A stretch of DNA of 64,000 nucleotides, from sequence record SRR22947725_4056; one strand, given 5' to 3'. Positions 1 through 64,000 of this stretch are shown here, in pieces. The position numbers and the translations under genes are program-made. The notes under the pieces were generated by a model. The model ran no database searches. It was not told the DNA's origin and saw nothing but the letters and a program-made list of their open reading frames with translations. Position 1 is the first letter of the stretch. Each line of letters opens with the position of its first letter.

Positions 1-490
1 TCTTGATCGCGGGGTGACCAACGGGGATGTTTCTGGCCTCCTTGCGCTCTGCTCGTTGTCCAAACAATCAAATCTTGCCGGTTATCGAGCTGGTTTAGTT
101 GCGGGGGATCCCGCCCTATTAAGCTCTCTTCTTCTGGCCCGAAAACACCTGGGCCTCATCATGCCGACACCCATTCAAGGTGCGGTCGCTGCAACGCTGG
201 CAGAAGATCGGCATGTCCAGGAACAACGCGGGCGCTATCGGGCCCGCCGGGAACTCATTTTTCCAGCCCTTCGGGCTGCGGGCTTCCGCATCGATCACTC
301 GGAAGCGGGCCTCTATGCGTGGGCGTCCAGGGATGAAGAGTGCTGGAGGAGTGTGGGCTGGTGCAGTGAGCGGGGAATTCTTGTGGCACCGGGCTCTTAT
401 TATGGGCAAGCAGGCCAGCATCACATCAGAGTCGCCCTCACGGCAACGGATGCGGCGTGCGAAGCAGCCGCATCGCGCCTTCGGGCCTAG
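1..490 (+). CDS. dapC: Succinyldiaminopimelate transaminase (class I/II PLP aminotransferase), 5'-truncated by window edge
   Basis: PLP-lysine motif SLSKQSNLAGYRAG and C-terminal HIRVALTA. Frame is open to the window start. Lies next to dapD/dapE. Confidence 0.85.
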   Translation, partial: LDRGVTNGDVSGLLALCSLSKQSNLAGYRAGLVAGDPALLSSLLLARKHLGLIMPTPIQGAVAATLAEDRHVQEQRGRYRARRELIFPALRAAGFRIDHSEAGLYAWASRDEECWRSVGWCSERGILVAPGSYYGQAGQHHIRVALTATDAACEAAASRLRA

Positions 491-598
491 CATTTGTCGC
501 CTGGAGCTAAGGCCTAGCCGCCTTTGTTAGCGAGCTCAGCCAGTGGAGCTCACGTCGTCTAGGCTGTAGAGGATGATGGGGCGAGGGACAGGTTTTTA

Positions 599-1882
599 AT
601 GGCTGATTCAGACAAAGTCTCTCTGCAGTTTCCTGGTGGAAACGCAGAGTTTCCTGTTGTGCCCTCCGTGGAGGGCCCTTCCGGTATTGATTTTTCCACG
701 TTGACCAAACAAACCGGGTACACCGCCTTGGATCATGGGTTTGTCAATACCGCCGCAACAACCAGCACCATCACCTACATCGATGGCGACGAAGGTATCC
801 TCCGCTATCGCGGGTATGCCATTGAAGACGTCGCCAAAAACTCCACCTTCCTGGAGGTTGCGTGGCTGTTGATTCGTGGTGAATTACCCAGCGCTGCGGA
901 ACTGGACGAATTCGACGATGAGATTCGTCACCACACGCTGTTGCACGAAGATTTGAAACGGCTTTTTGACGCTCTTCCCCACAGCGCCCACCCCATGTCG
1001 GTGTTGTCATCTGCTGTCAGTGCAATGTCGACCTACTACGGCGACTCCTTGAGTGTTCACGACCCACAGCAGATTGAACTTTCCACCATTCGACTGTTGG
1101 CAAAACTTCCTGTCATCGCTGCCTACGCTCACAAGAAGAGCGTGGGTCAAGCATTTCTCTACCCCGATAATTCCCGCGGGTTTGTCGAAAACTTCTTGTG
1201 GTTGAACTTTGGCCTGATGGCAGAGCCCTATGTGTCAAACCCCGTGCTTGTGAAAGCTTTGGATCGGCTCCTGATCTTGCATGAAGATCACGAACAGAAT
1301 GCTTCCACTTCCACCGTCCGGATGGTCGGCTCGACCGAAGCAAACTTGTTTGCCTCCGTTTCCGCCGGTATCAATGCTTTGTCGGGACCGCTTCATGGCG
1401 GCGCCAATGAAGCGGTGTTGTCGATGCTCGCTGAGATTCGCGACTCCGGTGAAGGGGTGGAGCGTTTCGTCGAGAGGGTGAAGCGTAAAGAAGATGGCGT
1501 TCGGTTAATGGGCTTTGGTCACCGGATCTATAAGAACTATGACCCCAGGGCGCGTCTTGTCAAAGAAAGCGCCGACGAAGTGCTCGCTCAACTGGGAATC
1601 CATGATGAGCTGTTGGGGATAGCCAAGGAGCTGGAAGAAATAGCCCTCGCCGATGACTATTTCATCGAGCGCAAGCTCTATCCCAACGTTGACTTCTATA
1701 CCGGGGTTATTTATAAGGCCATGGGGTTCCCCACCCGGATGTTTACGGTCTTGTTTGCGATGGGTCGTCTCCCCGGCTGGATCGCGCACTGGCGCGAAAT
1801 GAATGCTGACCCCTCAACGAAGATTGGCCGCCCTCAGCAGTTATATGTGGGACCTGCAGCTCGGGAATGGCCACAGCGCTAA
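599..1882 (+). CDS. gltA: Citrate synthase (type II)
   Basis: Motifs GILRYRGY, DHEQNAST, GPLHGGANE, GFGHRIYKNYDPR, YPNVDFY. Confidence 0.97.
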   Translation: MADSDKVSLQFPGGNAEFPVVPSVEGPSGIDFSTLTKQTGYTALDHGFVNTAATTSTITYIDGDEGILRYRGYAIEDVAKNSTFLEVAWLLIRGELPSAAELDEFDDEIRHHTLLHEDLKRLFDALPHSAHPMSVLSSAVSAMSTYYGDSLSVHDPQQIELSTIRLLAKLPVIAAYAHKKSVGQAFLYPDNSRGFVENFLWLNFGLMAEPYVSNPVLVKALDRLLILHEDHEQNASTSTVRMVGSTEANLFASVSAGINALSGPLHGGANEAVLSMLAEIRDSGEGVERFVERVKRKEDGVRLMGFGHRIYKNYDPRARLVKESADEVLAQLGIHDELLGIAKELEEIALADDYFIERKLYPNVDFYTGVIYKAMGFPTRMFTVLFAMGRLPGWIAHWREMNADPSTKIGRPQQLYVGPAAREWPQR

Positions 1883-1933
1883 CGTTCTCATTCCCCAGCA
1901 CGCAGATCGAGCTGACCGGGGAAAACCGGAAAC

Positions 1934-2878
1934 TCAGTGCAGGTCGGGGTTCAGGGCAATGGTCTTGCCCGTTCGTGACAATACTTCGACGGCACCGTTT
2001 GTTGAGTTGCGTCTAAAAAGCAGGTCAGCGAACCCACTGAAATTACGGGCTTTGTGTTCGGAAACAGAGTCACCTTCGGTGACTAGCACCTTTGTGCCCG
2101 CGGTGACGTAGAGACCGGCTTCAACAACGCAGTCATCACCGAGTGAGATGCCGATACCTGAGTTAGCACCCAGGAGGCACCGTTTGCCCAGGGAAATAAC
2201 CTCTTGGCCACCACCGGAGAGGGTTCCCATAATGGACGCTCCACCTCCTATGTCTGTGCCTTCTCCCACGACCACACCCTGGGAGATGCGGCCCTCCACC
2301 ATGGAAGCCCCGAGTGTTCCCGCATTAAAATTCACAAATCCCTCATGCATGACCGTCGTGCCAGGGGCTAAGTGTGCACCGAGGCGAACACGCCCGGCAT
2401 CAGCGATTCTGACACCAGGGGGGGTGACGTAGTTCAGCAGGGGCCCAAACTTGTCAAGACTGGTGAGTGTTGCACCCTGGCTTTGCAGGGTGAGACGGTG
2501 GGTCGTGAAGTACGCGGGCTCAACAGGTCCCCTGGTGGTGAAGGCAACAATCGGCAAGAGGGGGAAGATCCCCTCGAGATTGAGGGTGTTGGGTTGTGCG
2601 AGGGTGTGGCTGAGCAGATGCAGGCGCAAATACGCGTCAGTGGTGGATCGGGGCGGAGTATCAAGATCGATCGCCAGCGCTACTCCCTGAAGGTTCACAT
2701 CACGAAGGGCGTCCTCGCCTTCGAGGGCGCTGATGTGAGCGGGAAGAAGATGGGAGTCAAAGTTGTGAGGCGGGGCGCCCACTTCGGGGTTGGGGAACCA
2801 GGTGTCGAGAACGACTCCCGTCGTTTTCGACACTGTTGCAATGCCATATCCCCATGCGCTTCGTGAGTCATCCACCAT
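1934..2878 (-). CDS. dapD: Tetrahydrodipicolinate N-succinyltransferase (actinobacterial type)
   Basis: [37 protein letters not shown], hexapeptide repeats, LLFRRNS. Confidence 0.95.
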
Positions 2879-2884
2879 AGTTCA

Positions 2885-2914
2885 AGCTTAATGGCGCCAA
2901 CCGCCCGTTACACT
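2885..2914. promoter_or_regulatory. Back-to-back -10 elements for leaderless dapD (TAAGCT, minus strand) and dapE (TACACT, plus strand)
   Basis: Each TANNNT hexamer lies exactly 6 nt before an ATG (2878 and 2921). No SD upstream of either gene. Confidence 0.65.
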
Positions 2915-2920
2915 GACGCC

Positions 2921-3994
2921 ATGGTGGGCGAGAGCATTGTGGTGGACACAGCAGCGCCGATTGAGGTTCTGGTTCAACAACTTCTCGATATTCCAAGCCC
3001 CTCCGGATCTGAATCCGCATTAGCCGAAGCAATCGAAAAAGCTCTGAACTCAGCCCCCCACCTGGAAGTACTTCGGGTGGGAAACACGATTGCTGCGCGA
3101 ACCAATACCGGTCGCGAATACCGAGTGGTGTGGGCGGGACACACGGACACTGTCCCCGTGCATCACAACCTGCCCTCCCAGGTTCGGGAGGGCTTTTTGT
3201 GGGGACGCGGCAGCGTTGATATGAAGGGTGGCCTTGGCATAGGGCTCAAGTTGGCATTGGAGCTTGCGGAACCTATCCATGACATGACGTGGATTTTCTA
3301 TGACAACGAAGAAGTCGAAGCGTCTAAGAATGGGCTGGGGTTGTTTGGCACCGCCCACCCGGAGTGGGTATCTGGCGACTTTGCGATTGTGGGAGAGCCG
3401 AGCAACAGTGCTGTGGAGGGCGGATGCAACGGGACTCTTCGCGTGGTGATCACCACCCGGGGCACCCAAGCACATTCGGCCCGGTCGTGGATGGGCGTGA
3501 ACGCCATCCATACTGCTGCCGAGGTGCTATCCCGGCTGGAGCGATACGAGGCTCAAACGGTCATGGTGGACGGTCTTGAGTACCGCGAAGGCTTAAACGC
3601 CGTGGGGATTTCTGGTGGGGTGGCGGGAAACGTGATTCCCGATGTGTGTGAGATTACGGTGAATTATCGTTTCGCCCCTGATAAGTCAGTAGCGCAAGCG
3701 CAAGCGCACGTCGAGGAGGTATTTGAGGGCTTTAACCTGGTGGTGGTTGACTCGTCTGCTGGAGCGAGGCCTGGACTAACCAGTGATTTGGCACGGGGTT
3801 TTGTGGCCACGCTGGGTGTAGAAGTGAGACCCAAATATGGTTGGACGGATGTTGCCAGATTCAGCGAATGGGGTATCCCCGCTGTCAACTTTGGCCCAGG
3901 GGACCCATCGCTTGCCCATTCGGACGACGAACAAGTGTCGATTGGCGATATTCAAGCCGTCTACCGTGCGCTAAAACTCTGGCTAAGCCCATAG
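2921..3994 (+). CDS. dapE: Succinyl-diaminopimelate desuccinylase (M20 family)
   Basis: AGHTDTVP, GRGSVDMKGG, EEVE, HSARSW, GWTDVARF. Start placed at ATG 2921 because of the upstream TACACT. Confidence 0.93.
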   Translation: MVGESIVVDTAAPIEVLVQQLLDIPSPSGSESALAEAIEKALNSAPHLEVLRVGNTIAARTNTGREYRVVWAGHTDTVPVHHNLPSQVREGFLWGRGSVDMKGGLGIGLKLALELAEPIHDMTWIFYDNEEVEASKNGLGLFGTAHPEWVSGDFAIVGEPSNSAVEGGCNGTLRVVITTRGTQAHSARSWMGVNAIHTAAEVLSRLERYEAQTVMVDGLEYREGLNAVGISGGVAGNVIPDVCEITVNYRFAPDKSVAQAQAHVEEVFEGFNLVVVDSSAGARPGLTSDLARGFVATLGVEVRPKYGWTDVARFSEWGIPAVNFGPGDPSLAHSDDEQVSIGDIQAVYRALKLWLSP

Positions 3995-4073
3995 GCAGCG
4001 CCTGTGTCCCCGTGACGGCCGAATCTAGGGGATAATGGAGGGACGAAACGCACTACACGAGGAGAAACCTGCC

Positions 4074-4244
4074 ATGGCAGCAATGAAGCCCAGAACCGGT
4101 GATGGACCCATGGAGGCGCTCAAAGAGGGGCGTTTGATTATTGTCAAGGTCCCACTTGAGGGTGGCGGCCGCTTGGTTGTCTCTGTCACTCCTGCCGAAG
4201 CACAAGAATTACACGATGCGCTCGCGGGCGCACTCGGACAGTAG
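4074..4244 (+). CDS. DUF3117-family small conserved actinobacterial protein
   Basis: MAAMKPRTGDGPME...VPLEGGGRLVV signature. AGGAG lies upstream. Confidence 0.88.
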   Translation: MAAMKPRTGDGPMEALKEGRLIIVKVPLEGGGRLVVSVTPAEAQELHDALAGALGQ

Positions 4245-4257
4245 GTCTGAAAAGCCC

Positions 4258-4887
4258 CTAGGGCGCTCGGACGATGTGAACAAGCCCATCGCCGACCATG
4301 TTGAGGGTGTGGGAGACATTCTCACGGTCCTCAAGGGCTTTGAGTAACCACCGGTAGGCGGACGTTCTGTCGTCGCGTTTGGCGGGGTCTGAGACCAAGT
4401 CATCAGCGAGGGCCCCAGCAACAATGACGCTGCCGCGGGGTTTCACCAGGGTGAGCGCATGGTCGACATAAGCCTGAACATTAGTGAAGTCAGCGTCGAT
4501 GATGGCAAGGTCGTAGCTGCTTTCATTCATTTTGGGCAATACATCGAGGGCTTTTTCCGTGATCAGACGGACCTTGGAAGGCGCAATACCAGCTTGGGAG
4601 ATTAGTTCCCGCACGGTGACGTGGTGGTCAAGCTCTGAGTCAATTGTGGTGATGTTCGCATCGGGACACGCTTGGGCAAGCCACAGCGTTCCCACGCCTA
4701 AACCAGTTCCCACTTCAATAATGCTTCGGGCATCGATAGCGGTGGCGATCGTGGCAATGTATTGCCCAGCGCTGGCGGTAATGGGATCAATTCCGTGTTC
4801 CAGGGAAGCGCGACGGGCACGTTCAACGGCGGGGGATTCGACCACCCGCTCTTCGAGAAAGCGCCAACTCAGTTCTTTGTCTGACAT
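4258..4887 (-). CDS. O-methyltransferase (class I SAM-dependent)
   Basis: SAM motif IEVGTGLGVG, TTID, YDLAIIDAD. Usual position next to DUF3117. Confidence 0.88.
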   Translation of the reverse strand: MSDKELSWRFLEERVVESPAVERARRASLEHGIDPITASAGQYIATIATAIDARSIIEVGTGLGVGTLWLAQACPDANITTIDSELDHHVTVRELISQAGIAPSKVRLITEKALDVLPKMNESSYDLAIIDADFTNVQAYVDHALTLVKPRGSVIVAGALADDLVSDPAKRDDRTSAYRWLLKALEDRENVSHTLNMVGDGLVHIVRAP

Positions 4888-4972
4888 TCCTTACCCCTGT
4901 TTGTGTGCTCGTGTGTAGCCTAGGGCGCCACCCCGCGGGTGGGCTTTATTCCCGGGGAGTGTCTGGCTGTCC

Positions 4973-6073
4973 CTAGACCAGAGAAACGGGGAGTTTTTTC
5001 CCCACCTTGCTGGGGCCGGATCGAACAATCTTCTGAGCGATCTCTCGAAGATGTTCAGACACAGCGTTGTCAGGGTCAACGATCACTAAGGGTGTTCCTT
5101 CGTCACCGGCTTCCCGAAGATTGGGGGAGAGTGGAAGGGACCCCAACAGGGGAACCTGCAGCCGGTCGGCTACTGCTTGCCCCCCTCCGGAGCCAAACAC
5201 GTCGAGTCTTGTTCCATCAGCCAGGGTGACACCGGACATGTTTTCGATAACCCCTACGACGCGTTGCCCGGTTTGCCGGGCAACGTCTCCCGACCGCCAC
5301 GCAACATCAGAGGCCGAAGGTTGGGGTGTGGTGACCACAAGGATTTCGGCATGAGGCAAGAGTTGTCCCACAGAAATGGCGATGTCTCCGGTTCCCGGGG
5401 GCAAATCGAGAAAGAGGAAGTCAAGGTCGCCAAAGTAGGAGTCGGTGAGAAATTGCTCCAGGGTGCGATGGAGTAGTGGTCCCCGCCATGCCACAGCTTG
5501 ATCGCAGCCGAGGAACATTCCAATAGAGAGCACTTTGATGTCGTGGGCCACCGGCGGAAGCATCATGTCATCGATTCGGGTGGGCTGAAGCGAGGGAATG
5601 CCCATAAGCCCGGGAATAGAAAACCCAAACACGTCTGCGTCAATAATTCCCACGCGGAAACCCTGCTGGGACACCGCTGCCGCAAGATTGACGGTCACAC
5701 TGGATTTCCCCACACCGCCTTTGCCGCTGGTGACAGCAATCACTCGGGTCAAGGAATCAGGCGTGAAGGGATTGGTGGGTGCTTTTCCTTTACGCAACCG
5801 CTCGATGAGGTTCTTTCGTTGCTCAGGGGTCATCACGCCGAGAGTTAATTCGAGGTTTCGATTCCCGGCGACACTCTCGAGAGCGCTGCGGGTGTCAGCC
5901 TCGATGGTGTCCGCCGCAGGGCATCCCACAATCGTCAGGCGAATCTCTACCGCCAGGGCAGAATCGGAAATCGAAATATCGCCGACCATGTCGAGCTGAG
6001 TAATGGGGGCCCGCAATTCTGGGTCCAGGACGCCAGAGAGAGCGGAGGTTACGTTCTCGATGGTTAGCGCCAC
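4973..6073 (-). CDS. mrp: Mrp/NBP35 ATP-binding Fe-S carrier protein
   Basis: N-terminal DPEL...GCP domain, SGKGGVGKS, WRGP, DLPPGTGD, ENMS. Confidence 0.95.
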   Translation of the reverse strand: MALTIENVTSALSGVLDPELRAPITQLDMVGDISISDSALAVEIRLTIVGCPAADTIEADTRSALESVAGNRNLELTLGVMTPEQRKNLIERLRKGKAPTNPFTPDSLTRVIAVTSGKGGVGKSSVTVNLAAAVSQQGFRVGIIDADVFGFSIPGLMGIPSLQPTRIDDMMLPPVAHDIKVLSIGMFLGCDQAVAWRGPLLHRTLEQFLTDSYFGDLDFLFLDLPPGTGDIAISVGQLLPHAEILVVTTPQPSASDVAWRSGDVARQTGQRVVGVIENMSGVTLADGTRLDVFGSGGGQAVADRLQVPLLGSLPLSPNLREAGDEGTPLVIVDPDNAVSEHLREIAQKIVRSGPSKVGKKLPVSLV

Positions 6074-6134
6074 GCGTCAGTCCTTATCGGTTGTGGTGCC
6101 AAGCCTAAGTCAGTGGTGGTGTGAGAATAGTGGA

Positions 6135-6641
6135 GTGAGTAACGAGCGACGCTTCCCTTCCCGTGCGCGGGGGCTTTCTGTGGAAATCCCTTCGGGCGAA
6201 ACCCTCGAGAGTTTTGATAGCTATCCCCCCGCCAGGGAGATGATTCACACCCTGATTGCTCACGGTGTGAAAGCCGGAGCTCTCTCCATCGTGGGGTCTG
6301 ATGTCACGGTCGTAGAGAAAGTCCAGGGAAAAGTTGGCTACGGCCGGGCAGCGCTCTCCGCCGGGATGAGTGGTTCGTGGCTTGGCCTCTTGGTCGGGTT
6401 GGTCTTCGCCGTCTTGAGCCCCACGGATTTTGTGACCCCGGTGGTGGGGGGACTCCTCATCGGGGCAGGAGTGGGAATGGTTGTGGGAATAGTGCTCTTT
6501 AGCTCCTCCCGCTCCCGCCAGCGACGCTACCGCTCGAGTCAGCAGATTATCGCCGCGTCCTATCGCGTGGTGATTGACGCTGGCGAGAGCGCCTCGGCAC
6601 GCACGGCTCTCAAAGAGCACGCGGAGCACGGCGGGGACTGA
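6135..6641 (+). CDS. General stress protein 17M-like membrane protein
   Basis: GETLESFDSY...LSIVGSD...GSWLGL plus two hydrophobic helices. GTG 6135 chosen as start. Stop overlaps the mgtE start (TGATG). Confidence 0.7.
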   Translation: MSNERRFPSRARGLSVEIPSGETLESFDSYPPAREMIHTLIAHGVKAGALSIVGSDVTVVEKVQGKVGYGRAALSAGMSGSWLGLLVGLVFAVLSPTDFVTPVVGGLLIGAGVGMVVGIVLFSSSRSRQRRYRSSQQIIAASYRVVIDAGESASARTALKEHAEHGGD

Positions 6642-7981
6642 TGGACGACTTCGCCGACATCGAGCTCAAGGACGCTCTGGTACGAGGCCAGGTAAGTGAA
6701 ATTGCTTCCTGGCTGGAGGTGCGCGCCCCACACGATATTGCCGAAGAATTCACCAGGCTCGATGCTGTTCAGTCCGCTCTGGTGTGGCGACTACTGGGAC
6801 GTGATAGGGCGCTCGAGGTTTTTGAAGAGCTTGATTCCACCGAACAGCAAGAGCTTCTCAGCGGGATGCGAGACCAAGCTTTTCGGGAAATCCTGGAATC
6901 CATGGACCCCGATGACCGAGCAAGGATGCTGGGGGAAGCCCCCGCCATCTTCGTTCATCGTGTGTTGCAGGGTCTGAGCGCCAAAGAACGCGCGATGACC
7001 GCGTCTCTCCTGGGCTACCCCGAAGGGTCGGTGGGCCGGGTGATGAGCCCCGAGGTAGTCACGGTTCCCGAAGCCACCCCCGTGAACGACATCTTGCAGG
7101 TAGTGCGTCGAAAAGGACAGGACGCCGAAACGATCGACATTTTGGCGGTCGTTGATGGGGCAAGAAAAATGGTCGGCCTGGTGGGATTGAGTCAGGTGGT
7201 GATGGCCTCCGCAGATCTCACTGCCGGAGATCTCGCTGACCGCGCCGCGCCGAGCATTGCCGTGACGGACAACGCAGAAAAAGCCGCCCGTTTGGTTCAG
7301 GAAACAAACCGCTTGGGGTTGTTGGTCGTGGACTCCGAGGACCGTGTGTTGGGCGTGCTCACCGTGGACGACGCGCTCGAAGTCATTGAGGAAGCAGACA
7401 CCGAAGATGTTGCCCGTCAGGCAGCGACGCTGCCTTCGTCTGGTCACTACCTATCGGCAAGCCCTATTCGGCTGGCAGGGCTTCGGGTGGTGTGGTTGTT
7501 GATTCTGATTGTCGCCTCAACCCTGACGGTCTCCGTGTTGCAGGTGTTTGAGTCCTCGCTTGTGGCCGTCACCGCCTTGGCTCTCTTCATTCCCCTCTTG
7601 GTGGGAACCGGCGGAAACGTGGGAGCGCAAGCAGCCACCAGCGCGGTAAGGGCCTTAGCGGTCGGTGAAGTTCGCCCCTCCGATGCCCTACGGGTTTCGT
7701 GGCGAGAATCCCGCGTGGGGCTGTTGCTGGGTCTTGTGCTTGGTTCCTTGGCTTTTGTTGCGGGCTGGCTCGTGGCGGGAATCGGGGTCGGGATTACCGT
7801 GGGTGTTTCTGTGGTGTTGGTGTGTATTTGGGCTGCCACAGTGGGCGCTGTCATGCCGCTCATGGCCAGGGCCTTGAACATTGACCCAGCAGTTATCTCT
7901 GCGCCCCTGGTGACGACTCTGGTGGATGCCACCGGCCTGCTGATTTACTTTGGTGTTGCCGGCCTCGTGCTCAGCCTCTAA
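6641..7981 (+). CDS. mgtE: Magnesium transporter MgtE
   Basis: Acidic N-domain, CBS pair, TM motifs FIPLLVGTGGNVGAQ and DPAVISAPLVTTLVDATG. Confidence 0.95.
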   Translation: MDDFADIELKDALVRGQVSEIASWLEVRAPHDIAEEFTRLDAVQSALVWRLLGRDRALEVFEELDSTEQQELLSGMRDQAFREILESMDPDDRARMLGEAPAIFVHRVLQGLSAKERAMTASLLGYPEGSVGRVMSPEVVTVPEATPVNDILQVVRRKGQDAETIDILAVVDGARKMVGLVGLSQVVMASADLTAGDLADRAAPSIAVTDNAEKAARLVQETNRLGLLVVDSEDRVLGVLTVDDALEVIEEADTEDVARQAATLPSSGHYLSASPIRLAGLRVVWLLILIVASTLTVSVLQVFESSLVAVTALALFIPLLVGTGGNVGAQAATSAVRALAVGEVRPSDALRVSWRESRVGLLLGLVLGSLAFVAGWLVAGIGVGITVGVSVVLVCIWAATVGAVMPLMARALNIDPAVISAPLVTTLVDATGLLIYFGVAGLVLSL

Positions 7982-8228
7982 CTGGGGATAACTCCGGCGC
8001 GAAATTTCCTCTCCAGGGCAGACAGCGCGGGACTGGAGTCCTTAGTGCTAGAAGCTGCCCACACACCAGATGGTCGCCACACCGAGGTCCGATTGTCCTC
8101 GATGTGGGCTCCACCGGTGGTCTCGGATTTCTTTCCGGCCTCCCTCAGAATTAGCGCCACCGCTCGGTCGCAAGTCTTCATCCATTGAGTTCGGTAAGCG
8201 TGGAGGTTTGTCTGGCACTATCACTCTC

Positions 8229-8930
8229 ATGACACTTAGTGGAACTTCGATTTTGATTGTTGGATCAACCGGCGGGCTGGGCCGCGAGTTTGCGCAGCAA
8301 CTGAGCGCTCGGGGGGCGAAATTGACCCTAGCGTCAACCAGCGCGCCCAAACTCGGCTCTTTGGGCATTGCGGGGGCGAGCGCGATTGGCGATGTTACGA
8401 AGCCAGGCATCCCGGAGCACTATGTGCAGACGGCGCTGGATACCTTTGGGCGATTAGACGGTGTTATTTATGCCGCGGGGGCCGTGGCCTTTGGCCCGAT
8501 CGGGGACTATACCGATGAGGTTCTTGATGCACTCTGGCAGGTCAACACCCGGGGGTGGATGAGCACCCTGAGGGCAGCCACACCCTCCCTCGCTGCCTCC
8601 GCAGCAGAGGGAGGCTCACCGTTTGCGCTGAGCCTCAGTGGAGTGGTGGCCGAGGCTCCCACCGCAGGGATGGCGCCCTATTCTGCCGTGAAGTCAGCCC
8701 TCCATTCCTTTGGTGTGGCAGCTGGCCGAGAACTGCGCAGGCAAGGGATTCGATTAGTGGACGCTCGACCCGGTCACACCGAAACGGAACTCTCACTTCA
8801 TCCCCTGGCCGGTTCTGCTCCGGCCTTTCCGGCGGGCCTAAGCCCTCAGAAAGTGGTGGAGCGGATCATTCAGGGCCTGGAAGCGGGAGAAAAGGATTTG
8901 CCAAGCAGCAGCTTCGCCGGCCTCAGCTAG
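8229..8930 (+). CDS. Short-chain dehydrogenase/reductase
   Basis: Rossmann motif GSTGGLG, catalytic YSAVK, PGHTET. Confidence 0.85.
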   Translation: MTLSGTSILIVGSTGGLGREFAQQLSARGAKLTLASTSAPKLGSLGIAGASAIGDVTKPGIPEHYVQTALDTFGRLDGVIYAAGAVAFGPIGDYTDEVLDALWQVNTRGWMSTLRAATPSLAASAAEGGSPFALSLSGVVAEAPTAGMAPYSAVKSALHSFGVAAGRELRRQGIRLVDARPGHTETELSLHPLAGSAPAFPAGLSPQKVVERIIQGLEAGEKDLPSSSFAGLS

Positions 8931-8942
8931 TCTGAGAGGGAT

Positions 8943-10055
8943 ATGAGTGAGCTTGAAGTCCCCGCGAGAATCGCTGCGCTTCGCGCCACCTTCCACACCA
9001 TCGAAGTCGTTTTAAACCCTGACGCGTTGGCCAAGGAGATAGCCCGCCTGTCCGAACTCGCTTCCGAACCCGATTTGTGGGGGGATACCGAGCGGGCACA
9101 ATCCATCACAAGTGCGTTGAGCCATCGCCAAAGTGAACTTTCTCGCATCGTGGATGTTCGCTCCCGCCTTGACGATCTTGATGTCCTGATCGATATGGCC
9201 AACGAGGAAAACGATGAGGCTTCGGCGGCGGAGGTCAGACAAGAGCTCGATCAGCTCGAAACTCTGCTGGGTGCGATGGAAATCCAAACTCTCTTGGATG
9301 GCGAGTTTGATGCGTCCCCTGCCATCATCACCATTCGTGCGGGTGCTGGCGGTGTTGACGCCGCAGATTTCGCGGAAATGTTGCTTCGGATGTATACGAG
9401 GTGGGCAGAAGCCCACCAGTATTCTGTCGCTGTCCTCGACACCAGCTACGCCGAAGAAGCCGGTATCAAGAGTGCCACGATTGAAATCGATGGCCCCTAC
9501 GCCTTTGGAACCCTTAGCGTCGAGGCAGGAACCCACCGCTTGGTGCGGATGAGTCCCTTCAATTCGGCGGGGAAACGACAAACCTCGTTTGCGGCGGTGG
9601 AAGTGGTTCCGTTGATGGAGGAAGCCACCGAGATCGAGATTCCTGAGTCCGACATGCGTGTTGATGTCTTCCGATCGTCTGGCCCTGGGGGCCAGTCGGT
9701 TAACACCACCGACTCAGCGGTTCGTATTACCCATTTACCGACCGGAACCGTGGTCAGCTGTCAGAACGAAAAAAGCCAGATTCAAAACAGAGCGGCAGCA
9801 CTCCGGGTGCTGAAAAGCCGACTCCTCCTCATTGCCAAAGAAGAGGAAGCGGCAAAGAAGAAAGAAATTGCGGGAAACATCACCGCCAGCTGGGGAGATC
9901 AAATGCGCAGCTATGTGTTGGCCCCGTATCAAATGGTGAAGGACCTCAGATCAGAGCACGAAGTCAACAACCCCAGTGCCGTTTTTGATGGCGATTTAGA
10001 TGGGTTCTTGCAAGCCGGTATCCGCTGGCGCAAGAGTGCCGATCGGGTGTCGTAG
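8943..10055 (+). CDS. prfB: Peptide chain release factor 2
   Basis: SPF anticodon motif and GGQ. Single continuous ORF. Confidence 0.97.
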   Translation: MSELEVPARIAALRATFHTIEVVLNPDALAKEIARLSELASEPDLWGDTERAQSITSALSHRQSELSRIVDVRSRLDDLDVLIDMANEENDEASAAEVRQELDQLETLLGAMEIQTLLDGEFDASPAIITIRAGAGGVDAADFAEMLLRMYTRWAEAHQYSVAVLDTSYAEEAGIKSATIEIDGPYAFGTLSVEAGTHRLVRMSPFNSAGKRQTSFAAVEVVPLMEEATEIEIPESDMRVDVFRSSGPGGQSVNTTDSAVRITHLPTGTVVSCQNEKSQIQNRAAALRVLKSRLLLIAKEEEAAKKKEIAGNITASWGDQMRSYVLAPYQMVKDLRSEHEVNNPSAVFDGDLDGFLQAGIRWRKSADRVS

Positions 10056-10094
10056 AAGGGTTTCTGGAGCCCTGGAATCTAGGCTGAAGTCGCC

Positions 10095-10925
10095 ATGATT
10101 CTCTTCGAAGATGTCTCCAAAATGTATCGGGGTGCGCCGAAACCCGCCCTGAACAATGTGAGCATCAATATTGCCGCGGGAGAGTTTGTTTTCCTTGTGG
10201 GGGCTTCGGGGTCTGGTAAATCAAGCTTCTTGCGTCTCATCCTTAAAGAGGAGAGACCTAGCGCTGGAGAAATCCACGTTCTCGGTCAAGATTTGCGCAG
10301 AATCCCCAGCCGGAAGGTCCCACTTTTTCGTCGGAGCCTGGGAGTTGTCTTCCAAGATTTCCGTCTGTTGCCCCAGAAAACCGTGTTCGACAATGTCGCC
10401 TACACCCTTCGGGTTATTGGCAAGAGTGCGGGATTTATTCACGAAGCGGTGCCGGATATTCTTCAAACCGTAGGGCTTGCCCAGAAAGCAAAAAACTACC
10501 CTCACGAGCTTTCTGGTGGTGAGCAACAGAGGGTAGCGATTGCCCGAGCGGCCGTGAATAAGCCGGCCATCATGTTGGCGGATGAGCCCACCGGAAACCT
10601 CGATCCAGCCACCAGCGCTGGAATTATGAATGTGCTCTCACGTATAAATGCTTCGGGCACCACGGTCATTATGGCGACCCACGACTCGGGAATCGTTGAC
10701 CAGATGCAGCGTCGTGTCATCGAAATTGCTGGAGGTCGAGTTGTCCGGGATGAGCACGAGGGCGGTTACCAAACCAGTGCGATACCGCTGGGCGAACTGG
10801 ATACCGCGCCGATTCCGATCATCACCGATTCGGATGCGCTGGCAGAGCCAGCCCAGCTTCCGGTTAAGGGCATAAGTGACCCTGACACGGTGGCTTCTCC
10901 CTTCCCCTGGGAGCTTCGGGCGTGA
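10095..10925 (+). CDS. ftsE: Cell division ATP-binding protein FtsE
   Basis: GASGSGKS, VVFQDFRLL, LSGGEQQR, ADEPTGNLD. prfB-ftsE-ftsX-smpB synteny. Confidence 0.95.
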   Translation: MILFEDVSKMYRGAPKPALNNVSINIAAGEFVFLVGASGSGKSSFLRLILKEERPSAGEIHVLGQDLRRIPSRKVPLFRRSLGVVFQDFRLLPQKTVFDNVAYTLRVIGKSAGFIHEAVPDILQTVGLAQKAKNYPHELSGGEQQRVAIARAAVNKPAIMLADEPTGNLDPATSAGIMNVLSRINASGTTVIMATHDSGIVDQMQRRVIEIAGGRVVRDEHEGGYQTSAIPLGELDTAPIPIITDSDALAEPAQLPVKGISDPDTVASPFPWELRA

Positions 10926-11836
10926 GACTAGGTTTTGTTCTTCGCGAAGTGTTCGCGGGGCTTTCAAGAAACCTGTCCATGGTGGTCTCTATTGTCCTTG
11001 TGACGTTTATTTCGCTGACTTTCGTGGGAACCGCGATTTTGCTTCAGGCCCAAATCAACCAGATGAAGAGTTACTGGTTTGACCGTGCCCAAGTTGCGGT
11101 CTATATGTGTACTGACTTCTCCACACTCGGTGACTGCGATCAGCAAGCAGCAAGCGCGGACCAAAAGGTGGTGATTGAGCAGCGTCTACAGTCCACGACC
11201 CTTGCCCCCTACATCGACCGCTACTACTTCGAAGATCGGGACCAAGCTTTTGCGAACTTTCAGGAGCAATTCGCCGATAGTGCCGTGGTGGATCTGGTTT
11301 CGCCAGAGCTTCTTCCCGAAACCTTCTGGATCAACTTAGTAGATCCCCAACAAAGTGAGCTCATTTTTGAAGCTCTCTCAGGGCTGCCCGGCGTAGAAAG
11401 CGTTGTTGATCAGCGCAGCTACCTGGATCAGATTTTTGCTTTGCTCAATGCCGGAAGTTTGACCGCCGTCGCGGTTGCTTCGCTCATGTTGGTCGCTGCG
11501 GCACTCTTGATTGCCACCACCATTCGGTTGAGTGCGTTCTCTCGCAGGCGCGAACTGGCGATTATGCGGCTTGTGGGGGCTTCGAACAGATTTATCCAGA
11601 CTCCTTTTGTGCTGGAGGGCATCGTTGCCGCCGCGCTCGGGGCGGGACTTGCGTCGCTGGCGCTCTGGGGAATTGTGCGGGTTTTTGTCCAGGGGTATCT
11701 TGCGGATGCTTTGCCAGCAACAGTGTTCATTCAAACCTCTGATGCACTTGCCACCATGCCCTTATTGTTTGCCACGGGTATCGGCTTGGCTGTTATTGCC
11801 TCCTACATCTCCATCACCCGTTATCTCCGGGCCTAG
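10922..11836 (+). CDS. ftsX: Cell division permease FtsX
   Basis: Four TM segments, RRRELAIMRLVGAS. GTGA overlap with ftsE. Confidence 0.94.
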   Translation: MRLGFVLREVFAGLSRNLSMVVSIVLVTFISLTFVGTAILLQAQINQMKSYWFDRAQVAVYMCTDFSTLGDCDQQAASADQKVVIEQRLQSTTLAPYIDRYYFEDRDQAFANFQEQFADSAVVDLVSPELLPETFWINLVDPQQSELIFEALSGLPGVESVVDQRSYLDQIFALLNAGSLTAVAVASLMLVAAALLIATTIRLSAFSRRRELAIMRLVGASNRFIQTPFVLEGIVAAALGAGLASLALWGIVRVFVQGYLADALPATVFIQTSDALATMPLLFATGIGLAVIASYISITRYLRA

Positions 11837-11933
11837 AGCCTGATGGGCGCAAAACCCCTGGCGCTAGACTGTGGGGCTGGCGGGAGGAGTAGCCTCCAGC
11901 GCAGATCTTTGTTGAAAAAAAGGTGGTGAAACC

Positions 11934-12410
11934 ATGCCGAAAGAGTCCGGCGAAAAAGTGGTGGCCACCAACCGTAAAGCGCGCTATGACTACCACATTG
12001 AAGACACCATAGAAGCAGGGATTGTCCTCAGTGGTACGGAAGTTAAGTCTCTTCGCGCTGGACGCGCATCCCTGGTAGATGCGTATGCCACGATCGATGG
12101 TGGGGAAGCCTGGCTTGAGGCCGTGCATATTCCCGAATACACCGAGGCCACATGGACGAACCATCCCCCTCGGCGCAAGAGAAAGCTGTTGCTGCACAAA
12201 CAAGAAATCGCGAAGCTCGCTCACCGCATCACAGCCGGTGGTTACACCCTGGTTCCTTTGAAGCTTTATTTCCTTAATGGCCGAGCGAAAGTCGAACTTG
12301 CCGTGGCAAAAGGCAAGAAGGAATACGACAAACGCCACTCGTTGCGCAAAAAACAAGACGATCGCGAAGCCCAGCGGGCCATGTCCACGAGGCGCTCCCT
12401 CGGCGACTAA
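11934..12410 (+). CDS. smpB: SsrA-binding protein
   Basis: [32 protein letters not shown]. Confidence 0.97.
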
Positions 12411-12548
12411 GGACACCCATGGGCTTGGATACCCGGAGCTTTCCAAGCACTCCGTCGTTGCAGGGTTCTATAGTGGGGGTGTGTGAAAGCACACGTACCC
12501 TGTCAATTCCATAGCGCACCAATCGCTTCCACTTCGGTGGGACTCCTA

Positions 12549-12918
12549 GGGGATGATCGGTTTCGACATTACTTGTGTGTCCATAGGGAAGCGGGCCGAG
12601 AATGCAGAGTTATCTCGTAAACGTCCTCTGCAAACTATAGGTGCCAATACAAAGCGCACCGACTTCGCTCTCGCTGCCTAAGCAGCGGACAAGTCCGTCA
12701 GACTGAGAGGGCCTCTGGCTCAGATACTGGCGTCGATTAAGAGGCTTGCTGATGACTCGTGTATCAGGGGTTATCGGGACTTTTTCTGATGCTGGGCCTG
12801 TCGTTCTAGGTGCTTGTGACAAAGAACGGGGCCGAGCAGAACGCTTTCACAAGATACGCCCGTAGAAGACTGTGGTTCGAAGTAGTGGACCCGGGTTCGA
12901 TTCCCGGCATCTCCACCA
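12549..12918 (+). ncRNA. ssrA: tmRNA; tag ORF 12643-12681 encodes (A)NTKRTDFALAA*
   Basis: 5' end GGGGATGATCGGTTTCGAC, 3' T-arm and acceptor CCGGGTTCGATTCCCGGCATCTCCACCA, tag ending FALAA. Lies just after smpB, with TATAGT at 12469-12474 upstream. Confidence 0.96.
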
Positions 12919-12942
12919 TTGGTGCGTTACGGAATTCCCTTT

Positions 12943-13241
12943 TCAGTGCTGTGCTGGCCTGTCGGGGTAAAAGGACTGAGCACCCAGCCTCGTCACGCTG
13001 TCACTTGCCGCGCCAACAGCGCGAGTAATAGATTCTTGCCATCTCAGGTCTGCGTCAAGACCAGCGGCAAAAAATCCTACAAAACAATCCCCTGCGCCTA
13101 TGGTGTTCAGGGCCTTCACTGTTGGTGCCTCGACGCGGAACACGACACCTTCATGGCACGCAATTGCTCCTTTTCTCCGAGCCTGACAATAAGGCTGCAC
13201 TCGAGTTGTTTGAACCAGGCTGCGAAGAGGTGAGCGGTCAT
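12943..13241 (-). pseudogene. Truncated, frameshifted PfkB/ribokinase-family kinase remnant (C-terminal part only)
   Basis: PfkB signature NTIGAGDCFVG and SVTRLGAQS. LIVRLGEK/GAIA is split by a 1-nt shift in the A-run at 13171-13174. The N-terminal two-thirds are absent. Confidence 0.75.
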
Positions 13242-13747
13242 CGTCTGGCTCCCAACAGCGACCCAGTGATTTGAAGCCCAGGGTCAACGGCTAGGCAATA
13301 GATGCTTCTATCGCCATCCACCCAACTACTGGGGGTGGGGTAGTAGTAGGTGAAGTCAAGAACCGACTCGGTGAACTCAACCCCGATGAAGTCGCCAAAT
13401 GCCCCTTGGCACCGCGACCCACCCTCGCTGATCAGGAAATCAGTTCCTGGGTACGAGTCCTCGGTCAGTGCCAATTTCGCAAACAACTCCGCATCGTGGG
13501 GTTGCTGGCACTCCACCACCTCCACAGCATCCATGTCGGCGCCTTCCGGGGTGTTTTGGTCGTTCACACAGGCCCCTAATTCGAGCTCGAAAACGCTCAC
13601 CAGGTTCTTCTCTTCGCCAGCGACACCCTCGGCAGAGTCTCCACCCTGGTCCACTTGGCTCACCGCGGCTGGGACACAGCCGCTGAGGAGCAACCCCAGC
13701 GCTAGGAAAAATCCCCCAAGTATGAGGGGGCGTGCTCGCCCGTTCAG
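13238..13747 (-). CDS. Septum-formation-family lipoprotein (probable CTG start)
   Basis: GACVND...VECQQPHDAE...C...YPTPSSWVDGDRSIYC cysteine pattern and lipobox LSGC. The full signal peptide is obtained only from CTG 13747, which follows GAAGGAG. Confidence 0.75.
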   Translation of the reverse strand: MNGRARPLILGGFFLALGLLLSGCVPAAVSQVDQGGDSAEGVAGEEKNLVSVFELELGACVNDQNTPEGADMDAVEVVECQQPHDAELFAKLALTEDSYPGTDFLISEGGSRCQGAFGDFIGVEFTESVLDFTYYYPTPSSWVDGDRSIYCLAVDPGLQITGSLLGARR

Positions 13748-14559
13748 GGCGCACTCCTTCGCGAGAGCTCGAGGGCATCGTCATGCAGAAGGCCGTTGGT
13801 GGCAAGGGCGGTGTGGTGCCAAATGTCGTCATCGCCATCCAGGGAACTGAATCGACCGCCTGCTTCACGGATAATGGGGACCAGTGCAGCCATGTCATAG
13901 GGCTGAAGGTCAGCCTCCCCGCACACGTCCATCGATCCTTCCGCAACCATCATGTAAGGCCAAAAATCACCAATGGCTCGGGCACGCCAAGCCGAAGTCG
14001 CCCATGCCCTCACGTTGCTCTCTCGCCCATCCTCAATCCATCCGGGGAGAGAGTTGTAGTTGACGATGGCATCCTCGAGCAACGTCACTGAGCTCACGGC
14101 CAGTGGCGTTGCTTCGGTGTGGCCGGTCTTTTTTGTCCAGGCTCCGTGACCTGTGGCCGCCCACCACTGTTGGCCCAGAGCGGGAGCACTGACCACGCTC
14201 ACCACAGGGTTCCCATCGATGGCCAGCGCAATCAGTGTCGCCCAGATGGGAACGCCTCGAAGAAAATTCACCGTGCCATCAATCGGGTCGATAATCCATT
14301 GGCGACCCGGTTGCTGGCCCGTGTTTTTCGTGCTGGATCCCCGTTCCTCACCGAGGATGTCGTCATGGGGGCGGGAAGCAAGGATTGTCGAGGTGATGGT
14401 GTCCTCCACAGCCACATCAGCATCCGTAACCGGGGTGCGATCGGGTTTGGTGGTGACCACCAGGTCCTGGGCTCGAAAGCGACTGAGGGAAATCAAGTCA
14501 GCATTAGCTGCTGCCGCTCGGGCCAGCGCTAAATCGTCGCTCATCGTGAAAGTTGTCAC
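13744..14559 (-). CDS. hisN: Inositol-monophosphatase-family protein, probable histidinol-phosphatase
   Basis: KPDRTPVTDAD, WIIDPIDGT, WATLIAL, YDMAAL. Start is GTG 14559 (TACCCT 7 nt upstream) or ATG 14544. Confidence 0.8.
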   Translation of the reverse strand: MTTFTMSDDLALARAAAANADLISLSRFRAQDLVVTTKPDRTPVTDADVAVEDTITSTILASRPHDDILGEERGSSTKNTGQQPGRQWIIDPIDGTVNFLRGVPIWATLIALAIDGNPVVSVVSAPALGQQWWAATGHGAWTKKTGHTEATPLAVSSVTLLEDAIVNYNSLPGWIEDGRESNVRAWATSAWRARAIGDFWPYMMVAEGSMDVCGEADLQPYDMAALVPIIREAGGRFSSLDGDDDIWHHTALATNGLLHDDALELSRRSAP

Positions 14560-14600
14560 CCTCTCGAGGGTAGTAGAGCCGTGAAAGATCGCCTGCTTTG

Positions 14601-15629
14601 TCAGTCGGTATGTGCGCCCTGATGCAAGGTCCCCATGAGGCGCTGGAGGGAGAGCGCGCGTGAATGAAGCGTTGGTTCCAATGTGTTGCCGGTCAGTGCC
14701 TGCTCCAGTGCGCATTCGCTCGAGCCTGACTCGTGTGAACAAGCCTTCGGGCAGGTGAGAGTCAGATACTCGAGGTCAGGGAACCCTGACACCAGCGATG
14801 CCGGAGAAACATGGCCCAGTCCAAAAGACCGAACGCCTGGGGTGTCAATAATCCATCCACCACTTGCCAGGGGAAGAGCAACGCTCGAAGACGAGGTGTG
14901 GCGCCCGCGCCCGGTGACCTCGTTGACGTGCCCCACCGCACGGTTACCGCTGGGGACCAGGTCGTTCACGAGGGTTGATTTCCCCACTCCCGAATGCCCA
15001 ACAAACACAGTCGTGTGGCCCTTAAGCAGGGCGTTTAGCGCTTTCACAGCCGGATTCGAGGGGGATCTCTGAACCACACCAATCTCGAGAGCACCTGCGT
15101 AGTCGAGTAGCTCTGTGCCCGAGGCCAAGTCTGTTTTTGTCACACACATCAGGGGAGTCAGCCCAGCATCCAGGGCTGCCACCACATAGCGATCAATCAA
15201 TCTCAATCGAGGCTCTGGGGAGGCCGCCGCCACGACCATTAAAAGCTGGTCAGCATTTGCCACGATGATGCGCTCCATCGTGTCGGTGTCATCGCCGCTG
15301 CGGCGAAGGACTGTTTTCCTGGGGTGGATGCGGACAATTCGCGCAAGGCTGCCCTCTTCGCCTGTGGTGTCACCCACGCAATCCACGACGTCACCAATCA
15401 CAATCGCTTGGCGACGAAGCTCTCTGGCCCTTGTGCAAGTGACTGCGCGTTGATGGGGACCACCATCATCAAGAACCACGCGATAACGGCCTCGATCGAC
15501 CCCGATAACAAAGCCCGGTTCCGCATCATCGTGGGCGGGGCGCTCTTTCGTGCGGGGTCTGCTGCCCCGCCGATCAGGGCGAACCCGAGGAACGAAGTCC
15601 TCGTACTTGTCGTCGTTTGGCTCGTTCAT
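14601..15629 (-). CDS. rsgA: Ribosome small subunit-dependent GTPase
   Basis: Circularly permuted GTPase motifs TKTD, GHSGVGKS, GRHT, DTPG and a C-terminal Cys/His cluster. ATGA overlap with the aroA stop. Confidence 0.94.
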   Translation of the reverse strand: MNEPNDDKYEDFVPRVRPDRRGSRPRTKERPAHDDAEPGFVIGVDRGRYRVVLDDGGPHQRAVTCTRARELRRQAIVIGDVVDCVGDTTGEEGSLARIVRIHPRKTVLRRSGDDTDTMERIIVANADQLLMVVAAASPEPRLRLIDRYVVAALDAGLTPLMCVTKTDLASGTELLDYAGALEIGVVQRSPSNPAVKALNALLKGHTTVFVGHSGVGKSTLVNDLVPSGNRAVGHVNEVTGRGRHTSSSSVALPLASGGWIIDTPGVRSFGLGHVSPASLVSGFPDLEYLTLTCPKACSHESGSSECALEQALTGNTLEPTLHSRALSLQRLMGTLHQGAHTD

Positions 15630-16960
15630 CGCTTTGGCGAGCTGAGGAGCTCTTCCCACAGGGCAGGAAACTCGGGCAAAGTCTTGGAGGTGCAGGCGAT
15701 GTCGTCCACTTCCACACCTGGAATAGCAAGACCCAGGAGCGCACCGGAGGTGGCCATTCGGTGGTCATCGAATGCTTTCCAGAGACCTGGGTGAAGCTCT
15801 GCTGGAGCCACCACGATTCCATCACTGGTCTCGCTGGCGCTTCCACCGAGGGCTTCGATGTTGGAGACCAGGGCCTTGAGGCGGTCTGTTTCGTGTCCGC
15901 GGAGATGCCCGATGCCGCGAAACTGGCTACTGGCGGGGGACAATGCCGCCAAGGCCACGAAGGTGGGCGCAAGTTCGCCCGCATGGCTGAGGTCAAGATT
16001 TACTCCGGGAAGCTCGCGTCCCCCCGCGAGTCCGTCGCCTCCTTCAACCGTGACGACCCCGGGCGCGCGGGTGATTGATGCTCCCCAGTGTTCGAGAAGC
16101 TCAGGGACGAGACCTCCCACCTGGGTGGTGCTTTCTGGCCAACCGGAAATGCTCACACTTCCCCCGGTAATTAATGCAGCGCTCAGGAAGGGTGCCGCGT
16201 TAGAGAGGTCGGGTTCAATCGCTACCTCCACCCCGGCGATGGCTCCAGGAGCGACTTCCCAGGTGCCGGGGCTGACCATCTCAGCCGCCACCCCCCTGCC
16301 CCGAAGGCAGTGAAGTGTCATGTCAATGTGGGGGAGAGAGGGAAGCGAGTCACCCTTGTGTTCAATGCGAAGCCCTCCGGGTAGCCTCGCGCCCACCAGC
16401 AATAGACCGGACACAAACTGGCTCGATGCCGAGGCATCGATTGAGACCACGCGCCCATGGATTGCCCCCGTATTCGTGAGCGTGAAGGGTAAGAACCCTT
16501 CCAAGGTGGCGTCAACTTCGACACCCAACTGGCCCAAAGCGTCGAGTGTGGTGGCCATGGGTCGAAGCCTGGCGCCCGCGTCGCCATCGAAGGACAGCGA
16601 CCCGGGAATCACGAGTGACAGTGGAGGCACAAAGCGCATGACCGTGCCCGCCAACCCGCAGTCAAGGGTTGGCGGGTTAGAACAATTTTCGGGAATCGGG
16701 GTGATGTGAAGGTCAGGGCCGAAGGGACCGGGGTTGCCCTCTGTAATGGTGGCCCCTAGCGCCCGAAGCGCCTCTACCATCAAATGGGTGTCTCTGGCGT
16801 GAAGAGGTGAGCGCAGGATAGAGGGGCCTGTGGCGAGGGCGGAGAGCACAAGCTCTCGATTGGTCAGTGATTTAGATCCGGGAAGCGAGAGCTGATGGTG
16901 AAGGGGAGCGGAGCGGTAACCCGCTCGCCATGTGCCATCTCCCGGTGTTTTACTCATCAC
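15626..16960 (-). CDS. aroA: 3-phosphoshikimate 1-carboxyvinyltransferase
   Basis: PGSKSLTNR, AGTVMRF, SSQFVS, RGHETDR, DHRMA. Confidence 0.96.
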   Translation of the reverse strand: MMSKTPGDGTWRAGYRSAPLHHQLSLPGSKSLTNRELVLSALATGPSILRSPLHARDTHLMVEALRALGATITEGNPGPFGPDLHITPIPENCSNPPTLDCGLAGTVMRFVPPLSLVIPGSLSFDGDAGARLRPMATTLDALGQLGVEVDATLEGFLPFTLTNTGAIHGRVVSIDASASSQFVSGLLLVGARLPGGLRIEHKGDSLPSLPHIDMTLHCLRGRGVAAEMVSPGTWEVAPGAIAGVEVAIEPDLSNAAPFLSAALITGGSVSISGWPESTTQVGGLVPELLEHWGASITRAPGVVTVEGGDGLAGGRELPGVNLDLSHAGELAPTFVALAALSPASSQFRGIGHLRGHETDRLKALVSNIEALGGSASETSDGIVVAPAELHPGLWKAFDDHRMATSGALLGLAIPGVEVDDIACTSKTLPEFPALWEELLSSPKR

Positions 16961-17010
16961 TTCCTAGAGTACTCGGCAGGGTTCCCCCGAGGGGTCCGAC
17001 CGGGCGCAGT

Positions 17011-20000
17011 CTAGGAACCGAGAGCTCTATCGAGGATGAGCTGGGCTTCTCCTTGGCTGCGTTTGGAGGAGCCGGTGGCAGGGGAGGCAGAACGAGGCCT
17101 CGACACCACTGTCATCGGGGGCAAACCAGCTGAGGCTGCCTCCACCATTACGAAAGGCCAGGCGCCCTGGTTCTCTGGTTCGTCTTGGACCCACACGAAT
17201 TTCGCGCCGGGATACCGGGAGGCAACCTGCTGGAGGTCAACTGCGGGGAAGGGGTAATACTGCTCGAGTCGCACCACAGCGATGTTGGTGATTCCCCGCT
17301 TGGAAATTTCTGACTGCAGGTCGTAGTAAATCTTTCCGGCCACCATCAACACGGTGCCGATGCTGGAAGCATCCGCAACACCGGGGTCATCGAGGACGGG
17401 CTGGAACCTGCCGGTGGTGAAGTCATCGACTGAACTTGTTGCCCCTCGAAGGCGCAACATCGCTTTCGGGGTAAATACGATCAGGGGTTTTCGAGGCCGT
17501 GCATAGGCCTGGCGGCGCAGGAGGTGGAAGTAGGACGCCGGAGTGGAGGGTCTCGAAATAATCATGTTGTCTTCCGCCGCGAGCTGAAGGAACCGCTCGA
17601 TCCGGGCAGAGGAATGGTCGGGGCCTTGGCCTTCAAAACCGTGGGGGAGAAGAAGAACAACACTCGAGCGTTGGCCCCATTTTTGCTCGGCAGAAGAAAT
17701 GAATTCATCGATCACGGTTTGCGCACCGTTCACGAAGTCACCAAACTGCGCTTCCCACATGACCAGTGCGTCAGGTCGCTCCACGGAGTAGCCATACTCA
17801 AATCCAAGCGCTGCATACTCGCTCAGAAGGGAGTCATAAATCCACAGCCGTGCTTGGGTTTCTGACATGTTCATCAGCGGGAGCCATTCTTGGCCGTTGA
17901 TGCGGTCATGGAGAACAGCGTGACGCTGGACGAAGGTGCCCCGGCGCGAATCCTGTCCCACCAATCGAACGGGTGTCCCTTCAAGGAGCAGAGACCCTAA
18001 TGCAGCAAGCTCACCGAAGCTCCAGTCGATATCGCCACCTCGCGACATTTCCCGACGCTTATCCAAGAGCGGCTGGAGCTTCGGGTGAGTGGTGAATCCG
18101 GGGGGTTGGTTGGCGTGAGCATCGCCGATCAGAGCAAGCACAGAAGAGTCGATGCCGGTGGTCTCTGGTTCTCCTGCAACGTCGTTGTCTCGCTGCGAGC
18201 CTGGGCGTTCCACCCCGGCGATGGCGCCATCATCGTTGGGGATGACGGTAATCGCACCCGTTTGCGCAGCATGGGTTTCCTGGAAGGCCTCCTCGAGGCG
18301 CCCTTGGAAGTCTTTTTGCGCTGCGTCTAGTTCTTCCTCTGTCAGGTCCCCGCGGCCCATCAGCGCTTCGGTGTAAAGGGTACGGACGCTGCGTTTGGCT
18401 TCGATCAAGTTATACATCAGGGGCTGCGTCATCGAAGGGTCATCGCCTTCGTTGTGTCCACGCCGGCGGTAACACACGATGTCGATCACGACGTCGGCTT
18501 TGAATGCTTGCCGGTAGGCGAAAGCAATTTCTGCTATCCGCAAGACTGCCTCGGGGTCATCGCCGTTGACGTGGAAAATCGGAGCTTGAATGGTCTTTGC
18601 CACATCGGTCGAGTAGACCGAGGTTCGACCGTCATGAGGGAGCGTGGTGAAGCCCACCTGGTTGTTCACCACGACGTGGACGGTTCCCCCGGTGCGGTAA
18701 GCCCGCAGCTGGGACATCTGGAGTGTTTCCAGCACCACACCCTGGGCGGCCATGGCTGCATCGCCATGAATCACGAGGGGCAACACACCAAACCGGCCAA
18801 TTTCCTTGCGGTCCTGTTTGGCTCTAACGATTCCTTCCAGGACCCCGTTGACCGCTTCTAAGTGAGACGGGTTAGCGGCCAGGTACACCGGCATGCTCGC
18901 GCCGCTGGGAGAGGTGTAGGTGCCCTCGGTCCCCAAGTGGTACTTCACATCGCCCGAGCCTTGAACACTCTTGGTGTCGTGGGTCCCTTCGAACTCTCGG
19001 AAGATTTGCCCATACGTTTTACCCGCAATATTGGCCAGCACGTTCAATCGACCGCGGTGAGCCATCGCCATTGCTACTTCGTCGAGGCCTGCCTCCGTGG
19101 CAGCTTGGAGGATTTCGTCGACCAGGCTGACGGTGGATTCTGCGCCCTCCATGCTGAAGCGTTTTTGGCCGACATATTTGGTCTGCAGAAAGGTCTCAAA
19201 GGCTTCTGCCTGGTTGAGCTTGGACAAGATTCTCAGCTGAGCGTCGTGGTCGGGCTTTTGGTAGGGCTTTTCCAGCTTTTCCTGGAACCAAGACCGCTGA
19301 GCAGGGTCTTGAATATGCATGTATTCAATACCGATGGTGCGGCAATAGGTGTCTCTCAGAACTCCCAGGATTTCGCGCAACAACATGGTGGATCTGTTTC
19401 CGAACCCGCCGGTGACAAATTCCCTATCAAGGTCCCAGAAGGTGAGGCCGTGGCTTTCGATTTCCAAATCCGGGTGGGAGCGTTGCCGGTATTCCAGTGG
19501 GTCAATATCCGCCATCAAGTGCCCGCGCACACGGAAAGAGTTGATGAGTTCTTGGACCCGGGAGGTCTTATTGACCATCTCCGCCTGGTTGATGGCAATA
19601 TCTTCCGCCCAGTGGATGGGCATATACGGGATGCGAAGCGAGGCAAAGATTTCCTCGTAAAAGCCTTCCTCGCCGATCAGGTATCCATGGACTTTGCCCA
19701 GATATTCCCCCGAGCCTGCGCCCTGAATCACCCGGTGGTCGTAGGTAGAGGTGAGGGTGATGGTTTTACCAATCCCCAAATCAGCCAGTGTTCGTTTGGA
19801 AGAGCCCTGGAATTCTGCCGGATAGTCCAGTGCACCGGCACCGATGATGCAGGCTTGACCCTTCATCAGGCGGGGGACGGAGTGAACCGTTCCGATGCCA
19901 CCGGGGTTAGTCAGTGAAATGGTGTTTCCGGCGTAGTCGTCTGCAACGAGTTTGCCTTCCCGGGCCCTGGAGACAACATCTTCGTAGGCGAGAAGGAAGT

Positions 20001-20727
20001 CGGCAAAACCCATGTTTTGGGTGCGCTTGATTCCTGGAACCACGAGTCCGCGGGTGCCATCGGGTTTGGGCATGTCAATAGCGATACCCAGGTTGATGTT
20101 GGCGGGGTGAACGGCGACGGGTTTGCCCTCAACCTCTTCGTAAAAAACATTCTGACTGGGAAGCTCCCGCAGCGCCTTAATCATGGCCCAGGCGATGAGG
20201 TGGGTGAAGGAAACTTTTCCGCCCCGCGTGCGGCGCAAATGGTTGTTCACGACTATTCGGTTATCGATCATCAACTTGGCCGGCACGGTTCGAACGCTGG
20301 TAGCGGTCGGGACCTGAAGGCTTTGGTCCATGTTCGCAGCGAGAGCCTTTGCCATGCCCTTCAGCGGAGAAACTTCATCGCTGGGTTCCGAAGCATCCTC
20401 AATCGGTGTCTCAGAGATCACGAGATTGGGGGAGGTGGGGGCCTCGGCAGGAATGGGTTGTTCTTGGGGACCAGCGGAGGTGGTTTTGGCAATGGGGGCC
20501 GTCATGGGGGAGGGGTCACTACCTGGTGACACCGCGGGTGCAACCGTCGCAGCCCCAGCATGGTCGGAGGAACGTGACTCGAAGAGCGGCCACCAACTCG
20601 TTTCAACGAGCTCGGGGTCCTTTTGATACAACGACCACAGTTCATCCACGAGCCATTCGTTCGCCCCGAATTCGACGGAATCCTTAACGGTGTCGCTTTC
20701 TGACACGCTTTTGTCGCTCACTCTCAC
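17011..20727 (-). CDS. kgd: Multifunctional 2-oxoglutarate decarboxylase/dehydrogenase (E2-E1 fusion, OdhA/Kgd)
   Basis: FGANEWLV N-terminus, acyltransferase motif YDHRVIQG, ThDP motif HGDAA...NN, RRRGHNE, WEAQFGDF. Confidence 0.96.
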   Translation of the reverse strand: MRVSDKSVSESDTVKDSVEFGANEWLVDELWSLYQKDPELVETSWWPLFESRSSDHAGAATVAPAVSPGSDPSPMTAPIAKTTSAGPQEQPIPAEAPTSPNLVISETPIEDASEPSDEVSPLKGMAKALAANMDQSLQVPTATSVRTVPAKLMIDNRIVVNNHLRRTRGGKVSFTHLIAWAMIKALRELPSQNVFYEEVEGKPVAVHPANINLGIAIDMPKPDGTRGLVVPGIKRTQNMGFADFLLAYEDVVSRAREGKLVADDYAGNTISLTNPGGIGTVHSVPRLMKGQACIIGAGALDYPAEFQGSSKRTLADLGIGKTITLTSTYDHRVIQGAGSGEYLGKVHGYLIGEEGFYEEIFASLRIPYMPIHWAEDIAINQAEMVNKTSRVQELINSFRVRGHLMADIDPLEYRQRSHPDLEIESHGLTFWDLDREFVTGGFGNRSTMLLREILGVLRDTYCRTIGIEYMHIQDPAQRSWFQEKLEKPYQKPDHDAQLRILSKLNQAEAFETFLQTKYVGQKRFSMEGAESTVSLVDEILQAATEAGLDEVAMAMAHRGRLNVLANIAGKTYGQIFREFEGTHDTKSVQGSGDVKYHLGTEGTYTSPSGASMPVYLAANPSHLEAVNGVLEGIVRAKQDRKEIGRFGVLPLVIHGDAAMAAQGVVLETLQMSQLRAYRTGGTVHVVVNNQVGFTTLPHDGRTSVYSTDVAKTIQAPIFHVNGDDPEAVLRIAEIAFAYRQAFKADVVIDIVCYRRRGHNEGDDPSMTQPLMYNLIEAKRSVRTLYTEALMGRGDLTEEELDAAQKDFQGRLEEAFQETHAAQTGAITVIPNDDGAIAGVERPGSQRDNDVAGEPETTGIDSSVLALIGDAHANQPPGFTTHPKLQPLLDKRREMSRGGDIDWSFGELAALGSLLLEGTPVRLVGQDSRRGTFVQRHAVLHDRINGQEWLPLMNMSETQARLWIYDSLLSEYAALGFEYGYSVERPDALVMWEAQFGDFVNGAQTVIDEFISSAEQKWGQRSSVVLLLPHGFEGQGPDHSSARIERFLQLAAEDNMIISRPSTPASYFHLLRRQAYARPRKPLIVFTPKAMLRLRGATSSVDDFTTGRFQPVLDDPGVADASSIGTVLMVAGKIYYDLQSEISKRGITNIAVVRLEQYYPFPAVDLQQVASRYPGAKFVWVQDEPENQGAWPFVMVEAASAGLPPMTVVSRPRSASPATGSSKRSQGEAQLILDRALGS

Positions 20728-20821
20728 GTTGCCGGCCTGTATCTAAAACTCTATCGGCTTTGCTGTGAGAAACCTTTCAGTCCGGGCGGCGAGGTGCGCC
20801 CCGATGCTAGTATTCGTGGTG

Positions 20822-20896
20822 ATGAGTGACTCCTCCTCCGGTAGTTCTGAGCCCGGCCATAAACCCTGGGGCACCCGCAGGGTGGGTGCCCGTTGA
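20822..20896 (+). CDS. Putative 24-aa leader peptide MSDSSSGSSEPGHKPWGTRRVGAR
   Basis: Follows TGCTAGTAT (extended -10-like, 20805-20813). Its TGA overlaps the TTG start of the downstream gene (TTGA). Confidence 0.45.
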   Translation: MSDSSSGSSEPGHKPWGTRRVGAR

Positions 20897-22212
20897 GCAC
20901 AGATCTCCTCCTTTTCACGATCGGTGTGTGTCTCGCACTCGGTACCGGCGTCTTCGTGGGCAGCGAGTTCGCGCTTCTCAACCTTGACCGTTCAGATTTG
21001 GAAGCCAGGCGAGCAAAAGGTGAAAAAGGGCACCGGATTACCATTTCCGCTCTCAAGCAAACCTCGACGCATCTCTCCAGTGCTCAATTAGGTATTACTC
21101 TCACCACCATTTTGACCGGCTACACCATGGAGCCAGCAATTTCGTCGATGCTGGAGGGGCCGCTTCGCGCGCTGGGTCTTCCCGAAGACTTTCTCCGGCC
21201 GGTGGGTGGGGTTTTAGGAATTCTCCTGGCCACCTTGATTTCGATGATTTTTGGGGAATTAGTTCCCAAGAACTACGCACTGTCCGTCCCCCGCGCGACA
21301 GCGCGGCTGCTGGTCCCCTTGCAGGTCGCGTTCACGTGGACGTTTAGACCCTTCATCGCGGTATTGAACGGAAGTGCCAACAGGATACTCCGGGCCATGG
21401 GTATCGAACCCAAAGAGGAGCTCTCTGCTGCCAGGACAGCTGATGAGCTCTCCAGCCTCGTGCAGCGCTCGGCGCTGCAAGGGCTCTTGGAAGATGACAC
21501 CGCCACCTTGCTCTCGCGAACCATTGAGTTCTCCAGCCACAATGCCGTGGATGTGATGACGCCTCGAACCAAGGTGGAGAGCCTCCACCGCAGTGATACC
21601 GCCGAAGATGTCATTGCCTTGGCGAAGAAGACGGGATTCTCCCGGTTCCCCGTCATCGATGAATCCTTGGATGACATTCGCGGTGTTGTTCATGTAAAAC
21701 AAGCCATTGCTGTTCCCTTTGATAAGCGTTCGGAGGTTCCCGCCTCCGCCCTACAATCCGATGTCATCCGGGTTCCAGAAACCATGACCTTGGATGTGTT
21801 GCTCACCGAGCTTCGGGGCCGTGGATACCAGGTGGCAATCGTGGTGGATGAATATGGCGGAACCTCTGGCATCGCCACCCTCGAAGACCTCGTGGAGGAA
21901 CTCATTGGCGAAGTCGCTGACGAACACGACCGAGCATCGCTGGATGTGGTCAGGGCCAGAGACTGGTTCACCTTCCCTGCCGATTTGCGACCCGACGAAC
22001 TTGAAGAGCGCACCGGGGTTCCTGTTCCAGAAAATGGCCACTACGAAACGATTGCCGGGTTCATTTTGGAATCCCTGGGTCGCATGGCTGAGGTGGGGGA
22101 CACCGTGGAGATTCCGCTGGGAGAATTTCGCGTGGAGCGCATGGATAACCGGCGTATCGATCGAGTTCGTTTTACCCCACAGGTTAATAGTCAGGAGGTG
22201 ACACTGCTGTGA
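20893..22212 (+). CDS. Hemolysin-family HlyC/CorC (CNNM/DUF21-CBS-CorC) membrane protein
   Basis: FVGSEFAL, QLGIT, GELVPKN, CBS pair (FSRFPV, VVDEYGG, TLEDLVEEL), C-terminal CorC domain. Confidence 0.92.
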   Translation: MSTDLLLFTIGVCLALGTGVFVGSEFALLNLDRSDLEARRAKGEKGHRITISALKQTSTHLSSAQLGITLTTILTGYTMEPAISSMLEGPLRALGLPEDFLRPVGGVLGILLATLISMIFGELVPKNYALSVPRATARLLVPLQVAFTWTFRPFIAVLNGSANRILRAMGIEPKEELSAARTADELSSLVQRSALQGLLEDDTATLLSRTIEFSSHNAVDVMTPRTKVESLHRSDTAEDVIALAKKTGFSRFPVIDESLDDIRGVVHVKQAIAVPFDKRSEVPASALQSDVIRVPETMTLDVLLTELRGRGYQVAIVVDEYGGTSGIATLEDLVEELIGEVADEHDRASLDVVRARDWFTFPADLRPDELEERTGVPVPENGHYETIAGFILESLGRMAEVGDTVEIPLGEFRVERMDNRRIDRVRFTPQVNSQEVTLL

Positions 22213-23246
22213 GTGACTGGGCTGGATTGGCGTGGTTAGTGGTGTTGCTGGCGGCTAACGCTTTCTTTGTGGGGGCAGAATTTGCGGTGATTGCTGCGAA
22301 GCGTTCCCGGATTGAGCCGCTGGCAGATGGGGGCAGCAAGCGTGCTAAGACCTCCCTCTATGCCATGGAAAACGCGACCTTAATGCTGGCGACCTGCCAG
22401 CTTGGGATCACGGTGTGTTCGCTGATGATTTTGTTGGTATCTGAACCTGCCCTCCACCACCTGTTAGAGGGCCCGCTAGGTTTCGTGGGGCTTCCTGCAG
22501 GTGCCGTGTCGGGAGTATCGTTTGCCATCGCACTCCTGGTGGTCACTTATCTTCACGTGGTGCTTGGCGAAATGGTTCCCAAGAACATTTCGTTTTCCCT
22601 GCCGGATAAAGCAGTCCTTCTCTTGGCCCCACCCCTGGTATTCATCTCCAAGGTCATCTCCCCCATCATCCGAGGGATGAACGCGATTGCCAACGGGATT
22701 CTGCGCTTGACCAGGGTGGAACCGAAAGCTGAGGCCACCAGCGCCTATACCTTGGATGAGGTCGCCACGATCGTGGCGGAATCAACGAAGACCGGAATGC
22801 TCTCTGACCATTCCGGGGCGCTGAGTGCGGCGTTTGATTTCACGACGAAGACGGTGGCAGACGTCACCATTTCTCTCGAAAACCTGGTCACACTTCCCGA
22901 GGATGCCACCCCCAGGGATGTGCAACAAGCCGTCACGCAACGCGGATTTAGCCGCTATGTCTTGGTCAACGAGACCGGTGACCCCACCGGCTATGTCCAT
23001 ATCAAGGACCTACTGGACGCTGATGATGGCGAAGGGGATTACCCCGTTCCACCGCGTCGCATTAGGAGCCTGGTCGCCCTCACCGACACCGTCGATTTAG
23101 AAGATGCTCTCGCCACGTTGCGAGCAACAGGAACACACCTCGCCAAGGTCACCAACACAGTGGGCGACACCACGGGGGTGCTGTTCTTGGAGGACATTAT
23201 TGAAGAGCTCGTGGGTGAAGTGAGGGATGCGACCACCCGCCACTAA
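22209..23246 (+). CDS. Second CNNM/DUF21-CBS protein (no CorC domain)
   Basis: NAFFVGAEFA, QLGIT, GEMVPKN, FLEDIIEELVGE. GTGA overlap with the upstream gene. Confidence 0.92.
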   Translation: MSDWAGLAWLVVLLAANAFFVGAEFAVIAAKRSRIEPLADGGSKRAKTSLYAMENATLMLATCQLGITVCSLMILLVSEPALHHLLEGPLGFVGLPAGAVSGVSFAIALLVVTYLHVVLGEMVPKNISFSLPDKAVLLLAPPLVFISKVISPIIRGMNAIANGILRLTRVEPKAEATSAYTLDEVATIVAESTKTGMLSDHSGALSAAFDFTTKTVADVTISLENLVTLPEDATPRDVQQAVTQRGFSRYVLVNETGDPTGYVHIKDLLDADDGEGDYPVPPRRIRSLVALTDTVDLEDALATLRATGTHLAKVTNTVGDTTGVLFLEDIIEELVGEVRDATTRH

Positions 23247-23270
23247 CCGGGCCGAATGAAGGGGTAAACG

Positions 23271-24185
23271 ATGGAAAAGTTTTTGGTTCTGGGTGAAGCA
23301 CTCACCGATTGTGTCATTACCGGCGAGGTGGTGACGGAAACGCCCGGCGGGTCGCCGATGAATGTGGCAATTGGTTTGGCACGGCTCGATCACGAAGTAA
23401 CCATGGCTACGCGATATGGATCCGATTCCCGAGGAGTCGCTCTCGCGAACCATCTGAGCGAAAGCGGGGTGGCGCTGATTGCTGAGGGAAATCAGGCGGC
23501 GAGGACATCGAGTGCCCAGGCAACGATTGCCGCCGATGGTTCTGCGGATTACGTTTTTGACCTGAATTGGGACCTCACCACGGCCATGGTCCCCTCTGGT
23601 GAGGTGACCCATGTTCACACTGGCTCTATCGGTGCCACCTTGCAACCAGGAGCAGTGTCGGTGGAGGAAGTTCTGCGGCGGGAAAAAGAAGCCGGCGCCA
23701 GCGTGAGTTATGACCCCAATGCTCGCCCCATCATTATGGGTAAACCCGAGGATGTGTTGCCCCTGGTGGAGCGACTGGTGGGGCTCAGTGATGTGGTTAA
23801 GGCAAGTGATGAAGATATTGCCTGGCTTTATCCCGACACACCCCGTGAGCAGGTTGTGTCCCAGTGGCGGGAGAGGGGCGTTTCTCTTGTTGTGGTCACC
23901 CTCGGCGAAGAGGGGGTGGAGGCGTGGAGCGCGTCGGACCACGTCACCCTGCCCGCCCAGGTCACCACAGTGTCGGACACTATCGGGGCAGGGGATTCAT
24001 TTATGTCGGGCCTGCTTTCCGCGCTGTCACAGCGATCCCTTCTCGGTAAACGGTCGGCCGATGCGCTCCGGGGGATTTCTCGGGAAGACCTGGCAGAAGT
24101 CCTTCGATTTGCTCTCACGTGTGCGGGCATAACGGTCTCGCGGACCGGCGCAAACCCGCCTCGATCAGCCGAGGTGGCGGCGTAA
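23271..24185 (+). CDS. PfkB-family carbohydrate kinase (fructokinase-like)
   Basis: PGGSPMNVA, YDPNARP, VKASDED, DTIGAGDSF. Confidence 0.92.
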   Translation: MEKFLVLGEALTDCVITGEVVTETPGGSPMNVAIGLARLDHEVTMATRYGSDSRGVALANHLSESGVALIAEGNQAARTSSAQATIAADGSADYVFDLNWDLTTAMVPSGEVTHVHTGSIGATLQPGAVSVEEVLRREKEAGASVSYDPNARPIIMGKPEDVLPLVERLVGLSDVVKASDEDIAWLYPDTPREQVVSQWRERGVSLVVVTLGEEGVEAWSASDHVTLPAQVTTVSDTIGAGDSFMSGLLSALSQRSLLGKRSADALRGISREDLAEVLRFALTCAGITVSRTGANPPRSAEVAA

Positions 24186-24244
24186 CTTTCCGGTAGGGAA
24201 CGCTCCTGCACCCTTGATACGAGCCCCAGGGGTGCCAGTCGTGT

Positions 24245-25453
24245 TTAGCGAGCAGGCGTAGCCAATAAGGCTGAGATCGCCGCTCCCACAGCGTCTGACT
24301 CAATCAGGAAGCCATCGTGGCCATAGGGGGATTCGACCACCTGGGCTCTATTCCCGGAGAGCGAGTGAGGGATGTGGTGGGCCAACTCGTGCTGCTGTTC
24401 TATGGGGAACAACCGATCGCTATCGATTCCCAACACCAACGTGGGCGTGGAGATGGCTCCGAGCACCTCACTGAGGCCTCCTCGGTCTCTGGTGACATCG
24501 TGGGAGTTCATTGCTTCGGCGAGGGCGATGTAGGAATTAGCATCAAAACGCCTTGTGAATTTGTTGCCGTGAAAATCGAGGTAACTTTCCACGGCGAATC
24601 GACCTTTGTCTCCCAGTGGTGATTTAGCGCTCTGCCACGTTCGTTCGAACCGCTCATTGAGCTCGCTGGGAGAGCGGTAGTTGATCAGCGCCATGCGCCT
24701 GGCGAGAGCAAGGCCCCGGTAGGGGCCCTCCGCCTGGTCATAAAAATCTCCGCCGGCAAAGAGGGAATCAACCCGAATGGCCTCAGTTTGGAGCGAATTT
24801 CCTCCGAGCTGGTCGGCGCTGGTGATGGCGCATGTCGCGATCAGGGCCAATCGGGAATAAGTGCCGGGGAATTGCAGTGCCCATTCCAGCGCGTGCATGC
24901 CCCCCATGGAGCCACCGATAACACTGTGAAAAAGAGAGATTCCCAGCTCGTCGCCCAATGCCTTCGCGGCACGGACTTGATCCCGAATGGTGAGATAGGG
25001 AAACGAGCTGCCCCATTCCCGTCCCAGAGGAGAGTAGCTCGAGGGGCCGGTGGATCCTTGGCAACCACCGAGGACGTTCGGCACAATTACGCAGTATTGC
25101 GTGGTGTCCAGGGCTAAGCCTGGACCGACGAGCGGGGACCACCAGCCCGCGGTGGGGTGTCCGGGACCAGAGGCACCGGTGACGTGAGAATCACCGGTGA
25201 GGGCGTGGAACACCAGAAGGGCGTTTGAGCCGTCTTCGTTGAGTTCACCAAAAGTTTCATAGGCCAGACGGACGTGAGGGAAAGTCTCGCCGTGTTCAGT
25301 GTCAAAAGCCCCGAGACCCGCGAAAAGTCGATTACCGGGGCGGTCCCCGTCTCGCCAGGCCCCAGTGACCGGGGGTGTCCCGCGGAGGGTCGCCTGCTGA
25401 GCTTCGGAGATGAAGGCCGAAGGCACTGACTCTGCCGGTGATTGCCAATCCAT
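24245..25453 (-). CDS. metX: Homoserine O-acetyltransferase
   Basis: HALTGDSH, nucleophile elbow GGSMGG, RFDANSY, GHDGFL. Confidence 0.95.
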   Translation of the reverse strand: MDWQSPAESVPSAFISEAQQATLRGTPPVTGAWRDGDRPGNRLFAGLGAFDTEHGETFPHVRLAYETFGELNEDGSNALLVFHALTGDSHVTGASGPGHPTAGWWSPLVGPGLALDTTQYCVIVPNVLGGCQGSTGPSSYSPLGREWGSSFPYLTIRDQVRAAKALGDELGISLFHSVIGGSMGGMHALEWALQFPGTYSRLALIATCAITSADQLGGNSLQTEAIRVDSLFAGGDFYDQAEGPYRGLALARRMALINYRSPSELNERFERTWQSAKSPLGDKGRFAVESYLDFHGNKFTRRFDANSYIALAEAMNSHDVTRDRGGLSEVLGAISTPTLVLGIDSDRLFPIEQQHELAHHIPHSLSGNRAQVVESPYGHDGFLIESDAVGAAISALLATPAR

Positions 25454-25474
25454 GGTGGCCCTATTCTCCCCTAC

Positions 25475-25510
25475 CCCTGGTGTTCTGGCGATTCCGCTGG
25501 AACACCAGGG
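25475..25510. terminator. Strong stem-loop between metY and metX (terminator or stabiliser)
   Basis: CCCTGGTGTTC (25475-25485) is the perfect reverse complement of GAACACCAGGG (25500-25510), just past the metY stop. Confidence 0.55.
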
Positions 25511-25527
25511 AGGGTGAGTCGAAACAA

Positions 25528-26838
25528 TTACGCTTTGGCTGAGACCTTCTTAGCTGCGCGGAACCCGATTTCGAGATCAGCGAGGATGTCATCGATGTGC
25601 TCAAGGCCCACGGACAAGCGAACGAGTCCCGGAGTCACACCACTGGTGAGTTGCTGTTCTGGGGTGAGCTGAGAGTGGGTAGTGGAGGCAGGGTGGATGA
25701 CGAGGCTTCGGACGTCACCGATGTTGGCAACGTGGCTAAAGAGCTCCACATTGTCGACGAATGCGCGTCCCGCATCCACGCCACCTTTGATTTCGAAAGA
25801 CAGCACCGCTCCGACGCCGTGCGGGGCATATCTGTTGGCAGCTTCCTTCCAAGGGCTTGAATCCAGCGCGGCATAGTTCACACTGGCAACCTGGTCATGT
25901 GATTCAAGCGACTGGGCGACGGTCAAAGCGTTCTCACAGTGGCGTTCCATCCGCAAGCTGAGCGTCTCGATTCCCTGAATCAGACCGAAGGCGTTATCCG
26001 GAGAGACCGCTGCGCCGACATCGCGCAACAACTGAACGCGGGCCTTGATGATGTATGCAATCGGGTCACCAAGAACGCCGGTGTAGCTGGCGCCGTGATA
26101 CGAGGGGTCTGGTTCTGTGAGCCCTGGGAACTTGTCCACGTGTTGTGACCAGGGGAATCTTCCGCCATCGACAATTGCTCCCGCGATTACGGTTCCGTGA
26201 CCGCCCAGGAACTTGGTAGCGGAGTGGACGACGATATCCGCTCCGTGCTCCAGTGGGCGAAGCAGGTAGGGGCTTGCAACCGTGTTGTCGACAATCAGCG
26301 GGAGCCCGTTCGAGTGAGCAACCCCAGAGACACCCTCGATGTCAAGGATGTTGATCCGAGGGTTGGCAATGGTTTCACCAAAGAAAGCTTTGGTGTTGGG
26401 CTGAACTGCCGCCTGCCACGCTTCGAGGTCGTCCTGGTCGTTCACGAAGGTGACATTAATCCCAAGCTTCGGCAACGTGTATTTGAACAGGTTGTAGGTT
26501 CCGCCATACACGACAGACGAGCTCACAATGTGGTCACCGGAGTGCGCGATATTCAAAATCGCGTTGGTCGTCGCTGCCTGACCCGAAGCGAGTAAGAGGG
26601 CTGCGGTTCCGCCCTCGAGGGCGGCGATGCGCTTCTCGGCAACATCTTGTGTGGGGTTCATGATGCGGGTGTAGATGTTGCCAAACTCCGCAAGAGCGAA
26701 AAGATTGGCGGCGTGCTCGGCGCTATCAAACACATACGCGGTGGTGCGATAAATCGGTGTTGCCCGCGAATTGGTTGTGGGGTCAGCGGCGGCGCCCGCG
26801 TGGATCTGTTGGGTTTCAAACTTCCAGTGGTCAGCCAT
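25528..26838 (-). CDS. metY: O-acetylhomoserine/O-acetylserine sulfhydrylase
   Basis: NIYTRIMNPT, PLP motif HSATKFLGGHG, HPASTTHSQL, VRLSVGLE. Confidence 0.95.
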   Translation of the reverse strand: MADHWKFETQQIHAGAAADPTTNSRATPIYRTTAYVFDSAEHAANLFALAEFGNIYTRIMNPTQDVAEKRIAALEGGTAALLLASGQAATTNAILNIAHSGDHIVSSSVVYGGTYNLFKYTLPKLGINVTFVNDQDDLEAWQAAVQPNTKAFFGETIANPRINILDIEGVSGVAHSNGLPLIVDNTVASPYLLRPLEHGADIVVHSATKFLGGHGTVIAGAIVDGGRFPWSQHVDKFPGLTEPDPSYHGASYTGVLGDPIAYIIKARVQLLRDVGAAVSPDNAFGLIQGIETLSLRMERHCENALTVAQSLESHDQVASVNYAALDSSPWKEAANRYAPHGVGAVLSFEIKGGVDAGRAFVDNVELFSHVANIGDVRSLVIHPASTTHSQLTPEQQLTSGVTPGLVRLSVGLEHIDDILADLEIGFRAAKKVSAKA

Positions 26839-26903
26839 GGTCGTGTCTTTCGGAGAGGGGGGACGTTCCCGGATGGGTGACGTGAGAGAAAGAATATTTC
26901 GGA

Positions 26904-26933
26904 GTTACCCCGCCCCGCACGGAGCGAGGTAAC
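26904..26933 (-). terminator. Hairpin downstream of the ung-GNAT genes and upstream of metY
   Basis: Minus strand GTTACCTCGCTCCG-TG-CGGGGCGGGGTAAC pairs fully using G-U wobbles, which works only on this strand. Confidence 0.5.
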
Positions 26934-26952
26934 CGGGAGTAACACAAGGAAT

Positions 26953-27531
26953 TTAATTCAAAGATTTTTGCATCATGATGATGCCGAGCCAACGGTCAAA
27001 TTTGTAGCCCACCTTCCCCATTCGGCCTGTTTCCTTAAAGCCAAACCGGGTGTGTAATGCGAGGGAGGCCTCTGCTCCCTGGTCAGCAATTACCGCAATC
27101 ATTTCCTTGAGCCCTGCTTTTTCGCAGTGTTCGATGAGGTCACCCAGCAGTGTTCGGCCGAGCCCGCGACCGATCGCTGCTGGGCCCAAATAGAGGGAGC
27201 TCTCGACAGTTTTGCGAAAAGCAGATTTTTCTCGAAAGGGGAAAACATAGGCAAAACCTAGGAGGGTGCCCGCCGGGGAGAGCGCCAAGCGAAAGGGATA
27301 ACCCAGTTTCTGGAGGTGGAGAAAACGGGACTTGTAGGCAGCCAGTGTGGGAGCCTTTTCATCAAAAGTCACAACGGAATTGCGGACATAGTGCCGATAC
27401 AGCGCCAAGACGGCGGGCATGTCCTGAAGTGTTGCCTCCCGGAGTGTGTAGGTGAACTCGGCGGGAAGAGGTGCGGGTGGCGCACCAGCGCGGGGACGTT
27501 TGCGTCGTGGTTGGTATTCGTGCTCAAGCAT
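26953..27531 (-). CDS. GNAT N-acetyltransferase (phosphinothricin/methionine-sulfoximine acetyltransferase-like)
   Basis: SVVTFDE, VESSLYL, GRGLGR, SLALHTRFGF, GYKFDRW. TGATG overlap with the ung stop. Confidence 0.88.
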   Translation of the reverse strand: MLEHEYQPRRKRPRAGAPPAPLPAEFTYTLREATLQDMPAVLALYRHYVRNSVVTFDEKAPTLAAYKSRFLHLQKLGYPFRLALSPAGTLLGFAYVFPFREKSAFRKTVESSLYLGPAAIGRGLGRTLLGDLIEHCEKAGLKEMIAVIADQGAEASLALHTRFGFKETGRMGKVGYKFDRWLGIIMMQKSLN

Positions 27532-28235
27532 CAGTCCCCCTCTTCGAGAGTCCAATCTAGGGGAGCGAGCCCAGCTTTTTCCAGAATGTGATTCGTCCTA
27601 GAAAACGGCCGCGAGCCGAAAAAGCCTCTCCGGGCGGACAGGGGACTCGGGTGAGCGGAAGCGACGACGGGTAAGTCCCCGCAGTCCTCTGCAAGTTTCT
27701 GCGCTTCGCGCCCCCACAAGATGACCACACAGGGGCGCCCGGAATGTGCGATGCTGCGCACCACAGCACTGGTGAAAGCACCCCATCCCACGTCCTGGTG
27801 GGCGCCTGTTGTCCCGCTCAGCGTGGTGAGGTGGCGGTTGAGTAACAGCACCCCTCTCGAGCACCACGCCGAAAGATCGCCATGTGGGGGCAGATTCAAC
27901 CCGAGGTCGCTCCGCAGTTCCCAGCGAATGTTTTTCAGGCTTGCCGGCAGCGGCGACACATCTCGATTCACCGAGAACGCTAAGCCCGATGCCATGCCGG
28001 CACCGGGATATGGGTCCTGACCGATGATGATGACTCGGACCTGGTCTGGTTCGATCTCAAACGCCCGCATCACCAGGTGGGGTGGGGGTGCGATCGTTTC
28101 TCGGGGATAGTCAGAATCGAGCCGCGCGCCAATCAATGTCAGCTCCGCCAACGCGTTTGGGCCAAGCGTTCTTTTCCAGGCAGGGGAAAGCTGGGAGAGC
28201 AGGAAAGATTCCATACTCTGGGTCACGGGGAACAA
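27531..28235 (-). CDS. ung: Uracil-DNA glycosylase (family 1); start uncertain (28235, 28226 or 28214)
   Basis: GQDPY, GLAFS, GVLLLN, HPSPLS. Confidence 0.93.
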   Translation of the reverse strand: MFPVTQSMESFLLSQLSPAWKRTLGPNALAELTLIGARLDSDYPRETIAPPPHLVMRAFEIEPDQVRVIIIGQDPYPGAGMASGLAFSVNRDVSPLPASLKNIRWELRSDLGLNLPPHGDLSAWCSRGVLLLNRHLTTLSGTTGAHQDVGWGAFTSAVVRSIAHSGRPCVVILWGREAQKLAEDCGDLPVVASAHPSPLSARRGFFGSRPFSRTNHILEKAGLAPLDWTLEEGD

Positions 28236-28862
28236 CTACTGCGTGGTCGAGCTGCGCATGGCCGCTACGAGAGCCATGCCTTGGTCATACGCGGGGCGAC
28301 CACCGGGTTGTATGAGCGCCGAATACCATGCGTCCTGAAACAGCTCATTGTGGAGGGCGGAAACAATTGCTTCATCCCCCCAAATCCAGTAGGTCAAGCC
28401 GGTTCCGTCGAGCGTTTGGCCCACGTTCAGGTTTTGCGCTACGAGATCCGCGATAACCGTGGGTCGAATAGCCGGGTCAATGGGGGCGGCACTTAGCAAG
28501 ATACTGAGGCCTGACTCTTCGTCATTGGGAAGGCCATACAGACAGGACAGACCACCTACAAGCTCTTCTGGTGTTTGGCCATCGGTGTAGATGGGTTCTG
28601 CGCTGGGGCTGCCCGGCCCTCTCAGAAGCGCGATCCCTTCTGACGCAAACTCCTCTATAAAAGCGGGCGGGAGGAGATCGGCGCAGCTGGTTGGCGGCAT
28701 GAAGATGAGGGGTGCAGGAGGGGCTTCTGGTGGCGGGGCAGCCTCTACCACGGGGATGTCTGTTTCGAGGGTGAGCTCGCTCGTTCCACCACACCCGGTG
28801 AGGACCACCAACACAACAGCCGCTGCAGCAGTGATGAGCGGGCGCCGCAACGATGCAGCCAT
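28236..28862 (-). CDS. Hypothetical lipoprotein
   Basis: AGGAGG SD, signal peptide with lipobox LTGC, Pro-rich linker, paired cysteines. Confidence 0.75.
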   Translation of the reverse strand: MAASLRRPLITAAAAVVLVVLTGCGGTSELTLETDIPVVEAAPPPEAPPAPLIFMPPTSCADLLPPAFIEEFASEGIALLRGPGSPSAEPIYTDGQTPEELVGGLSCLYGLPNDEESGLSILLSAAPIDPAIRPTVIADLVAQNLNVGQTLDGTGLTYWIWGDEAIVSALHNELFQDAWYSALIQPGGRPAYDQGMALVAAMRSSTTQ

Positions 28863-28938
28863 GGGGACCTCCTTGCTGGAAAGTATAGGCGCGCGCGCTT
28901 TGAACTCTCCGCTGGCATACCGGCGAAATCCTTGGACC

Positions 28939-29658
28939 TTAGGGTGCAAAAACTCCGAGGTGCGAGGCGGCATCAAGAGTCAAAGCCTCGGCTGCGCCGA
29001 ACGTGTAGTTCGTGCTGACCCATACGGCACACGTTTCTTCAGCAAGGGCGGAGGGGCAGGGTGTGGCAACGACAAAATGCGACTCCGTCACCATGAAATC
29101 TGGCGACTCCCCGGCGGCTGCCTGGTCAAGGGTCCAGAGTGTTCCGCCTCCGGTGCTGGAGCGTGCTGTATCGAGTCCATTCAGCAGGCCGGTGACAGTA
29201 TCTGTTGCATCGCCACCGATAATGGCTATCGAGGTGACAGACACGCTTTCGCTTGCTGGCAAATACCAGGTGCAAGAAATTCGCACATCGCTTCGAATGG
29301 CACTAAGGATTGCGACCAATTCGGGATTGGTTGTCCCAAAACCGACGACACCTTCGCTGGTGTCCCCCATATTGACGCGGACCTCCTCCAGCAGAGCTGC
29401 AGTCTGAACGGGCGAGTAGAGAGACTCGCAGGGCGGGACGGTGAGCCCTTCGGGCGCCACCGTGACCTCTTCCAACTCTTGCGCCTCTTCAGCGCTGCTG
29501 CCTTCTGGCGCACTGGTCTCGGAGGAGACCTCTGGGGTAGCTGCCTGGTCGGTGGTAGCGCCAAGCCCGAGTGAATCAAGAATTGAGCAACCGCCGAGCG
29601 CCACCACGAGGCCACCCAGAAGAGTGAGGGATACAACTGCTCGAGCACGTAACGCCAT
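28939..29658 (-). CDS. Hypothetical lipoprotein
   Basis: Signal peptide with lipobox LGGC, acidic linker, PPCESLY...ISCTW cysteine pattern. Confidence 0.75.
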   Translation of the reverse strand: MALRARAVVSLTLLGGLVVALGGCSILDSLGLGATTDQAATPEVSSETSAPEGSSAEEAQELEEVTVAPEGLTVPPCESLYSPVQTAALLEEVRVNMGDTSEGVVGFGTTNPELVAILSAIRSDVRISCTWYLPASESVSVTSIAIIGGDATDTVTGLLNGLDTARSSTGGGTLWTLDQAAAGESPDFMVTESHFVVATPCPSALAEETCAVWVSTNYTFGAAEALTLDAASHLGVFAP

Positions 29659-29669
29659 CGGGTTTCCTT

Positions 29670-30500
29670 TTATGTCGCCTGTTGGTGCTCAACCGGGGTT
29701 CCCGTGAGCTGGGCTATCTCCCGCCAGTATGCCGTAATCAGCTTGCTATCCCAGGCAGCGGGGTGGGTGGGCCCATTGGGTGTCAACCCATCGAAATACG
29801 TTCCGTTTGGCACACCCAGCTCGGGAGTATCCACCGCGTGAACCAGGGATGATGCCCCGGCTTCGGGGGAAATCTGCATCCATCCCGAGAGGCTCAAAAT
29901 CAACCGACCGCTGCGAGACTCTGCCCCAAAACCGCTGCGCACGTAACCGGGGTGCACCGGGTAACTTTCCAAGCCCGTGCGCTCTGCGAGCGAGCGCGCA
30001 TAGAGAATGACCCCAAGTTTGGCGGAGGCGTAGGGCCACCACCCTGCCCCATATCGGCGCTTGGCGTACCCGACATCGTTGATGGCGATCCGCCCAAATC
30101 GGGAAACGAGCGATGAGGTGTGAATAACCCGACCGCGAGTCTGCATCAGTTTGGGGACAAGTCGCTCGGTCAAAACCACTGCACCCAACACGTTGCGCTG
30201 GAGCGTTAGCTCGTGGCCGTCCGCGCTGTCTTGTCGCTGAGCAACGATGCCGCCTGCGTTATTGACAATCGCATCAATGCGTTCGTATCGGGTGTCCAGG
30301 TTCTCGGCTAGTTCGCGAACATCATCGAGGCGATCAAAGTCGCAGACAAAAGGAACACCATCGACCATTCGGGCGACTTCTTCCGTTCGCGAGGTATTGC
30401 GCCCCACGACAGCAATTCGCCAACCCCTGCGAGCAAGCTCGCGGGCCACCTCAGCACCAATTCCACCACTGGCGCCGGTAATTACTGCGGTGCGAGCCAT
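29670..30500 (-). CDS. Short-chain dehydrogenase/reductase (retinol-DH-like)
   Basis: TGASGGIG, NNAG, YASAK, HPG. Confidence 0.9.
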   Translation of the reverse strand: MARTAVITGASGGIGAEVARELARRGWRIAVVGRNTSRTEEVARMVDGVPFVCDFDRLDDVRELAENLDTRYERIDAIVNNAGGIVAQRQDSADGHELTLQRNVLGAVVLTERLVPKLMQTRGRVIHTSSLVSRFGRIAINDVGYAKRRYGAGWWPYASAKLGVILYARSLAERTGLESYPVHPGYVRSGFGAESRSGRLILSLSGWMQISPEAGASSLVHAVDTPELGVPNGTYFDGLTPNGPTHPAAWDSKLITAYWREIAQLTGTPVEHQQAT

Positions 30501-30536
30501 AAATCCTTACCCTTGTCCACGAATAGCCTGAAGAGC

Positions 30537-31325
30537 TCAGTTGCCCTCAAAAGTCGCCGGTTGTTTCGTCATGAAAGCCTGTAAACCCCGTTGCATATCG
30601 GCGGTTGCCATGAGCCGTCCGAGGCGATGGGCGAGCTCTCCGTGTTCCCGCTCACGCCCGCTGAGGGCTGCTCGAGCAGAGGCCAGGGTTTCTTGCACGG
30701 CAAGCGGCGCCTGCTGGGCAATGCGTTCAGCGATTTCTTGTGCTCGATCCATCGGGTCTTCGCCAACTACTTCGGTGACGATATTCATAGCTTGCGCCTG
30801 ATGCGCACTAAATGATTCGGCGGTGAGCAGCCACCGCATTGCCTGTGACCAACCCGCGGCCATCGGCATCCGCGTGGTGGCGCCACCAAAAGGCAAAATT
30901 CCCCGAGCTACTTCTAGTTGGGCGAAAACCGTGTCTTGGTGGGCGATCACGACGTCAGCAGCCAGGGCGAGTTCCACCCCGAGGGTGAAACAGGTTCCCT
31001 TCACTGCCACAACCACGGGTTTTGACACCTGGTGGGTGGAGATTCCCCAGGGGTCAAGACCGCCATCAGGTATGGGCAGCCCGGCGCCCGATTGAAGTGC
31101 TGGGCCCACGTCGACGAGGTCAAGACCGGCTGTGAAGTGGTCGCCGTGAGCAAACACAACCCCCACTCGAAGATCAGGATTTTTCTCCAGCTCGCCATAG
31201 GCGAGCGCTAACTGGGACAGCATCTCGGTGTCGGCGGCATTGCGCTTCTCGGGACGGTTGAGTCCGATGAGAAGGAGGTTCCCCTGTTGGTCGAGTGTGA
31301 CCTTGCGCCCGCTATGGTCTGCCAT
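30537..31325 (-). CDS. Crotonase/enoyl-CoA hydratase family protein
   Basis: NRPEKRNA, FTAGLDL, LGVELAL, EVARGILPFGG. Confidence 0.9.
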   Translation of the reverse strand: MADHSGRKVTLDQQGNLLLIGLNRPEKRNAADTEMLSQLALAYGELEKNPDLRVGVVFAHGDHFTAGLDLVDVGPALQSGAGLPIPDGGLDPWGISTHQVSKPVVVAVKGTCFTLGVELALAADVVIAHQDTVFAQLEVARGILPFGGATTRMPMAAGWSQAMRWLLTAESFSAHQAQAMNIVTEVVGEDPMDRAQEIAERIAQQAPLAVQETLASARAALSGREREHGELAHRLGRLMATADMQRGLQAFMTKQPATFEGN

Positions 31326-31342
31326 ATATCGAGCCTATCCAG

Positions 31343-33178
31343 TCACTGGCGAAGGCGCACTCGGGTTGATTCGAGCTCGGCGCTGATGCCGGCGGGGAGC
31401 CTGGGGCCAAAGGTGGAAAGAAAGGTCGCGGCCTCTTCGAGTTCTCGCTCGTGTTCCTGCGGGTCCACGTGTAGTAGCACCTCCAGCTCTCCTGCGCTCA
31501 GGGCGAGTCCGTCGATATTGAGCGCTGTGGGGAGCCAGCCCAGGGGGCTGGCGGTCGCTGACACACGCCCTTCCAAGCGGTCCACCATCCATTCGAGGAC
31601 GCGCGAGTTCTCGCCAAACCCTGGCCACACAAAGCGGCCTGCTTCGTCTTTTCTGAACCAGTTCACCTGAAAGATGCGAGGGAGTCGACCCGTTTTGCGC
31701 AAAGTGTTTCCCATTTCAAGCCAGTGACCCATGTAGTCACCCATGTTGTAGCCGCAAAATGGCAACATGGCAAAGGGATCTCGGCGGACTTTGCCGACCT
31801 CTCCTTCCGCAGCGGCAGTTTGCTCCGAGGCAATCGTGGCTCCGAGAAACACCCCGTGGTTCCAGTCTCTGGCCTCCAGAACGAGGGGAACGGTGCTGGA
31901 GCGCCGCCCCCCAAAAATGATGGCATCCACCACGACCCCTTCGGGGTCCATCCACTCTGGCGCCAGGGTGGAGCACTGTTCCAAGCCGACCGTGAAGCGA
32001 GAGTTCGGGTGGGCGGCGGGCTCGCCAAGCGCGGGGTTGAAGGGTTCACCCTTCCAGTTGGTGAGTCCTTCAGGAGCTTCGGGGGACTGGCCCTCCCACC
32101 ACACATCACCCTCAGCAGTGGTTGCGACATTGGTGAATATTGCATTTCCCCAGAGCATGTTCATGGCAACAGGGTTGGTCCCGGGACCCGTTCCTGGCGC
32201 AACACCGAAAAAACCGGCTTCGGGATTAATGGCTCGGAGTCTGCCGTCCTTACCCGGCGCCAACCAGGCAATGTCGTCCCCAAGGGTTTCCACCTTCCAG
32301 CCGGGGAGGGAAGGCTGCATCATGGCAAAGTTTGTTTTCCCGCAAGCGCTGGGGAAGGCGGCGACCATGTTGTAGGACTTTTGTTCTGGGCTCGTCACCT
32401 TGACCAGAAGCATGTGCTCGGCAAGCCAGCCTTCCTCTTTGGCCAAAACAGAGGCGATGCGCAGGGCAAAAGCTTTTTTGGGAAGGAGCGCGTTGCCGCC
32501 GTAGGCCGATCCGTAGGACCAAATTTCCCTACCTTCCGGGAAGTGAGAGATGTATTTCGTGTCGTTACACGGCCACGCAACATCCACTTGGTGGGGAGCG
32601 AGCGGTGCGCCCACCGTGTGGATACATTTGACCCAGTTGGCGCCGGAGTCGATGCGCCCCCACACTTCCTCGGTCACCCGCACCATCATGTGCAGGTTGA
32701 GCGCGACATAGGCAGAATCGGTCACCTGAACACCCATTCGCGCTAGCGGTGAGCCGAGGGGCCCCAGGGAAAAGGGCACGACATACAGTGTTCGCCCCGC
32801 CATGCTTCCCCGGGCGAGCTCCCGCAGTTTTTCTCGCATCAGCTCCGGGTCTTCCCAGTTGTTGGTCGGGCCTGCATCTGCTTCCTCGCGGGAGCAGATG
32901 TAGGTGCGAGCTTCGACTCGCGCAACGTCGCTGGGTTCACTCCGTGCCACATAAGAATTGGGCCGAAGATCAGGGTTCAACGGGTGAAGTGTCCCCTGCT
33001 CCACCAGCACGCGGGTGAGGTGCGCTGCCTCTTGCGCTGATCCATCGCACCAATGGATAGAGTCCGGTCCCATCAGCTCCACCAGAGCGTTTACCCAATC
33101 CTGGACGCCATCGCGAATGATGGGCGAGCCTGACAGGTTCGACAGAAGGGTTGGGTTCTCTTGTGTGATGGACATCAT
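31343..33178 (-). CDS. pckG: Phosphoenolpyruvate carboxykinase (GTP)
   Basis: DVARVE, AFPSACGKTN, GDDIAW, INPEAGFFGVAPG, DPFAMLPFCGY, VNWFRK. Confidence 0.96.
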   Translation of the reverse strand: MMSITQENPTLLSNLSGSPIIRDGVQDWVNALVELMGPDSIHWCDGSAQEAAHLTRVLVEQGTLHPLNPDLRPNSYVARSEPSDVARVEARTYICSREEADAGPTNNWEDPELMREKLRELARGSMAGRTLYVVPFSLGPLGSPLARMGVQVTDSAYVALNLHMMVRVTEEVWGRIDSGANWVKCIHTVGAPLAPHQVDVAWPCNDTKYISHFPEGREIWSYGSAYGGNALLPKKAFALRIASVLAKEEGWLAEHMLLVKVTSPEQKSYNMVAAFPSACGKTNFAMMQPSLPGWKVETLGDDIAWLAPGKDGRLRAINPEAGFFGVAPGTGPGTNPVAMNMLWGNAIFTNVATTAEGDVWWEGQSPEAPEGLTNWKGEPFNPALGEPAAHPNSRFTVGLEQCSTLAPEWMDPEGVVVDAIIFGGRRSSTVPLVLEARDWNHGVFLGATIASEQTAAAEGEVGKVRRDPFAMLPFCGYNMGDYMGHWLEMGNTLRKTGRLPRIFQVNWFRKDEAGRFVWPGFGENSRVLEWMVDRLEGRVSATASPLGWLPTALNIDGLALSAGELEVLLHVDPQEHERELEEAATFLSTFGPRLPAGISAELESTRVRLRQ

Positions 33179-33205
33179 TGGCTCCTAGGGAAGGTGTTTC
33201 TCCCA

Positions 33206-33274
33206 CTCTTGTCAATAAGAGGGTTAACCTATGACCAATTTGACTGTCAAAAATCCACGTTTTTGTTGTATTGT
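33206..33274. promoter_or_regulatory. AT-rich divergent promoter region with palindromes (candidate operator TTTGACTGTCAAA, 33239-33251)
   Basis: Perfect 6+1+6 palindrome, plus CTCTT-N6-AAGAG and GGTTAACC. TATTGT lies 7 nt before ATG 33282. Confidence 0.5.
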
Positions 33275-33281
33275 CGAATTT

Positions 33282-34736
33282 ATGGTGGAAATCATGGCTT
33301 TAGGCCAAAGAATGAGGCATGTTCGACAGGGTGCGGGACTCACGTTGGGAGAACTCAGCGGTCGGTTAGGGATAACCCCCAGCCACCTTTCTTTGCTCGA
33401 GACCGGCAAGCGAGAAGCCAAAGTGGGCGTGCTGACAGCGTTGTGCCAGGAACTCGGAGTCGAGATGGCACAGCTATTGGATGACTCTGCCCCGAGCGAG
33501 CGAGCTCAACTGGAGCGAGATTGGCGAGCCGCGCAACAGGGTCCGCTGTTTGCTTCCCTCGGGGTGCCGCCGCTCAAAATCACCAAATCTCTCAACGATG
33601 AGCAACTGAAGACCCTCTTGGCGCTGCACGCAGAGCTTGTTCGGCGGGAGAAACGCGCGCTGGCGACTCCTGAGGAAGCACGGCGAGCCCATACTGCGTT
33701 GCGTCGGGGGATGCGGGAGATTGACAACTACCGACCGGACCTAGAAACTCTCGCCTCTGAGCTTGTTGCCTCCATCGGTCACGACTCCATGGGAGCGCTG
33801 ACCCACCGAGAAGTAGCGATGATGGCTCAACGATTCGGGCTAGAGATTGTGCACGTCGGTGATCTGCCGCGCAGCGCTCGCAGCGTGACCGACCTGGCGA
33901 ATGGTCGAATCTATTTACCCCCCGCATCAATTCCCGGCGGTCACGGGTTGCGGTCCCTCGCCCTTCAGGCAATCGCCCATCAGGTGCTCCGACACCGTGT
34001 CCCTGAAACGTATGAAGAGTTTTTGCAACAGCGTCTGGACATTAACTACTTTGCCGCCGCTTGTCTGATGCCAGAGACCCAAGCAGTGGATTTTCTCACC
34101 CAGGCAAAGAAAGAAAAAAACCTTGCTGTGGAAGATTTCCGCGACGCCTTCGGCGTGACACACGAGGCAGCGGGGCTGCGATTGATGAATCTGGCGACGA
34201 CCCATCTGGGTCTGCCCCTTCACTTCTTGCGCGTCGGCGATGACGGAGTCATTTACAAGGCCTATGAAAACGATGGCTTGGTGCTCCCAGTGGATGTTTT
34301 CGGATCGCCCGAGGGTCAAATTGTGTGTCGTCACTGGAGCGCTCGCGAAGCCTTTGCTCGCACAAATCGCACGACCGAGTATTACCAATTCACCGACACC
34401 CCGGAAGGAACTTTTTGGGAATCTACCCAAATAGGTACCTCCGCCACGGATGAATTTTCGATCACCGTTGGAGTCACGTTTGAAGATGCCAAATGGTTCC
34501 GGGGCCGCGATACCCAGGCCAGACAAGCTTCGAGGTGTCCTGATCGTGCTTGCTGTCGAAACGCGCCGGAGGACATGCGCTCAAAATGGGCCGGGAAGGC
34601 GTGGACGAGCGCCAGGCTTCACGCGCACGTGCTCTCACCGTTGCGCGGCGGCATGTTCCCAGGCGTGGACGATGTGGAACTCTTTGAATTCCTGCAAAAC
34701 CACGAAAGTCCTGACCACATCACGCCCGAGGAGTGA
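33282..34736 (+). CDS. XRE-family HTH regulator with IrrE-like and ScfR (RamB/PrpR-like) domains
   Basis: N-terminal HTH (LGELSGRLGITPSHLSLLETGKRE), NYFAAACLMP, FGVTHEAAG, CRHW, C-terminal CPDRACC. Confidence 0.8.
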   Translation: MVEIMALGQRMRHVRQGAGLTLGELSGRLGITPSHLSLLETGKREAKVGVLTALCQELGVEMAQLLDDSAPSERAQLERDWRAAQQGPLFASLGVPPLKITKSLNDEQLKTLLALHAELVRREKRALATPEEARRAHTALRRGMREIDNYRPDLETLASELVASIGHDSMGALTHREVAMMAQRFGLEIVHVGDLPRSARSVTDLANGRIYLPPASIPGGHGLRSLALQAIAHQVLRHRVPETYEEFLQQRLDINYFAAACLMPETQAVDFLTQAKKEKNLAVEDFRDAFGVTHEAAGLRLMNLATTHLGLPLHFLRVGDDGVIYKAYENDGLVLPVDVFGSPEGQIVCRHWSAREAFARTNRTTEYYQFTDTPEGTFWESTQIGTSATDEFSITVGVTFEDAKWFRGRDTQARQASRCPDRACCRNAPEDMRSKWAGKAWTSARLHAHVLSPLRGGMFPGVDDVELFEFLQNHESPDHITPEE

Positions 34737-34800
34737 CACTCTCGCGGGAACAAATAATGGGCCCTGCCTGAAAGGTGGTGAGGCGCCCGCGAGCAGGAAG

Positions 34801-34873
34801 CGCCCCCAGCAGGATTCGAACCTGCGGCCTTCTGCTCCGGAGGCAGACGCTCTATCCCCTGAGCTATGGGGGC
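34801..34873 (-). tRNA. tRNA-Arg(CCG); CCA not encoded
   Basis: Acceptor stem GCCCCCA/TGGGGGC, anticodon arm TCTGC-CTCCGGA-GCAGA, T-loop GGTTCGAATCC. Divergent from argS. Confidence 0.97.
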
Positions 34874-34938
34874 CCAGGAACCCCCTTAGGTTACAACCTC
34901 GAGGGCTGGCAATACACCCGAGGGTAGGCTTAGCGCTT

Positions 34939-36597
34939 GTGAATCCTCAGGCGCTTGCAGATCTCATCGCTGAACTAGCGATTTCTCGACTGAAAGCGCT
35001 GGACAGTGCTGATGTCCCCGAATCTGTTGACGTTGCACTGGAGCGGCCCCGCAACAAAGACCATGGGGATTGGGCCACCTCGATTGCTTTGAAATTGGCC
35101 AAAGGCGCCGGGATGAACCCCCGGGATTTTGCCCAGGAACTAGCCCGCGACATCGATGGGTTGGAGGGTGTTGCCTCCACCGACGTGGCGGGACCAGGCT
35201 TCATCAACATCACTCTTGAAGCGGGCGCAGCGGGTGAGCTGGTATCGATTATTCTTGCCAGCGGCGAAAGCTACGGCTCCGGCAGTGCACTAGCTGGCGA
35301 CACCATCAACGTTGAGTTTGTTTCCGCCAATCCCACCGGCCCACTCCATATTGGGCACACGAGGTGGGCGGCACTGGGGGATTCTTTGGTGCGGGTGTTG
35401 CGATACGCCGGCGCTTCCGTGACCAGCGAGTTCTATATCAATGACGCCGGTTTACAGATGGACACCTTTGGTGAATCTATCCTCGCCAGCATCCTGGGGG
35501 AAGAGCCGCCAGAGACGGGATACAAGGGTTTATATATCCAGGAGCTTGCAGCGAGGGTGCTTGCTTGCGAAGAAGGCATCGCGGAGCTCCCGCGAGACGA
35601 GGCGGTTTCCCGCGCCCGTGATACCGGGTATGACCTTCAGCTTTCTGACATCAAAAAATCCTTGGAGTCTTTCGGCGTCGAATTTGGTGTGTGGTTCTCG
35701 GAACGCACCCTCCACGAAAAAGGGGCAGATGGCGTAAGTCTGATTGACGGGTCCGTGGAGCGCCTGCGCGAAGGCGGTCACGTCTTTGATGAAGAGGGCG
35801 CAATCTGGGTGCGCACTACTGACTTTGGTGACGACAAGGACCGGGTAATCCGTCGTGCCAATGGCGTCTATACCTATTTCGCGGCGGATGCCGCGTATTA
35901 CCTTTCCAAATCGGATCGTGGGTTCGCCAAAAAGATTTACCTTTTGGGCGCGGATCACCACGGTTATATTCATCGCCTGAAAGCCCTTGCGGGGGCTGCC
36001 GGAGATGACCCGGATACACATGTGGAAATTCTTATCGGGCAGCTGGTGAGCATCAACGGTGCCAAGCTTTCCAAACGCGCGGGCAACATTATCGAACTCG
36101 ATGACCTAAGGGAATGGTTGGGCGTGGATGCGCTTCGCTATTCGCTTGCCCGATACCCCGCAGACTCACCGCTGAGCTTGGACCCAGAAATCCTGACCAA
36201 ACGCAGCAACGACAACCCCGTTTTCTATGTTCAATACGCGCACGCCAGAACCCACCAGGTCGCGAGAAATGCCGAAGGCTCGGGAGTGACTACCGCCACC
36301 TTTGACCCTGCACTGCTGGGCGAACCCACCGAGGCGGCTTTGATTTCATCACTTGCGGATTTCCCCCGCGTTGTTGTGCAGGCAGCGCAACTGCGGGAAC
36401 CTCACAGGGTTGCCCGCTACCTCGAAGAAGTCGCTGCGGTGTATCACCGGTGGTATGACTCGGCCCGGGTCACCCCGCAGGGAGATAACCCAATCGAGCC
36501 GGTGCACCACACCAGGTTGTCCCTGAATAATGCCACCGGACAGGTGTTGCGAAACGGGTTGGGCCTCCTCGGCGTCAGTGCCCCCACAAGAATGTGA
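34939..36597 (+). CDS. argS: Arginine--tRNA ligase
   Basis: HGDWAT, AGPGFIN, EFVSANPTGPLHIGH, LSKRAG, YVQYAHAR. Start at GTG 34939. Confidence 0.96.
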   Translation: MNPQALADLIAELAISRLKALDSADVPESVDVALERPRNKDHGDWATSIALKLAKGAGMNPRDFAQELARDIDGLEGVASTDVAGPGFINITLEAGAAGELVSIILASGESYGSGSALAGDTINVEFVSANPTGPLHIGHTRWAALGDSLVRVLRYAGASVTSEFYINDAGLQMDTFGESILASILGEEPPETGYKGLYIQELAARVLACEEGIAELPRDEAVSRARDTGYDLQLSDIKKSLESFGVEFGVWFSERTLHEKGADGVSLIDGSVERLREGGHVFDEEGAIWVRTTDFGDDKDRVIRRANGVYTYFAADAAYYLSKSDRGFAKKIYLLGADHHGYIHRLKALAGAAGDDPDTHVEILIGQLVSINGAKLSKRAGNIIELDDLREWLGVDALRYSLARYPADSPLSLDPEILTKRSNDNPVFYVQYAHARTHQVARNAEGSGVTTATFDPALLGEPTEAALISSLADFPRVVVQAAQLREPHRVARYLEEVAAVYHRWYDSARVTPQGDNPIEPVHHTRLSLNNATGQVLRNGLGLLGVSAPTRM

Positions 36598-36698
36598 GCT
36601 CGGAGACATACTTCGCTATCCTGGGGGTGGCTTCAGGAACCAATCCAGGTTCGCTCGCCTCACACCCAACTCCCCACCCGTGAGGTTCGTGCGAGTCC

Positions 36699-38108
36699 AT
36701 GTCTAACCCGCTTTCCCCGTCCTGGCTCAGTAAGCCAGACGATGCCAACGCCCTCCGCGAGGGTGTGTGGCCGGGGAGTGCCGTGCGCAACACCGAGGGT
36801 GAACTGGTCTTTGGCGGTGTCCCAGCTTCTGAGCTGATTAGCGCCTATGGATCACCGCTCTATGTTGTTGACCAGGAAGAGCTCGAATTACGAGCGAAAC
36901 ATTTTCATAACATCGTCACACGGGCGTGTGAGCGAAACGCGACCGTGGGTCACGTTTATTACGCCTCCAAAGCCCTCATCACGGGACATGTCGTGCAGTG
37001 GGTGAGCGGGCAGGGCTTGGGCTTTGACGTTGCCAGTGGCGGCGAAATGGCAATAGCGCTTGCCGGCGGAGCCCCAGCGAGCTCACTGGAATTCCAGGGG
37101 AACAATAAATCTGAGTCAGAAATCACCGCGGCGTTGGAAGCGGGGGTGGGATGCATCGTGATTGATGCGCCGATCGAGGCAGAGCGCATCGATAGCATCG
37201 CGGGTGCGCTGGGGATGGTCGCTCCCGTTATGGTGCGCGTCAACACCGGCGTTCACGCTGACACGCACGAATATCTCGCGACGGCGCGGGAAGACCAGAA
37301 GTTTGGCCTCTCTCCCGCAGAAACCGCGAAGCTCGTAGCGGTTATTCGTGGAAGTAAAAACCTGCACTTTGAGGGTCTCCACTCCCACATTGGGTCACAG
37401 ATTTTCCAGGTCGAGGGATTCCTGGAAGCGGGAACCCGACTCATTGCGCTCTATCGAGAGCTGTTGGAGGACGGCCCGGTAGCGACGATCAACCTGGGTG
37501 GCGGTTTTGGAATTGCCTATACCGAAGCCGATGACCCGATGGAGCTTGGAGCGATGATGGACCAGATTGTGGATCACGTTGCTTTCGAAGCTTCGAAATA
37601 TGGCATCCCTTTGCCTGTCCTGGCTTTTGAGCCCGGGCGAGTAATCGCTGGTCCTGCAGGAGTCACACTGTATTCCGTGGGTGTCACGAAGCCGGTCGTG
37701 GTTCACGATGACCAGGGGAGCGAAGCCACCCGGTTGTATGTGAGTGTCGATGGCGGAATGAGCGATAACGCGCGACCAGCGCTGTATCACGCCAGCTACA
37801 GTGCTCGGATTGCTTCTCGTGAATCTGAGGCGGAACCGGCCCTCGTGCGGGTGGTGGGCAAACACTGCGAAAGCGGTGACATCGTTGTTTCGGAGGAGTA
37901 TCTCCCCGGAGATGTTGCCCCCGGTGATTTGCTGGCCGTCCCAACGACGGGGTCGTATTGCTATTCACTTTCGAGTAATTACAACGCTCTGGGACGGCCC
38001 CCCATGATTGGGGTTCGGGACGGGCGCCATTTCTTGATGGTCGCGGGGGAAAGCATTGATGACGTGTTGGCAAGGGATCAAGGATTCTCTGTGAAGGCTG
38101 GGAGCTAA
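36699..38108 (+). CDS. lysA: Diaminopimelate decarboxylase
   Basis: YASKA, HSHIGSQI, NLGGGFG, EPGR, HCESGD. Confidence 0.96.
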   Translation: MSNPLSPSWLSKPDDANALREGVWPGSAVRNTEGELVFGGVPASELISAYGSPLYVVDQEELELRAKHFHNIVTRACERNATVGHVYYASKALITGHVVQWVSGQGLGFDVASGGEMAIALAGGAPASSLEFQGNNKSESEITAALEAGVGCIVIDAPIEAERIDSIAGALGMVAPVMVRVNTGVHADTHEYLATAREDQKFGLSPAETAKLVAVIRGSKNLHFEGLHSHIGSQIFQVEGFLEAGTRLIALYRELLEDGPVATINLGGGFGIAYTEADDPMELGAMMDQIVDHVAFEASKYGIPLPVLAFEPGRVIAGPAGVTLYSVGVTKPVVVHDDQGSEATRLYVSVDGGMSDNARPALYHASYSARIASRESEAEPALVRVVGKHCESGDIVVSEEYLPGDVAPGDLLAVPTTGSYCYSLSSNYNALGRPPMIGVRDGRHFLMVAGESIDDVLARDQGFSVKAGS

Positions 38109-38111
38109 AGA

Positions 38112-39431
38112 ATGAAAGATAACTATCGTGACCTCCGCGTCGCCGTGCTAGGGGGAGGAACGGTGGGAGCCCAAGTGGCCCACCGACTTCTTGAGGGAGC
38201 GGCCGAACTAGGTTCGCGCTCTGGCGCAGGCCTTTCCCTCATCGGGGTTGCCGTTCGCGATCTCACTGCCGAGCGAAGCGCGCCCCTTCCCGCTGAATTA
38301 CTGACCACCGATGCCCACTCGTTGATTCTCCAAGCCGACATTGTGGTGGAACTCATGGGGGGCATTGAACCGGCCCGCACCCTGATTCTGGAGGCGCTGG
38401 GTTCGGGAGCGGATGTTGTCACAGCGAACAAGGCTCTCCTTGCTGAGCACGGACCGGAGCTGTTTGATGCTGCAGCCCGGGTAGGCGCGCAGCTTTATTA
38501 CGAGGCAGCGGTTGCCGCCGCGATTCCCATCATTCGCCCGCTTCGAGATTCCTTGGCAGGGGACCGTGTGACAAAAATCATGGGCATCGTGAACGGGACG
38601 ACAAACTTTATTTTGGATCACATGGACTCCAAAGGCTTGAGCTTTGATGCAGCCCTCGCCGAGGCCACCGCGCTGGGCTACGCCGAGGCGGATCCGACAG
38701 CAGATATCGAGGGGTTTGATGCCGCCCAGAAAGCGTGCATACTTTCCTCCCTCGCTTTTCATACGGCAGTCCCGCTCGAGGACGTATATCGCGAAGGCAT
38801 CACGGCGGTCAGCGCGGAACAGATAGAGGCAGCAAAGAAATCCGGTCACGTCATCAAGCTGCTGGCAATTTGTGAACGACGCTTCGACGCTGCCACGGGC
38901 CGCGAAGGGGTCAGCACTAGGGTTCACCCCACCTTGATCCCCAGGTCTCATCCCCTTGCTGCCGCTCATGGCGCCAATAACGCGGTCTATGTGGAAGCGG
39001 AAGCAGCCGGCCCTCTAATGTTTTATGGGGCAGGTGCCGGTGGTGCGGAAACGGCATCCGCCGTCTTGGGAGATCTCGTCTCTGCCGCGAGGCGCCACGT
39101 TGCCGGGGGTCCTGGTGTCGGGGAGAGCACGCACGCAGACCTTCCCAGCATTCCTCTGGACCACGTCGCAAGCAGGCTGAATATTAGCTTGGTGGTGAAG
39201 GACCAGCCGGGTGTGTTGGCGGCCATTGCACAGGTATTTAGTGACCACGATGTGTCGGTAGAAACCTTGCATCAAAGTGCCAGTGGCGAAGGGGCGAGTG
39301 GGTCTGAGACCGCTACGCTGGTCATTCAGACTCACAGCGCACTCGAGGCTCGAGGACGGGAAACCGTTGACGCACTCGCTGCAAACCCTGTCGTTGTTGG
39401 AGTCACCAATGTTCTGAGAGTGGAGGGCTAA
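38112..39431 (+). CDS. hom: Homoserine dehydrogenase (with ACT domain)
   Basis: GGGTVG, VTANKA, GIVNGTTN, GYAEADP, GAGAGG, DQPGVLA. Confidence 0.96.
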   Translation: MKDNYRDLRVAVLGGGTVGAQVAHRLLEGAAELGSRSGAGLSLIGVAVRDLTAERSAPLPAELLTTDAHSLILQADIVVELMGGIEPARTLILEALGSGADVVTANKALLAEHGPELFDAAARVGAQLYYEAAVAAAIPIIRPLRDSLAGDRVTKIMGIVNGTTNFILDHMDSKGLSFDAALAEATALGYAEADPTADIEGFDAAQKACILSSLAFHTAVPLEDVYREGITAVSAEQIEAAKKSGHVIKLLAICERRFDAATGREGVSTRVHPTLIPRSHPLAAAHGANNAVYVEAEAAGPLMFYGAGAGGAETASAVLGDLVSAARRHVAGGPGVGESTHADLPSIPLDHVASRLNISLVVKDQPGVLAAIAQVFSDHDVSVETLHQSASGEGASGSETATLVIQTHSALEARGRETVDALAANPVVVGVTNVLRVEG

Positions 39432-39433
39432 TC

Positions 39434-40570
39434 GTGGCTAAGAAAGGGTTTTTTTCTCGCCAGCGGCCCAAAGGACCGAGACACAGCCGGGGTTCTCGGC
39501 AGTGGCGCGGAGTAATCCATGAGTACGCCGATCGGCTGGACGTCAGCAGGGCCACCCCGGTCGTCAGCCTCGGTGAGGGCGGGACACCGCTCATTGAAGC
39601 TCACAACCTTTCGGCCAGAACGGGCGTTCGCGTTCTGATTAAGTTTGAAGGAATGAACCCCACCGGTTCCTTTAAGGACCGCGGGATGACGATGGCAGTC
39701 ACCAAGGCCAAGGAACACGGTGCGAAAGCCGTCATTTGTGCTTCCACCGGAAATACCTCCGCTTCGGCTGCTGCCTATGCCGCCCACGGTGGACTCACTA
39801 GTGCCGTGCTTGTGCCCGATGGCAAAATCTCGATGGGGAAGCTCTCTCAAGCCATCGCTCATAATGCTCACGTTCTGCAGGTCGCTGGTAATTTCGACGA
39901 CTGTTTGGATATTGCAAGAGATTTAGCAGAGAACTATCCGATCCACTTGGTGAACTCGGTAAACAATGACCGGATCGAAGGACAAAAGACCGCGTCGTTT
40001 GAGGTTATTGACGTGTTGGGGAAAGCGCCAGACTTTCACTTCCTGCCGGTAGGGAATGCCGGAAACTACACCGCCTACCACCGGGGCTATAAGGAAGAAG
40101 CCAAACGGGGCGCCACCAACCAGATGCCACGAATGTTTGGATTCCAAGCCCTCGGTTCCGCGCCGTTTGTCACGGGGGAGCGGGTGAAAAACCCCGACAC
40201 GATTGCCACAGCAATCCGGATTGGCAATCCTGCGTCCTGGGACCTCGCTCTTGCGGCCCGCGAAGATAGCAATGGTTACTTCGGAGCGATTGATGACCCG
40301 GGCATTCTTGCCGCCCACCGGTTACTGTCCCAAGAGGAGGGCATTTTTGTGGAGCCCTCCTCCGCCATCAGCGTTGCCGGTTTGATGGAACGCCTTGAAG
40401 CGGGAGCGATTCCCAAGGGCGCAACCGTGGTGCTGACTGTTACCGGGCACGGGCTGAAGGACCCGAGCTGGGCCCTGAAAGATTCTTTGGGTGCTGAGAT
40501 TCAACCCACCAAAGTTCCTATTGATCCAGCCCATATCGCTGAAGTATTGGGATTGGGGGCCGCGAAATGA
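39434..40570 (+). CDS. thrC: Threonine synthase
   Basis: EGGTPL, NPTGSFKDRG, ASTGNT, PVGNAGN, TGHGLKD. Confidence 0.96.
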   Translation: MAKKGFFSRQRPKGPRHSRGSRQWRGVIHEYADRLDVSRATPVVSLGEGGTPLIEAHNLSARTGVRVLIKFEGMNPTGSFKDRGMTMAVTKAKEHGAKAVICASTGNTSASAAAYAAHGGLTSAVLVPDGKISMGKLSQAIAHNAHVLQVAGNFDDCLDIARDLAENYPIHLVNSVNNDRIEGQKTASFEVIDVLGKAPDFHFLPVGNAGNYTAYHRGYKEEAKRGATNQMPRMFGFQALGSAPFVTGERVKNPDTIATAIRIGNPASWDLALAAREDSNGYFGAIDDPGILAAHRLLSQEEGIFVEPSSAISVAGLMERLEAGAIPKGATVVLTVTGHGLKDPSWALKDSLGAEIQPTKVPIDPAHIAEVLGLGAAK

Positions 40571-41511
40571 GTGCACCTATCGCTCTTGGACGGAGTGTGA
40601 GCGTTCGGGTACCGGCCACCACCGCGAATCTTGGCCCGGGTTTTGACACGCTCGGCATGGCCCTCACGATTGAGGACACCTTGCAGGCCACCGTTCGTGA
40701 AGGCTCGGGGGTCCATGTGAGCGTTCATGGCGTGGGAGAAGGCGAAGTTCCCACGGATGAAACCAACCTCATCGCCCGATCGATGGCTCACGCCTTTGCT
40801 TCAAAAAACATCGACATGCCGGGAATTGATCTGATTGCCACTAACGTCATTCCGCACGGGCGAGGCCTCGGTTCCTCCGGCGCAGCCATCGTCTCTGGTG
40901 TGATGGCTGCGAAGGGTTTGCTCGAAGGGATAGTGGAGTTCACCCCCGAAGAGCTGCTCGCCTTGGCAACAGACATGGAAGGCCACCCGGACAATATTGC
41001 GCCCTCCCTTTTTGGCGGGCTCACGATTGCCTGGATGAGAGATGACGGCCCCAAGCACAAGAAGCTCAGCGTGCATCGCGGAGTGTCCTTGGTGGTTGCC
41101 GTTCCCGAAGATGCCAGCATGTCGACCCAGTTGGCGAGAAGCTTGCAGCCAGAAACTGTCCCCCACCAAGATGCGATTTTCAACCTTTCTCGGTCTGCAT
41201 TGCTGATTGCGGCCCTGATTCAAAGCCCCGAGCTGTTGTTCGAGGCCACCGAGGATCGTCTGCACCAGGACTACCGAGCTAGCGCGATGAAGGACACCGA
41301 TGCTTTGCTTCAAAGCCTGCGTAGCGCAGGGTTTGCTGCTGTGGTCTCAGGGGCAGGCCCCTCGGTGCTGATTTTGTGCTCCGACCCCGCCCAGCGACTT
41401 GAGGTACAAAAAGTAGTGGATGCTCATCAGGGAGGCGTATGGTCGAGCCATATGCTGACCGTCGATGAGCGGGGTGCTACAGTAGAAGAGCTTCCGGCGC
41501 TCGCGGACTGA
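40567..41511 (+). CDS. thrB: Homoserine kinase
   Basis: PATTANLGPGFD, GHMP motif PHGRGLGSSG, EGHPDN, SGAGPS. Confidence 0.96.
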   Translation: MSAPIALGRSVSVRVPATTANLGPGFDTLGMALTIEDTLQATVREGSGVHVSVHGVGEGEVPTDETNLIARSMAHAFASKNIDMPGIDLIATNVIPHGRGLGSSGAAIVSGVMAAKGLLEGIVEFTPEELLALATDMEGHPDNIAPSLFGGLTIAWMRDDGPKHKKLSVHRGVSLVVAVPEDASMSTQLARSLQPETVPHQDAIFNLSRSALLIAALIQSPELLFEATEDRLHQDYRASAMKDTDALLQSLRSAGFAAVVSGAGPSVLILCSDPAQRLEVQKVVDAHQGGVWSSHMLTVDERGATVEELPALAD

Positions 41512-41532
41512 CCCCAGTTAGCGCTCCGGATT

Positions 41533-41662
41533 ACCTCATCACCACACCGCCTCGTTTTTAAAAAGGCGTGAGGGTCACTCGTGACAGAGGAGCCGCAGGC
41601 TCCTTCAGCCCCCACTGTGGTGAGGAAGAGGTTGACAGCATTTCGATCGCCACATTCGTGGC
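41533..41662 (+). promoter_or_regulatory. Structured rho 5' leader (multi-stem junction)
   Basis: Outer stem TCACCACA/TGTGGTGA encloses three hairpins. A GCCAC/GTGGC hairpin follows, before the AAGGAG SD. Confidence 0.45.
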
Positions 41663-41680
41663 AGACAATAAGGAGAGACC

Positions 41681-43183
41681 ATGGAACAAGAGAGTTCTTC
41701 AACCCCCAGTACCAGTGATTCAAGTGAATCCACCCCCACTCGCAAGCGCGCCCCCCGCCGCGTGAGCTCGGCAACCACCGAGATCACCGCGCCGGCAGAA
41801 AAGGACAAACCTAGCGAGCCTAAGCCCGCCGAGGAGAGTGAGCGCCCCAAGCGTCGCCGCTCCAGCGCTCCCGCGAAAACCGAAGCCGCAGAGGCCACCG
41901 GGTCCGAGGGTTCCGACAGCAACGACTCCAGTGATGACGGCGCCGAGGCAGGCGGAGCACGCAGCCGGAACAGCGGCAACTCCCGCGGTCGCGGTCGCGA
42001 CCGTCGTCGTGGACGCGGCAGTTTCGGCGAAGAGGGTGAACCCGAAGTCTCCGATGATGACGTGTTGATTCCCATCGGGGGCATTCTGGATGTTCTCGAT
42101 AACTACGCTTTCGTTCGCACCCAGGGTTACTTGCCTGGACCCACCGACGTTTATGTGTCTTTGGGACAGGTCAAGAAATACAACCTGCGCAAGGGCGACG
42201 CCGTGATCGGCGCCATTCGTCAGCCCCGTGACGGTGAACACCAGGGTCGGCAGAAATACAACGCTCTGGTGAGCGTGGACACTGTCAATGGACAAAGCGT
42301 TGACGAAGCCGGTGCGCGCTCAGAGTTCTCTGCTCTTCGTGCGGTGTATCCCACGGAGCAGTTGCGGATGGAAACCTCTGCCGATGTCCTCGGCACCCGG
42401 ATGGTGGACCTCTTTGCCCCTGTGGCAAAGGGTCAACGTGCTGTCATCGTGGGAGCAACGAAGACGGGAAAGTCTGACCTGGTTCAGGCAATGGCTCAGG
42501 CCGTTGCCCAGAACGCGCCGGATGCTCACCTCATGGTCGTCCTTATCGATGAGCAGCCAGAGACAATCTCTGACGTTCAGCGCGATGCGAAGGGCGAAGT
42601 AATTGCCTCCAGCTTTGACCGCTCGGTGGATGATCACACCACCATCGCCGAACTTGCCATTGAGCGAGCTAAGCGATTGGTGGAATTGGGACACGACGTT
42701 GTTGTGGTGATGGATTCTTTGACCCGCCTCGCTCGCGCCTACCAGTTGGGATTGGGTGGCGGTTCGCGCACCGGAGCGATGGACACCGCGTGGGTGTATC
42801 CGACCAAGAAATTGTTTGGTGCTGCGCGCAACATTGAAGGTGGCGGTTCGCTCACGATGCTTGCGACGCTGGTGACAGAAACTGGTCTTGCCATGGATGA
42901 CGTCGTTGCAAGCGAAATTTCTGCTGCCGCGACCATGGAGTTGACCCTGGACGCCCATGCCGCTGGGGCGCGGGTTTTCCCAGCGATGAATATCGCTCGC
43001 TCCGGCACCAGAAAAGAAGAAGCCATCCTCGGCAAAGACGAGGTCGCTGCGCTCGCCGTGATCCGTCAGAAATTGGCGGGCCATTCCGCGCTCGAGGGGT
43101 TGCAGGCCGTGGTGAAAACACTGTCTTCGAGCTCTTCGAACGTCGAGGCACTGGTTTCCTTGCAGAAGAACCTCGGTAGCTAG
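41681..43183 (+). CDS. rho: Transcription termination factor Rho with a degenerate motor domain
   Basis: Conserved OB-fold (YAFVRTQGYLPGPTDVYVS), KRLVELGHDVV, FGAARNIE, SGTRKEE. thrB-rho-prfA synteny. Confidence 0.9.
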   Translation: MEQESSSTPSTSDSSESTPTRKRAPRRVSSATTEITAPAEKDKPSEPKPAEESERPKRRRSSAPAKTEAAEATGSEGSDSNDSSDDGAEAGGARSRNSGNSRGRGRDRRRGRGSFGEEGEPEVSDDDVLIPIGGILDVLDNYAFVRTQGYLPGPTDVYVSLGQVKKYNLRKGDAVIGAIRQPRDGEHQGRQKYNALVSVDTVNGQSVDEAGARSEFSALRAVYPTEQLRMETSADVLGTRMVDLFAPVAKGQRAVIVGATKTGKSDLVQAMAQAVAQNAPDAHLMVVLIDEQPETISDVQRDAKGEVIASSFDRSVDDHTTIAELAIERAKRLVELGHDVVVVMDSLTRLARAYQLGLGGGSRTGAMDTAWVYPTKKLFGAARNIEGGGSLTMLATLVTETGLAMDDVVASEISAAATMELTLDAHAAGARVFPAMNIARSGTRKEEAILGKDEVAALAVIRQKLAGHSALEGLQAVVKTLSSSSSNVEALVSLQKNLGS

Positions 43184-43189
43184 GGCACC

Positions 43190-44266
43190 ATGTTTGATTC
43201 TGTTGACGCGTTGATAGCGGAGCACGCTGAGCTTCAAGTGAAGCTGGGCGATCCCGCTGTCCACGCCGATGCAGGGTTATCCAAAAAGCTGAACCGGCGC
43301 TTCGCCCAGCTCTCCAAGATCATCGCAGCCCATGACCGCATGGTTGCACTGACCGATGACCTGGCTGCGGCTCAAGAGATGGCCAGTGAAGATGAGTCGA
43401 TGGCTGCCGAAGTGCCTGTTTTGGAAGCTGGTCTTGCAGAGGCCACCGAATCTCTTCGGTCCTTGTTGATTCCTCGGGACCCCGATGACGGGCGCGATGT
43501 CATCATGGAAATTAAGGGCGGGGAAGGTGGCGAAGAAAGCGCTTTGTTTGCTGCTGACTTGTTGCGGATGTATCTGCACTATGCGGAGTCTCGTGGCTGG
43601 AAAACAGAAGTGCTCGATAAGACCGAAAGCGACATGGGTGGTTTCAAAAACGTCCAGGTTGCCATCAAGAGCAATGCGAGCGACCCTGCAGAAGGCGTAT
43701 GGGCGAGCATGAAATATGAAGGTGGCGTCCACCGCGTGCAACGCGTTCCCGTCACCGAGTCACAGGGCAGAATCCACACCTCAACCACAGGGGTGCTCGT
43801 TTTTCCCGAGGTCGATGAACCCGAAGAGTTGGATATCAGTACAAACGATCTCAAGATTGACGTTTTCCGGTCCTCTGGCCCCGGCGGTCAGTCGGTTAAC
43901 ACCACTGACTCCGCCGTGCGGATCACCCACCTCCCCACGGGCATTGTCGTCTCGATGCAAAACGAGAAGAGCCAGATTCAAAACCGTGAGGCGGGAATGC
44001 GGGTGCTGCGCGCACGAATCCTGGCGCGACAGCAGGAAGAACTCGCCGCTGTCCAGTCCGATGCCAGGAAGAGCCAGATTCGTGGGATGGACCGATCCGA
44101 GAGAATTCGCACGTATAACTTCCCCGAGAACCGGATCGCTGATCACCGCACCGGGTATAAGTCTTACAATCTCGATCAGGTGATCAATGGGGCACTAGAG
44201 CCCGTGATTCGGTCCTGCATTGAGGCCGATGAAGCGGAGCGTCTCGCTGCCTTGAATCCCGAGTAA
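43190..44266 (+). CDS. prfA: Peptide chain release factor 1
   Basis: GEGGEE, PVT anticodon motif (RVPVTE), [12 protein letters not shown]. Confidence 0.97.
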
Positions 44267-45129
44267 TGCAACTTCTGGCAGCCCTCAAAGACGCCACGGA
44301 GCGCTTAACGCGCTCTGGAGTTGCCTCTCCCCAGGTTGATGCCGAACTACTCCTCGCTCACGTGACGGGTGTGTCTAGGGGTGAAGTGCTGGCATGGGTG
44401 CACACGGACAGAAGCCTCACCGCTGACCAGGTAGTGGACTGGGACAGGCTCCTGGCAAGACGGGAGAAAAGAGAGCCTCTCCAACACCTGACGGGCACGG
44501 CGGCCTTCATGTCTTTTGAAGTGAGTGTGGGGCCCGGTGTCTTTGTTCCCCGCCCCGAGACCCAAGCTCTTGTGGAAGCGGCAATCGACCAAGCGCTTGC
44601 GATGGGAGTGGGGGAGGAGGGTTTGAGAATTCTTGATCTCTGCTCCGGTTCCGGTGTGGTTGCCATTTCGCTGGCCCGGGCCATCCCTCACGCCAACGTG
44701 AGTGCTGTGGAAGCATCGCCTGAAGCCCTGGCATACCTCGAGAAGAACGTCGAGAACCTAGCCCCCAATATTCGTGTGGTGGCCTTGAGCGTTGCCGAGT
44801 GTGCCGAGGAATTTGGTGGTTCAGCCTTTGACATGATTCTTGCCAACCCGCCCTATGTCCCGGTCTCTGAAGTGCCCAATGATCCCGAGGTCGCCACCTA
44901 CGACCCGGCGATGGCGCTGTTCGGGGGAGCAGATGGTCTCGATGTTGTCCATCACATTCAAGCTCTGGCGAATTCCCACCTCAGACCTGGTGGCTATCTT
45001 GCGATCGAGCATTCAAATCTTCAGGGCGACGCCGTCCGCGCAATTATGAACTCAGCCGGCATGAGAAGTGTTTCCACCGAGAAAGACTTTGCGGAGCGAG
45101 AACGGTTCACCCACGGTTTTCGTCCCTAA
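44266..45129 (+). CDS. prmC: Release factor glutamine methyltransferase
   Basis: REPLQHL, VFVPRPET, DLCSGSG, NPPY. Confidence 0.95.
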   Translation: MQLLAALKDATERLTRSGVASPQVDAELLLAHVTGVSRGEVLAWVHTDRSLTADQVVDWDRLLARREKREPLQHLTGTAAFMSFEVSVGPGVFVPRPETQALVEAAIDQALAMGVGEEGLRILDLCSGSGVVAISLARAIPHANVSAVEASPEALAYLEKNVENLAPNIRVVALSVAECAEEFGGSAFDMILANPPYVPVSEVPNDPEVATYDPAMALFGGADGLDVVHHIQALANSHLRPGGYLAIEHSNLQGDAVRAIMNSAGMRSVSTEKDFAERERFTHGFRP

Positions 45130-45743
45130 GGCTGAGCTTCCAAGAATGCCGTGATGGCAGAGATCACCGTTTTCCCGTTGTCATGAGGCGAAAACCACTG
45201 GGTGGTGATTCCTACCTCATTGGCCTCCCGTAAGTTTTCCGGGGTGTCATCGACAAAGAAAGTGTCTGAGGCGAGCGCGCCATATCGATCAAGCACCCTT
45301 TGATACACCAGGGGGTCCGGCTTTCTGGCTCCGTAGTGGGCGGTGGCAAAGAGGTGGTTGCCAAAGACGGGAGCAAGGTGGGGGGCAACCTCTGCGAGGT
45401 GCTCTCCAATGAGCATGCCGTTATTCGTGAGAAGAGTTACTTGGCCGTGCTGGGTGGCGAATTCGACCGCGCTGAGAACCTCTGGCTTAAACACCATCGC
45501 TTCCTTGCGCATCGAAACCCAGTCTTCTCGGGTAATGCTGGAGCCGAAGGATTCGTTGACCCGGCGCAAGTATTCGTCGCCGGTATCGGGGTCCCCAGCT
45601 TCTGCTTTCCACTCCCCCTCGTCGTGCCACCAGCGACGGCGAAGATCCTGGTAATCGAGCCCCGTGATGTCGGTGAGTGCGTCCATCCTGTGGCGGGTGT
45701 GATAGTCGTAGAGGACGTTATCCATGTCAAAGATGAAAAGCAT
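45126..45743 (-). CDS. HAD-family phosphatase
   Basis: Motif I FDMDNVL, LTN, RKPDP, FVDDTPEN. Confidence 0.88.
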   Translation of the reverse strand: MLFIFDMDNVLYDYHTRHRMDALTDITGLDYQDLRRRWWHDEGEWKAEAGDPDTGDEYLRRVNESFGSSITREDWVSMRKEAMVFKPEVLSAVEFATQHGQVTLLTNNGMLIGEHLAEVAPHLAPVFGNHLFATAHYGARKPDPLVYQRVLDRYGALASDTFFVDDTPENLREANEVGITTQWFSPHDNGKTVISAITAFLEAQP

Positions 45744-45798
45744 GATGACCCCAGACTAGGCCCGGGACCGGCGCGCTGAGGCAACGTACACTGGGCCT

Positions 45799-46479
45799 AT
45801 GCAAGCCCAACGGTTCGATGCTTCTGAGCCTGGCTCTCGCCTCGCGGGAATGACAGCCGCCGTCGAAGCCCTCGCTGGCGGGGAAAGCATTGTCTTGCCC
45901 ACCGACACGGTCTATGGAATTGGGTGCGACCCTTTTAGGGCCTCTGCGGTGGAGGCTCTGTTGGCGCTGAAAGGTCGCTCGCGCGCCATGCCGCCACCGG
46001 TGTTGATCCCCGACCTCGAGCGGGCCACCGCGCTGGTGACTTCCATTCCCGAAGCACTTGCTCCTGCATTGGAGCGGTTCTGGCCGGGGGCATTGACGGT
46101 TATTTTCAAGGCATCCCCGGAAGTGAGCTGGGATTTAGGCGATACCGGGGGGACAGTCGCCTTGCGGATGCCAGCCCATGATGTTGCTCTCGAGTTGTTG
46201 CGTCTGGTGGGACCGCTGGCGGTTTCCAGCGCCAACCTCACCGGTCAGCTTCCAGCCCAGAGTGTGGATGAAGCGATTGCGCAGCTGGGTGAGGGTGTGG
46301 GGGTTTATCTCGACGCTGGTGCGGTCGGCCACAGCTTTTCCGATTCCCCAGGAAGCTCCGGCTCCACGATTATTGATGCGAGCTCTGTCGATGCGGGCGG
46401 TGCATGGCGAGTGGTGAGGCGCGGCGTTGTGCCCATTGAGGCTTTGGTTTCCCTCCTTCCGGGGGAGTGGGAGGGCTAA
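45799..46479 (+). CDS. tsaC: L-threonylcarbamoyladenylate synthase (TsaC/Sua5/YrdC), intact copy
   Basis: PTDTVYG, KGR, FWPGALT, ALRMP, SSAN, STIID. TACACT lies 6 nt before the ATG. Confidence 0.93.
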   Translation: MQAQRFDASEPGSRLAGMTAAVEALAGGESIVLPTDTVYGIGCDPFRASAVEALLALKGRSRAMPPPVLIPDLERATALVTSIPEALAPALERFWPGALTVIFKASPEVSWDLGDTGGTVALRMPAHDVALELLRLVGPLAVSSANLTGQLPAQSVDEAIAQLGEGVGVYLDAGAVGHSFSDSPGSSGSTIIDASSVDAGGAWRVVRRGVVPIEALVSLLPGEWEG

Positions 46480-47597
46480 TGGGTTACTTTTTGATTGCGG
46501 GAGTGGCAGCAGCCACCGCATTGGGTGTTGCCTACGTTCTCCTGCGCTTGGCCAAGCGTTACGAATGGCACCCTGAAATTCGCCCGCGAGATGTCCACCA
46601 AACTCCGACCCCTCGCCTGGGGGGAATCGCGGTTTTCGCCGGGATGCTAGCGGGAGTGCTGGTAGCTAGTCAGCTCGGCTACTTCGACGATGTCTTCCTT
46701 TCGCCCCGTGCCATCATCACTGTCTTTATTGCCGCAGCTATCATCTTGGCGCTGGGGGTCGTGGATGACATTTTTGATTTGGACTGGCTGACGAAGCTCT
46801 CTGGTCAGTTTCTTGCCGCGGGGGTTGTCGCGTGGCAGGGCGTCCAAATTGTGTCCCTCCCTATCGGTGGACTCACACTTTTTTCTCCCACTTTGTCTCT
46901 GCTCTTGACGGTTCTGGCGATCGTGGTCGTGATGAACGCCGTCAACTTTATTGATGGGCTCGATGGGTTGGTCGTGGGAGTCGCCCTCATTTCCAACGGG
47001 GTTTTCTTCCTCTATTCCTTTGTGCTGTCACTGGGCGACCAGGGTGCACCCTATTTTGGTTTGGCGACGATCATCACCGTTCTGCTGGCGGGTTCGCTCT
47101 TGGGCTTCTTGCCGCTGAACTGGAATCCGGCAAAGCTGTTCTTGGGAGATTCTGGTGCACTCCTCGTGGGGTTAATGATGTCGGTGAGTGCGATTTCGGT
47201 CACCGGGCAAATTGATCCTGGCGCCCTCAATCCCACCCAGTTGCTTCCTGCTTTCTTGCCGGTTATTTTGCCTTTGGCGGTTCTGATTGTTCCTCTCCTC
47301 GATTTTTCCCTTGCCGTGTTGCGCAGAATTCGCCGGGGGATGTCGCCTTTTGATGCAGACCGTGCTCATCTCCATCACCGACTGCTCGATATGGGACACA
47401 CCCATCGACAGGCGGTATTGATTTTGTATTCGTGGACCGCCGTGTTGGCCATTGGAACTCTCATGTTTCTTTTCGTACCCTGGTACTGGGCGCTCACCAT
47501 CATCGGCGTGGGGCTCATTGGTTCCACCGTGGTGACACTCTCACCCGATAACCGATCAGAAGACGATCCGCTACTGATTGACCAGGAGACCGCATGA
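46479..47597 (+). CDS. wecA: MraY/WecA-family polyprenyl-phosphate GlcNAc-1-P transferase
   Basis: PTPRLGG, GVVDD, NAVNFIDGLDGL, FLGDSG, DRAHLHHRL. Confidence 0.9.
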   Translation: MGYFLIAGVAAATALGVAYVLLRLAKRYEWHPEIRPRDVHQTPTPRLGGIAVFAGMLAGVLVASQLGYFDDVFLSPRAIITVFIAAAIILALGVVDDIFDLDWLTKLSGQFLAAGVVAWQGVQIVSLPIGGLTLFSPTLSLLLTVLAIVVVMNAVNFIDGLDGLVVGVALISNGVFFLYSFVLSLGDQGAPYFGLATIITVLLAGSLLGFLPLNWNPAKLFLGDSGALLVGLMMSVSAISVTGQIDPGALNPTQLLPAFLPVILPLAVLIVPLLDFSLAVLRRIRRGMSPFDADRAHLHHRLLDMGHTHRQAVLILYSWTAVLAIGTLMFLFVPWYWALTIIGVGLIGSTVVTLSPDNRSEDDPLLIDQETA

Positions 47598-48037
47598 GTG
47601 TGAACCGCGTTGTTCGAACCGCTTTTCTCTCCGGCCTAGTGATGACCTCGCTGGTTGCCTTCGTGGCAGCAATTTGGGGCGCGCTTGTGTCTGACCTCCC
47701 AGGGGTGTGGGGCGCTCTGGTGGGCGCGTCTATTGCACTGGGCCTTTTGGGTTTGACCCCTTTGAGCATCCTCTGGGGATTTCGACTCGGGAAGGGTGAT
47801 GTTCTCTCCCCGGGTTTCTTTGCCTCGGTGTTAGGGACGTGGCTCATTAAGTTTGTGGTGTTCCTCGCCGCGGTTTTTTGGCTCGGCGACCAGGGGTGGC
47901 TCGATAGAACGGTTCTGTTCTTGACCATCGTTGCCGCCCTTCTCGTGGGCTTGGTGACCGACCTCGTTGTGGTGGCTCGCTCGCGCATGCCCTACGTGTC
48001 TGACGTGAGCTTGCCGGGGGACCCGCCCAGGGAGTGA
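47594..48037 (+). CDS. atpI: ATP synthase protein I-like four-TM membrane protein
   Basis: Four TM helices, WLIKFVVF, C-terminal RMPYVSDV. Directly after wecA, the usual pre-atpB position. Confidence 0.65.
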   Translation: MSVNRVVRTAFLSGLVMTSLVAFVAAIWGALVSDLPGVWGALVGASIALGLLGLTPLSILWGFRLGKGDVLSPGFFASVLGTWLIKFVVFLAAVFWLGDQGWLDRTVLFLTIVAALLVGLVTDLVVVARSRMPYVSDVSLPGDPPRE

Positions 48038-48082
48038 CCCCGGCCCGAAAGCTCCCCAGCCGTGAGCGGCTAGCATGAAAGT

Positions 48083-48451
48083 GTGACTTTCGGCCTCTCG
48101 ATGGAAAAGCTCCTGCTCATCGGTGTCATCGCGCTGTTTTTAATCGGCCCTGACCGACTGCCGGGCTATTCGGCACAGTTTGGTCGTCTGATCCGGCGCT
48201 TGCGCGACATGGCCTCTGGGGCAAAAGATCGTATGCGCGATGAACTGGGGCCGGACTATGACGATATGGACTGGAAGAAGCTCGATCCTCGGCAATATGA
48301 CCCGCGGCGCATCATTCGAGAGGCTCTGGATGAAAGCCCGGCACCTACTACCAGCCAGGTGGCGTCACCCGTCGTGATGGAGTCGGCGTATCTCAAGCGC
48401 AAGCGACTGCAGCAGGGAACTGCCGCGCCTTTCGACCCCGACGCTACGTAG
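48083..48451 (+). CDS. tatB: Sec-independent translocase TatB
   Basis: FGLSMEKLLLIGVIALFLIGPDRLP, DWKKLDPRQYDPRRII, FDPDAT end. TAGCAT lies 6 nt before the GTG. Confidence 0.9.
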   Translation: MTFGLSMEKLLLIGVIALFLIGPDRLPGYSAQFGRLIRRLRDMASGAKDRMRDELGPDYDDMDWKKLDPRQYDPRRIIREALDESPAPTTSQVASPVVMESAYLKRKRLQQGTAAPFDPDAT

Positions 48452-48474
48452 GGAAACCCCACGCACCCTCCGGA

Positions 48475-49842
48475 CTAGTGTCCTGTGAGCGGGGCAATCA
48501 GGCGGGAGACCAGAGAGGTCTTCCCCGTTGTGCTCTCAATCTTGTCGGCTAGCCCCACGCCGAGAATGGCCGCCGTTGACCCGAGGTATCGCAGCGGTTC
48601 GGGCTCCCACAGAGGGGACTGATGTCCAACAAAAGGCAGGGCAGTCCGAGACGTCGGATTTCCCATGATGGCATCGGCAAGAGTGAGCCCGGAGAGGTGA
48701 GACAAGGCGACGCCATCACCGACATAGCCTCCCGCCGCACCCAGCCCTGTTGCCTGGTCGAAGGTGACCGATGAATGCCAGTCGCGAGGAACACCTAGCA
48801 CCCCGCCCCAGGTGTGAGAGATTCCCACACGACCAAGCTGCGGGAACATGTCTTTCAGCGTTGACTCCAATGCGCGAAAAACCTTCGGGTCCCTGTCATA
48901 GCGGGGATCGATGCGGCTGCCCCAGTGATAGGGAGCACCCCGTCCTCCAAACGCAATTCGATTATCTGCTGTCCGCTGGCCATAGATGACGAGGGAGCGA
49001 AAATCTGCGAATGTCATGCCGTGCTCCAGCCCCAGAGCATCGAACACCTTGTCGGGCAGTGGCTCCGTCGCAATCATCAGAGAGTACAGGGGGAGAGAAG
49101 CCCTCTGTGTCGAGGGCAGTTGACTGCGATACCCCTCCATGGCATCGATGATGACCTCCCCGGTCACCTCCCCGGAGGATGTCGTAACCACCCCGGCTCG
49201 ATAGTCAAGCACTGTCGTTTGTTCTGCGATTCGAACCCCGCCCTCGCTCGCAGCGGAAGCTAAACCGCGGACCAGTTTGGCAGGGTGGATCCGTGCGCAG
49301 GACGGGTCGAATACGGCGCCTTGAGAACGTGAGGCCGCCAGAGTGTCGGGGGCTTCCCGCCACTGAAGAGCATCGACTCCCAACTGCTGGGCTTCCTCAA
49401 GTGCTGAAGTTGCGCGTACCCGGTGGATCTCATTTCTCACAAGGGTTGTCGTTCCGCCCTTCACGAAGTCACACTCAATCCCAAGTGATGATGCCCAGGT
49501 CCCCACGGAGACCACACTCTCCACCATCGCTTGACGCAGCGCGGTAGCGGCGGGCGCACCGTAGGTGTTGATGAGTGCCGTGGTGCTGGTGGGGTAGAGA
49601 GAGGACACCCACCCGCCGTTGCGGCCCGAAGCGCCAAACCCAGCGATCTCTTTTTCGAGAATCAAGATGCTGCGGGAAGGGTCTTGGGCGAGAAGGCCTA
49701 ATGCCGTCCACAGCCCGGTGTAACCCGCCCCCATGATGATCACATCCCACCGTCGAGCACGCTCGGCGGCATCCAGGGGCGGTCGCGGCGTCAGCTCACC
49801 AGCGCCGCCATGCCACAGCGACAGCCCGGAGTAGTCCTTCAC
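48475..49842 (-). CDS. FAD-dependent oxidoreductase (DAO/PuuB-OrdL-like)
   Basis: GAGYTG, GASGRNGG, HPAKL, GYVGDGV. Confidence 0.88.
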   Translation of the reverse strand: MKDYSGLSLWHGGAGELTPRPPLDAAERARRWDVIIMGAGYTGLWTALGLLAQDPSRSILILEKEIAGFGASGRNGGWVSSLYPTSTTALINTYGAPAATALRQAMVESVVSVGTWASSLGIECDFVKGGTTTLVRNEIHRVRATSALEEAQQLGVDALQWREAPDTLAASRSQGAVFDPSCARIHPAKLVRGLASAASEGGVRIAEQTTVLDYRAGVVTTSSGEVTGEVIIDAMEGYRSQLPSTQRASLPLYSLMIATEPLPDKVFDALGLEHGMTFADFRSLVIYGQRTADNRIAFGGRGAPYHWGSRIDPRYDRDPKVFRALESTLKDMFPQLGRVGISHTWGGVLGVPRDWHSSVTFDQATGLGAAGGYVGDGVALSHLSGLTLADAIMGNPTSRTALPFVGHQSPLWEPEPLRYLGSTAAILGVGLADKIESTTGKTSLVSRLIAPLTGH

Positions 49843-49846
49843 GAAA

Positions 49847-51289
49847 CTAGATCAGTGCGGATGCGCGAGTAAGAACGTCCCGGAGGATCGCCTCAATCTC
49901 GTCAAATTCTGCTGGTCCAATGGTCAGGGGTGGGGAGAGCTGAATGACAGGGTCTCCTCGGTCATCTGCTCGGCAATACAAGCCGGCCTGAAATAACGCC
50001 TTGGAGAGAAAGCCCCGCAACAATACTTCGGATTCCTCCTCGGAGAACGTTTCTTTCGTTTCTTTGTTCTTCACCAGTTCGATTCCGAAAAAGTATCCGG
50101 CCCCTCGCACATCGCCCACAATGGGGATATCGAGCAGTTTTTCTAGCGCGGCACGGAATTTGGGCGAGTTCTTGCGAACATGCTCATTGATTCCTTCTTC
50201 TTCGAAAATCTTCAGATTTTCGAGAGCCACAGCAGCGGACACGGGGTGCCCCCCAAAGGTGTAGCCGTGATAAAAGGTGGTGTCTCCCTTACTAAAGGGT
50301 TCATAGAGGCGATCGCTGGCGATCATGGCACCGATGGGGGAATATCCACTGGACATTCCTTTGGCGCACGTGATGATGTCGGGGACATAGTCAAACGCGT
50401 TGCACGCAAACATTTCACCAATGCGGCCGAAGGCACAGATGACCTCATCGCTGACGAGCAGGACGTTGTGCTTGTCACAGATTTCTCGCACCCGCTGGAA
50501 GTAGCCCGGTGGGGGAGGGAAACATCCGCCGGAATTTTGCACCGGCTCAAGAAATACGGCGGCCACCGTCTCTGGGCCTTCGAACTCGATCATTTCTTCG
50601 ATGCGATTAGCGGCCCACAGGCCGAATTCTTCTTCGGTGCCCCCGGGGAAACCCATTTCCTCGGCCCGGTAGTAATTGGTGTTGGGCACCCGGAAACCGC
50701 CCGGGGTGAGCGGTTCATACATCGCTTTCATGCTGGGGATACCGGTAATCGCAAGCGCCCCCTGAGGTGTGCCGTGATAGGCGACGTAGCGGGATATCAC
50801 TTTGTGTTTCATGGGCATGCCTGTGAGCTTGAAATAGTGCTTCGCCAGCTTGAAGGCACTTTCCACGGCTTCGCCGCCCCCGGTGGTGAAGAACACCTTG
50901 TTGAGGTCACCCGGTGCGTAACTGGCAAGTTTTGCAGCGAGCTCGATAGCGGAGGGGTGGGCGTATGACCAGAGGGGGAAAAAGGCAAGCTCCTCTGCCT
51001 GGCGAGCGGCGGCTTCAGCGAGCCGAGCGCGTCCATGCCCGGCGTTCACGACAAAGAGCCCCGAAAGGCCATCGATGTAACGTTTGCCTTGGTCATCCCA
51101 AATGTGGTGACCATTTCCCTTGACAATGACGGGAACTTCTCCTCCGTCAGCCAAAGGACCTTGGCGGGTGAAGTGCATCCAGAGGTGGTCTCTAGCTTTG
51201 TCTTGCAGCCCGTTGGTTTTCTTCGATTTGCTCGAGTTTTTTGAGCCACTGGCTCTTATTTTTCCCTGCAGTTTTTCGAGAATCGTCAT
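49847..51289 (-). CDS. Class III aminotransferase (putrescine/omega-amine type)
   Basis: HLWMHFT, DGLSGLF, EPVQNSGG, DEVICAFGR, PLP lysine in CAKG, HGYTFGGHP. Confidence 0.9.
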   Translation of the reverse strand: MTILEKLQGKIRASGSKNSSKSKKTNGLQDKARDHLWMHFTRQGPLADGGEVPVIVKGNGHHIWDDQGKRYIDGLSGLFVVNAGHGRARLAEAAARQAEELAFFPLWSYAHPSAIELAAKLASYAPGDLNKVFFTTGGGEAVESAFKLAKHYFKLTGMPMKHKVISRYVAYHGTPQGALAITGIPSMKAMYEPLTPGGFRVPNTNYYRAEEMGFPGGTEEEFGLWAANRIEEMIEFEGPETVAAVFLEPVQNSGGCFPPPPGYFQRVREICDKHNVLLVSDEVICAFGRIGEMFACNAFDYVPDIITCAKGMSSGYSPIGAMIASDRLYEPFSKGDTTFYHGYTFGGHPVSAAVALENLKIFEEEGINEHVRKNSPKFRAALEKLLDIPIVGDVRGAGYFFGIELVKNKETKETFSEEESEVLLRGFLSKALFQAGLYCRADDRGDPVIQLSPPLTIGPAEFDEIEAILRDVLTRASALI

Positions 51290-51759
51290 CGTGCTCCCCA
51301 ATCGTAATGTTCCTTTTCGAGTGATAGGTAGGTAAAGGTTTCGGTGTCGATGACTCCCTCGACGCCCCGTATCGAGCCGTGAAGAACCTCTTGTAATTCA
51401 TGGTCATCAAGACACACAATTTCGGCCAATATGTCAAAGCGTCCCGTCGTGATGACGAGGTAATCGACCTGCTCGATGGCGGCCAGCGCATGGGCTACCC
51501 GTCGCGCATCGCCGTGAACTCGGATTCCGATCATGGCTTGACGATGGAAGCCCAGTTGGGAGGGATCGGTGACCGCAACGATTTGCATGGTTCCGGATTC
51601 AGTGAGTTTCGACACGCGCTGTCGGACAGCCGCTTCACTCAATCCCACCTGCTTGCCAATTTCTGCGTAGGACATTCTGCCATCGCGTTGGAGCAGGCGA
51701 ATGATGTCCTTTGCCGGGCCGTCTAGGCTTGGCGCTCGTGTCGATGCTGATTCAGCCAC
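51286..51759 (-). CDS. Lrp/AsnC-family transcriptional regulator
   Basis: HTH LQRDGRMSYAEIGKQVGLSEAAVRQRV, RAM domain TGRFDIL. Confidence 0.93.
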   Translation of the reverse strand: MAESASTRAPSLDGPAKDIIRLLQRDGRMSYAEIGKQVGLSEAAVRQRVSKLTESGTMQIVAVTDPSQLGFHRQAMIGIRVHGDARRVAHALAAIEQVDYLVITTGRFDILAEIVCLDDHELQEVLHGSIRGVEGVIDTETFTYLSLEKEHYDWGAR

Positions 51760-51765
51760 AGTGTG

Positions 51766-51877
51766 ATTTTCGCACTAAAAACTAAATTTCGCAACTAAAA
51801 ACATCGAAATTATAATTAATTGCAACGAAATCCTTACGTATTGCCGATTAGACCAACGCATCCACCTCGGCTAGGGT
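51766..51877. promoter_or_regulatory. AT-rich divergent promoter with ~20-bp-phased TTTCG/CGAAA boxes (candidate Lrp operator array)
   Basis: TTTCGCA(A)CTAAAAAC direct repeat at 51768-51782 and 51787-51802. CGAAAT at 51805 and 51826. TAGGGT lies 6 nt before ATG 51884. Confidence 0.6.
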
Positions 51878-51883
51878 AGGCGC

Positions 51884-53320
51884 ATGGAAACTCGGAAATT
51901 GAGCAACTTCATCAATGGAAAATCTGTCCCTTCTCAGGGGGACGCGACGCTGGAGCTTGTTGACCCAGCCACCGAACAGGTCTATGCCCTTTCGCCCATC
52001 TCCACCGCGGCCGATGTCGATGCGGCCTATCAGGCTGCCGACGCGGCTTTTGAAGGGTGGAAAGAGACAACGCCGGGCGAGCGTCAACTCGCCCTGTTCC
52101 GCATCGCTGATGAAATGGAGAAGCGGGCGGAAGAATTCGCTGACCTCGAGTCACAGGACACCGGGAAGCCGCGGGGCTCGCTGGTGGATGACGAAATCAT
52201 GCTCAGTGTTGACCAAATTCGTTTTTTTGCTGGTGCAGCGAGAAATCTTGAGGGTCGTAGTGCCGGCGAATACATGAAGGACCACACTTCTATGATTCGC
52301 CGCGAACCCATCGGTGTTATCGGGCAGGTCACCCCGTGGAACTACCCCCTCAATATGGCGGTGTGGAAATTTGCCCCCGCAGTGGCCGCCGGAAACACCA
52401 CCGTGCTGAAGCCCTCGGACACCACCCCGCAGAGCACCCTTCTGTTGGCGGAGATCTGTGCACTTCACTTGCCGCCAGGAGTGGTCAACGTCATTACTGG
52501 AGATCGCACAACGGGTGCCGCAATGATTGATCACCCCACTCCCCAGATGGTGTCGATTACTGGTTCGGTGCGAGCAGGAATGGAGGTTGCGAAAGCAGCG
52601 TCTCAGGACCTCAAGCGAGTCCACCTTGAGCTGGGTGGCAAAGCCCCGGTGTTGGTGTTTGAGGACGCTGACATCGACAGCGCGGTGGAAGGCATCGGCA
52701 TCGCCGGGTATTTCAACGCCGGTCAAGATTGCACCGCTGCCACCCGGGTATTGGTTCACGAAAGCATCCATGATCAATTTGTCTCGACCCTCACCCGCTG
52801 GATTTCCGAGAATGTTCAGACGGGATTGCCAGGGGACAAGGACACGTTCTATGGGCCACTCAATAACTCGTCCCAAATGGAGCGGGTCATGAAAGCGCTG
52901 ACGGGCTTGCCCAAAAACGCGCGGATCGAAACAGGAGGGCAGCGGAAAGGTTCCGTGGGCTATTTCATTGAGCCAACGGTGGTCACCGGGCTTCGGCAAA
53001 CCGATGACGCGATTCAGAACGAGATTTTTGGACCGGTGATTACGGTTCAAACTTTTTCCGAAGAAAAAGAGGCCCTCCAGATGGCCAACGATGTTTTGTA
53101 TGGATTGGCCTCAAGCGTGTGGACGACCAATCACGCCCGCGCCATGAGGTGCGCGAAAGTCTTGGACTTTGGCGCGGTATGGATCAACTGCCACATTCCC
53201 CTCGTTGCGGAAATGCCCCACGGTGGTTTCAAGCACTCGGGATATGGCAAGGACCTCTCGCAGTACGGGTTTGAGGACTATACCCGAATCAAACACGTGA
53301 TGTCATATATCGGCGACTAG
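51884..53320 (+). CDS. Gamma-aminobutyraldehyde dehydrogenase (ALDH)
   Basis: PWNYP, ITGS, LELGGKAP, FNAGQDC, EIFGPV, HGGFKHSGYGKD. Confidence 0.9.
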   Translation: METRKLSNFINGKSVPSQGDATLELVDPATEQVYALSPISTAADVDAAYQAADAAFEGWKETTPGERQLALFRIADEMEKRAEEFADLESQDTGKPRGSLVDDEIMLSVDQIRFFAGAARNLEGRSAGEYMKDHTSMIRREPIGVIGQVTPWNYPLNMAVWKFAPAVAAGNTTVLKPSDTTPQSTLLLAEICALHLPPGVVNVITGDRTTGAAMIDHPTPQMVSITGSVRAGMEVAKAASQDLKRVHLELGGKAPVLVFEDADIDSAVEGIGIAGYFNAGQDCTAATRVLVHESIHDQFVSTLTRWISENVQTGLPGDKDTFYGPLNNSSQMERVMKALTGLPKNARIETGGQRKGSVGYFIEPTVVTGLRQTDDAIQNEIFGPVITVQTFSEEKEALQMANDVLYGLASSVWTTNHARAMRCAKVLDFGAVWINCHIPLVAEMPHGGFKHSGYGKDLSQYGFEDYTRIKHVMSYIGD

Positions 53321-53436
53321 AGAAGGGAGTAGCAGACAACAGTAATCGCGCACTTGCGCGCACGAAGAGCTAACAAGTAGGTCTATTATCAACATAATGT
53401 GTGTGAAAACACCCTGAGGAAGAATAGAGGAGTTCA

Positions 53437-54651
53437 ATGATGAATCGTCCGTTGCCCCAAGACCCCATGATCCGAAATCTCGTCTCTATGGCGAGAAAGT
53501 CCCAACTATCCAGGCGTACCTTTCTCTCTGGCGCCGGCGGTAGTGCGGTAGCACTGGGCCTCGCGGCGTGCGCTGCCGATGCTGAAATCGCGGCCGCCGA
53601 AGATATCTCGGCGACAGACAAGACACTGAATTGGTCCAACTGGCCCTTCTACATCGATGAAGACGACGATGGGAATTACCCCACCCTTTCTCGATTCGAA
53701 GCAGAAACTGGCATCGCTGTCAATTACATGGTCGACTACGACGACAACAACACCTACTATGCGAAGGTTCGCGACCAGCTTCAGCTCGGGCAGGACATGG
53801 GTGCCGATATTGTGGTCCCGACCGAGTGGATGGCCGCTCGCTGGGGGCAATTGGGTTTTGTTCAAGAGCTGAATGAAGCCAATATTCCCAATAAGGCCAA
53901 TGTTGTGTCCTCGCTGGCAAACCCGAGCTGGGATCCAGGTCGCAAGAAGAGCCTGCCGTGGCAGGGCGGATTTGCAGGTCTGGTCTACAACGTAGACAAG
54001 GTCGGAGAAATTCGCACCGTGGAGGATCTCTGGGCTCCCGAGCTCAAAGGCCGAGTTGTGGTGTTGTCGGAGATGCGCGACACCGTCGGCCTTCTCATGC
54101 TTGCCAACGGCGTGGATATCAGCACCGAATGGGGCGCAGACGAGTTCAACAATGCCTTGGACACCTTGCGTGCCCAGGTCGAAGCGGGACAAATCCGAAA
54201 CCTTCGGGGTAATTCCTACACCGAAGACCTGGTCAATGAGGATGCTCTGGCTGCCATTGGATGGTCGGGAGATATCACTTTGATTAACTTCGAAAATGGC
54301 TACGACGATGGTGAGAAGTGGAAGTTTGTCATTCCCGAGTCCGGCGCAACAATTTGGAACGACACCATGGTTGTGCCTATTGGGTCACCACGCAAAGCAA
54401 ATGCAGAAGCGTTGATGAACTATTACTACCAGCCAGAAGTTGCTGCTGAGGTTGCCGCTTGGGTGAACTATGTGACTCCGGTCCAGGGTGCCTACGAAGC
54501 AGCTTTGGAGATTGATCCCGAACTGGCTGAGAACAAGATGATCTTCCCCGATGAGGCAACTATGTCTCAGGTGAGGGCCTTCCGTACTCTCACGTCGGCG
54601 GAGGACAGCGAGTTCTCGGCCGCCTTCCAAGCGATTGCTCTCGGCGCCTAG
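53437..54651 (+). CDS. potD: Polyamine ABC transporter substrate-binding protein (Tat lipoprotein)
   Basis: Twin-arginine SRRTFL plus lipobox LAAC, NWPFYID, WSGD, IPESG. Confidence 0.85.
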   Translation: MMNRPLPQDPMIRNLVSMARKSQLSRRTFLSGAGGSAVALGLAACAADAEIAAAEDISATDKTLNWSNWPFYIDEDDDGNYPTLSRFEAETGIAVNYMVDYDDNNTYYAKVRDQLQLGQDMGADIVVPTEWMAARWGQLGFVQELNEANIPNKANVVSSLANPSWDPGRKKSLPWQGGFAGLVYNVDKVGEIRTVEDLWAPELKGRVVVLSEMRDTVGLLMLANGVDISTEWGADEFNNALDTLRAQVEAGQIRNLRGNSYTEDLVNEDALAAIGWSGDITLINFENGYDDGEKWKFVIPESGATIWNDTMVVPIGSPRKANAEALMNYYYQPEVAAEVAAWVNYVTPVQGAYEAALEIDPELAENKMIFPDEATMSQVRAFRTLTSAEDSEFSAAFQAIALGA

Positions 54652-54665
54652 GCCACGGGCTCCCG

Positions 54666-55877
54666 GTGGGATCAGAATCCTCTGCAAAGCAGTTTGCGGA
54701 AGCTGGCGCCGACCTTTCGTTGGTCGGCGTCAGCAAACGCTTCCCTGGTTTTACGGCAATTGACGATCTCACTCTTAAAGTTCCAGCCGGGTCTTTCTTT
54801 GCCCTGCTGGGGCCGAGTGGTTGTGGAAAAACGACCACGCTTCGCCTGGTAGCAGGCCTGGAGGAACCTACCGAAGGCAAAATCCTGATTGGCGAAAAGG
54901 ATGTAACCGATACCAAGGCCTATCAACGCCCGGTGAACACTGTGTTTCAGTCCTATGCGCTCTTCCCGCACATGACAATTTTTGAAAATGTGCTTTTTGG
55001 ACTGAAGAGGCGAAAGATTCGTGACGCCGACAAGCTTGCCACTGATGCGCTCGCTCTCGTAGAGCTGGCACACGTTGCCCATCGCAAGCCAGCACAACTT
55101 TCCGGTGGTCAACAACAACGCGTCGCATTGGCTCGAGCCGTTGTTAATCGCCCAGCGCTTCTTCTTCTTGATGAACCGCTGGGTGCACTGGACCTCAAAC
55201 TTCGTCGCCAGATGCAGCTGGAACTCAAGGACATCCAATCCGAGGTCGGCTTGACCTTTCTCCACGTGACCCATGACCAGGAGGAAGCCATGACCATGGC
55301 GGACACGGTCGCCGTGATGAATGAGGGCCGTATCGAGCAGATGGGTGCCCCGGAAGAGCTGTATGAATCGCCCAAGACAGTGTTTGTCGCCACGTTCCTC
55401 GGTCAGTCAAACCTTTTTGTCGGAACGGTATCCGGGTCCGGTTCCGAAGTGATTACGGTTTCTGCCTCCGGGAACGAACTTCGGGTTCCTGTGGAGCGCG
55501 CCGTGGCGCACCGAGGCGAGGTAACGGTAGGTATTCGGCCGGAAAAGGTTTCTCTTCATGTGACCAAGCCCACCCTCACTGCTTCTCAAACGATGATTGG
55601 TCCAGGACATGTCACCGACGCTTCGTTCAGCGGCGTGAGCACCCAGTACTTGGTGGAGGTGCCAGGGCTTGGCGAGATTACGGTTTTTGCTCAGAACATG
55701 TCGCGGGGAGACCATGCCCGACTGGGCGACGAGGTCTATCTCTCCTGGGACATCGAGCACGCTTTTGGACTAGCGGATGCCCCCCCGCCGAGTGCCAGAT
55801 TTGTGTCGGACACGGATACCGCTTCGGTGGCCGTGCAGGAAAGAGAAAAATTAGAAGCTGAACTCGGGGAGTTCTAA
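54666..55877 (+). CDS. potA: Polyamine ABC transporter ATP-binding protein
   Basis: GPSGCGKT, VNTVFQSYALFPH, LSGGQQQR, DEPLGALD, TOBE-type C-terminus. Confidence 0.88.
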   Translation: MGSESSAKQFAEAGADLSLVGVSKRFPGFTAIDDLTLKVPAGSFFALLGPSGCGKTTTLRLVAGLEEPTEGKILIGEKDVTDTKAYQRPVNTVFQSYALFPHMTIFENVLFGLKRRKIRDADKLATDALALVELAHVAHRKPAQLSGGQQQRVALARAVVNRPALLLLDEPLGALDLKLRRQMQLELKDIQSEVGLTFLHVTHDQEEAMTMADTVAVMNEGRIEQMGAPEELYESPKTVFVATFLGQSNLFVGTVSGSGSEVITVSASGNELRVPVERAVAHRGEVTVGIRPEKVSLHVTKPTLTASQTMIGPGHVTDASFSGVSTQYLVEVPGLGEITVFAQNMSRGDHARLGDEVYLSWDIEHAFGLADAPPPSARFVSDTDTASVAVQEREKLEAELGEF

Positions 55878-56803
55878 TGGCGTTCGGGGCGTTTCAAAGT
55901 TCGGCACCCCCGGGCGCACCGGTCGCCTCTGCGCAGGCCCAACGCAAAAGCCCAGTCGCACTCTGGTTGCTTTTGCCGGGGGTTCTCTATCTGGTCTTGT
56001 TTTTTGTGACGCCCCTTTTTTCGCTGGTGATCACGAGTTTTGAAGAGCCTGTTCCCGGCGGATTTATGGGCGAGTTCCAGACGGGCTTCCGGTGGGAAAA
56101 CTATGTTGAAGTCGTTAGCACCTACTTTTCCCACATCGGTAGGTCATTCCTCTATGCCAGTCTTGCCACCATTTTTGCCCTGCTCTTGGGCTATCCCATC
56201 GCCTATGTAATCGGGGTCAAGTTGCGCCGGTACCCCTTGGCCCAGGCCCTCTCTCTGGTGTTGTTGATTGCGCCGTTCTTTATTTCTTTCCTGTTGAGGA
56301 CTTTGGCCTGGAAGCAAATCTTTTCCGACGAAGGATTTGTCGTCGCCACTTTGAAGACGTTTCAGCTCATTCCCTCTGATGCCTACCTGACCGGGACACC
56401 GTTTTCAGTGGTTTTCGGTTTGACCTACATGTTCCTGCCCTTTATGGCGTTGCCGATATATACGACACTGGAGAAGTTGGACCTTCGCTTTGTTGAAGCA
56501 GGCGGTGACCTTTATGCAAACCCCTTCACCGTGTTTCGAAAGATCACGTTCCCCCTTTCGCTGCCCGGCGTCATTTCTGGCACCTTGTTGACGTTTATTC
56601 CTGCCACCGGGGATTACATCAACGCCAGCCGCGACTTTTTGGGCGCGACAGACACGGCGATGATGGGGAATGTGATTGAAGCGAACTTCCTCGTTTTGCA
56701 AAATTTCCCCGCGGCTGCTGCGCTGTCTCTCATTCTGATGGCCTCGATACTCGTGTTGGTGACGATCTATACCCGGCGCAGCGGAACGGATGAGCTGCTG
56801 TGA
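55877..56803 (+). CDS. potB: Polyamine ABC transporter permease
   Basis: TM helices, LPFMALPIY, EAA-like loop EAGGDLYA. Confidence 0.85.
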   Translation: MAFGAFQSSAPPGAPVASAQAQRKSPVALWLLLPGVLYLVLFFVTPLFSLVITSFEEPVPGGFMGEFQTGFRWENYVEVVSTYFSHIGRSFLYASLATIFALLLGYPIAYVIGVKLRRYPLAQALSLVLLIAPFFISFLLRTLAWKQIFSDEGFVVATLKTFQLIPSDAYLTGTPFSVVFGLTYMFLPFMALPIYTTLEKLDLRFVEAGGDLYANPFTVFRKITFPLSLPGVISGTLLTFIPATGDYINASRDFLGATDTAMMGNVIEANFLVLQNFPAAAALSLILMASILVLVTIYTRRSGTDELL

Positions 56804-57594
56804 GGGGGTTGGGGAAGTACCTGCTGTGGGTCTACGCAGGCTTGGTGATGATGTTCTTGCTCATCCCCATCGTGTACACCATTGTTTTCTCCTTCAATGA
56901 CTCCCGACGAACCAACATTGTTTGGCGGGGGTTCACTTTTGATAACTGGCTAACGGTCTGCAACGCGCAAGACGTGTGCTCTGCCTTTGGAAATTCAGTG
57001 CTGATTGCCGGGGTGTCCACTGTCCTAGCAACGGCAATGGGAACCGCAATTGCGATTGCTCTGGTGCGTTACCGTTTCCGGTTTCGCCAGGCCACCACGC
57101 TCTTACTGTTTCTTCCCATGGCAACGCCAGAAGTTGTCTTGGGGGCTGGCCTAGCGGCCCAATTCCTGCAGATCGGGGCACAGAAGGGCTTGGTCACCAT
57201 CATCATCGCCCACACGATGTTCTGCATCAGCTTTGTTGTTGTCACCGTGAGAGCGCGGGTAGCGGTGCTCGATCCGGCATTGGAGGAAGCGGGCAGAGAC
57301 CTCTATGGGTCACCCTTTCAAGTTTTCTGGCGAGTTACCTTCCCCCTTCTTCTTCCAGGAATAACCGCGGCAGCACTGCTGTCCTTCGCTTTGAGCTTTG
57401 ATGATTTCATCATCACCAATTTCAACGCTGGACCCGAAATGACCTTCCCGCGTTTTGTCTACACCGCGGCAGCGCGGGGCATTCCCGCCGAAGCAAACGT
57501 GATCGCCTCTGCGGTTTTCTTCGCGGCCATCGCCCTAGTGTTGGTTTCTCAAGTCCGGGCCGCCCTCAAACGTCGGCGACTCGCTATCTCTTGA
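56800..57594 (+). CDS. potC: Polyamine ABC transporter permease
   Basis: SFND, PEVV, EEAGRDL, SFDDF. Confidence 0.85.
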   Translation: MRGLGKYLLWVYAGLVMMFLLIPIVYTIVFSFNDSRRTNIVWRGFTFDNWLTVCNAQDVCSAFGNSVLIAGVSTVLATAMGTAIAIALVRYRFRFRQATTLLLFLPMATPEVVLGAGLAAQFLQIGAQKGLVTIIIAHTMFCISFVVVTVRARVAVLDPALEEAGRDLYGSPFQVFWRVTFPLLLPGITAAALLSFALSFDDFIITNFNAGPEMTFPRFVYTAAARGIPAEANVIASAVFFAAIALVLVSQVRAALKRRRLAIS

Positions 57595-57630
57595 TGGAAG
57601 CATCTTCGCCCGACAGGAAAGGGACCCGAC

Positions 57631-58983
57631 ATGACATTTGATCGAGCCCGGCTGTCTGCACTGATGTCAGCGGAGCGCGCACGATTTGAATCGGTGCGAC
57701 CTCGATCTCAGGAGCTCTTCCACAAAGCAAGCCTTCGCATGCCAGGCGGCGTTCCGATGCTGTGGATGTCGAAATGGCCGGGACCTTGGCCGGTCTATGT
57801 CAAGAGTGCTCAGGGGGCTCATTTCGAGTGTGTTGATGGGATTGACCATGTTGACCTGTGCCTGGGGGATACCGGTGCGATGGTGGGTCATTCGCCTCCC
57901 GCGACAACGGCTGCCATCGTTAATCAGCTGACCAAAGGCATCACGACCATGCTTCCGACGGAAGACGCAGAAATTGTTGCCTCGCTGCTGGCGGAACGAT
58001 TTGGTCTGCCGCTCTGGCAATTCACTCTCACTGCCACGGATGCAAACCGGGCCATGATTCGTTATTCACGCCAAGTGACGGGCAAGAGCAAAGTGCTCAT
58101 CATGGATTATTCGTATCACGGCAGTGTCGATGAGACTTTTGCCACTGTGGACGATGAGGGCAAAGTTATCAAACGCAGGGGAAACATTGGTGCCCCTGTT
58201 GAGCCTTCGCTCACAACGCTGGTTGTTCCTTTCAACGATGTGGTGGCCCTGGAGGCCGCCTTTTCGAGTGGGGATGTCGCGTGCGTATTGATTGAACCCG
58301 CGATGACCAATATTGGAATCGTCCTGCCCGAGGATGGTTGGCATCAGGCGTTGCGCACTCTTTGTTCCGATCACGATGCCATCTTGATCATCGATGAGAC
58401 ACATACCCTCTGCGCTGGACCGGGGGGAATGACCCTCCGGGATGGCCTGGAGCCTGACGCGGTAGTCGTGGGGAAAACTATCGCCGGGGGTATTCCCGCA
58501 GGCGCGTACGGCATGACACAGCAGTTGCAGGATCGGGTGCATGCCTCGCTGACCCTAGAGGACATTGATGTGGGTGGGGTCGGTGGAACGTTGGCCGGAA
58601 ATGCTCTCTCCCTTGCCGCCATGCGTGCCACACTGGGCTCCGTTCTCACCGCGGCGGTATATCCGGACATGATTCTCCGCGCCGAAGAATGGACGAGCGG
58701 AGTCCAGAGCTGTCTCTCGGACCTCGGTGTACCGTGGCAGGTGACCCAACTGGGTGCGAGAGCAGAATATAGTTTTCTCCCTCACCCGCCACATGATGGT
58801 CGCGAAGCGGCAGCGGCCGATGATTTCGAGCTGCAACAGTATTTGCACCTGCACGCTTTGAACCGAGGAATATTGATGACGCCCTTCCACAACATGGCTC
58901 TGATGAGCCCTGACACCACCCAGAGCGATGTCGCCGCGCACACAGCCCATTTTCGCGAAGCTGTGGAAAGTCTTTTTTTGTGA
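57631..58983 (+). CDS. Class III aminotransferase, glutamate-1-semialdehyde-aminomutase-like (probably not HemL)
   Basis: GGVPMLW, DLCLGDTG, YHG, EPAMTN, DETHT, GKTIAGG, GGTLAGN. Confidence 0.82.
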   Translation: MTFDRARLSALMSAERARFESVRPRSQELFHKASLRMPGGVPMLWMSKWPGPWPVYVKSAQGAHFECVDGIDHVDLCLGDTGAMVGHSPPATTAAIVNQLTKGITTMLPTEDAEIVASLLAERFGLPLWQFTLTATDANRAMIRYSRQVTGKSKVLIMDYSYHGSVDETFATVDDEGKVIKRRGNIGAPVEPSLTTLVVPFNDVVALEAAFSSGDVACVLIEPAMTNIGIVLPEDGWHQALRTLCSDHDAILIIDETHTLCAGPGGMTLRDGLEPDAVVVGKTIAGGIPAGAYGMTQQLQDRVHASLTLEDIDVGGVGGTLAGNALSLAAMRATLGSVLTAAVYPDMILRAEEWTSGVQSCLSDLGVPWQVTQLGARAEYSFLPHPPHDGREAAAADDFELQQYLHLHALNRGILMTPFHNMALMSPDTTQSDVAAHTAHFREAVESLFL

Positions 58984-59645
58984 CTGCTCTGGTATTCGCA
59001 ACCACGAATCCGGCAGAGTTGCTGAGTGGAATGCGTCATGCCCGGATGGCCATTGGGAAGGGCGAAGTCGTTTGTGTGCCAACGGACACGTCCTACGCGC
59101 TCGTCGCAGATGCTTTCAACCCCGTGGCTCTCGACAAGCTTCGTGCCGCGAGGCGGATGCAAGACCGGGCGCCGTTGTCCGTTTTTCTGCCTGGAATTCC
59201 GACTTTGAATGCTCTTGCTGAGTCCGTACCCGAAGAGGTGGAAGCGCTAGCGACGGAATTCTGGCCGGGGGCACTGACTGTGATTGTCCGAGCGGGGGAA
59301 ACCTTGGCATGGGACTTGGGTGACACCGCCGGAACCGTGGCCCTTCGCATGCCAGCGAACCGGATAGCTTTGGAATTGCTGAGTGAAACCGGCCCGTTGG
59401 CGCATTCCAGTGCCTTTGCCCTGGGTCAATCTCCGCTGGTTTCTCCGAAGGCTTTGGCCAAGCGCTTCGCGGATTCCGTGTCGGTCATTGTTGCTGCGGG
59501 TGACGAAAAAACGGGGAAGAGCCTTTCCACTGTGATCGATGCGACCTCTCTGGATTCACCTCAGGGAAAACTCCGGATCGTCCGGGAGGGGACTATTTCT
59601 TCCCTCGAAATTTTTCGCGTTCTCGAAGCGGACCGGTTCGCCTAA
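58980..59645 (+). CDS. Second TsaC/Sua5/YrdC-family protein with degenerate catalytic motifs
   Basis: PTDTSYA, FWPGALT, WDLGDT, ALRMP and STVID are retained. KGR is replaced by RRM and SSAN by SSAF. Confidence 0.85.
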   Translation: MTALVFATTNPAELLSGMRHARMAIGKGEVVCVPTDTSYALVADAFNPVALDKLRAARRMQDRAPLSVFLPGIPTLNALAESVPEEVEALATEFWPGALTVIVRAGETLAWDLGDTAGTVALRMPANRIALELLSETGPLAHSSAFALGQSPLVSPKALAKRFADSVSVIVAAGDEKTGKSLSTVIDATSLDSPQGKLRIVREGTISSLEIFRVLEADRFA

Positions 59646-59749
59646 ACCACCAGCTGAAGCCTCGATTAGTGCCTCCCAGCCGGGTTTGATACAGTGCTCT
59701 AACGACGTCGTTCGCCGCACAACTGTGTGCCCCGAAACTGGAGACTGAG

Positions 59750-60565
59750 CTGTTAGCTGAAGCCACCGAGATACTCATCCAGTTCCCGGCCAGTGACGCC
59801 GGAGGATTCTCTCCCCCGACAATTGAGGAATTTTTTCCTCCTGCCATTCTTTTTGAAGGCACCATCTTTGAAATGAACCGCATCGTGCTGGTTCGCTTGT
59901 TTGCTGTCGTTGCTCTGTTCCTGGTCTTCTGGTTGGGAACCCGCAAGATGCGCGTCATTCCCGGTCGCTTCCAGGGCGTTGTGGAAATGGGTTTGAACCT
60001 GGTTCGGGTAAACATCGCTGAAGACTTGCTGGGAGAAAAGGACGGGAAGCGTTTCCTGCCCTTACTCACTACGATTTTCTTCCTGGTGCTCTTCATGAAC
60101 CTGACAGGCGTGATTCCAGGAATAAACATCGCCGGTACCAGCGTGATTGGGATGCCGTTGGTCTTGGCCGTAGCGTCCTACCTCGCTTTCATTTATGCCG
60201 GATTGCGAAAGCATCCCGGTGCTTTCTTGAAGAACTCCTTGTTGCCCCCCGGCGTCCCCTGGCCGCTGTACATCATCGTGACCCCCATCGAATTTGTCTC
60301 CACCTTTCTGTTGCGCCCGGTGACCTTGACTCTGCGGTTGCTGATGAACATGGTGGTCGGCCACTTCTTGCTCGTACTGTTCTTCTCCGCCACCCATTTC
60401 TTCGTCCTCTACTCTGGTTCGGTGATGGGCTTCTTTGGAATTGGAACCATTGCCTTTGGCATCGCCTTCACGTTCTTTGAGATCTTGGTGGCAGTGCTGC
60501 AGGCCTACGTCTTTACCCTTTTGACCGCCGTCTACCTCCAGTTAGCGCTGGCGGAAGAACACTAA
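59750..60565 (+). CDS. atpB: ATP synthase F0 subunit a (probable CTG start; first ATG at 59873)
   Basis: PGRFQ, PIEF, essential Arg in TLRLLMNM, LQAYVF. Frame is open 41 codons upstream to a CTG preceded by GGAG. Confidence 0.93.
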   Translation: MLAEATEILIQFPASDAGGFSPPTIEEFFPPAILFEGTIFEMNRIVLVRLFAVVALFLVFWLGTRKMRVIPGRFQGVVEMGLNLVRVNIAEDLLGEKDGKRFLPLLTTIFFLVLFMNLTGVIPGINIAGTSVIGMPLVLAVASYLAFIYAGLRKHPGAFLKNSLLPPGVPWPLYIIVTPIEFVSTFLLRPVTLTLRLLMNMVVGHFLLVLFFSATHFFVLYSGSVMGFFGIGTIAFGIAFTFFEILVAVLQAYVFTLLTAVYLQLALAEEH

Positions 60566-60850
<285 letters not shown>

Positions 60851-60858
60851 GCCTCACT

Positions 60859-61455
60859 ATGACCACAGAAGCACTTCTTCTTGCAGCGGAAGGGGAAGCG
60901 ACAAACCCGCTGATCCCCGCGATTTATGACATTGTCTGGTCGCTCATTCCGTTCGCTTTAGTGTTGCTGCTTTTCTGGCGCCTGGTGTTGCCGAGGCTTC
61001 AAAAGACCCTTGATGAGCGCTCCAGCGCCATCGAGGGTGGTATTGCCGAAGCGGAATCCGCTCAGGTGGAAGCCAAGGAAGCCCTGGACAAATACACGAA
61101 GCTCCTGGCTGACGCTCGCGCGGAAGCTGCTGAGATTCGCGATGGAGCCAGGGCGGAAGGCGCAAAAATCCTTGCCGAAATCAAGGAAGACGCTCAGGGC
61201 GAAGCCACTCGTATTGCGGCAACAGCGAAAGCTCAGATTGAGGCGGAACGCCAGCAAGCTGTGTTGTCCCTGCGCAAAGAGGTGGGGACTCTCGCTCTGG
61301 ATCTCGCCTCGGCAGTGGTTCAGGAGCGTTTGACTGAGGACGCCCAGGCGGCCTCAGTCGTCGACAAGCTCTTGGCCGATCTCGATAAGGAGTCCGCCGC
61401 CACCGGCCAGAAAGCCGCGGCAAAGAAGGCGCCTGCGGGGAAGGCCAAGAAGTAG
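60859..61455 (+). CDS. atpF: ATP synthase F0 subunit b
   Basis: NPLIP, a TM helix, then an Ala/Glu coiled coil (LDERSSAIEGG). Confidence 0.94.
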   Translation: MTTEALLLAAEGEATNPLIPAIYDIVWSLIPFALVLLLFWRLVLPRLQKTLDERSSAIEGGIAEAESAQVEAKEALDKYTKLLADARAEAAEIRDGARAEGAKILAEIKEDAQGEATRIAATAKAQIEAERQQAVLSLRKEVGTLALDLASAVVQERLTEDAQAASVVDKLLADLDKESAATGQKAAAKKAPAGKAKK

Positions 61456-61457
61456 TC

Positions 61458-62249
61458 ATGGGAGCACAGACGAATCAATCCTTGGCGGCGACCAAGGCCT
61501 TTGTGGCGGGTGCACGCGGTGACGCGATGGCGCTTGCAGAGGGTCTTTTTGCTGCCGCCTTGGCGTTGTCTTCGTCCCCACCCCTCCGCAATCAACTGGC
61601 CGATGCTTCCCTCGATGTGTCGTTGCGTCAGAAGCTGGCTGACAAGGCTTTTGCATCGTTGTCCACGGATGTGAAAGCTCTCATGAGTCAGAGTGTGGAA
61701 CTTCGCTGGTCGCGCCCTGAAGACCTCCAGATGGCGTTTGAGGACATGGGAATTCGACTGGCGGCGCAATCAGCGGGAGACTCGGCTGATGTCGTGGGCG
61801 AGCTCCTCGCGATTTCCACCCTCGTGCACGGCAACGCCGATGTCGAACTGGGCTTAGGGTCCAAGCGAGCCGCTGCCTCGGCGCGTTCTGCGCTGATGAA
61901 AAAACTCGTCGGGACGAAAGTGTCCACTCAAGCCGCGGCTATTGCTGCTCACCTCGTGGCAGACCCGCGGGGACGTAAGATCGGCGCGATGTTGAACCAC
62001 GCGGCAGAGATTGTGTCCGACGAGCACGGCAAGGGATTGGCCGTTGTTCACGTGTCCCGGGCTTTGAAACCAGCACAGCGCTCACAGATTGATGCCCTCC
62101 TGGTCAATCGATTTGGTCGCGCACACTATCTCGCAGAGCAGGTGGACACCTCCATAGTCGGTGGTGCCCGCATTCGCGTGGGGGACATGATCATCGATGG
62201 CAGTATTGCTACTCGTTTACAAGATTTGAGAACGAAACTCGCTGGCTAG
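61458..62249 (+). CDS. atpH: ATP synthase F1 subunit delta (long actinobacterial form)
   Basis: RWS motif, VDTSIVGGARIRVGDMIIDGSI, operon position. Confidence 0.92.
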   Translation: MGAQTNQSLAATKAFVAGARGDAMALAEGLFAAALALSSSPPLRNQLADASLDVSLRQKLADKAFASLSTDVKALMSQSVELRWSRPEDLQMAFEDMGIRLAAQSAGDSADVVGELLAISTLVHGNADVELGLGSKRAAASARSALMKKLVGTKVSTQAAAIAAHLVADPRGRKIGAMLNHAAEIVSDEHGKGLAVVHVSRALKPAQRSQIDALLVNRFGRAHYLAEQVDTSIVGGARIRVGDMIIDGSIATRLQDLRTKLAG

Positions 62250-62295
62250 CGCCAGAAAGTTTCGCCGTTGAGAACACCCAAAAAAAGGAAGAACC

Positions 62296-63933
62296 ATGGC
62301 AGAAATCACCATCAACCCGGATGAAATCCGCGAAGCCCTCAAAGACTTCGCTAGTTCCTACGACCCCGGTTCCGCCTCGACCACGGAGGTCGGTCACGTT
62401 GTGGATGCCGCCGATGGCATCGCTCACGTGGAGGGTCTGCCAGGGTGCATGGCCAACGAGCTGGTCAAGTTTGCCGATGGCACCTTGGGCTTGGCACAAA
62501 ACCTCGATGAGAACAAAATCGGTGTGGTTGTTTTGGGCGAGTTCAGTGGCATCCAAGCGGGGCAAGAAGTAACCCGGACCGGAGAGGTTCTCTCCGTGCC
62601 CGTGGGCGAGGGATACCTCGGACGCGTGGTCGACCCGCTCGGAAACCCTATTGATGGTTTGGGTGCCATCAAGAGCAAAGAGCGTCGCGCATTGGAGCTT
62701 CAAGCACCGGGCGTCATGGCTCGGCGCAGTGTTCACGAACCTTTGCAGACCGGAATCAAGGCCATCGACGCCATGATTCCCGTGGGCCGCGGTCAGCGTC
62801 AGCTGATCATTGGTGACCGCCAGACCGGCAAGACCGCCATCGCCATCGACACGATCATCAACCAAAAAGCCAACTGGGAAACCGGCGACCCTACGCAGCA
62901 GGTTCGTTGTATCTATGTCGCCATCGGGCAAAAAGGTTCCACTATCGCTGGTGTGAAGGGTGCACTCGAAGCCGCCGGGGCAATGGAATACACCACCATC
63001 GTGGCTGCTCCTGCTTCTGACCCTGCAGGGTTTAAGTACCTTGCTCCCTATACCGGTTCCGCAATCGGTCAGCACTGGATGTATGACTCCAAGCACGTGC
63101 TGATCATTTTTGATGACCTCTCCAAGCAGGCCGAGGCTTACCGCGCGGTTTCCCTGTTGCTGCGTCGTCCGCCAGGCCGTGAAGCATATCCCGGAGACGT
63201 TTTCTACTTACACTCTCGCCTCCTGGAGCGTTGTGCGAAGCTCTCAGACGCACTGGGGGGCGGTTCGATGACGGGTCTTCCCATCATTGAGACGAAGGCT
63301 AACGATGTCTCGGCCTTCATCCCCACCAACGTGATTTCCATCACCGACGGTCAAATCTTCCTGCAATCCGATCTCTTCAACTCCAACCAGCGTCCCGCCG
63401 TGGACGTGGGTATCTCGGTGTCTCGTGTGGGTGGCGATGCGCAGGTGAAATCGATCAAGTCGGTGTCGGGAACACTCAAGCTCGAGCTTGCCCAGTACCG
63501 GTCCTTGGAGGCGTTCGCCATGTTTGCCTCAGACCTCGATGCCACAAGCCGCCGTCAGTTGGCGCGTGGGGCAAGGCTCACCGAGTTGCTGAAGCAGCCC
63601 CAGTACTCGCCCTACCCCGTCGAAGAGCAGGTTGTCTCGATTTGGGCCGGTACCAACGGAAAGCTCGACTCCATTGCCGTGGAGGATGTCCTGAAGTTCG
63701 AATCGGAGCTTCTGGATCACCTACGTCGCAACACCAAAATTCTCACCACCCTGCGCGATACCAAGGTCTTGGATGACAAGACAAAGGCAGAGCTTGAGAA
63801 ACAGGTCGACAGCTTCGTGACCGCTTTCCAAGGCTCTGGTGCAGAAGGCTTGGGCCAGCCGGGGAGTGAAGAATTTGATGCTTTGGAAAACGAAGACATC
63901 AACCAGGAAAAAATCGTTAAGCGCAAGCGCTAA
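62296..63933 (+). CDS. atpA: ATP synthase F1 subunit alpha
   Basis: [38 protein letters not shown]. Confidence 0.98.
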
Positions 63934-63959
63934 ACGCGAGATAAAGGGACACTAAGACC

Positions 63960-64000
63960 ATGGGCGCGCAACTTCGGGTGTATCGGCAGAAGATTCGTTC
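63960..64000 (+). CDS. atpG: ATP synthase F1 subunit gamma, N-terminal fragment (runs off window)
   Basis: MGAQLRVYRQKIR directly after atpA. Confidence 0.88.
   Translation, partial: MGAQLRVYRQKIR

Follow-up and report, generated by a model that had tools for sequence, protein, structure and literature searches.

The window, a stretch of 64,000 nucleotides from sequence record SRR22947725_4056, carries a rho gene in a row with hom, thrC, thrB, prfA and prmC (Table 1). The rho open reading frame (ORF) is the longest possible at this position, because its ATG is the first start codon after the upstream stop, and the ORF and its neighbours bear out the uninterrupted rho that the initial annotation had described between thrB and prfA. 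The putative rho leader showed no significant structure (fold z-score -0.95 over 41512-41770) and no match to an Rfam family. Short contigs from four metatranscriptome runs (four studies) cover parts of rho at ≥95% identity, which is only a weak hint of expression because DNA may occur in such libraries and contigs cannot show a transcript.

Table 1. Coordinates of the rho locus and of the domains and motifs of its product (residues of the motifs in E. coli numbering)
Feature	Position	Strand	Description or basis
hom	38112-39431		locus neighbour
thrC	39434-40570		locus neighbour
thrB	40567-41511		locus neighbour
thrB-rho spacer / putative rho leader	41512..41680	+	169 nt
rho ORF	41681..43183	+	500 aa, ATG start, TAG stop
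Low-complexity S/E/R/A/G region, residues 1-125	41681..42055	+	composition; no Rho_N match
OB-fold primary RNA-binding domain, residues 126-207	42056..42301	+	Pfam PF07497
RecA-type ATPase (motor) domain, residues 208-500, remodelled	42302..43180	+	Pfam PF00006
Walker A / P-loop GATKTGKS	42452-42475	+	G183, K184 kept; T185S
DEQPETI	42548-42568	+	D210 and catalytic E211 kept; R212 is Gln; E215 is Thr
Walker B strand VVVVMDS	42698..42718	+	D265, S266 kept
Q-loop region QLGLGGGSRTGAMD	42743-42784	+	2 residues shorter, Gly/Ser-rich, one Arg (R363 of the window protein) kept
R-loop TGLAMD	42881-42898	+	T323, G324 kept; S325L, K326A
ASEISAAATME (for YEEFKGTGNME)	42908-42940	+	E334 kept; E333, K336, G337, T338, G339, N340 changed
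SGTRKEE	43001-43021	+	Arg finger R366 (R444 of the window protein) kept
prfA	43190-44266		locus neighbour, after rho
prmC	44266-45129		locus neighbour, after prfA

The window ORF is Rho, and it is the sole Rho factor of a Pontimonas, a small marine actinobacterium of the Microbacteriaceae. The protein scores 388.1 bits with the NCBIfam Rho equivalog NF006886 (cut-off 315) and 424.8 bits with a second one, TIGR00767, which is under the cut-off of 509.45. Among solved proteins, M. tuberculosis Rho matches it best (E 4e-125); the window protein shares 41% identity with E. coli Rho. The short-form paralog Rho2 (NF041509) was rejected as an identity, with 378.8 bits against a cut-off of 628 and no second rho in the Pontimonas genomes searched. 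The initial annotation had suggested looking for such a second gene, and none was found: 25 Pontimonas genomes searched with a protein query held one rho each, and five searched with the Rho family model gave one match each over the cut-off. Two of these five genomes are 98-99% complete in one to three contigs. NusG was present in four of five Pontimonas genomes searched for it. Beside rho, each of the 25 genomes gave at most one weak match, to an ATP-synthase-like gene; rho was cut or split in three of the 25 assemblies. For the window, the single-copy call rests on a genome with a 99% identical Rho and on its relatives.

A low-complexity region (24 Ser, 17 Glu, 17 Arg, 13 Ala and 12 Gly among residues 1-125) replaces the N-terminal helix bundle. 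The bundle (Rho_N, PF07498) gave no Pfam match in the window protein, in six of six other Pontimonas proteins or in four relatives with a canonical motor (loci L049, L051, L052 and L056). The missing bundle pointed out earlier is thus real, but this state is already known as "type 2d" Rho and extends to canonical-motor relatives. Type 2d Rho is described by Moreira et al. 2024 (PMC11347177) as having no detectable N-terminal domain and a disordered extra of more than 25 residues before the RNA-binding domain; the window protein has 125 residues ahead of the OB fold and no Rho_N. The class, exemplified by Microbacterium oleivorans, shares the architecture of Pontimonas Rho and is defined by architecture only; the four type 2d-like relatives have canonical motor motifs, unlike Pontimonas.

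The OB fold (Rho_RNA_bind PF07497, residues 134-207, E 1.6e-25) is intact, as had been proposed, and unusually conserved. Our Pontimonas set comprised 24 sequences, the window and 23 genomes, and was compared with 19 canonical Actinomycetales sequences. All 14 canonical-invariant OB positions are kept in the window protein, none of the 14 is changed in all 24 Pontimonas sequences, and column entropy is 0-0.2 over positions 48-117. The residues at E. coli positions 62, 64, 66, 78, 80, 108 and 110, which we take to be the Rho primary-site residues, are the canonical Actinomycetales ones. The Pontimonas OB fold is more conserved than that of canonical relatives, while the motor diverges.

The motor domain (ATP-synt_ab PF00006, residues 238-441, E 1.3e-21) departs from canonical Rho at many positions. 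The motif strings listed in the initial annotation all match the translation exactly at their coordinates. In HMMER alignments to M. tuberculosis 7oqh, T. maritima 3l0o and a chain of 8q3q titled "bacterial Rho" they face the canonical motifs, and the only gap, of two residues, falls in the Q-loop; a MAFFT alignment to annotated E. coli K-12 rho agrees with this placement. In the window protein, the catalytic E211 of E. coli corresponds to E291, the Arg valve R212 to Q292 and K326 to A404. These alignments bear out each reported change, at the Arg valve and the R-loop Lys as well as in the Q-loop and the EEFKGTGN segment. Of 147 motor positions that do not vary between E. coli and Actinomycetales, the window protein departs at 53. 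The canonical Q-loop, which forms the secondary RNA site, is not present: P279, V284 and L285 are gone. The description of this loop as shortened and rewritten thus stands; it has not been emptied, since one Arg aligns with K283 and a Thr with T286.

The ATP pocket is intact, with G183/K184/S185, D210, E211, D265-S266, R269, R353 and F355, and in the subclade of the window also R366, so the early reading that the Walker A Lys, catalytic Glu, Walker B Asp and arginine finger are retained holds for the window protein. E. coli Rho (3ice, 1pv4) has in common with it the two-domain fold, the primary-site residues, the P-loop Lys, D210-E211, D265, R269, R353 and R366; the differences are the absent helix bundle, R212Q, E215T, K326A, N340T and a Q-loop shorter by two residues. 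An AF2 model of residues 120-500 (pLDDT 89.4, pTM 0.88) has the Rho protomer fold, with TM 0.89 to M. tuberculosis Rho 7oqh and 0.87 to closed-ring E. coli Rho 3ice. The top Foldseek matches of the model are all Rho (TM 0.82-0.89, normalised to query), and its confidence is low at Q-loop residues 361-366.

This state extends to the whole genus. R212, E215 and K326 are gone in 24/24 Pontimonas sequences, the Q-loop is shorter by two to three residues and the EEFKGTGN segment is rewritten across the set, while the 19 aligned canonical Actinomycetales sequences retain E. coli-like motifs. Position 212 is Gln in 12 Pontimonas sequences, Asn in nine, His in three and Arg in none, against Arg in all 19 canonical relatives; Lys or Arg at position 326 occurs in 0/24. 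G183, K184, D210, E211, D265, S266, R269, Y274, G324, E334 and R353 are kept in every Pontimonas sequence, F355 in 23 and R366 in 14, and nine of the other ten have an Arg at 367. The Q-loop has exactly one Arg in 24/24. At 26 of the 147 canonical-invariant motor positions all 24 sequences are changed; P279 and N340 are changed in all 24, and new residues are fixed throughout (T185S, N275Q, A293W, F300L, G339A and N340T). The elements that in E. coli Rho link the ATP site to RNA in the channel of the ring (R212, E215, the Q-loop, K326 and E333-N340) are replaced genus-wide by a different, selectively maintained set.

In the database comparison we considered the best 120 of 7996 matches. R212 is missing in 68 of them, which represent separate 90%-identity clusters, and the other 52 are fully canonical, with no intermediates among the best 120. 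All 68 derived matches among these 120 keep K184-S185, D265 and exactly one Q-loop Arg or Lys; none has Lys or Arg at position 326, and 12 lack Arg at 366. The Pontimonas type species is reported as cultured and fully sequenced; its Rho is of a DENPETV / SGTSRD subtype.

We calculated dN/dS per domain across close relatives, as the initial annotation had suggested. Motor dN/dS was 0.000-0.054 in 13 close Pontimonas pairs (whole-gene dS 0.13-0.92), OB-fold dN/dS 0-0.03 and that of the N-terminal region 0.08-0.25 in close pairs. Three canonical small-genome pairs gave motor values of 0.016-0.054, on a scale that is noisy because two canonical high-GC pairs gave 0.16-0.21. The motor has evolved about 4-5 times faster than in canonical relatives when measured relative to PrfA (2.18 vs 0.42-0.49), which would fit a partly relaxed constraint. 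Motor domains differ at 36% of sites between Pontimonas sequences (median, 231 pairs), and in the motor-domain tree inner branches are long (0.25-0.63) and tips short (≤0.2, most <0.06), a shape we read as change in bursts. Gene-wide dN/dS gave no sign of positive selection. The term "degenerate motor" used at first is not supported in the sense of decay, given the low dN/dS (0.00-0.05), an ATP pocket kept in 24/24, one Q-loop Arg and six fixed residues. Together, the dN/dS, the kept pocket, the kept Q-loop Arg and the fixed new residues point to an ATPase domain that is remodelled and probably still working.

M. tuberculosis Rho (7oqh; D'Heygere et al. 2015; Saridakis et al. 2022), actinobacterial like Pontimonas Rho, is the closest point of reference. 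It is described as having a hydrophilic Arg/Gly/Asp-rich region ahead of the OB fold, as in Pontimonas, and as bicyclomycin-resistant (PMC4499133, PMC8828861). It has Thr501 in place of K326 and is nevertheless reported to be a weak ATP-dependent motor of low processivity (PMC4499133). Loss of K326, one of the changes listed at first, is thus also found in a functionally validated Rho. The Arg valve and DERPEEV are retained in M. tuberculosis Rho, as are EEFKGTGN and a Q-loop of full length (SGRILSGGVD), all of which are changed in Pontimonas Rho; the allosteric-network residues of the M. tuberculosis protein are described as all conserved (PMC8828861). Pontimonas Rho also differs from it in having no Rho_N domain.

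We lean towards reading Pontimonas Rho as a functional protein in which the ATP pocket is intact, the coupling of ATP to RNA has been rewired and the motor is weak. It is probably insensitive to bicyclomycin, as had been suggested. The ring would still form, and the OB domains would capture C-rich RNA, aided by the basic disordered N-terminal region. ATP would still be bound and hydrolysed, and RNA would be gripped and moved in the channel via a minimal secondary site, the single Q-loop Arg; the motor would thus be slow and poorly processive. Such a Rho would work on complexes bound to RNA polymerase or not far from where it loads, going a step beyond M. tuberculosis Rho in the same direction. 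The changes at P279 and N340, the effect of K326A, the lack of R366 in 10/24 sequences, the faster evolution of the motor and the TIGR00767 score count against this preferred reading. In E. coli, K326A is reported to lower ATPase activity by ~75% (PMC4499133), and P279S/L and N340S are defective in secondary RNA binding and termination (PMC1950744). Loss of R212 may itself abolish hydrolysis, because E. coli R212 is described as placed to polarise the catalytic water and as highly conserved across divergent Rho (PMC8828861).

A dead pseudo-translocase, as the initial annotation proposed, is possible and less likely than a functional, rewired Rho; we regard it as rather doubtful. Such a protein would bind RNA by its OB fold and disordered N-terminus, bind ATP and oligomerise without productive hydrolysis or translocation, serving as a clamp or scaffold or in translocation-independent, polymerase-bound termination. 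The loss of the Arg valve and K326 in 24/24 and the shortened Q-loop would suit it, as would the changes at P279 and N340 in all 24 sequences, where E. coli changes impair secondary RNA binding, a position 366 that is not Arg in 10/24, and an OB fold more conserved than in canonical relatives beside a diverging motor. Against it, the catalytic Glu and all other nucleotide-pocket residues examined are kept in 24/24 despite the 36% median motor divergence, motor dN/dS (0.00-0.05) lies no higher than that of canonical relatives with small genomes, and the single Q-loop residue persists, as Arg in 24/24 Pontimonas sequences and as Arg or Lys in 68/68 derived matches among the best 120 of 7996.

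Other Microbacteriaceae genera bear on both sides of this question. Loci L062-L073 hold far more eroded, single-copy Rho genes, in which the Walker A Lys and/or D210-E211 and/or the C-terminal third are lost; four matches of eroded rho contain a stop codon, and the most eroded, L072, lies in a 0.9-Mb genome. Motor dN/dS is 0.21-0.62 in these genera and the OB fold remains under selection (dN/dS 0.06-0.19; Pfam E 1e-19 to 1e-26). Since these motors are plainly dead or truncated while the OB fold is selected, an OB-centred function exists in the family, as a pseudo-translocase in Pontimonas would have it. The eroded proteins share with Pontimonas Rho the family, the type of locus, the conserved OB fold and the diverging motor. 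However, they lose exactly the nucleotide-pocket residues that Pontimonas keeps: of the catalytic residues Pontimonas Rho has lost only the Arg valve, and it is tightly constrained, unlike the eroded genera.

Less probable still, though compatible with a functional, rewired Rho, is that a natural Rho inhibitor, bicyclomycin-like or a phage or plasmid protein, drove the fixation of changes in the pocket and on the motor surface, with motor performance as a secondary casualty or compensated; we consider this quite improbable. Moreira et al. 2024 (PMC11347177) name 11 positions of the bicyclomycin pocket, of which four differ in the window protein (R212Q, G337A, P180T and L320V); positions 180, 181, 320 and 337 vary among Pontimonas subclades, and the same paper gives G337S as a known bicyclomycin resistance change in E. 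coli. The long inner branches and short tips of the motor tree would also agree with an inhibitor. Gene-wide dN/dS without positive selection argues against one, as does the position of many changes in RNA-contacting loops, outside the drug pocket.

That rho is dispensable and drifting neutrally, or that metagenome-assembly errors produced its state, is highly improbable: the faster motor, the split of rho over two neighbouring frames in a 59%-complete assembly among the 25 Pontimonas genomes and the truncated or stop-interrupted genes of other genera speak for it, but 21 of the 23 loci taken are full-length, come from separate genomes (one of them 99% complete in a single contig) and have an open frame, the same state recurs in the 68 separate 90%-identity clusters among the best 120 of 7996 matches, no second rho was found in the 25 genomes searched by protein or the five searched by family model, and dN/dS of 0.00-0.05 rules out neutral decay. 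The dying paralog that the initial annotation had considered, with neutral-rate decay beside an intact second rho, is seen in neither respect.

We also scanned for intrinsic terminators that might compensate for a weak Rho. Three scans of 54 kb of the window gave 30 against 19.6±4.0 expected, 22 against 19.3±4.5 and 30 against 16.2±4.3. In a re-implemented scan, observed/expected ratios were 1.33-1.65 over 60 kb of the window. A relative with canonical Rho and a genome of 1.4 Mb gave 0.90-1.73, also over 60 kb, and in a relative of 72% GC the ratio was 0-2.15 on counts of 0-7. The window did not differ clearly from these relatives.

Rho ranks among the ring motors that have been studied most. 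The ATPase domain of functional Rho is described as highly conserved (Moreira et al. 2024, PMC11347177), and surveys report its catalytic and RNA-coupling residues as conserved across bacteria (PMC11347177, PMC8828861). A literature search found no natural Rho variants without the Arg valve or with a degenerate motor, although Table S9 of Moreira et al. 2024 may list some of the substitutions, and nothing on Pontimonas together with termination. Here, a whole genus has a single Rho that lacks several such residues and yet is under strong purifying selection. Pontimonas Rho, with a pocket predicted to be bicyclomycin-insensitive, thus offers a case in nature where RNA coupling can be tested apart from ATP binding and hydrolysis, and a direct way to address whether Rho-dependent termination follows the tracking or the allosteric model.

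More tentatively, and with less confidence than we give to either state of the Pontimonas motor, the Microbacteriaceae may hold a natural series of single-copy Rho proteins, with canonical members in those genera checked for motifs, a rewired but tightly constrained one in Pontimonas and ATPase-dead or truncated ones in at least three separate lineages, the OB fold being under selection throughout and the role of the protein resting on the RNA-binding head. If this is true, the head would exert that role in place of processive translocation, and RNA polymerase, NusG or the disordered tail may take part. Pontimonas Rho would then be naturally uncoupled, its ATP turnover gating ring closure or clamping and not tracking, and would allow the disputed allosteric, translocation-independent route of Rho termination to be tested in a natural protein. 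Since an OB-conserved Rho with an eroded motor is all that several lineages of the Microbacteriaceae keep, our results suggest that the "presence of rho" in genome surveys overstates canonical Rho-dependent termination.

The motor domain of the Rho protein encoded in the window departs from the canonical sequence at positions that are otherwise invariant. Translation gives GATKTGKS, DEQPETI (42548-42568), QLGLGGGSRTGAMD, TGLAMD, ASEISAAATME and SGTRKEE, the same motifs as those listed in the initial annotation. HMMER alignment to three solved Rho proteins places DEQPETI without gaps in the position of DERPEEV, TGLAMD in that of TGSKMD (M. tuberculosis has TGSTGD there) and ASEISAAATME along the EEFKGTGN segment, and it leaves a two-residue gap in the shortened Q-loop; MAFFT alignment to rho as annotated in E. 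coli K-12 returned the same equivalences. The OB fold is canonical, with 14/14 invariant positions kept. The observation of changed Rho motor motifs is real and robust.

The frame is intact between thrB and prfA, in the gene order hom-thrC-thrB-rho-prfA-prmC. Pfam detected an OB and a nucleotide-binding domain but no Rho_N domain, and residues 1-125 are rich in Ser, Glu, Arg, Ala and Gly, in agreement with the low-complexity N-terminus without a Rho N-terminal bundle read initially. The protein exceeds the cut-off of the NCBIfam Rho model NF006886 (388.1 bits, cut-off 315), scores under that of TIGR00767 (424.8 bits, cut-off 509.45) and is far under that of the short-paralog model NF041509. 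Among solved structures, M. tuberculosis Rho (7oqh) is the best match, with E 4e-125, ahead of the T. maritima and E. coli proteins. Residues 120-500, modelled with AlphaFold2 from 45 sequences, have a mean pLDDT of 89.4, with low confidence confined to one OB-fold loop and Q-loop residues 361-366, and match Rho protomers with TM scores of 0.89 (7oqh) and 0.87 (closed-ring 3ice).

Features of the window and domains of its Rho protein
Feature	Position	Strand	Remarks
rho	41681-43183	+	uninterrupted 500-codon frame
thrB	40567-41511		flanks rho on one side
prfA	43190-44266		flanks rho on the other side
Rho RNA-binding OB domain	residues 134-207		Pfam, E 1.6e-25
F1/RecA-type nucleotide-binding domain	residues 238-441		Pfam
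tmRNA gene	12549-12918	+	Rfam, 162 bits
tRNA gene	34801-34873	-	Rfam
Terminator-like hairpin	3172-3193	+	strong; 8 pairs, 7 G-C, then TTTTTG

In metatranscriptomes (four runs, four studies), the contigs all end no more than 16 bases apart (41743-41758), 62-77 nt into the rho ORF, and contig depth over the rho leader (41563-41754) is above the downstream depth in two runs. Strain variation within the low-complexity region, or attenuation of the transcript near its 5' end, may explain this pattern; contigs cannot distinguish the two. Elsewhere in the 64-kb window, Rfam gave no matches beyond the tmRNA and the one tRNA, and the tabulated hairpin is the best of the terminator-like sites.

The derived motor is a property of the genus Pontimonas (Microbacteriaceae). 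A rho match is present in 25/25 Pontimonas genomes searched (0.9-1.8 Mb), the nearest encoding a Rho 99% identical to the window protein. We compared 24 Pontimonas sequences (the window and the loci of 23 genomes, two cut by contig ends), leaving out G020, where the match is a fragment at the end of a contig, and the 59%-complete assembly G006. In the latter, the rho frame shifts by +1 at the OB-motor junction (L136, G006:C5:68800-71600, locus positions about 1375-1383), a possible sequencing error or genuine split. Across the 24 sequences (E. coli numbering), R212 is replaced by Gln (12), Asn (9) or His (3), E215 by Thr (13) or Ala (11), and K326 by Ala (15), Ser (5), Gln (3) or Glu (1); V284 and L285 are deleted in all, P279, E333 and K336 are kept in none, and G339 and N340 are always Ala and Thr. 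At these positions, 19 canonical Actinomycetales sequences (seven from other families, 12 from other Microbacteriaceae genera) invariantly carry the E. coli-like residue, except for Arg at 283. Adding E. coli Rho to this set defines 161 invariant positions (14 OB, 147 motor), and 53 of the 147 motor positions are changed in the window protein; at 26, all 24 Pontimonas sequences are changed. By our count, the P-loop, E211 dyad, Q-loop and R-loop segment, together with the positions next to them, account for 20 of these 26, and six non-canonical residues are fixed throughout (T185S, N275Q, A293W, F300L, G339A, N340T).

Among the 120 best of 7996 scored matches in a large protein collection, 68 lack R212 (DEHPEA 30, DEQPEA 24, DEQPET 11, DENPET 3) and the other 52 all combine DERPEE and TGSK with a full-length loop, with no intermediates between derived and canonical Rho in these 120. 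Where sources name the derived proteins, they are annotated just as Rho.

The initial annotation called the motor degenerate, and selection on the gene argues against decay. In 13 of the closest Pontimonas pairs (Nei-Gojobori, whole-gene dS 0.13-0.92), dN/dS is 0.000-0.054 for the motor, 0.000-0.031 for the OB domain and 0.08-0.25 for the N-terminal region. Motor values for canonical Rho are 0.016-0.054 in three pairs of small-genome relatives, and the scale is noisy, with values of 0.16 and 0.21 in two high-GC canonical pairs at low dS; the window and its 99% relative give 0.14, from no more than 3 non-synonymous and 7 synonymous changes. The gene is also single-copy. Searched with the protein, every one of the 25 genomes shows a single rho and at most one further, weak match (E 1e-5 to 1e-6) that appears to be an ATP synthase subunit; with the family model, five genomes, including two that are 98-99% complete and assembled into 1-3 contigs, each gave one match above the cut-off. 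Judged by these substitution patterns, Pontimonas rho is not decaying.

The motor has nevertheless diverged rapidly. With PrfA, the product of the adjoining gene, as a clock for Rho domain distances, motor/PrfA ratios are 0.49 and 0.42 for canonical Rho (66 and 36 pairs) and 2.18 within Pontimonas (231 pairs), the corresponding OB/PrfA ratios being 1.03 and 0.83, and 0.65. Column entropy shows a nearly frozen Pontimonas OB fold (0-0.2 bits) and a motor still conserved at 238-277, with values at 178-197, 278-297, 318-347 and 358-419 several-fold above those of canonical relatives. In a motor-domain tree (quick search, SH-aLRT support only), the Pontimonas stem measures 0.37 substitutions per site, inner stems 0.13-0.63 and tips at most 0.2, mostly below 0.06; canonical branches are all at most 0.14. 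By these measures, the Pontimonas motor domain is under a different regime from canonical motors.

We also surveyed Rho in 201 Microbacteriaceae genomes drawn from 101 genera (E 1e-40 or better). One rho-like gene is present in 200, split in two pieces in 2 of them, and the sole genome without a match is 90% complete. Among 30 genomes picked non-randomly for motif inspection (the highest and lowest scorers together with genomes of small size), motifs are canonical in 13 and more mildly altered in 5 (loci L054, L057, L059-L061), and the other 12, from six genera, carry a strongly eroded single-copy rho (L062-L073). In the eroded genes the Walker A Lys and/or D210-E211 are substituted, several lack the C-terminal third including the Arg finger, and a stop codon is present within four of the matches. 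As read from sequence, these motor domains are plainly dead or truncated and the OB fold well conserved (Pfam E 1e-19 to 1e-26 in 7/7 proteins scanned; dN/dS 0.06-0.19 in OB vs 0.21-0.62 in the motor remnant). In a quick-search tree of PrfA alone, Pontimonas forms one clade (SH-aLRT 97), and well-supported branches require that the eroded genera arose at least three times separately. Small genome size does not by itself account for the pattern: canonical motors occur in four genera with genomes of 1.2-1.8 Mb. L059 and L060, from one genus, have Leu at the Arg finger position (STLRE / STLHE) and Arg at 326, with an otherwise canonical DERPEE and full-length Q-loop; this is another, independent departure in the family.

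Of the catalytic residues that the initial annotation saw retained in the window, all but the arginine finger are kept throughout the 24 Pontimonas sequences. The Walker A Lys (K184), catalytic Glu (E211) and Walker B Asp (D265) are present in 24/24, together with G183, D210, S266, R269, Y274, G324, E334 and R353, and F355 in 23/24. The arginine finger R366 is present in 14/24, window included, and 9 of the remaining 10 have Arg at 367. The Q-loops are rewritten to Gly/Ser/Thr/Gln with exactly one Arg each in 24/24, a single Arg found also in the 68/68 derived matches among the 120 best of 7996. Published work places E211 and R212 where they would polarise the Mg2+ and water of catalysis, and describes an allosteric network that connects the Q- and R-loops with the ATP pocket (PMC8828861). 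K326A lowers E. coli Rho ATPase by about 75%, and M. tuberculosis Rho, with Thr at this position, still works as an ATP-dependent motor, albeit with low processivity (PMC4499133). E. coli P279S/L and N340S are defective in secondary RNA binding and termination, N340S being rescued by high ATP plus NusG (PMC1950744); NusG was found in 4/5 Pontimonas genomes searched, the fifth being 94% complete.

The retained residues and these E. coli and M. tuberculosis data suggest that Pontimonas Rho would be an RNA-binding ring ATPase with an intact nucleotide pocket. Its coupling to RNA would be rebuilt around a minimal secondary site, which would probably make it a slow, short-range motor. Of the pseudo-translocase first proposed, the non-canonical coupling elements stand, and a remodelled protein that still works is favoured over a dead motor. 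Moreira et al. (PMC11347177) list 11 positions of the bicyclomycin pocket, and the window Rho differs at four of them (R212Q, G337A, P180T, L320V), making insensitivity to the drug plausible.

The N-terminal layout is that of 'type 2d' Rho, which has no N-terminal domain and an extra disordered region (PMC11347177), and a similar N-terminus is found in Pontimonas relatives with canonical motors. The same source describes the ATPase domain as highly conserved among functional Rho proteins and only 2/464 Actinomycetota as lacking functional Rho; its main-text sections hold no description of the Pontimonas-type motor changes. Full-text literature searches turned up neither a natural Rho variant lacking the Arg valve nor any work on Rho in Pontimonas. 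The Pontimonas type species is cultured and fully sequenced, and this Rho variant is directly testable.
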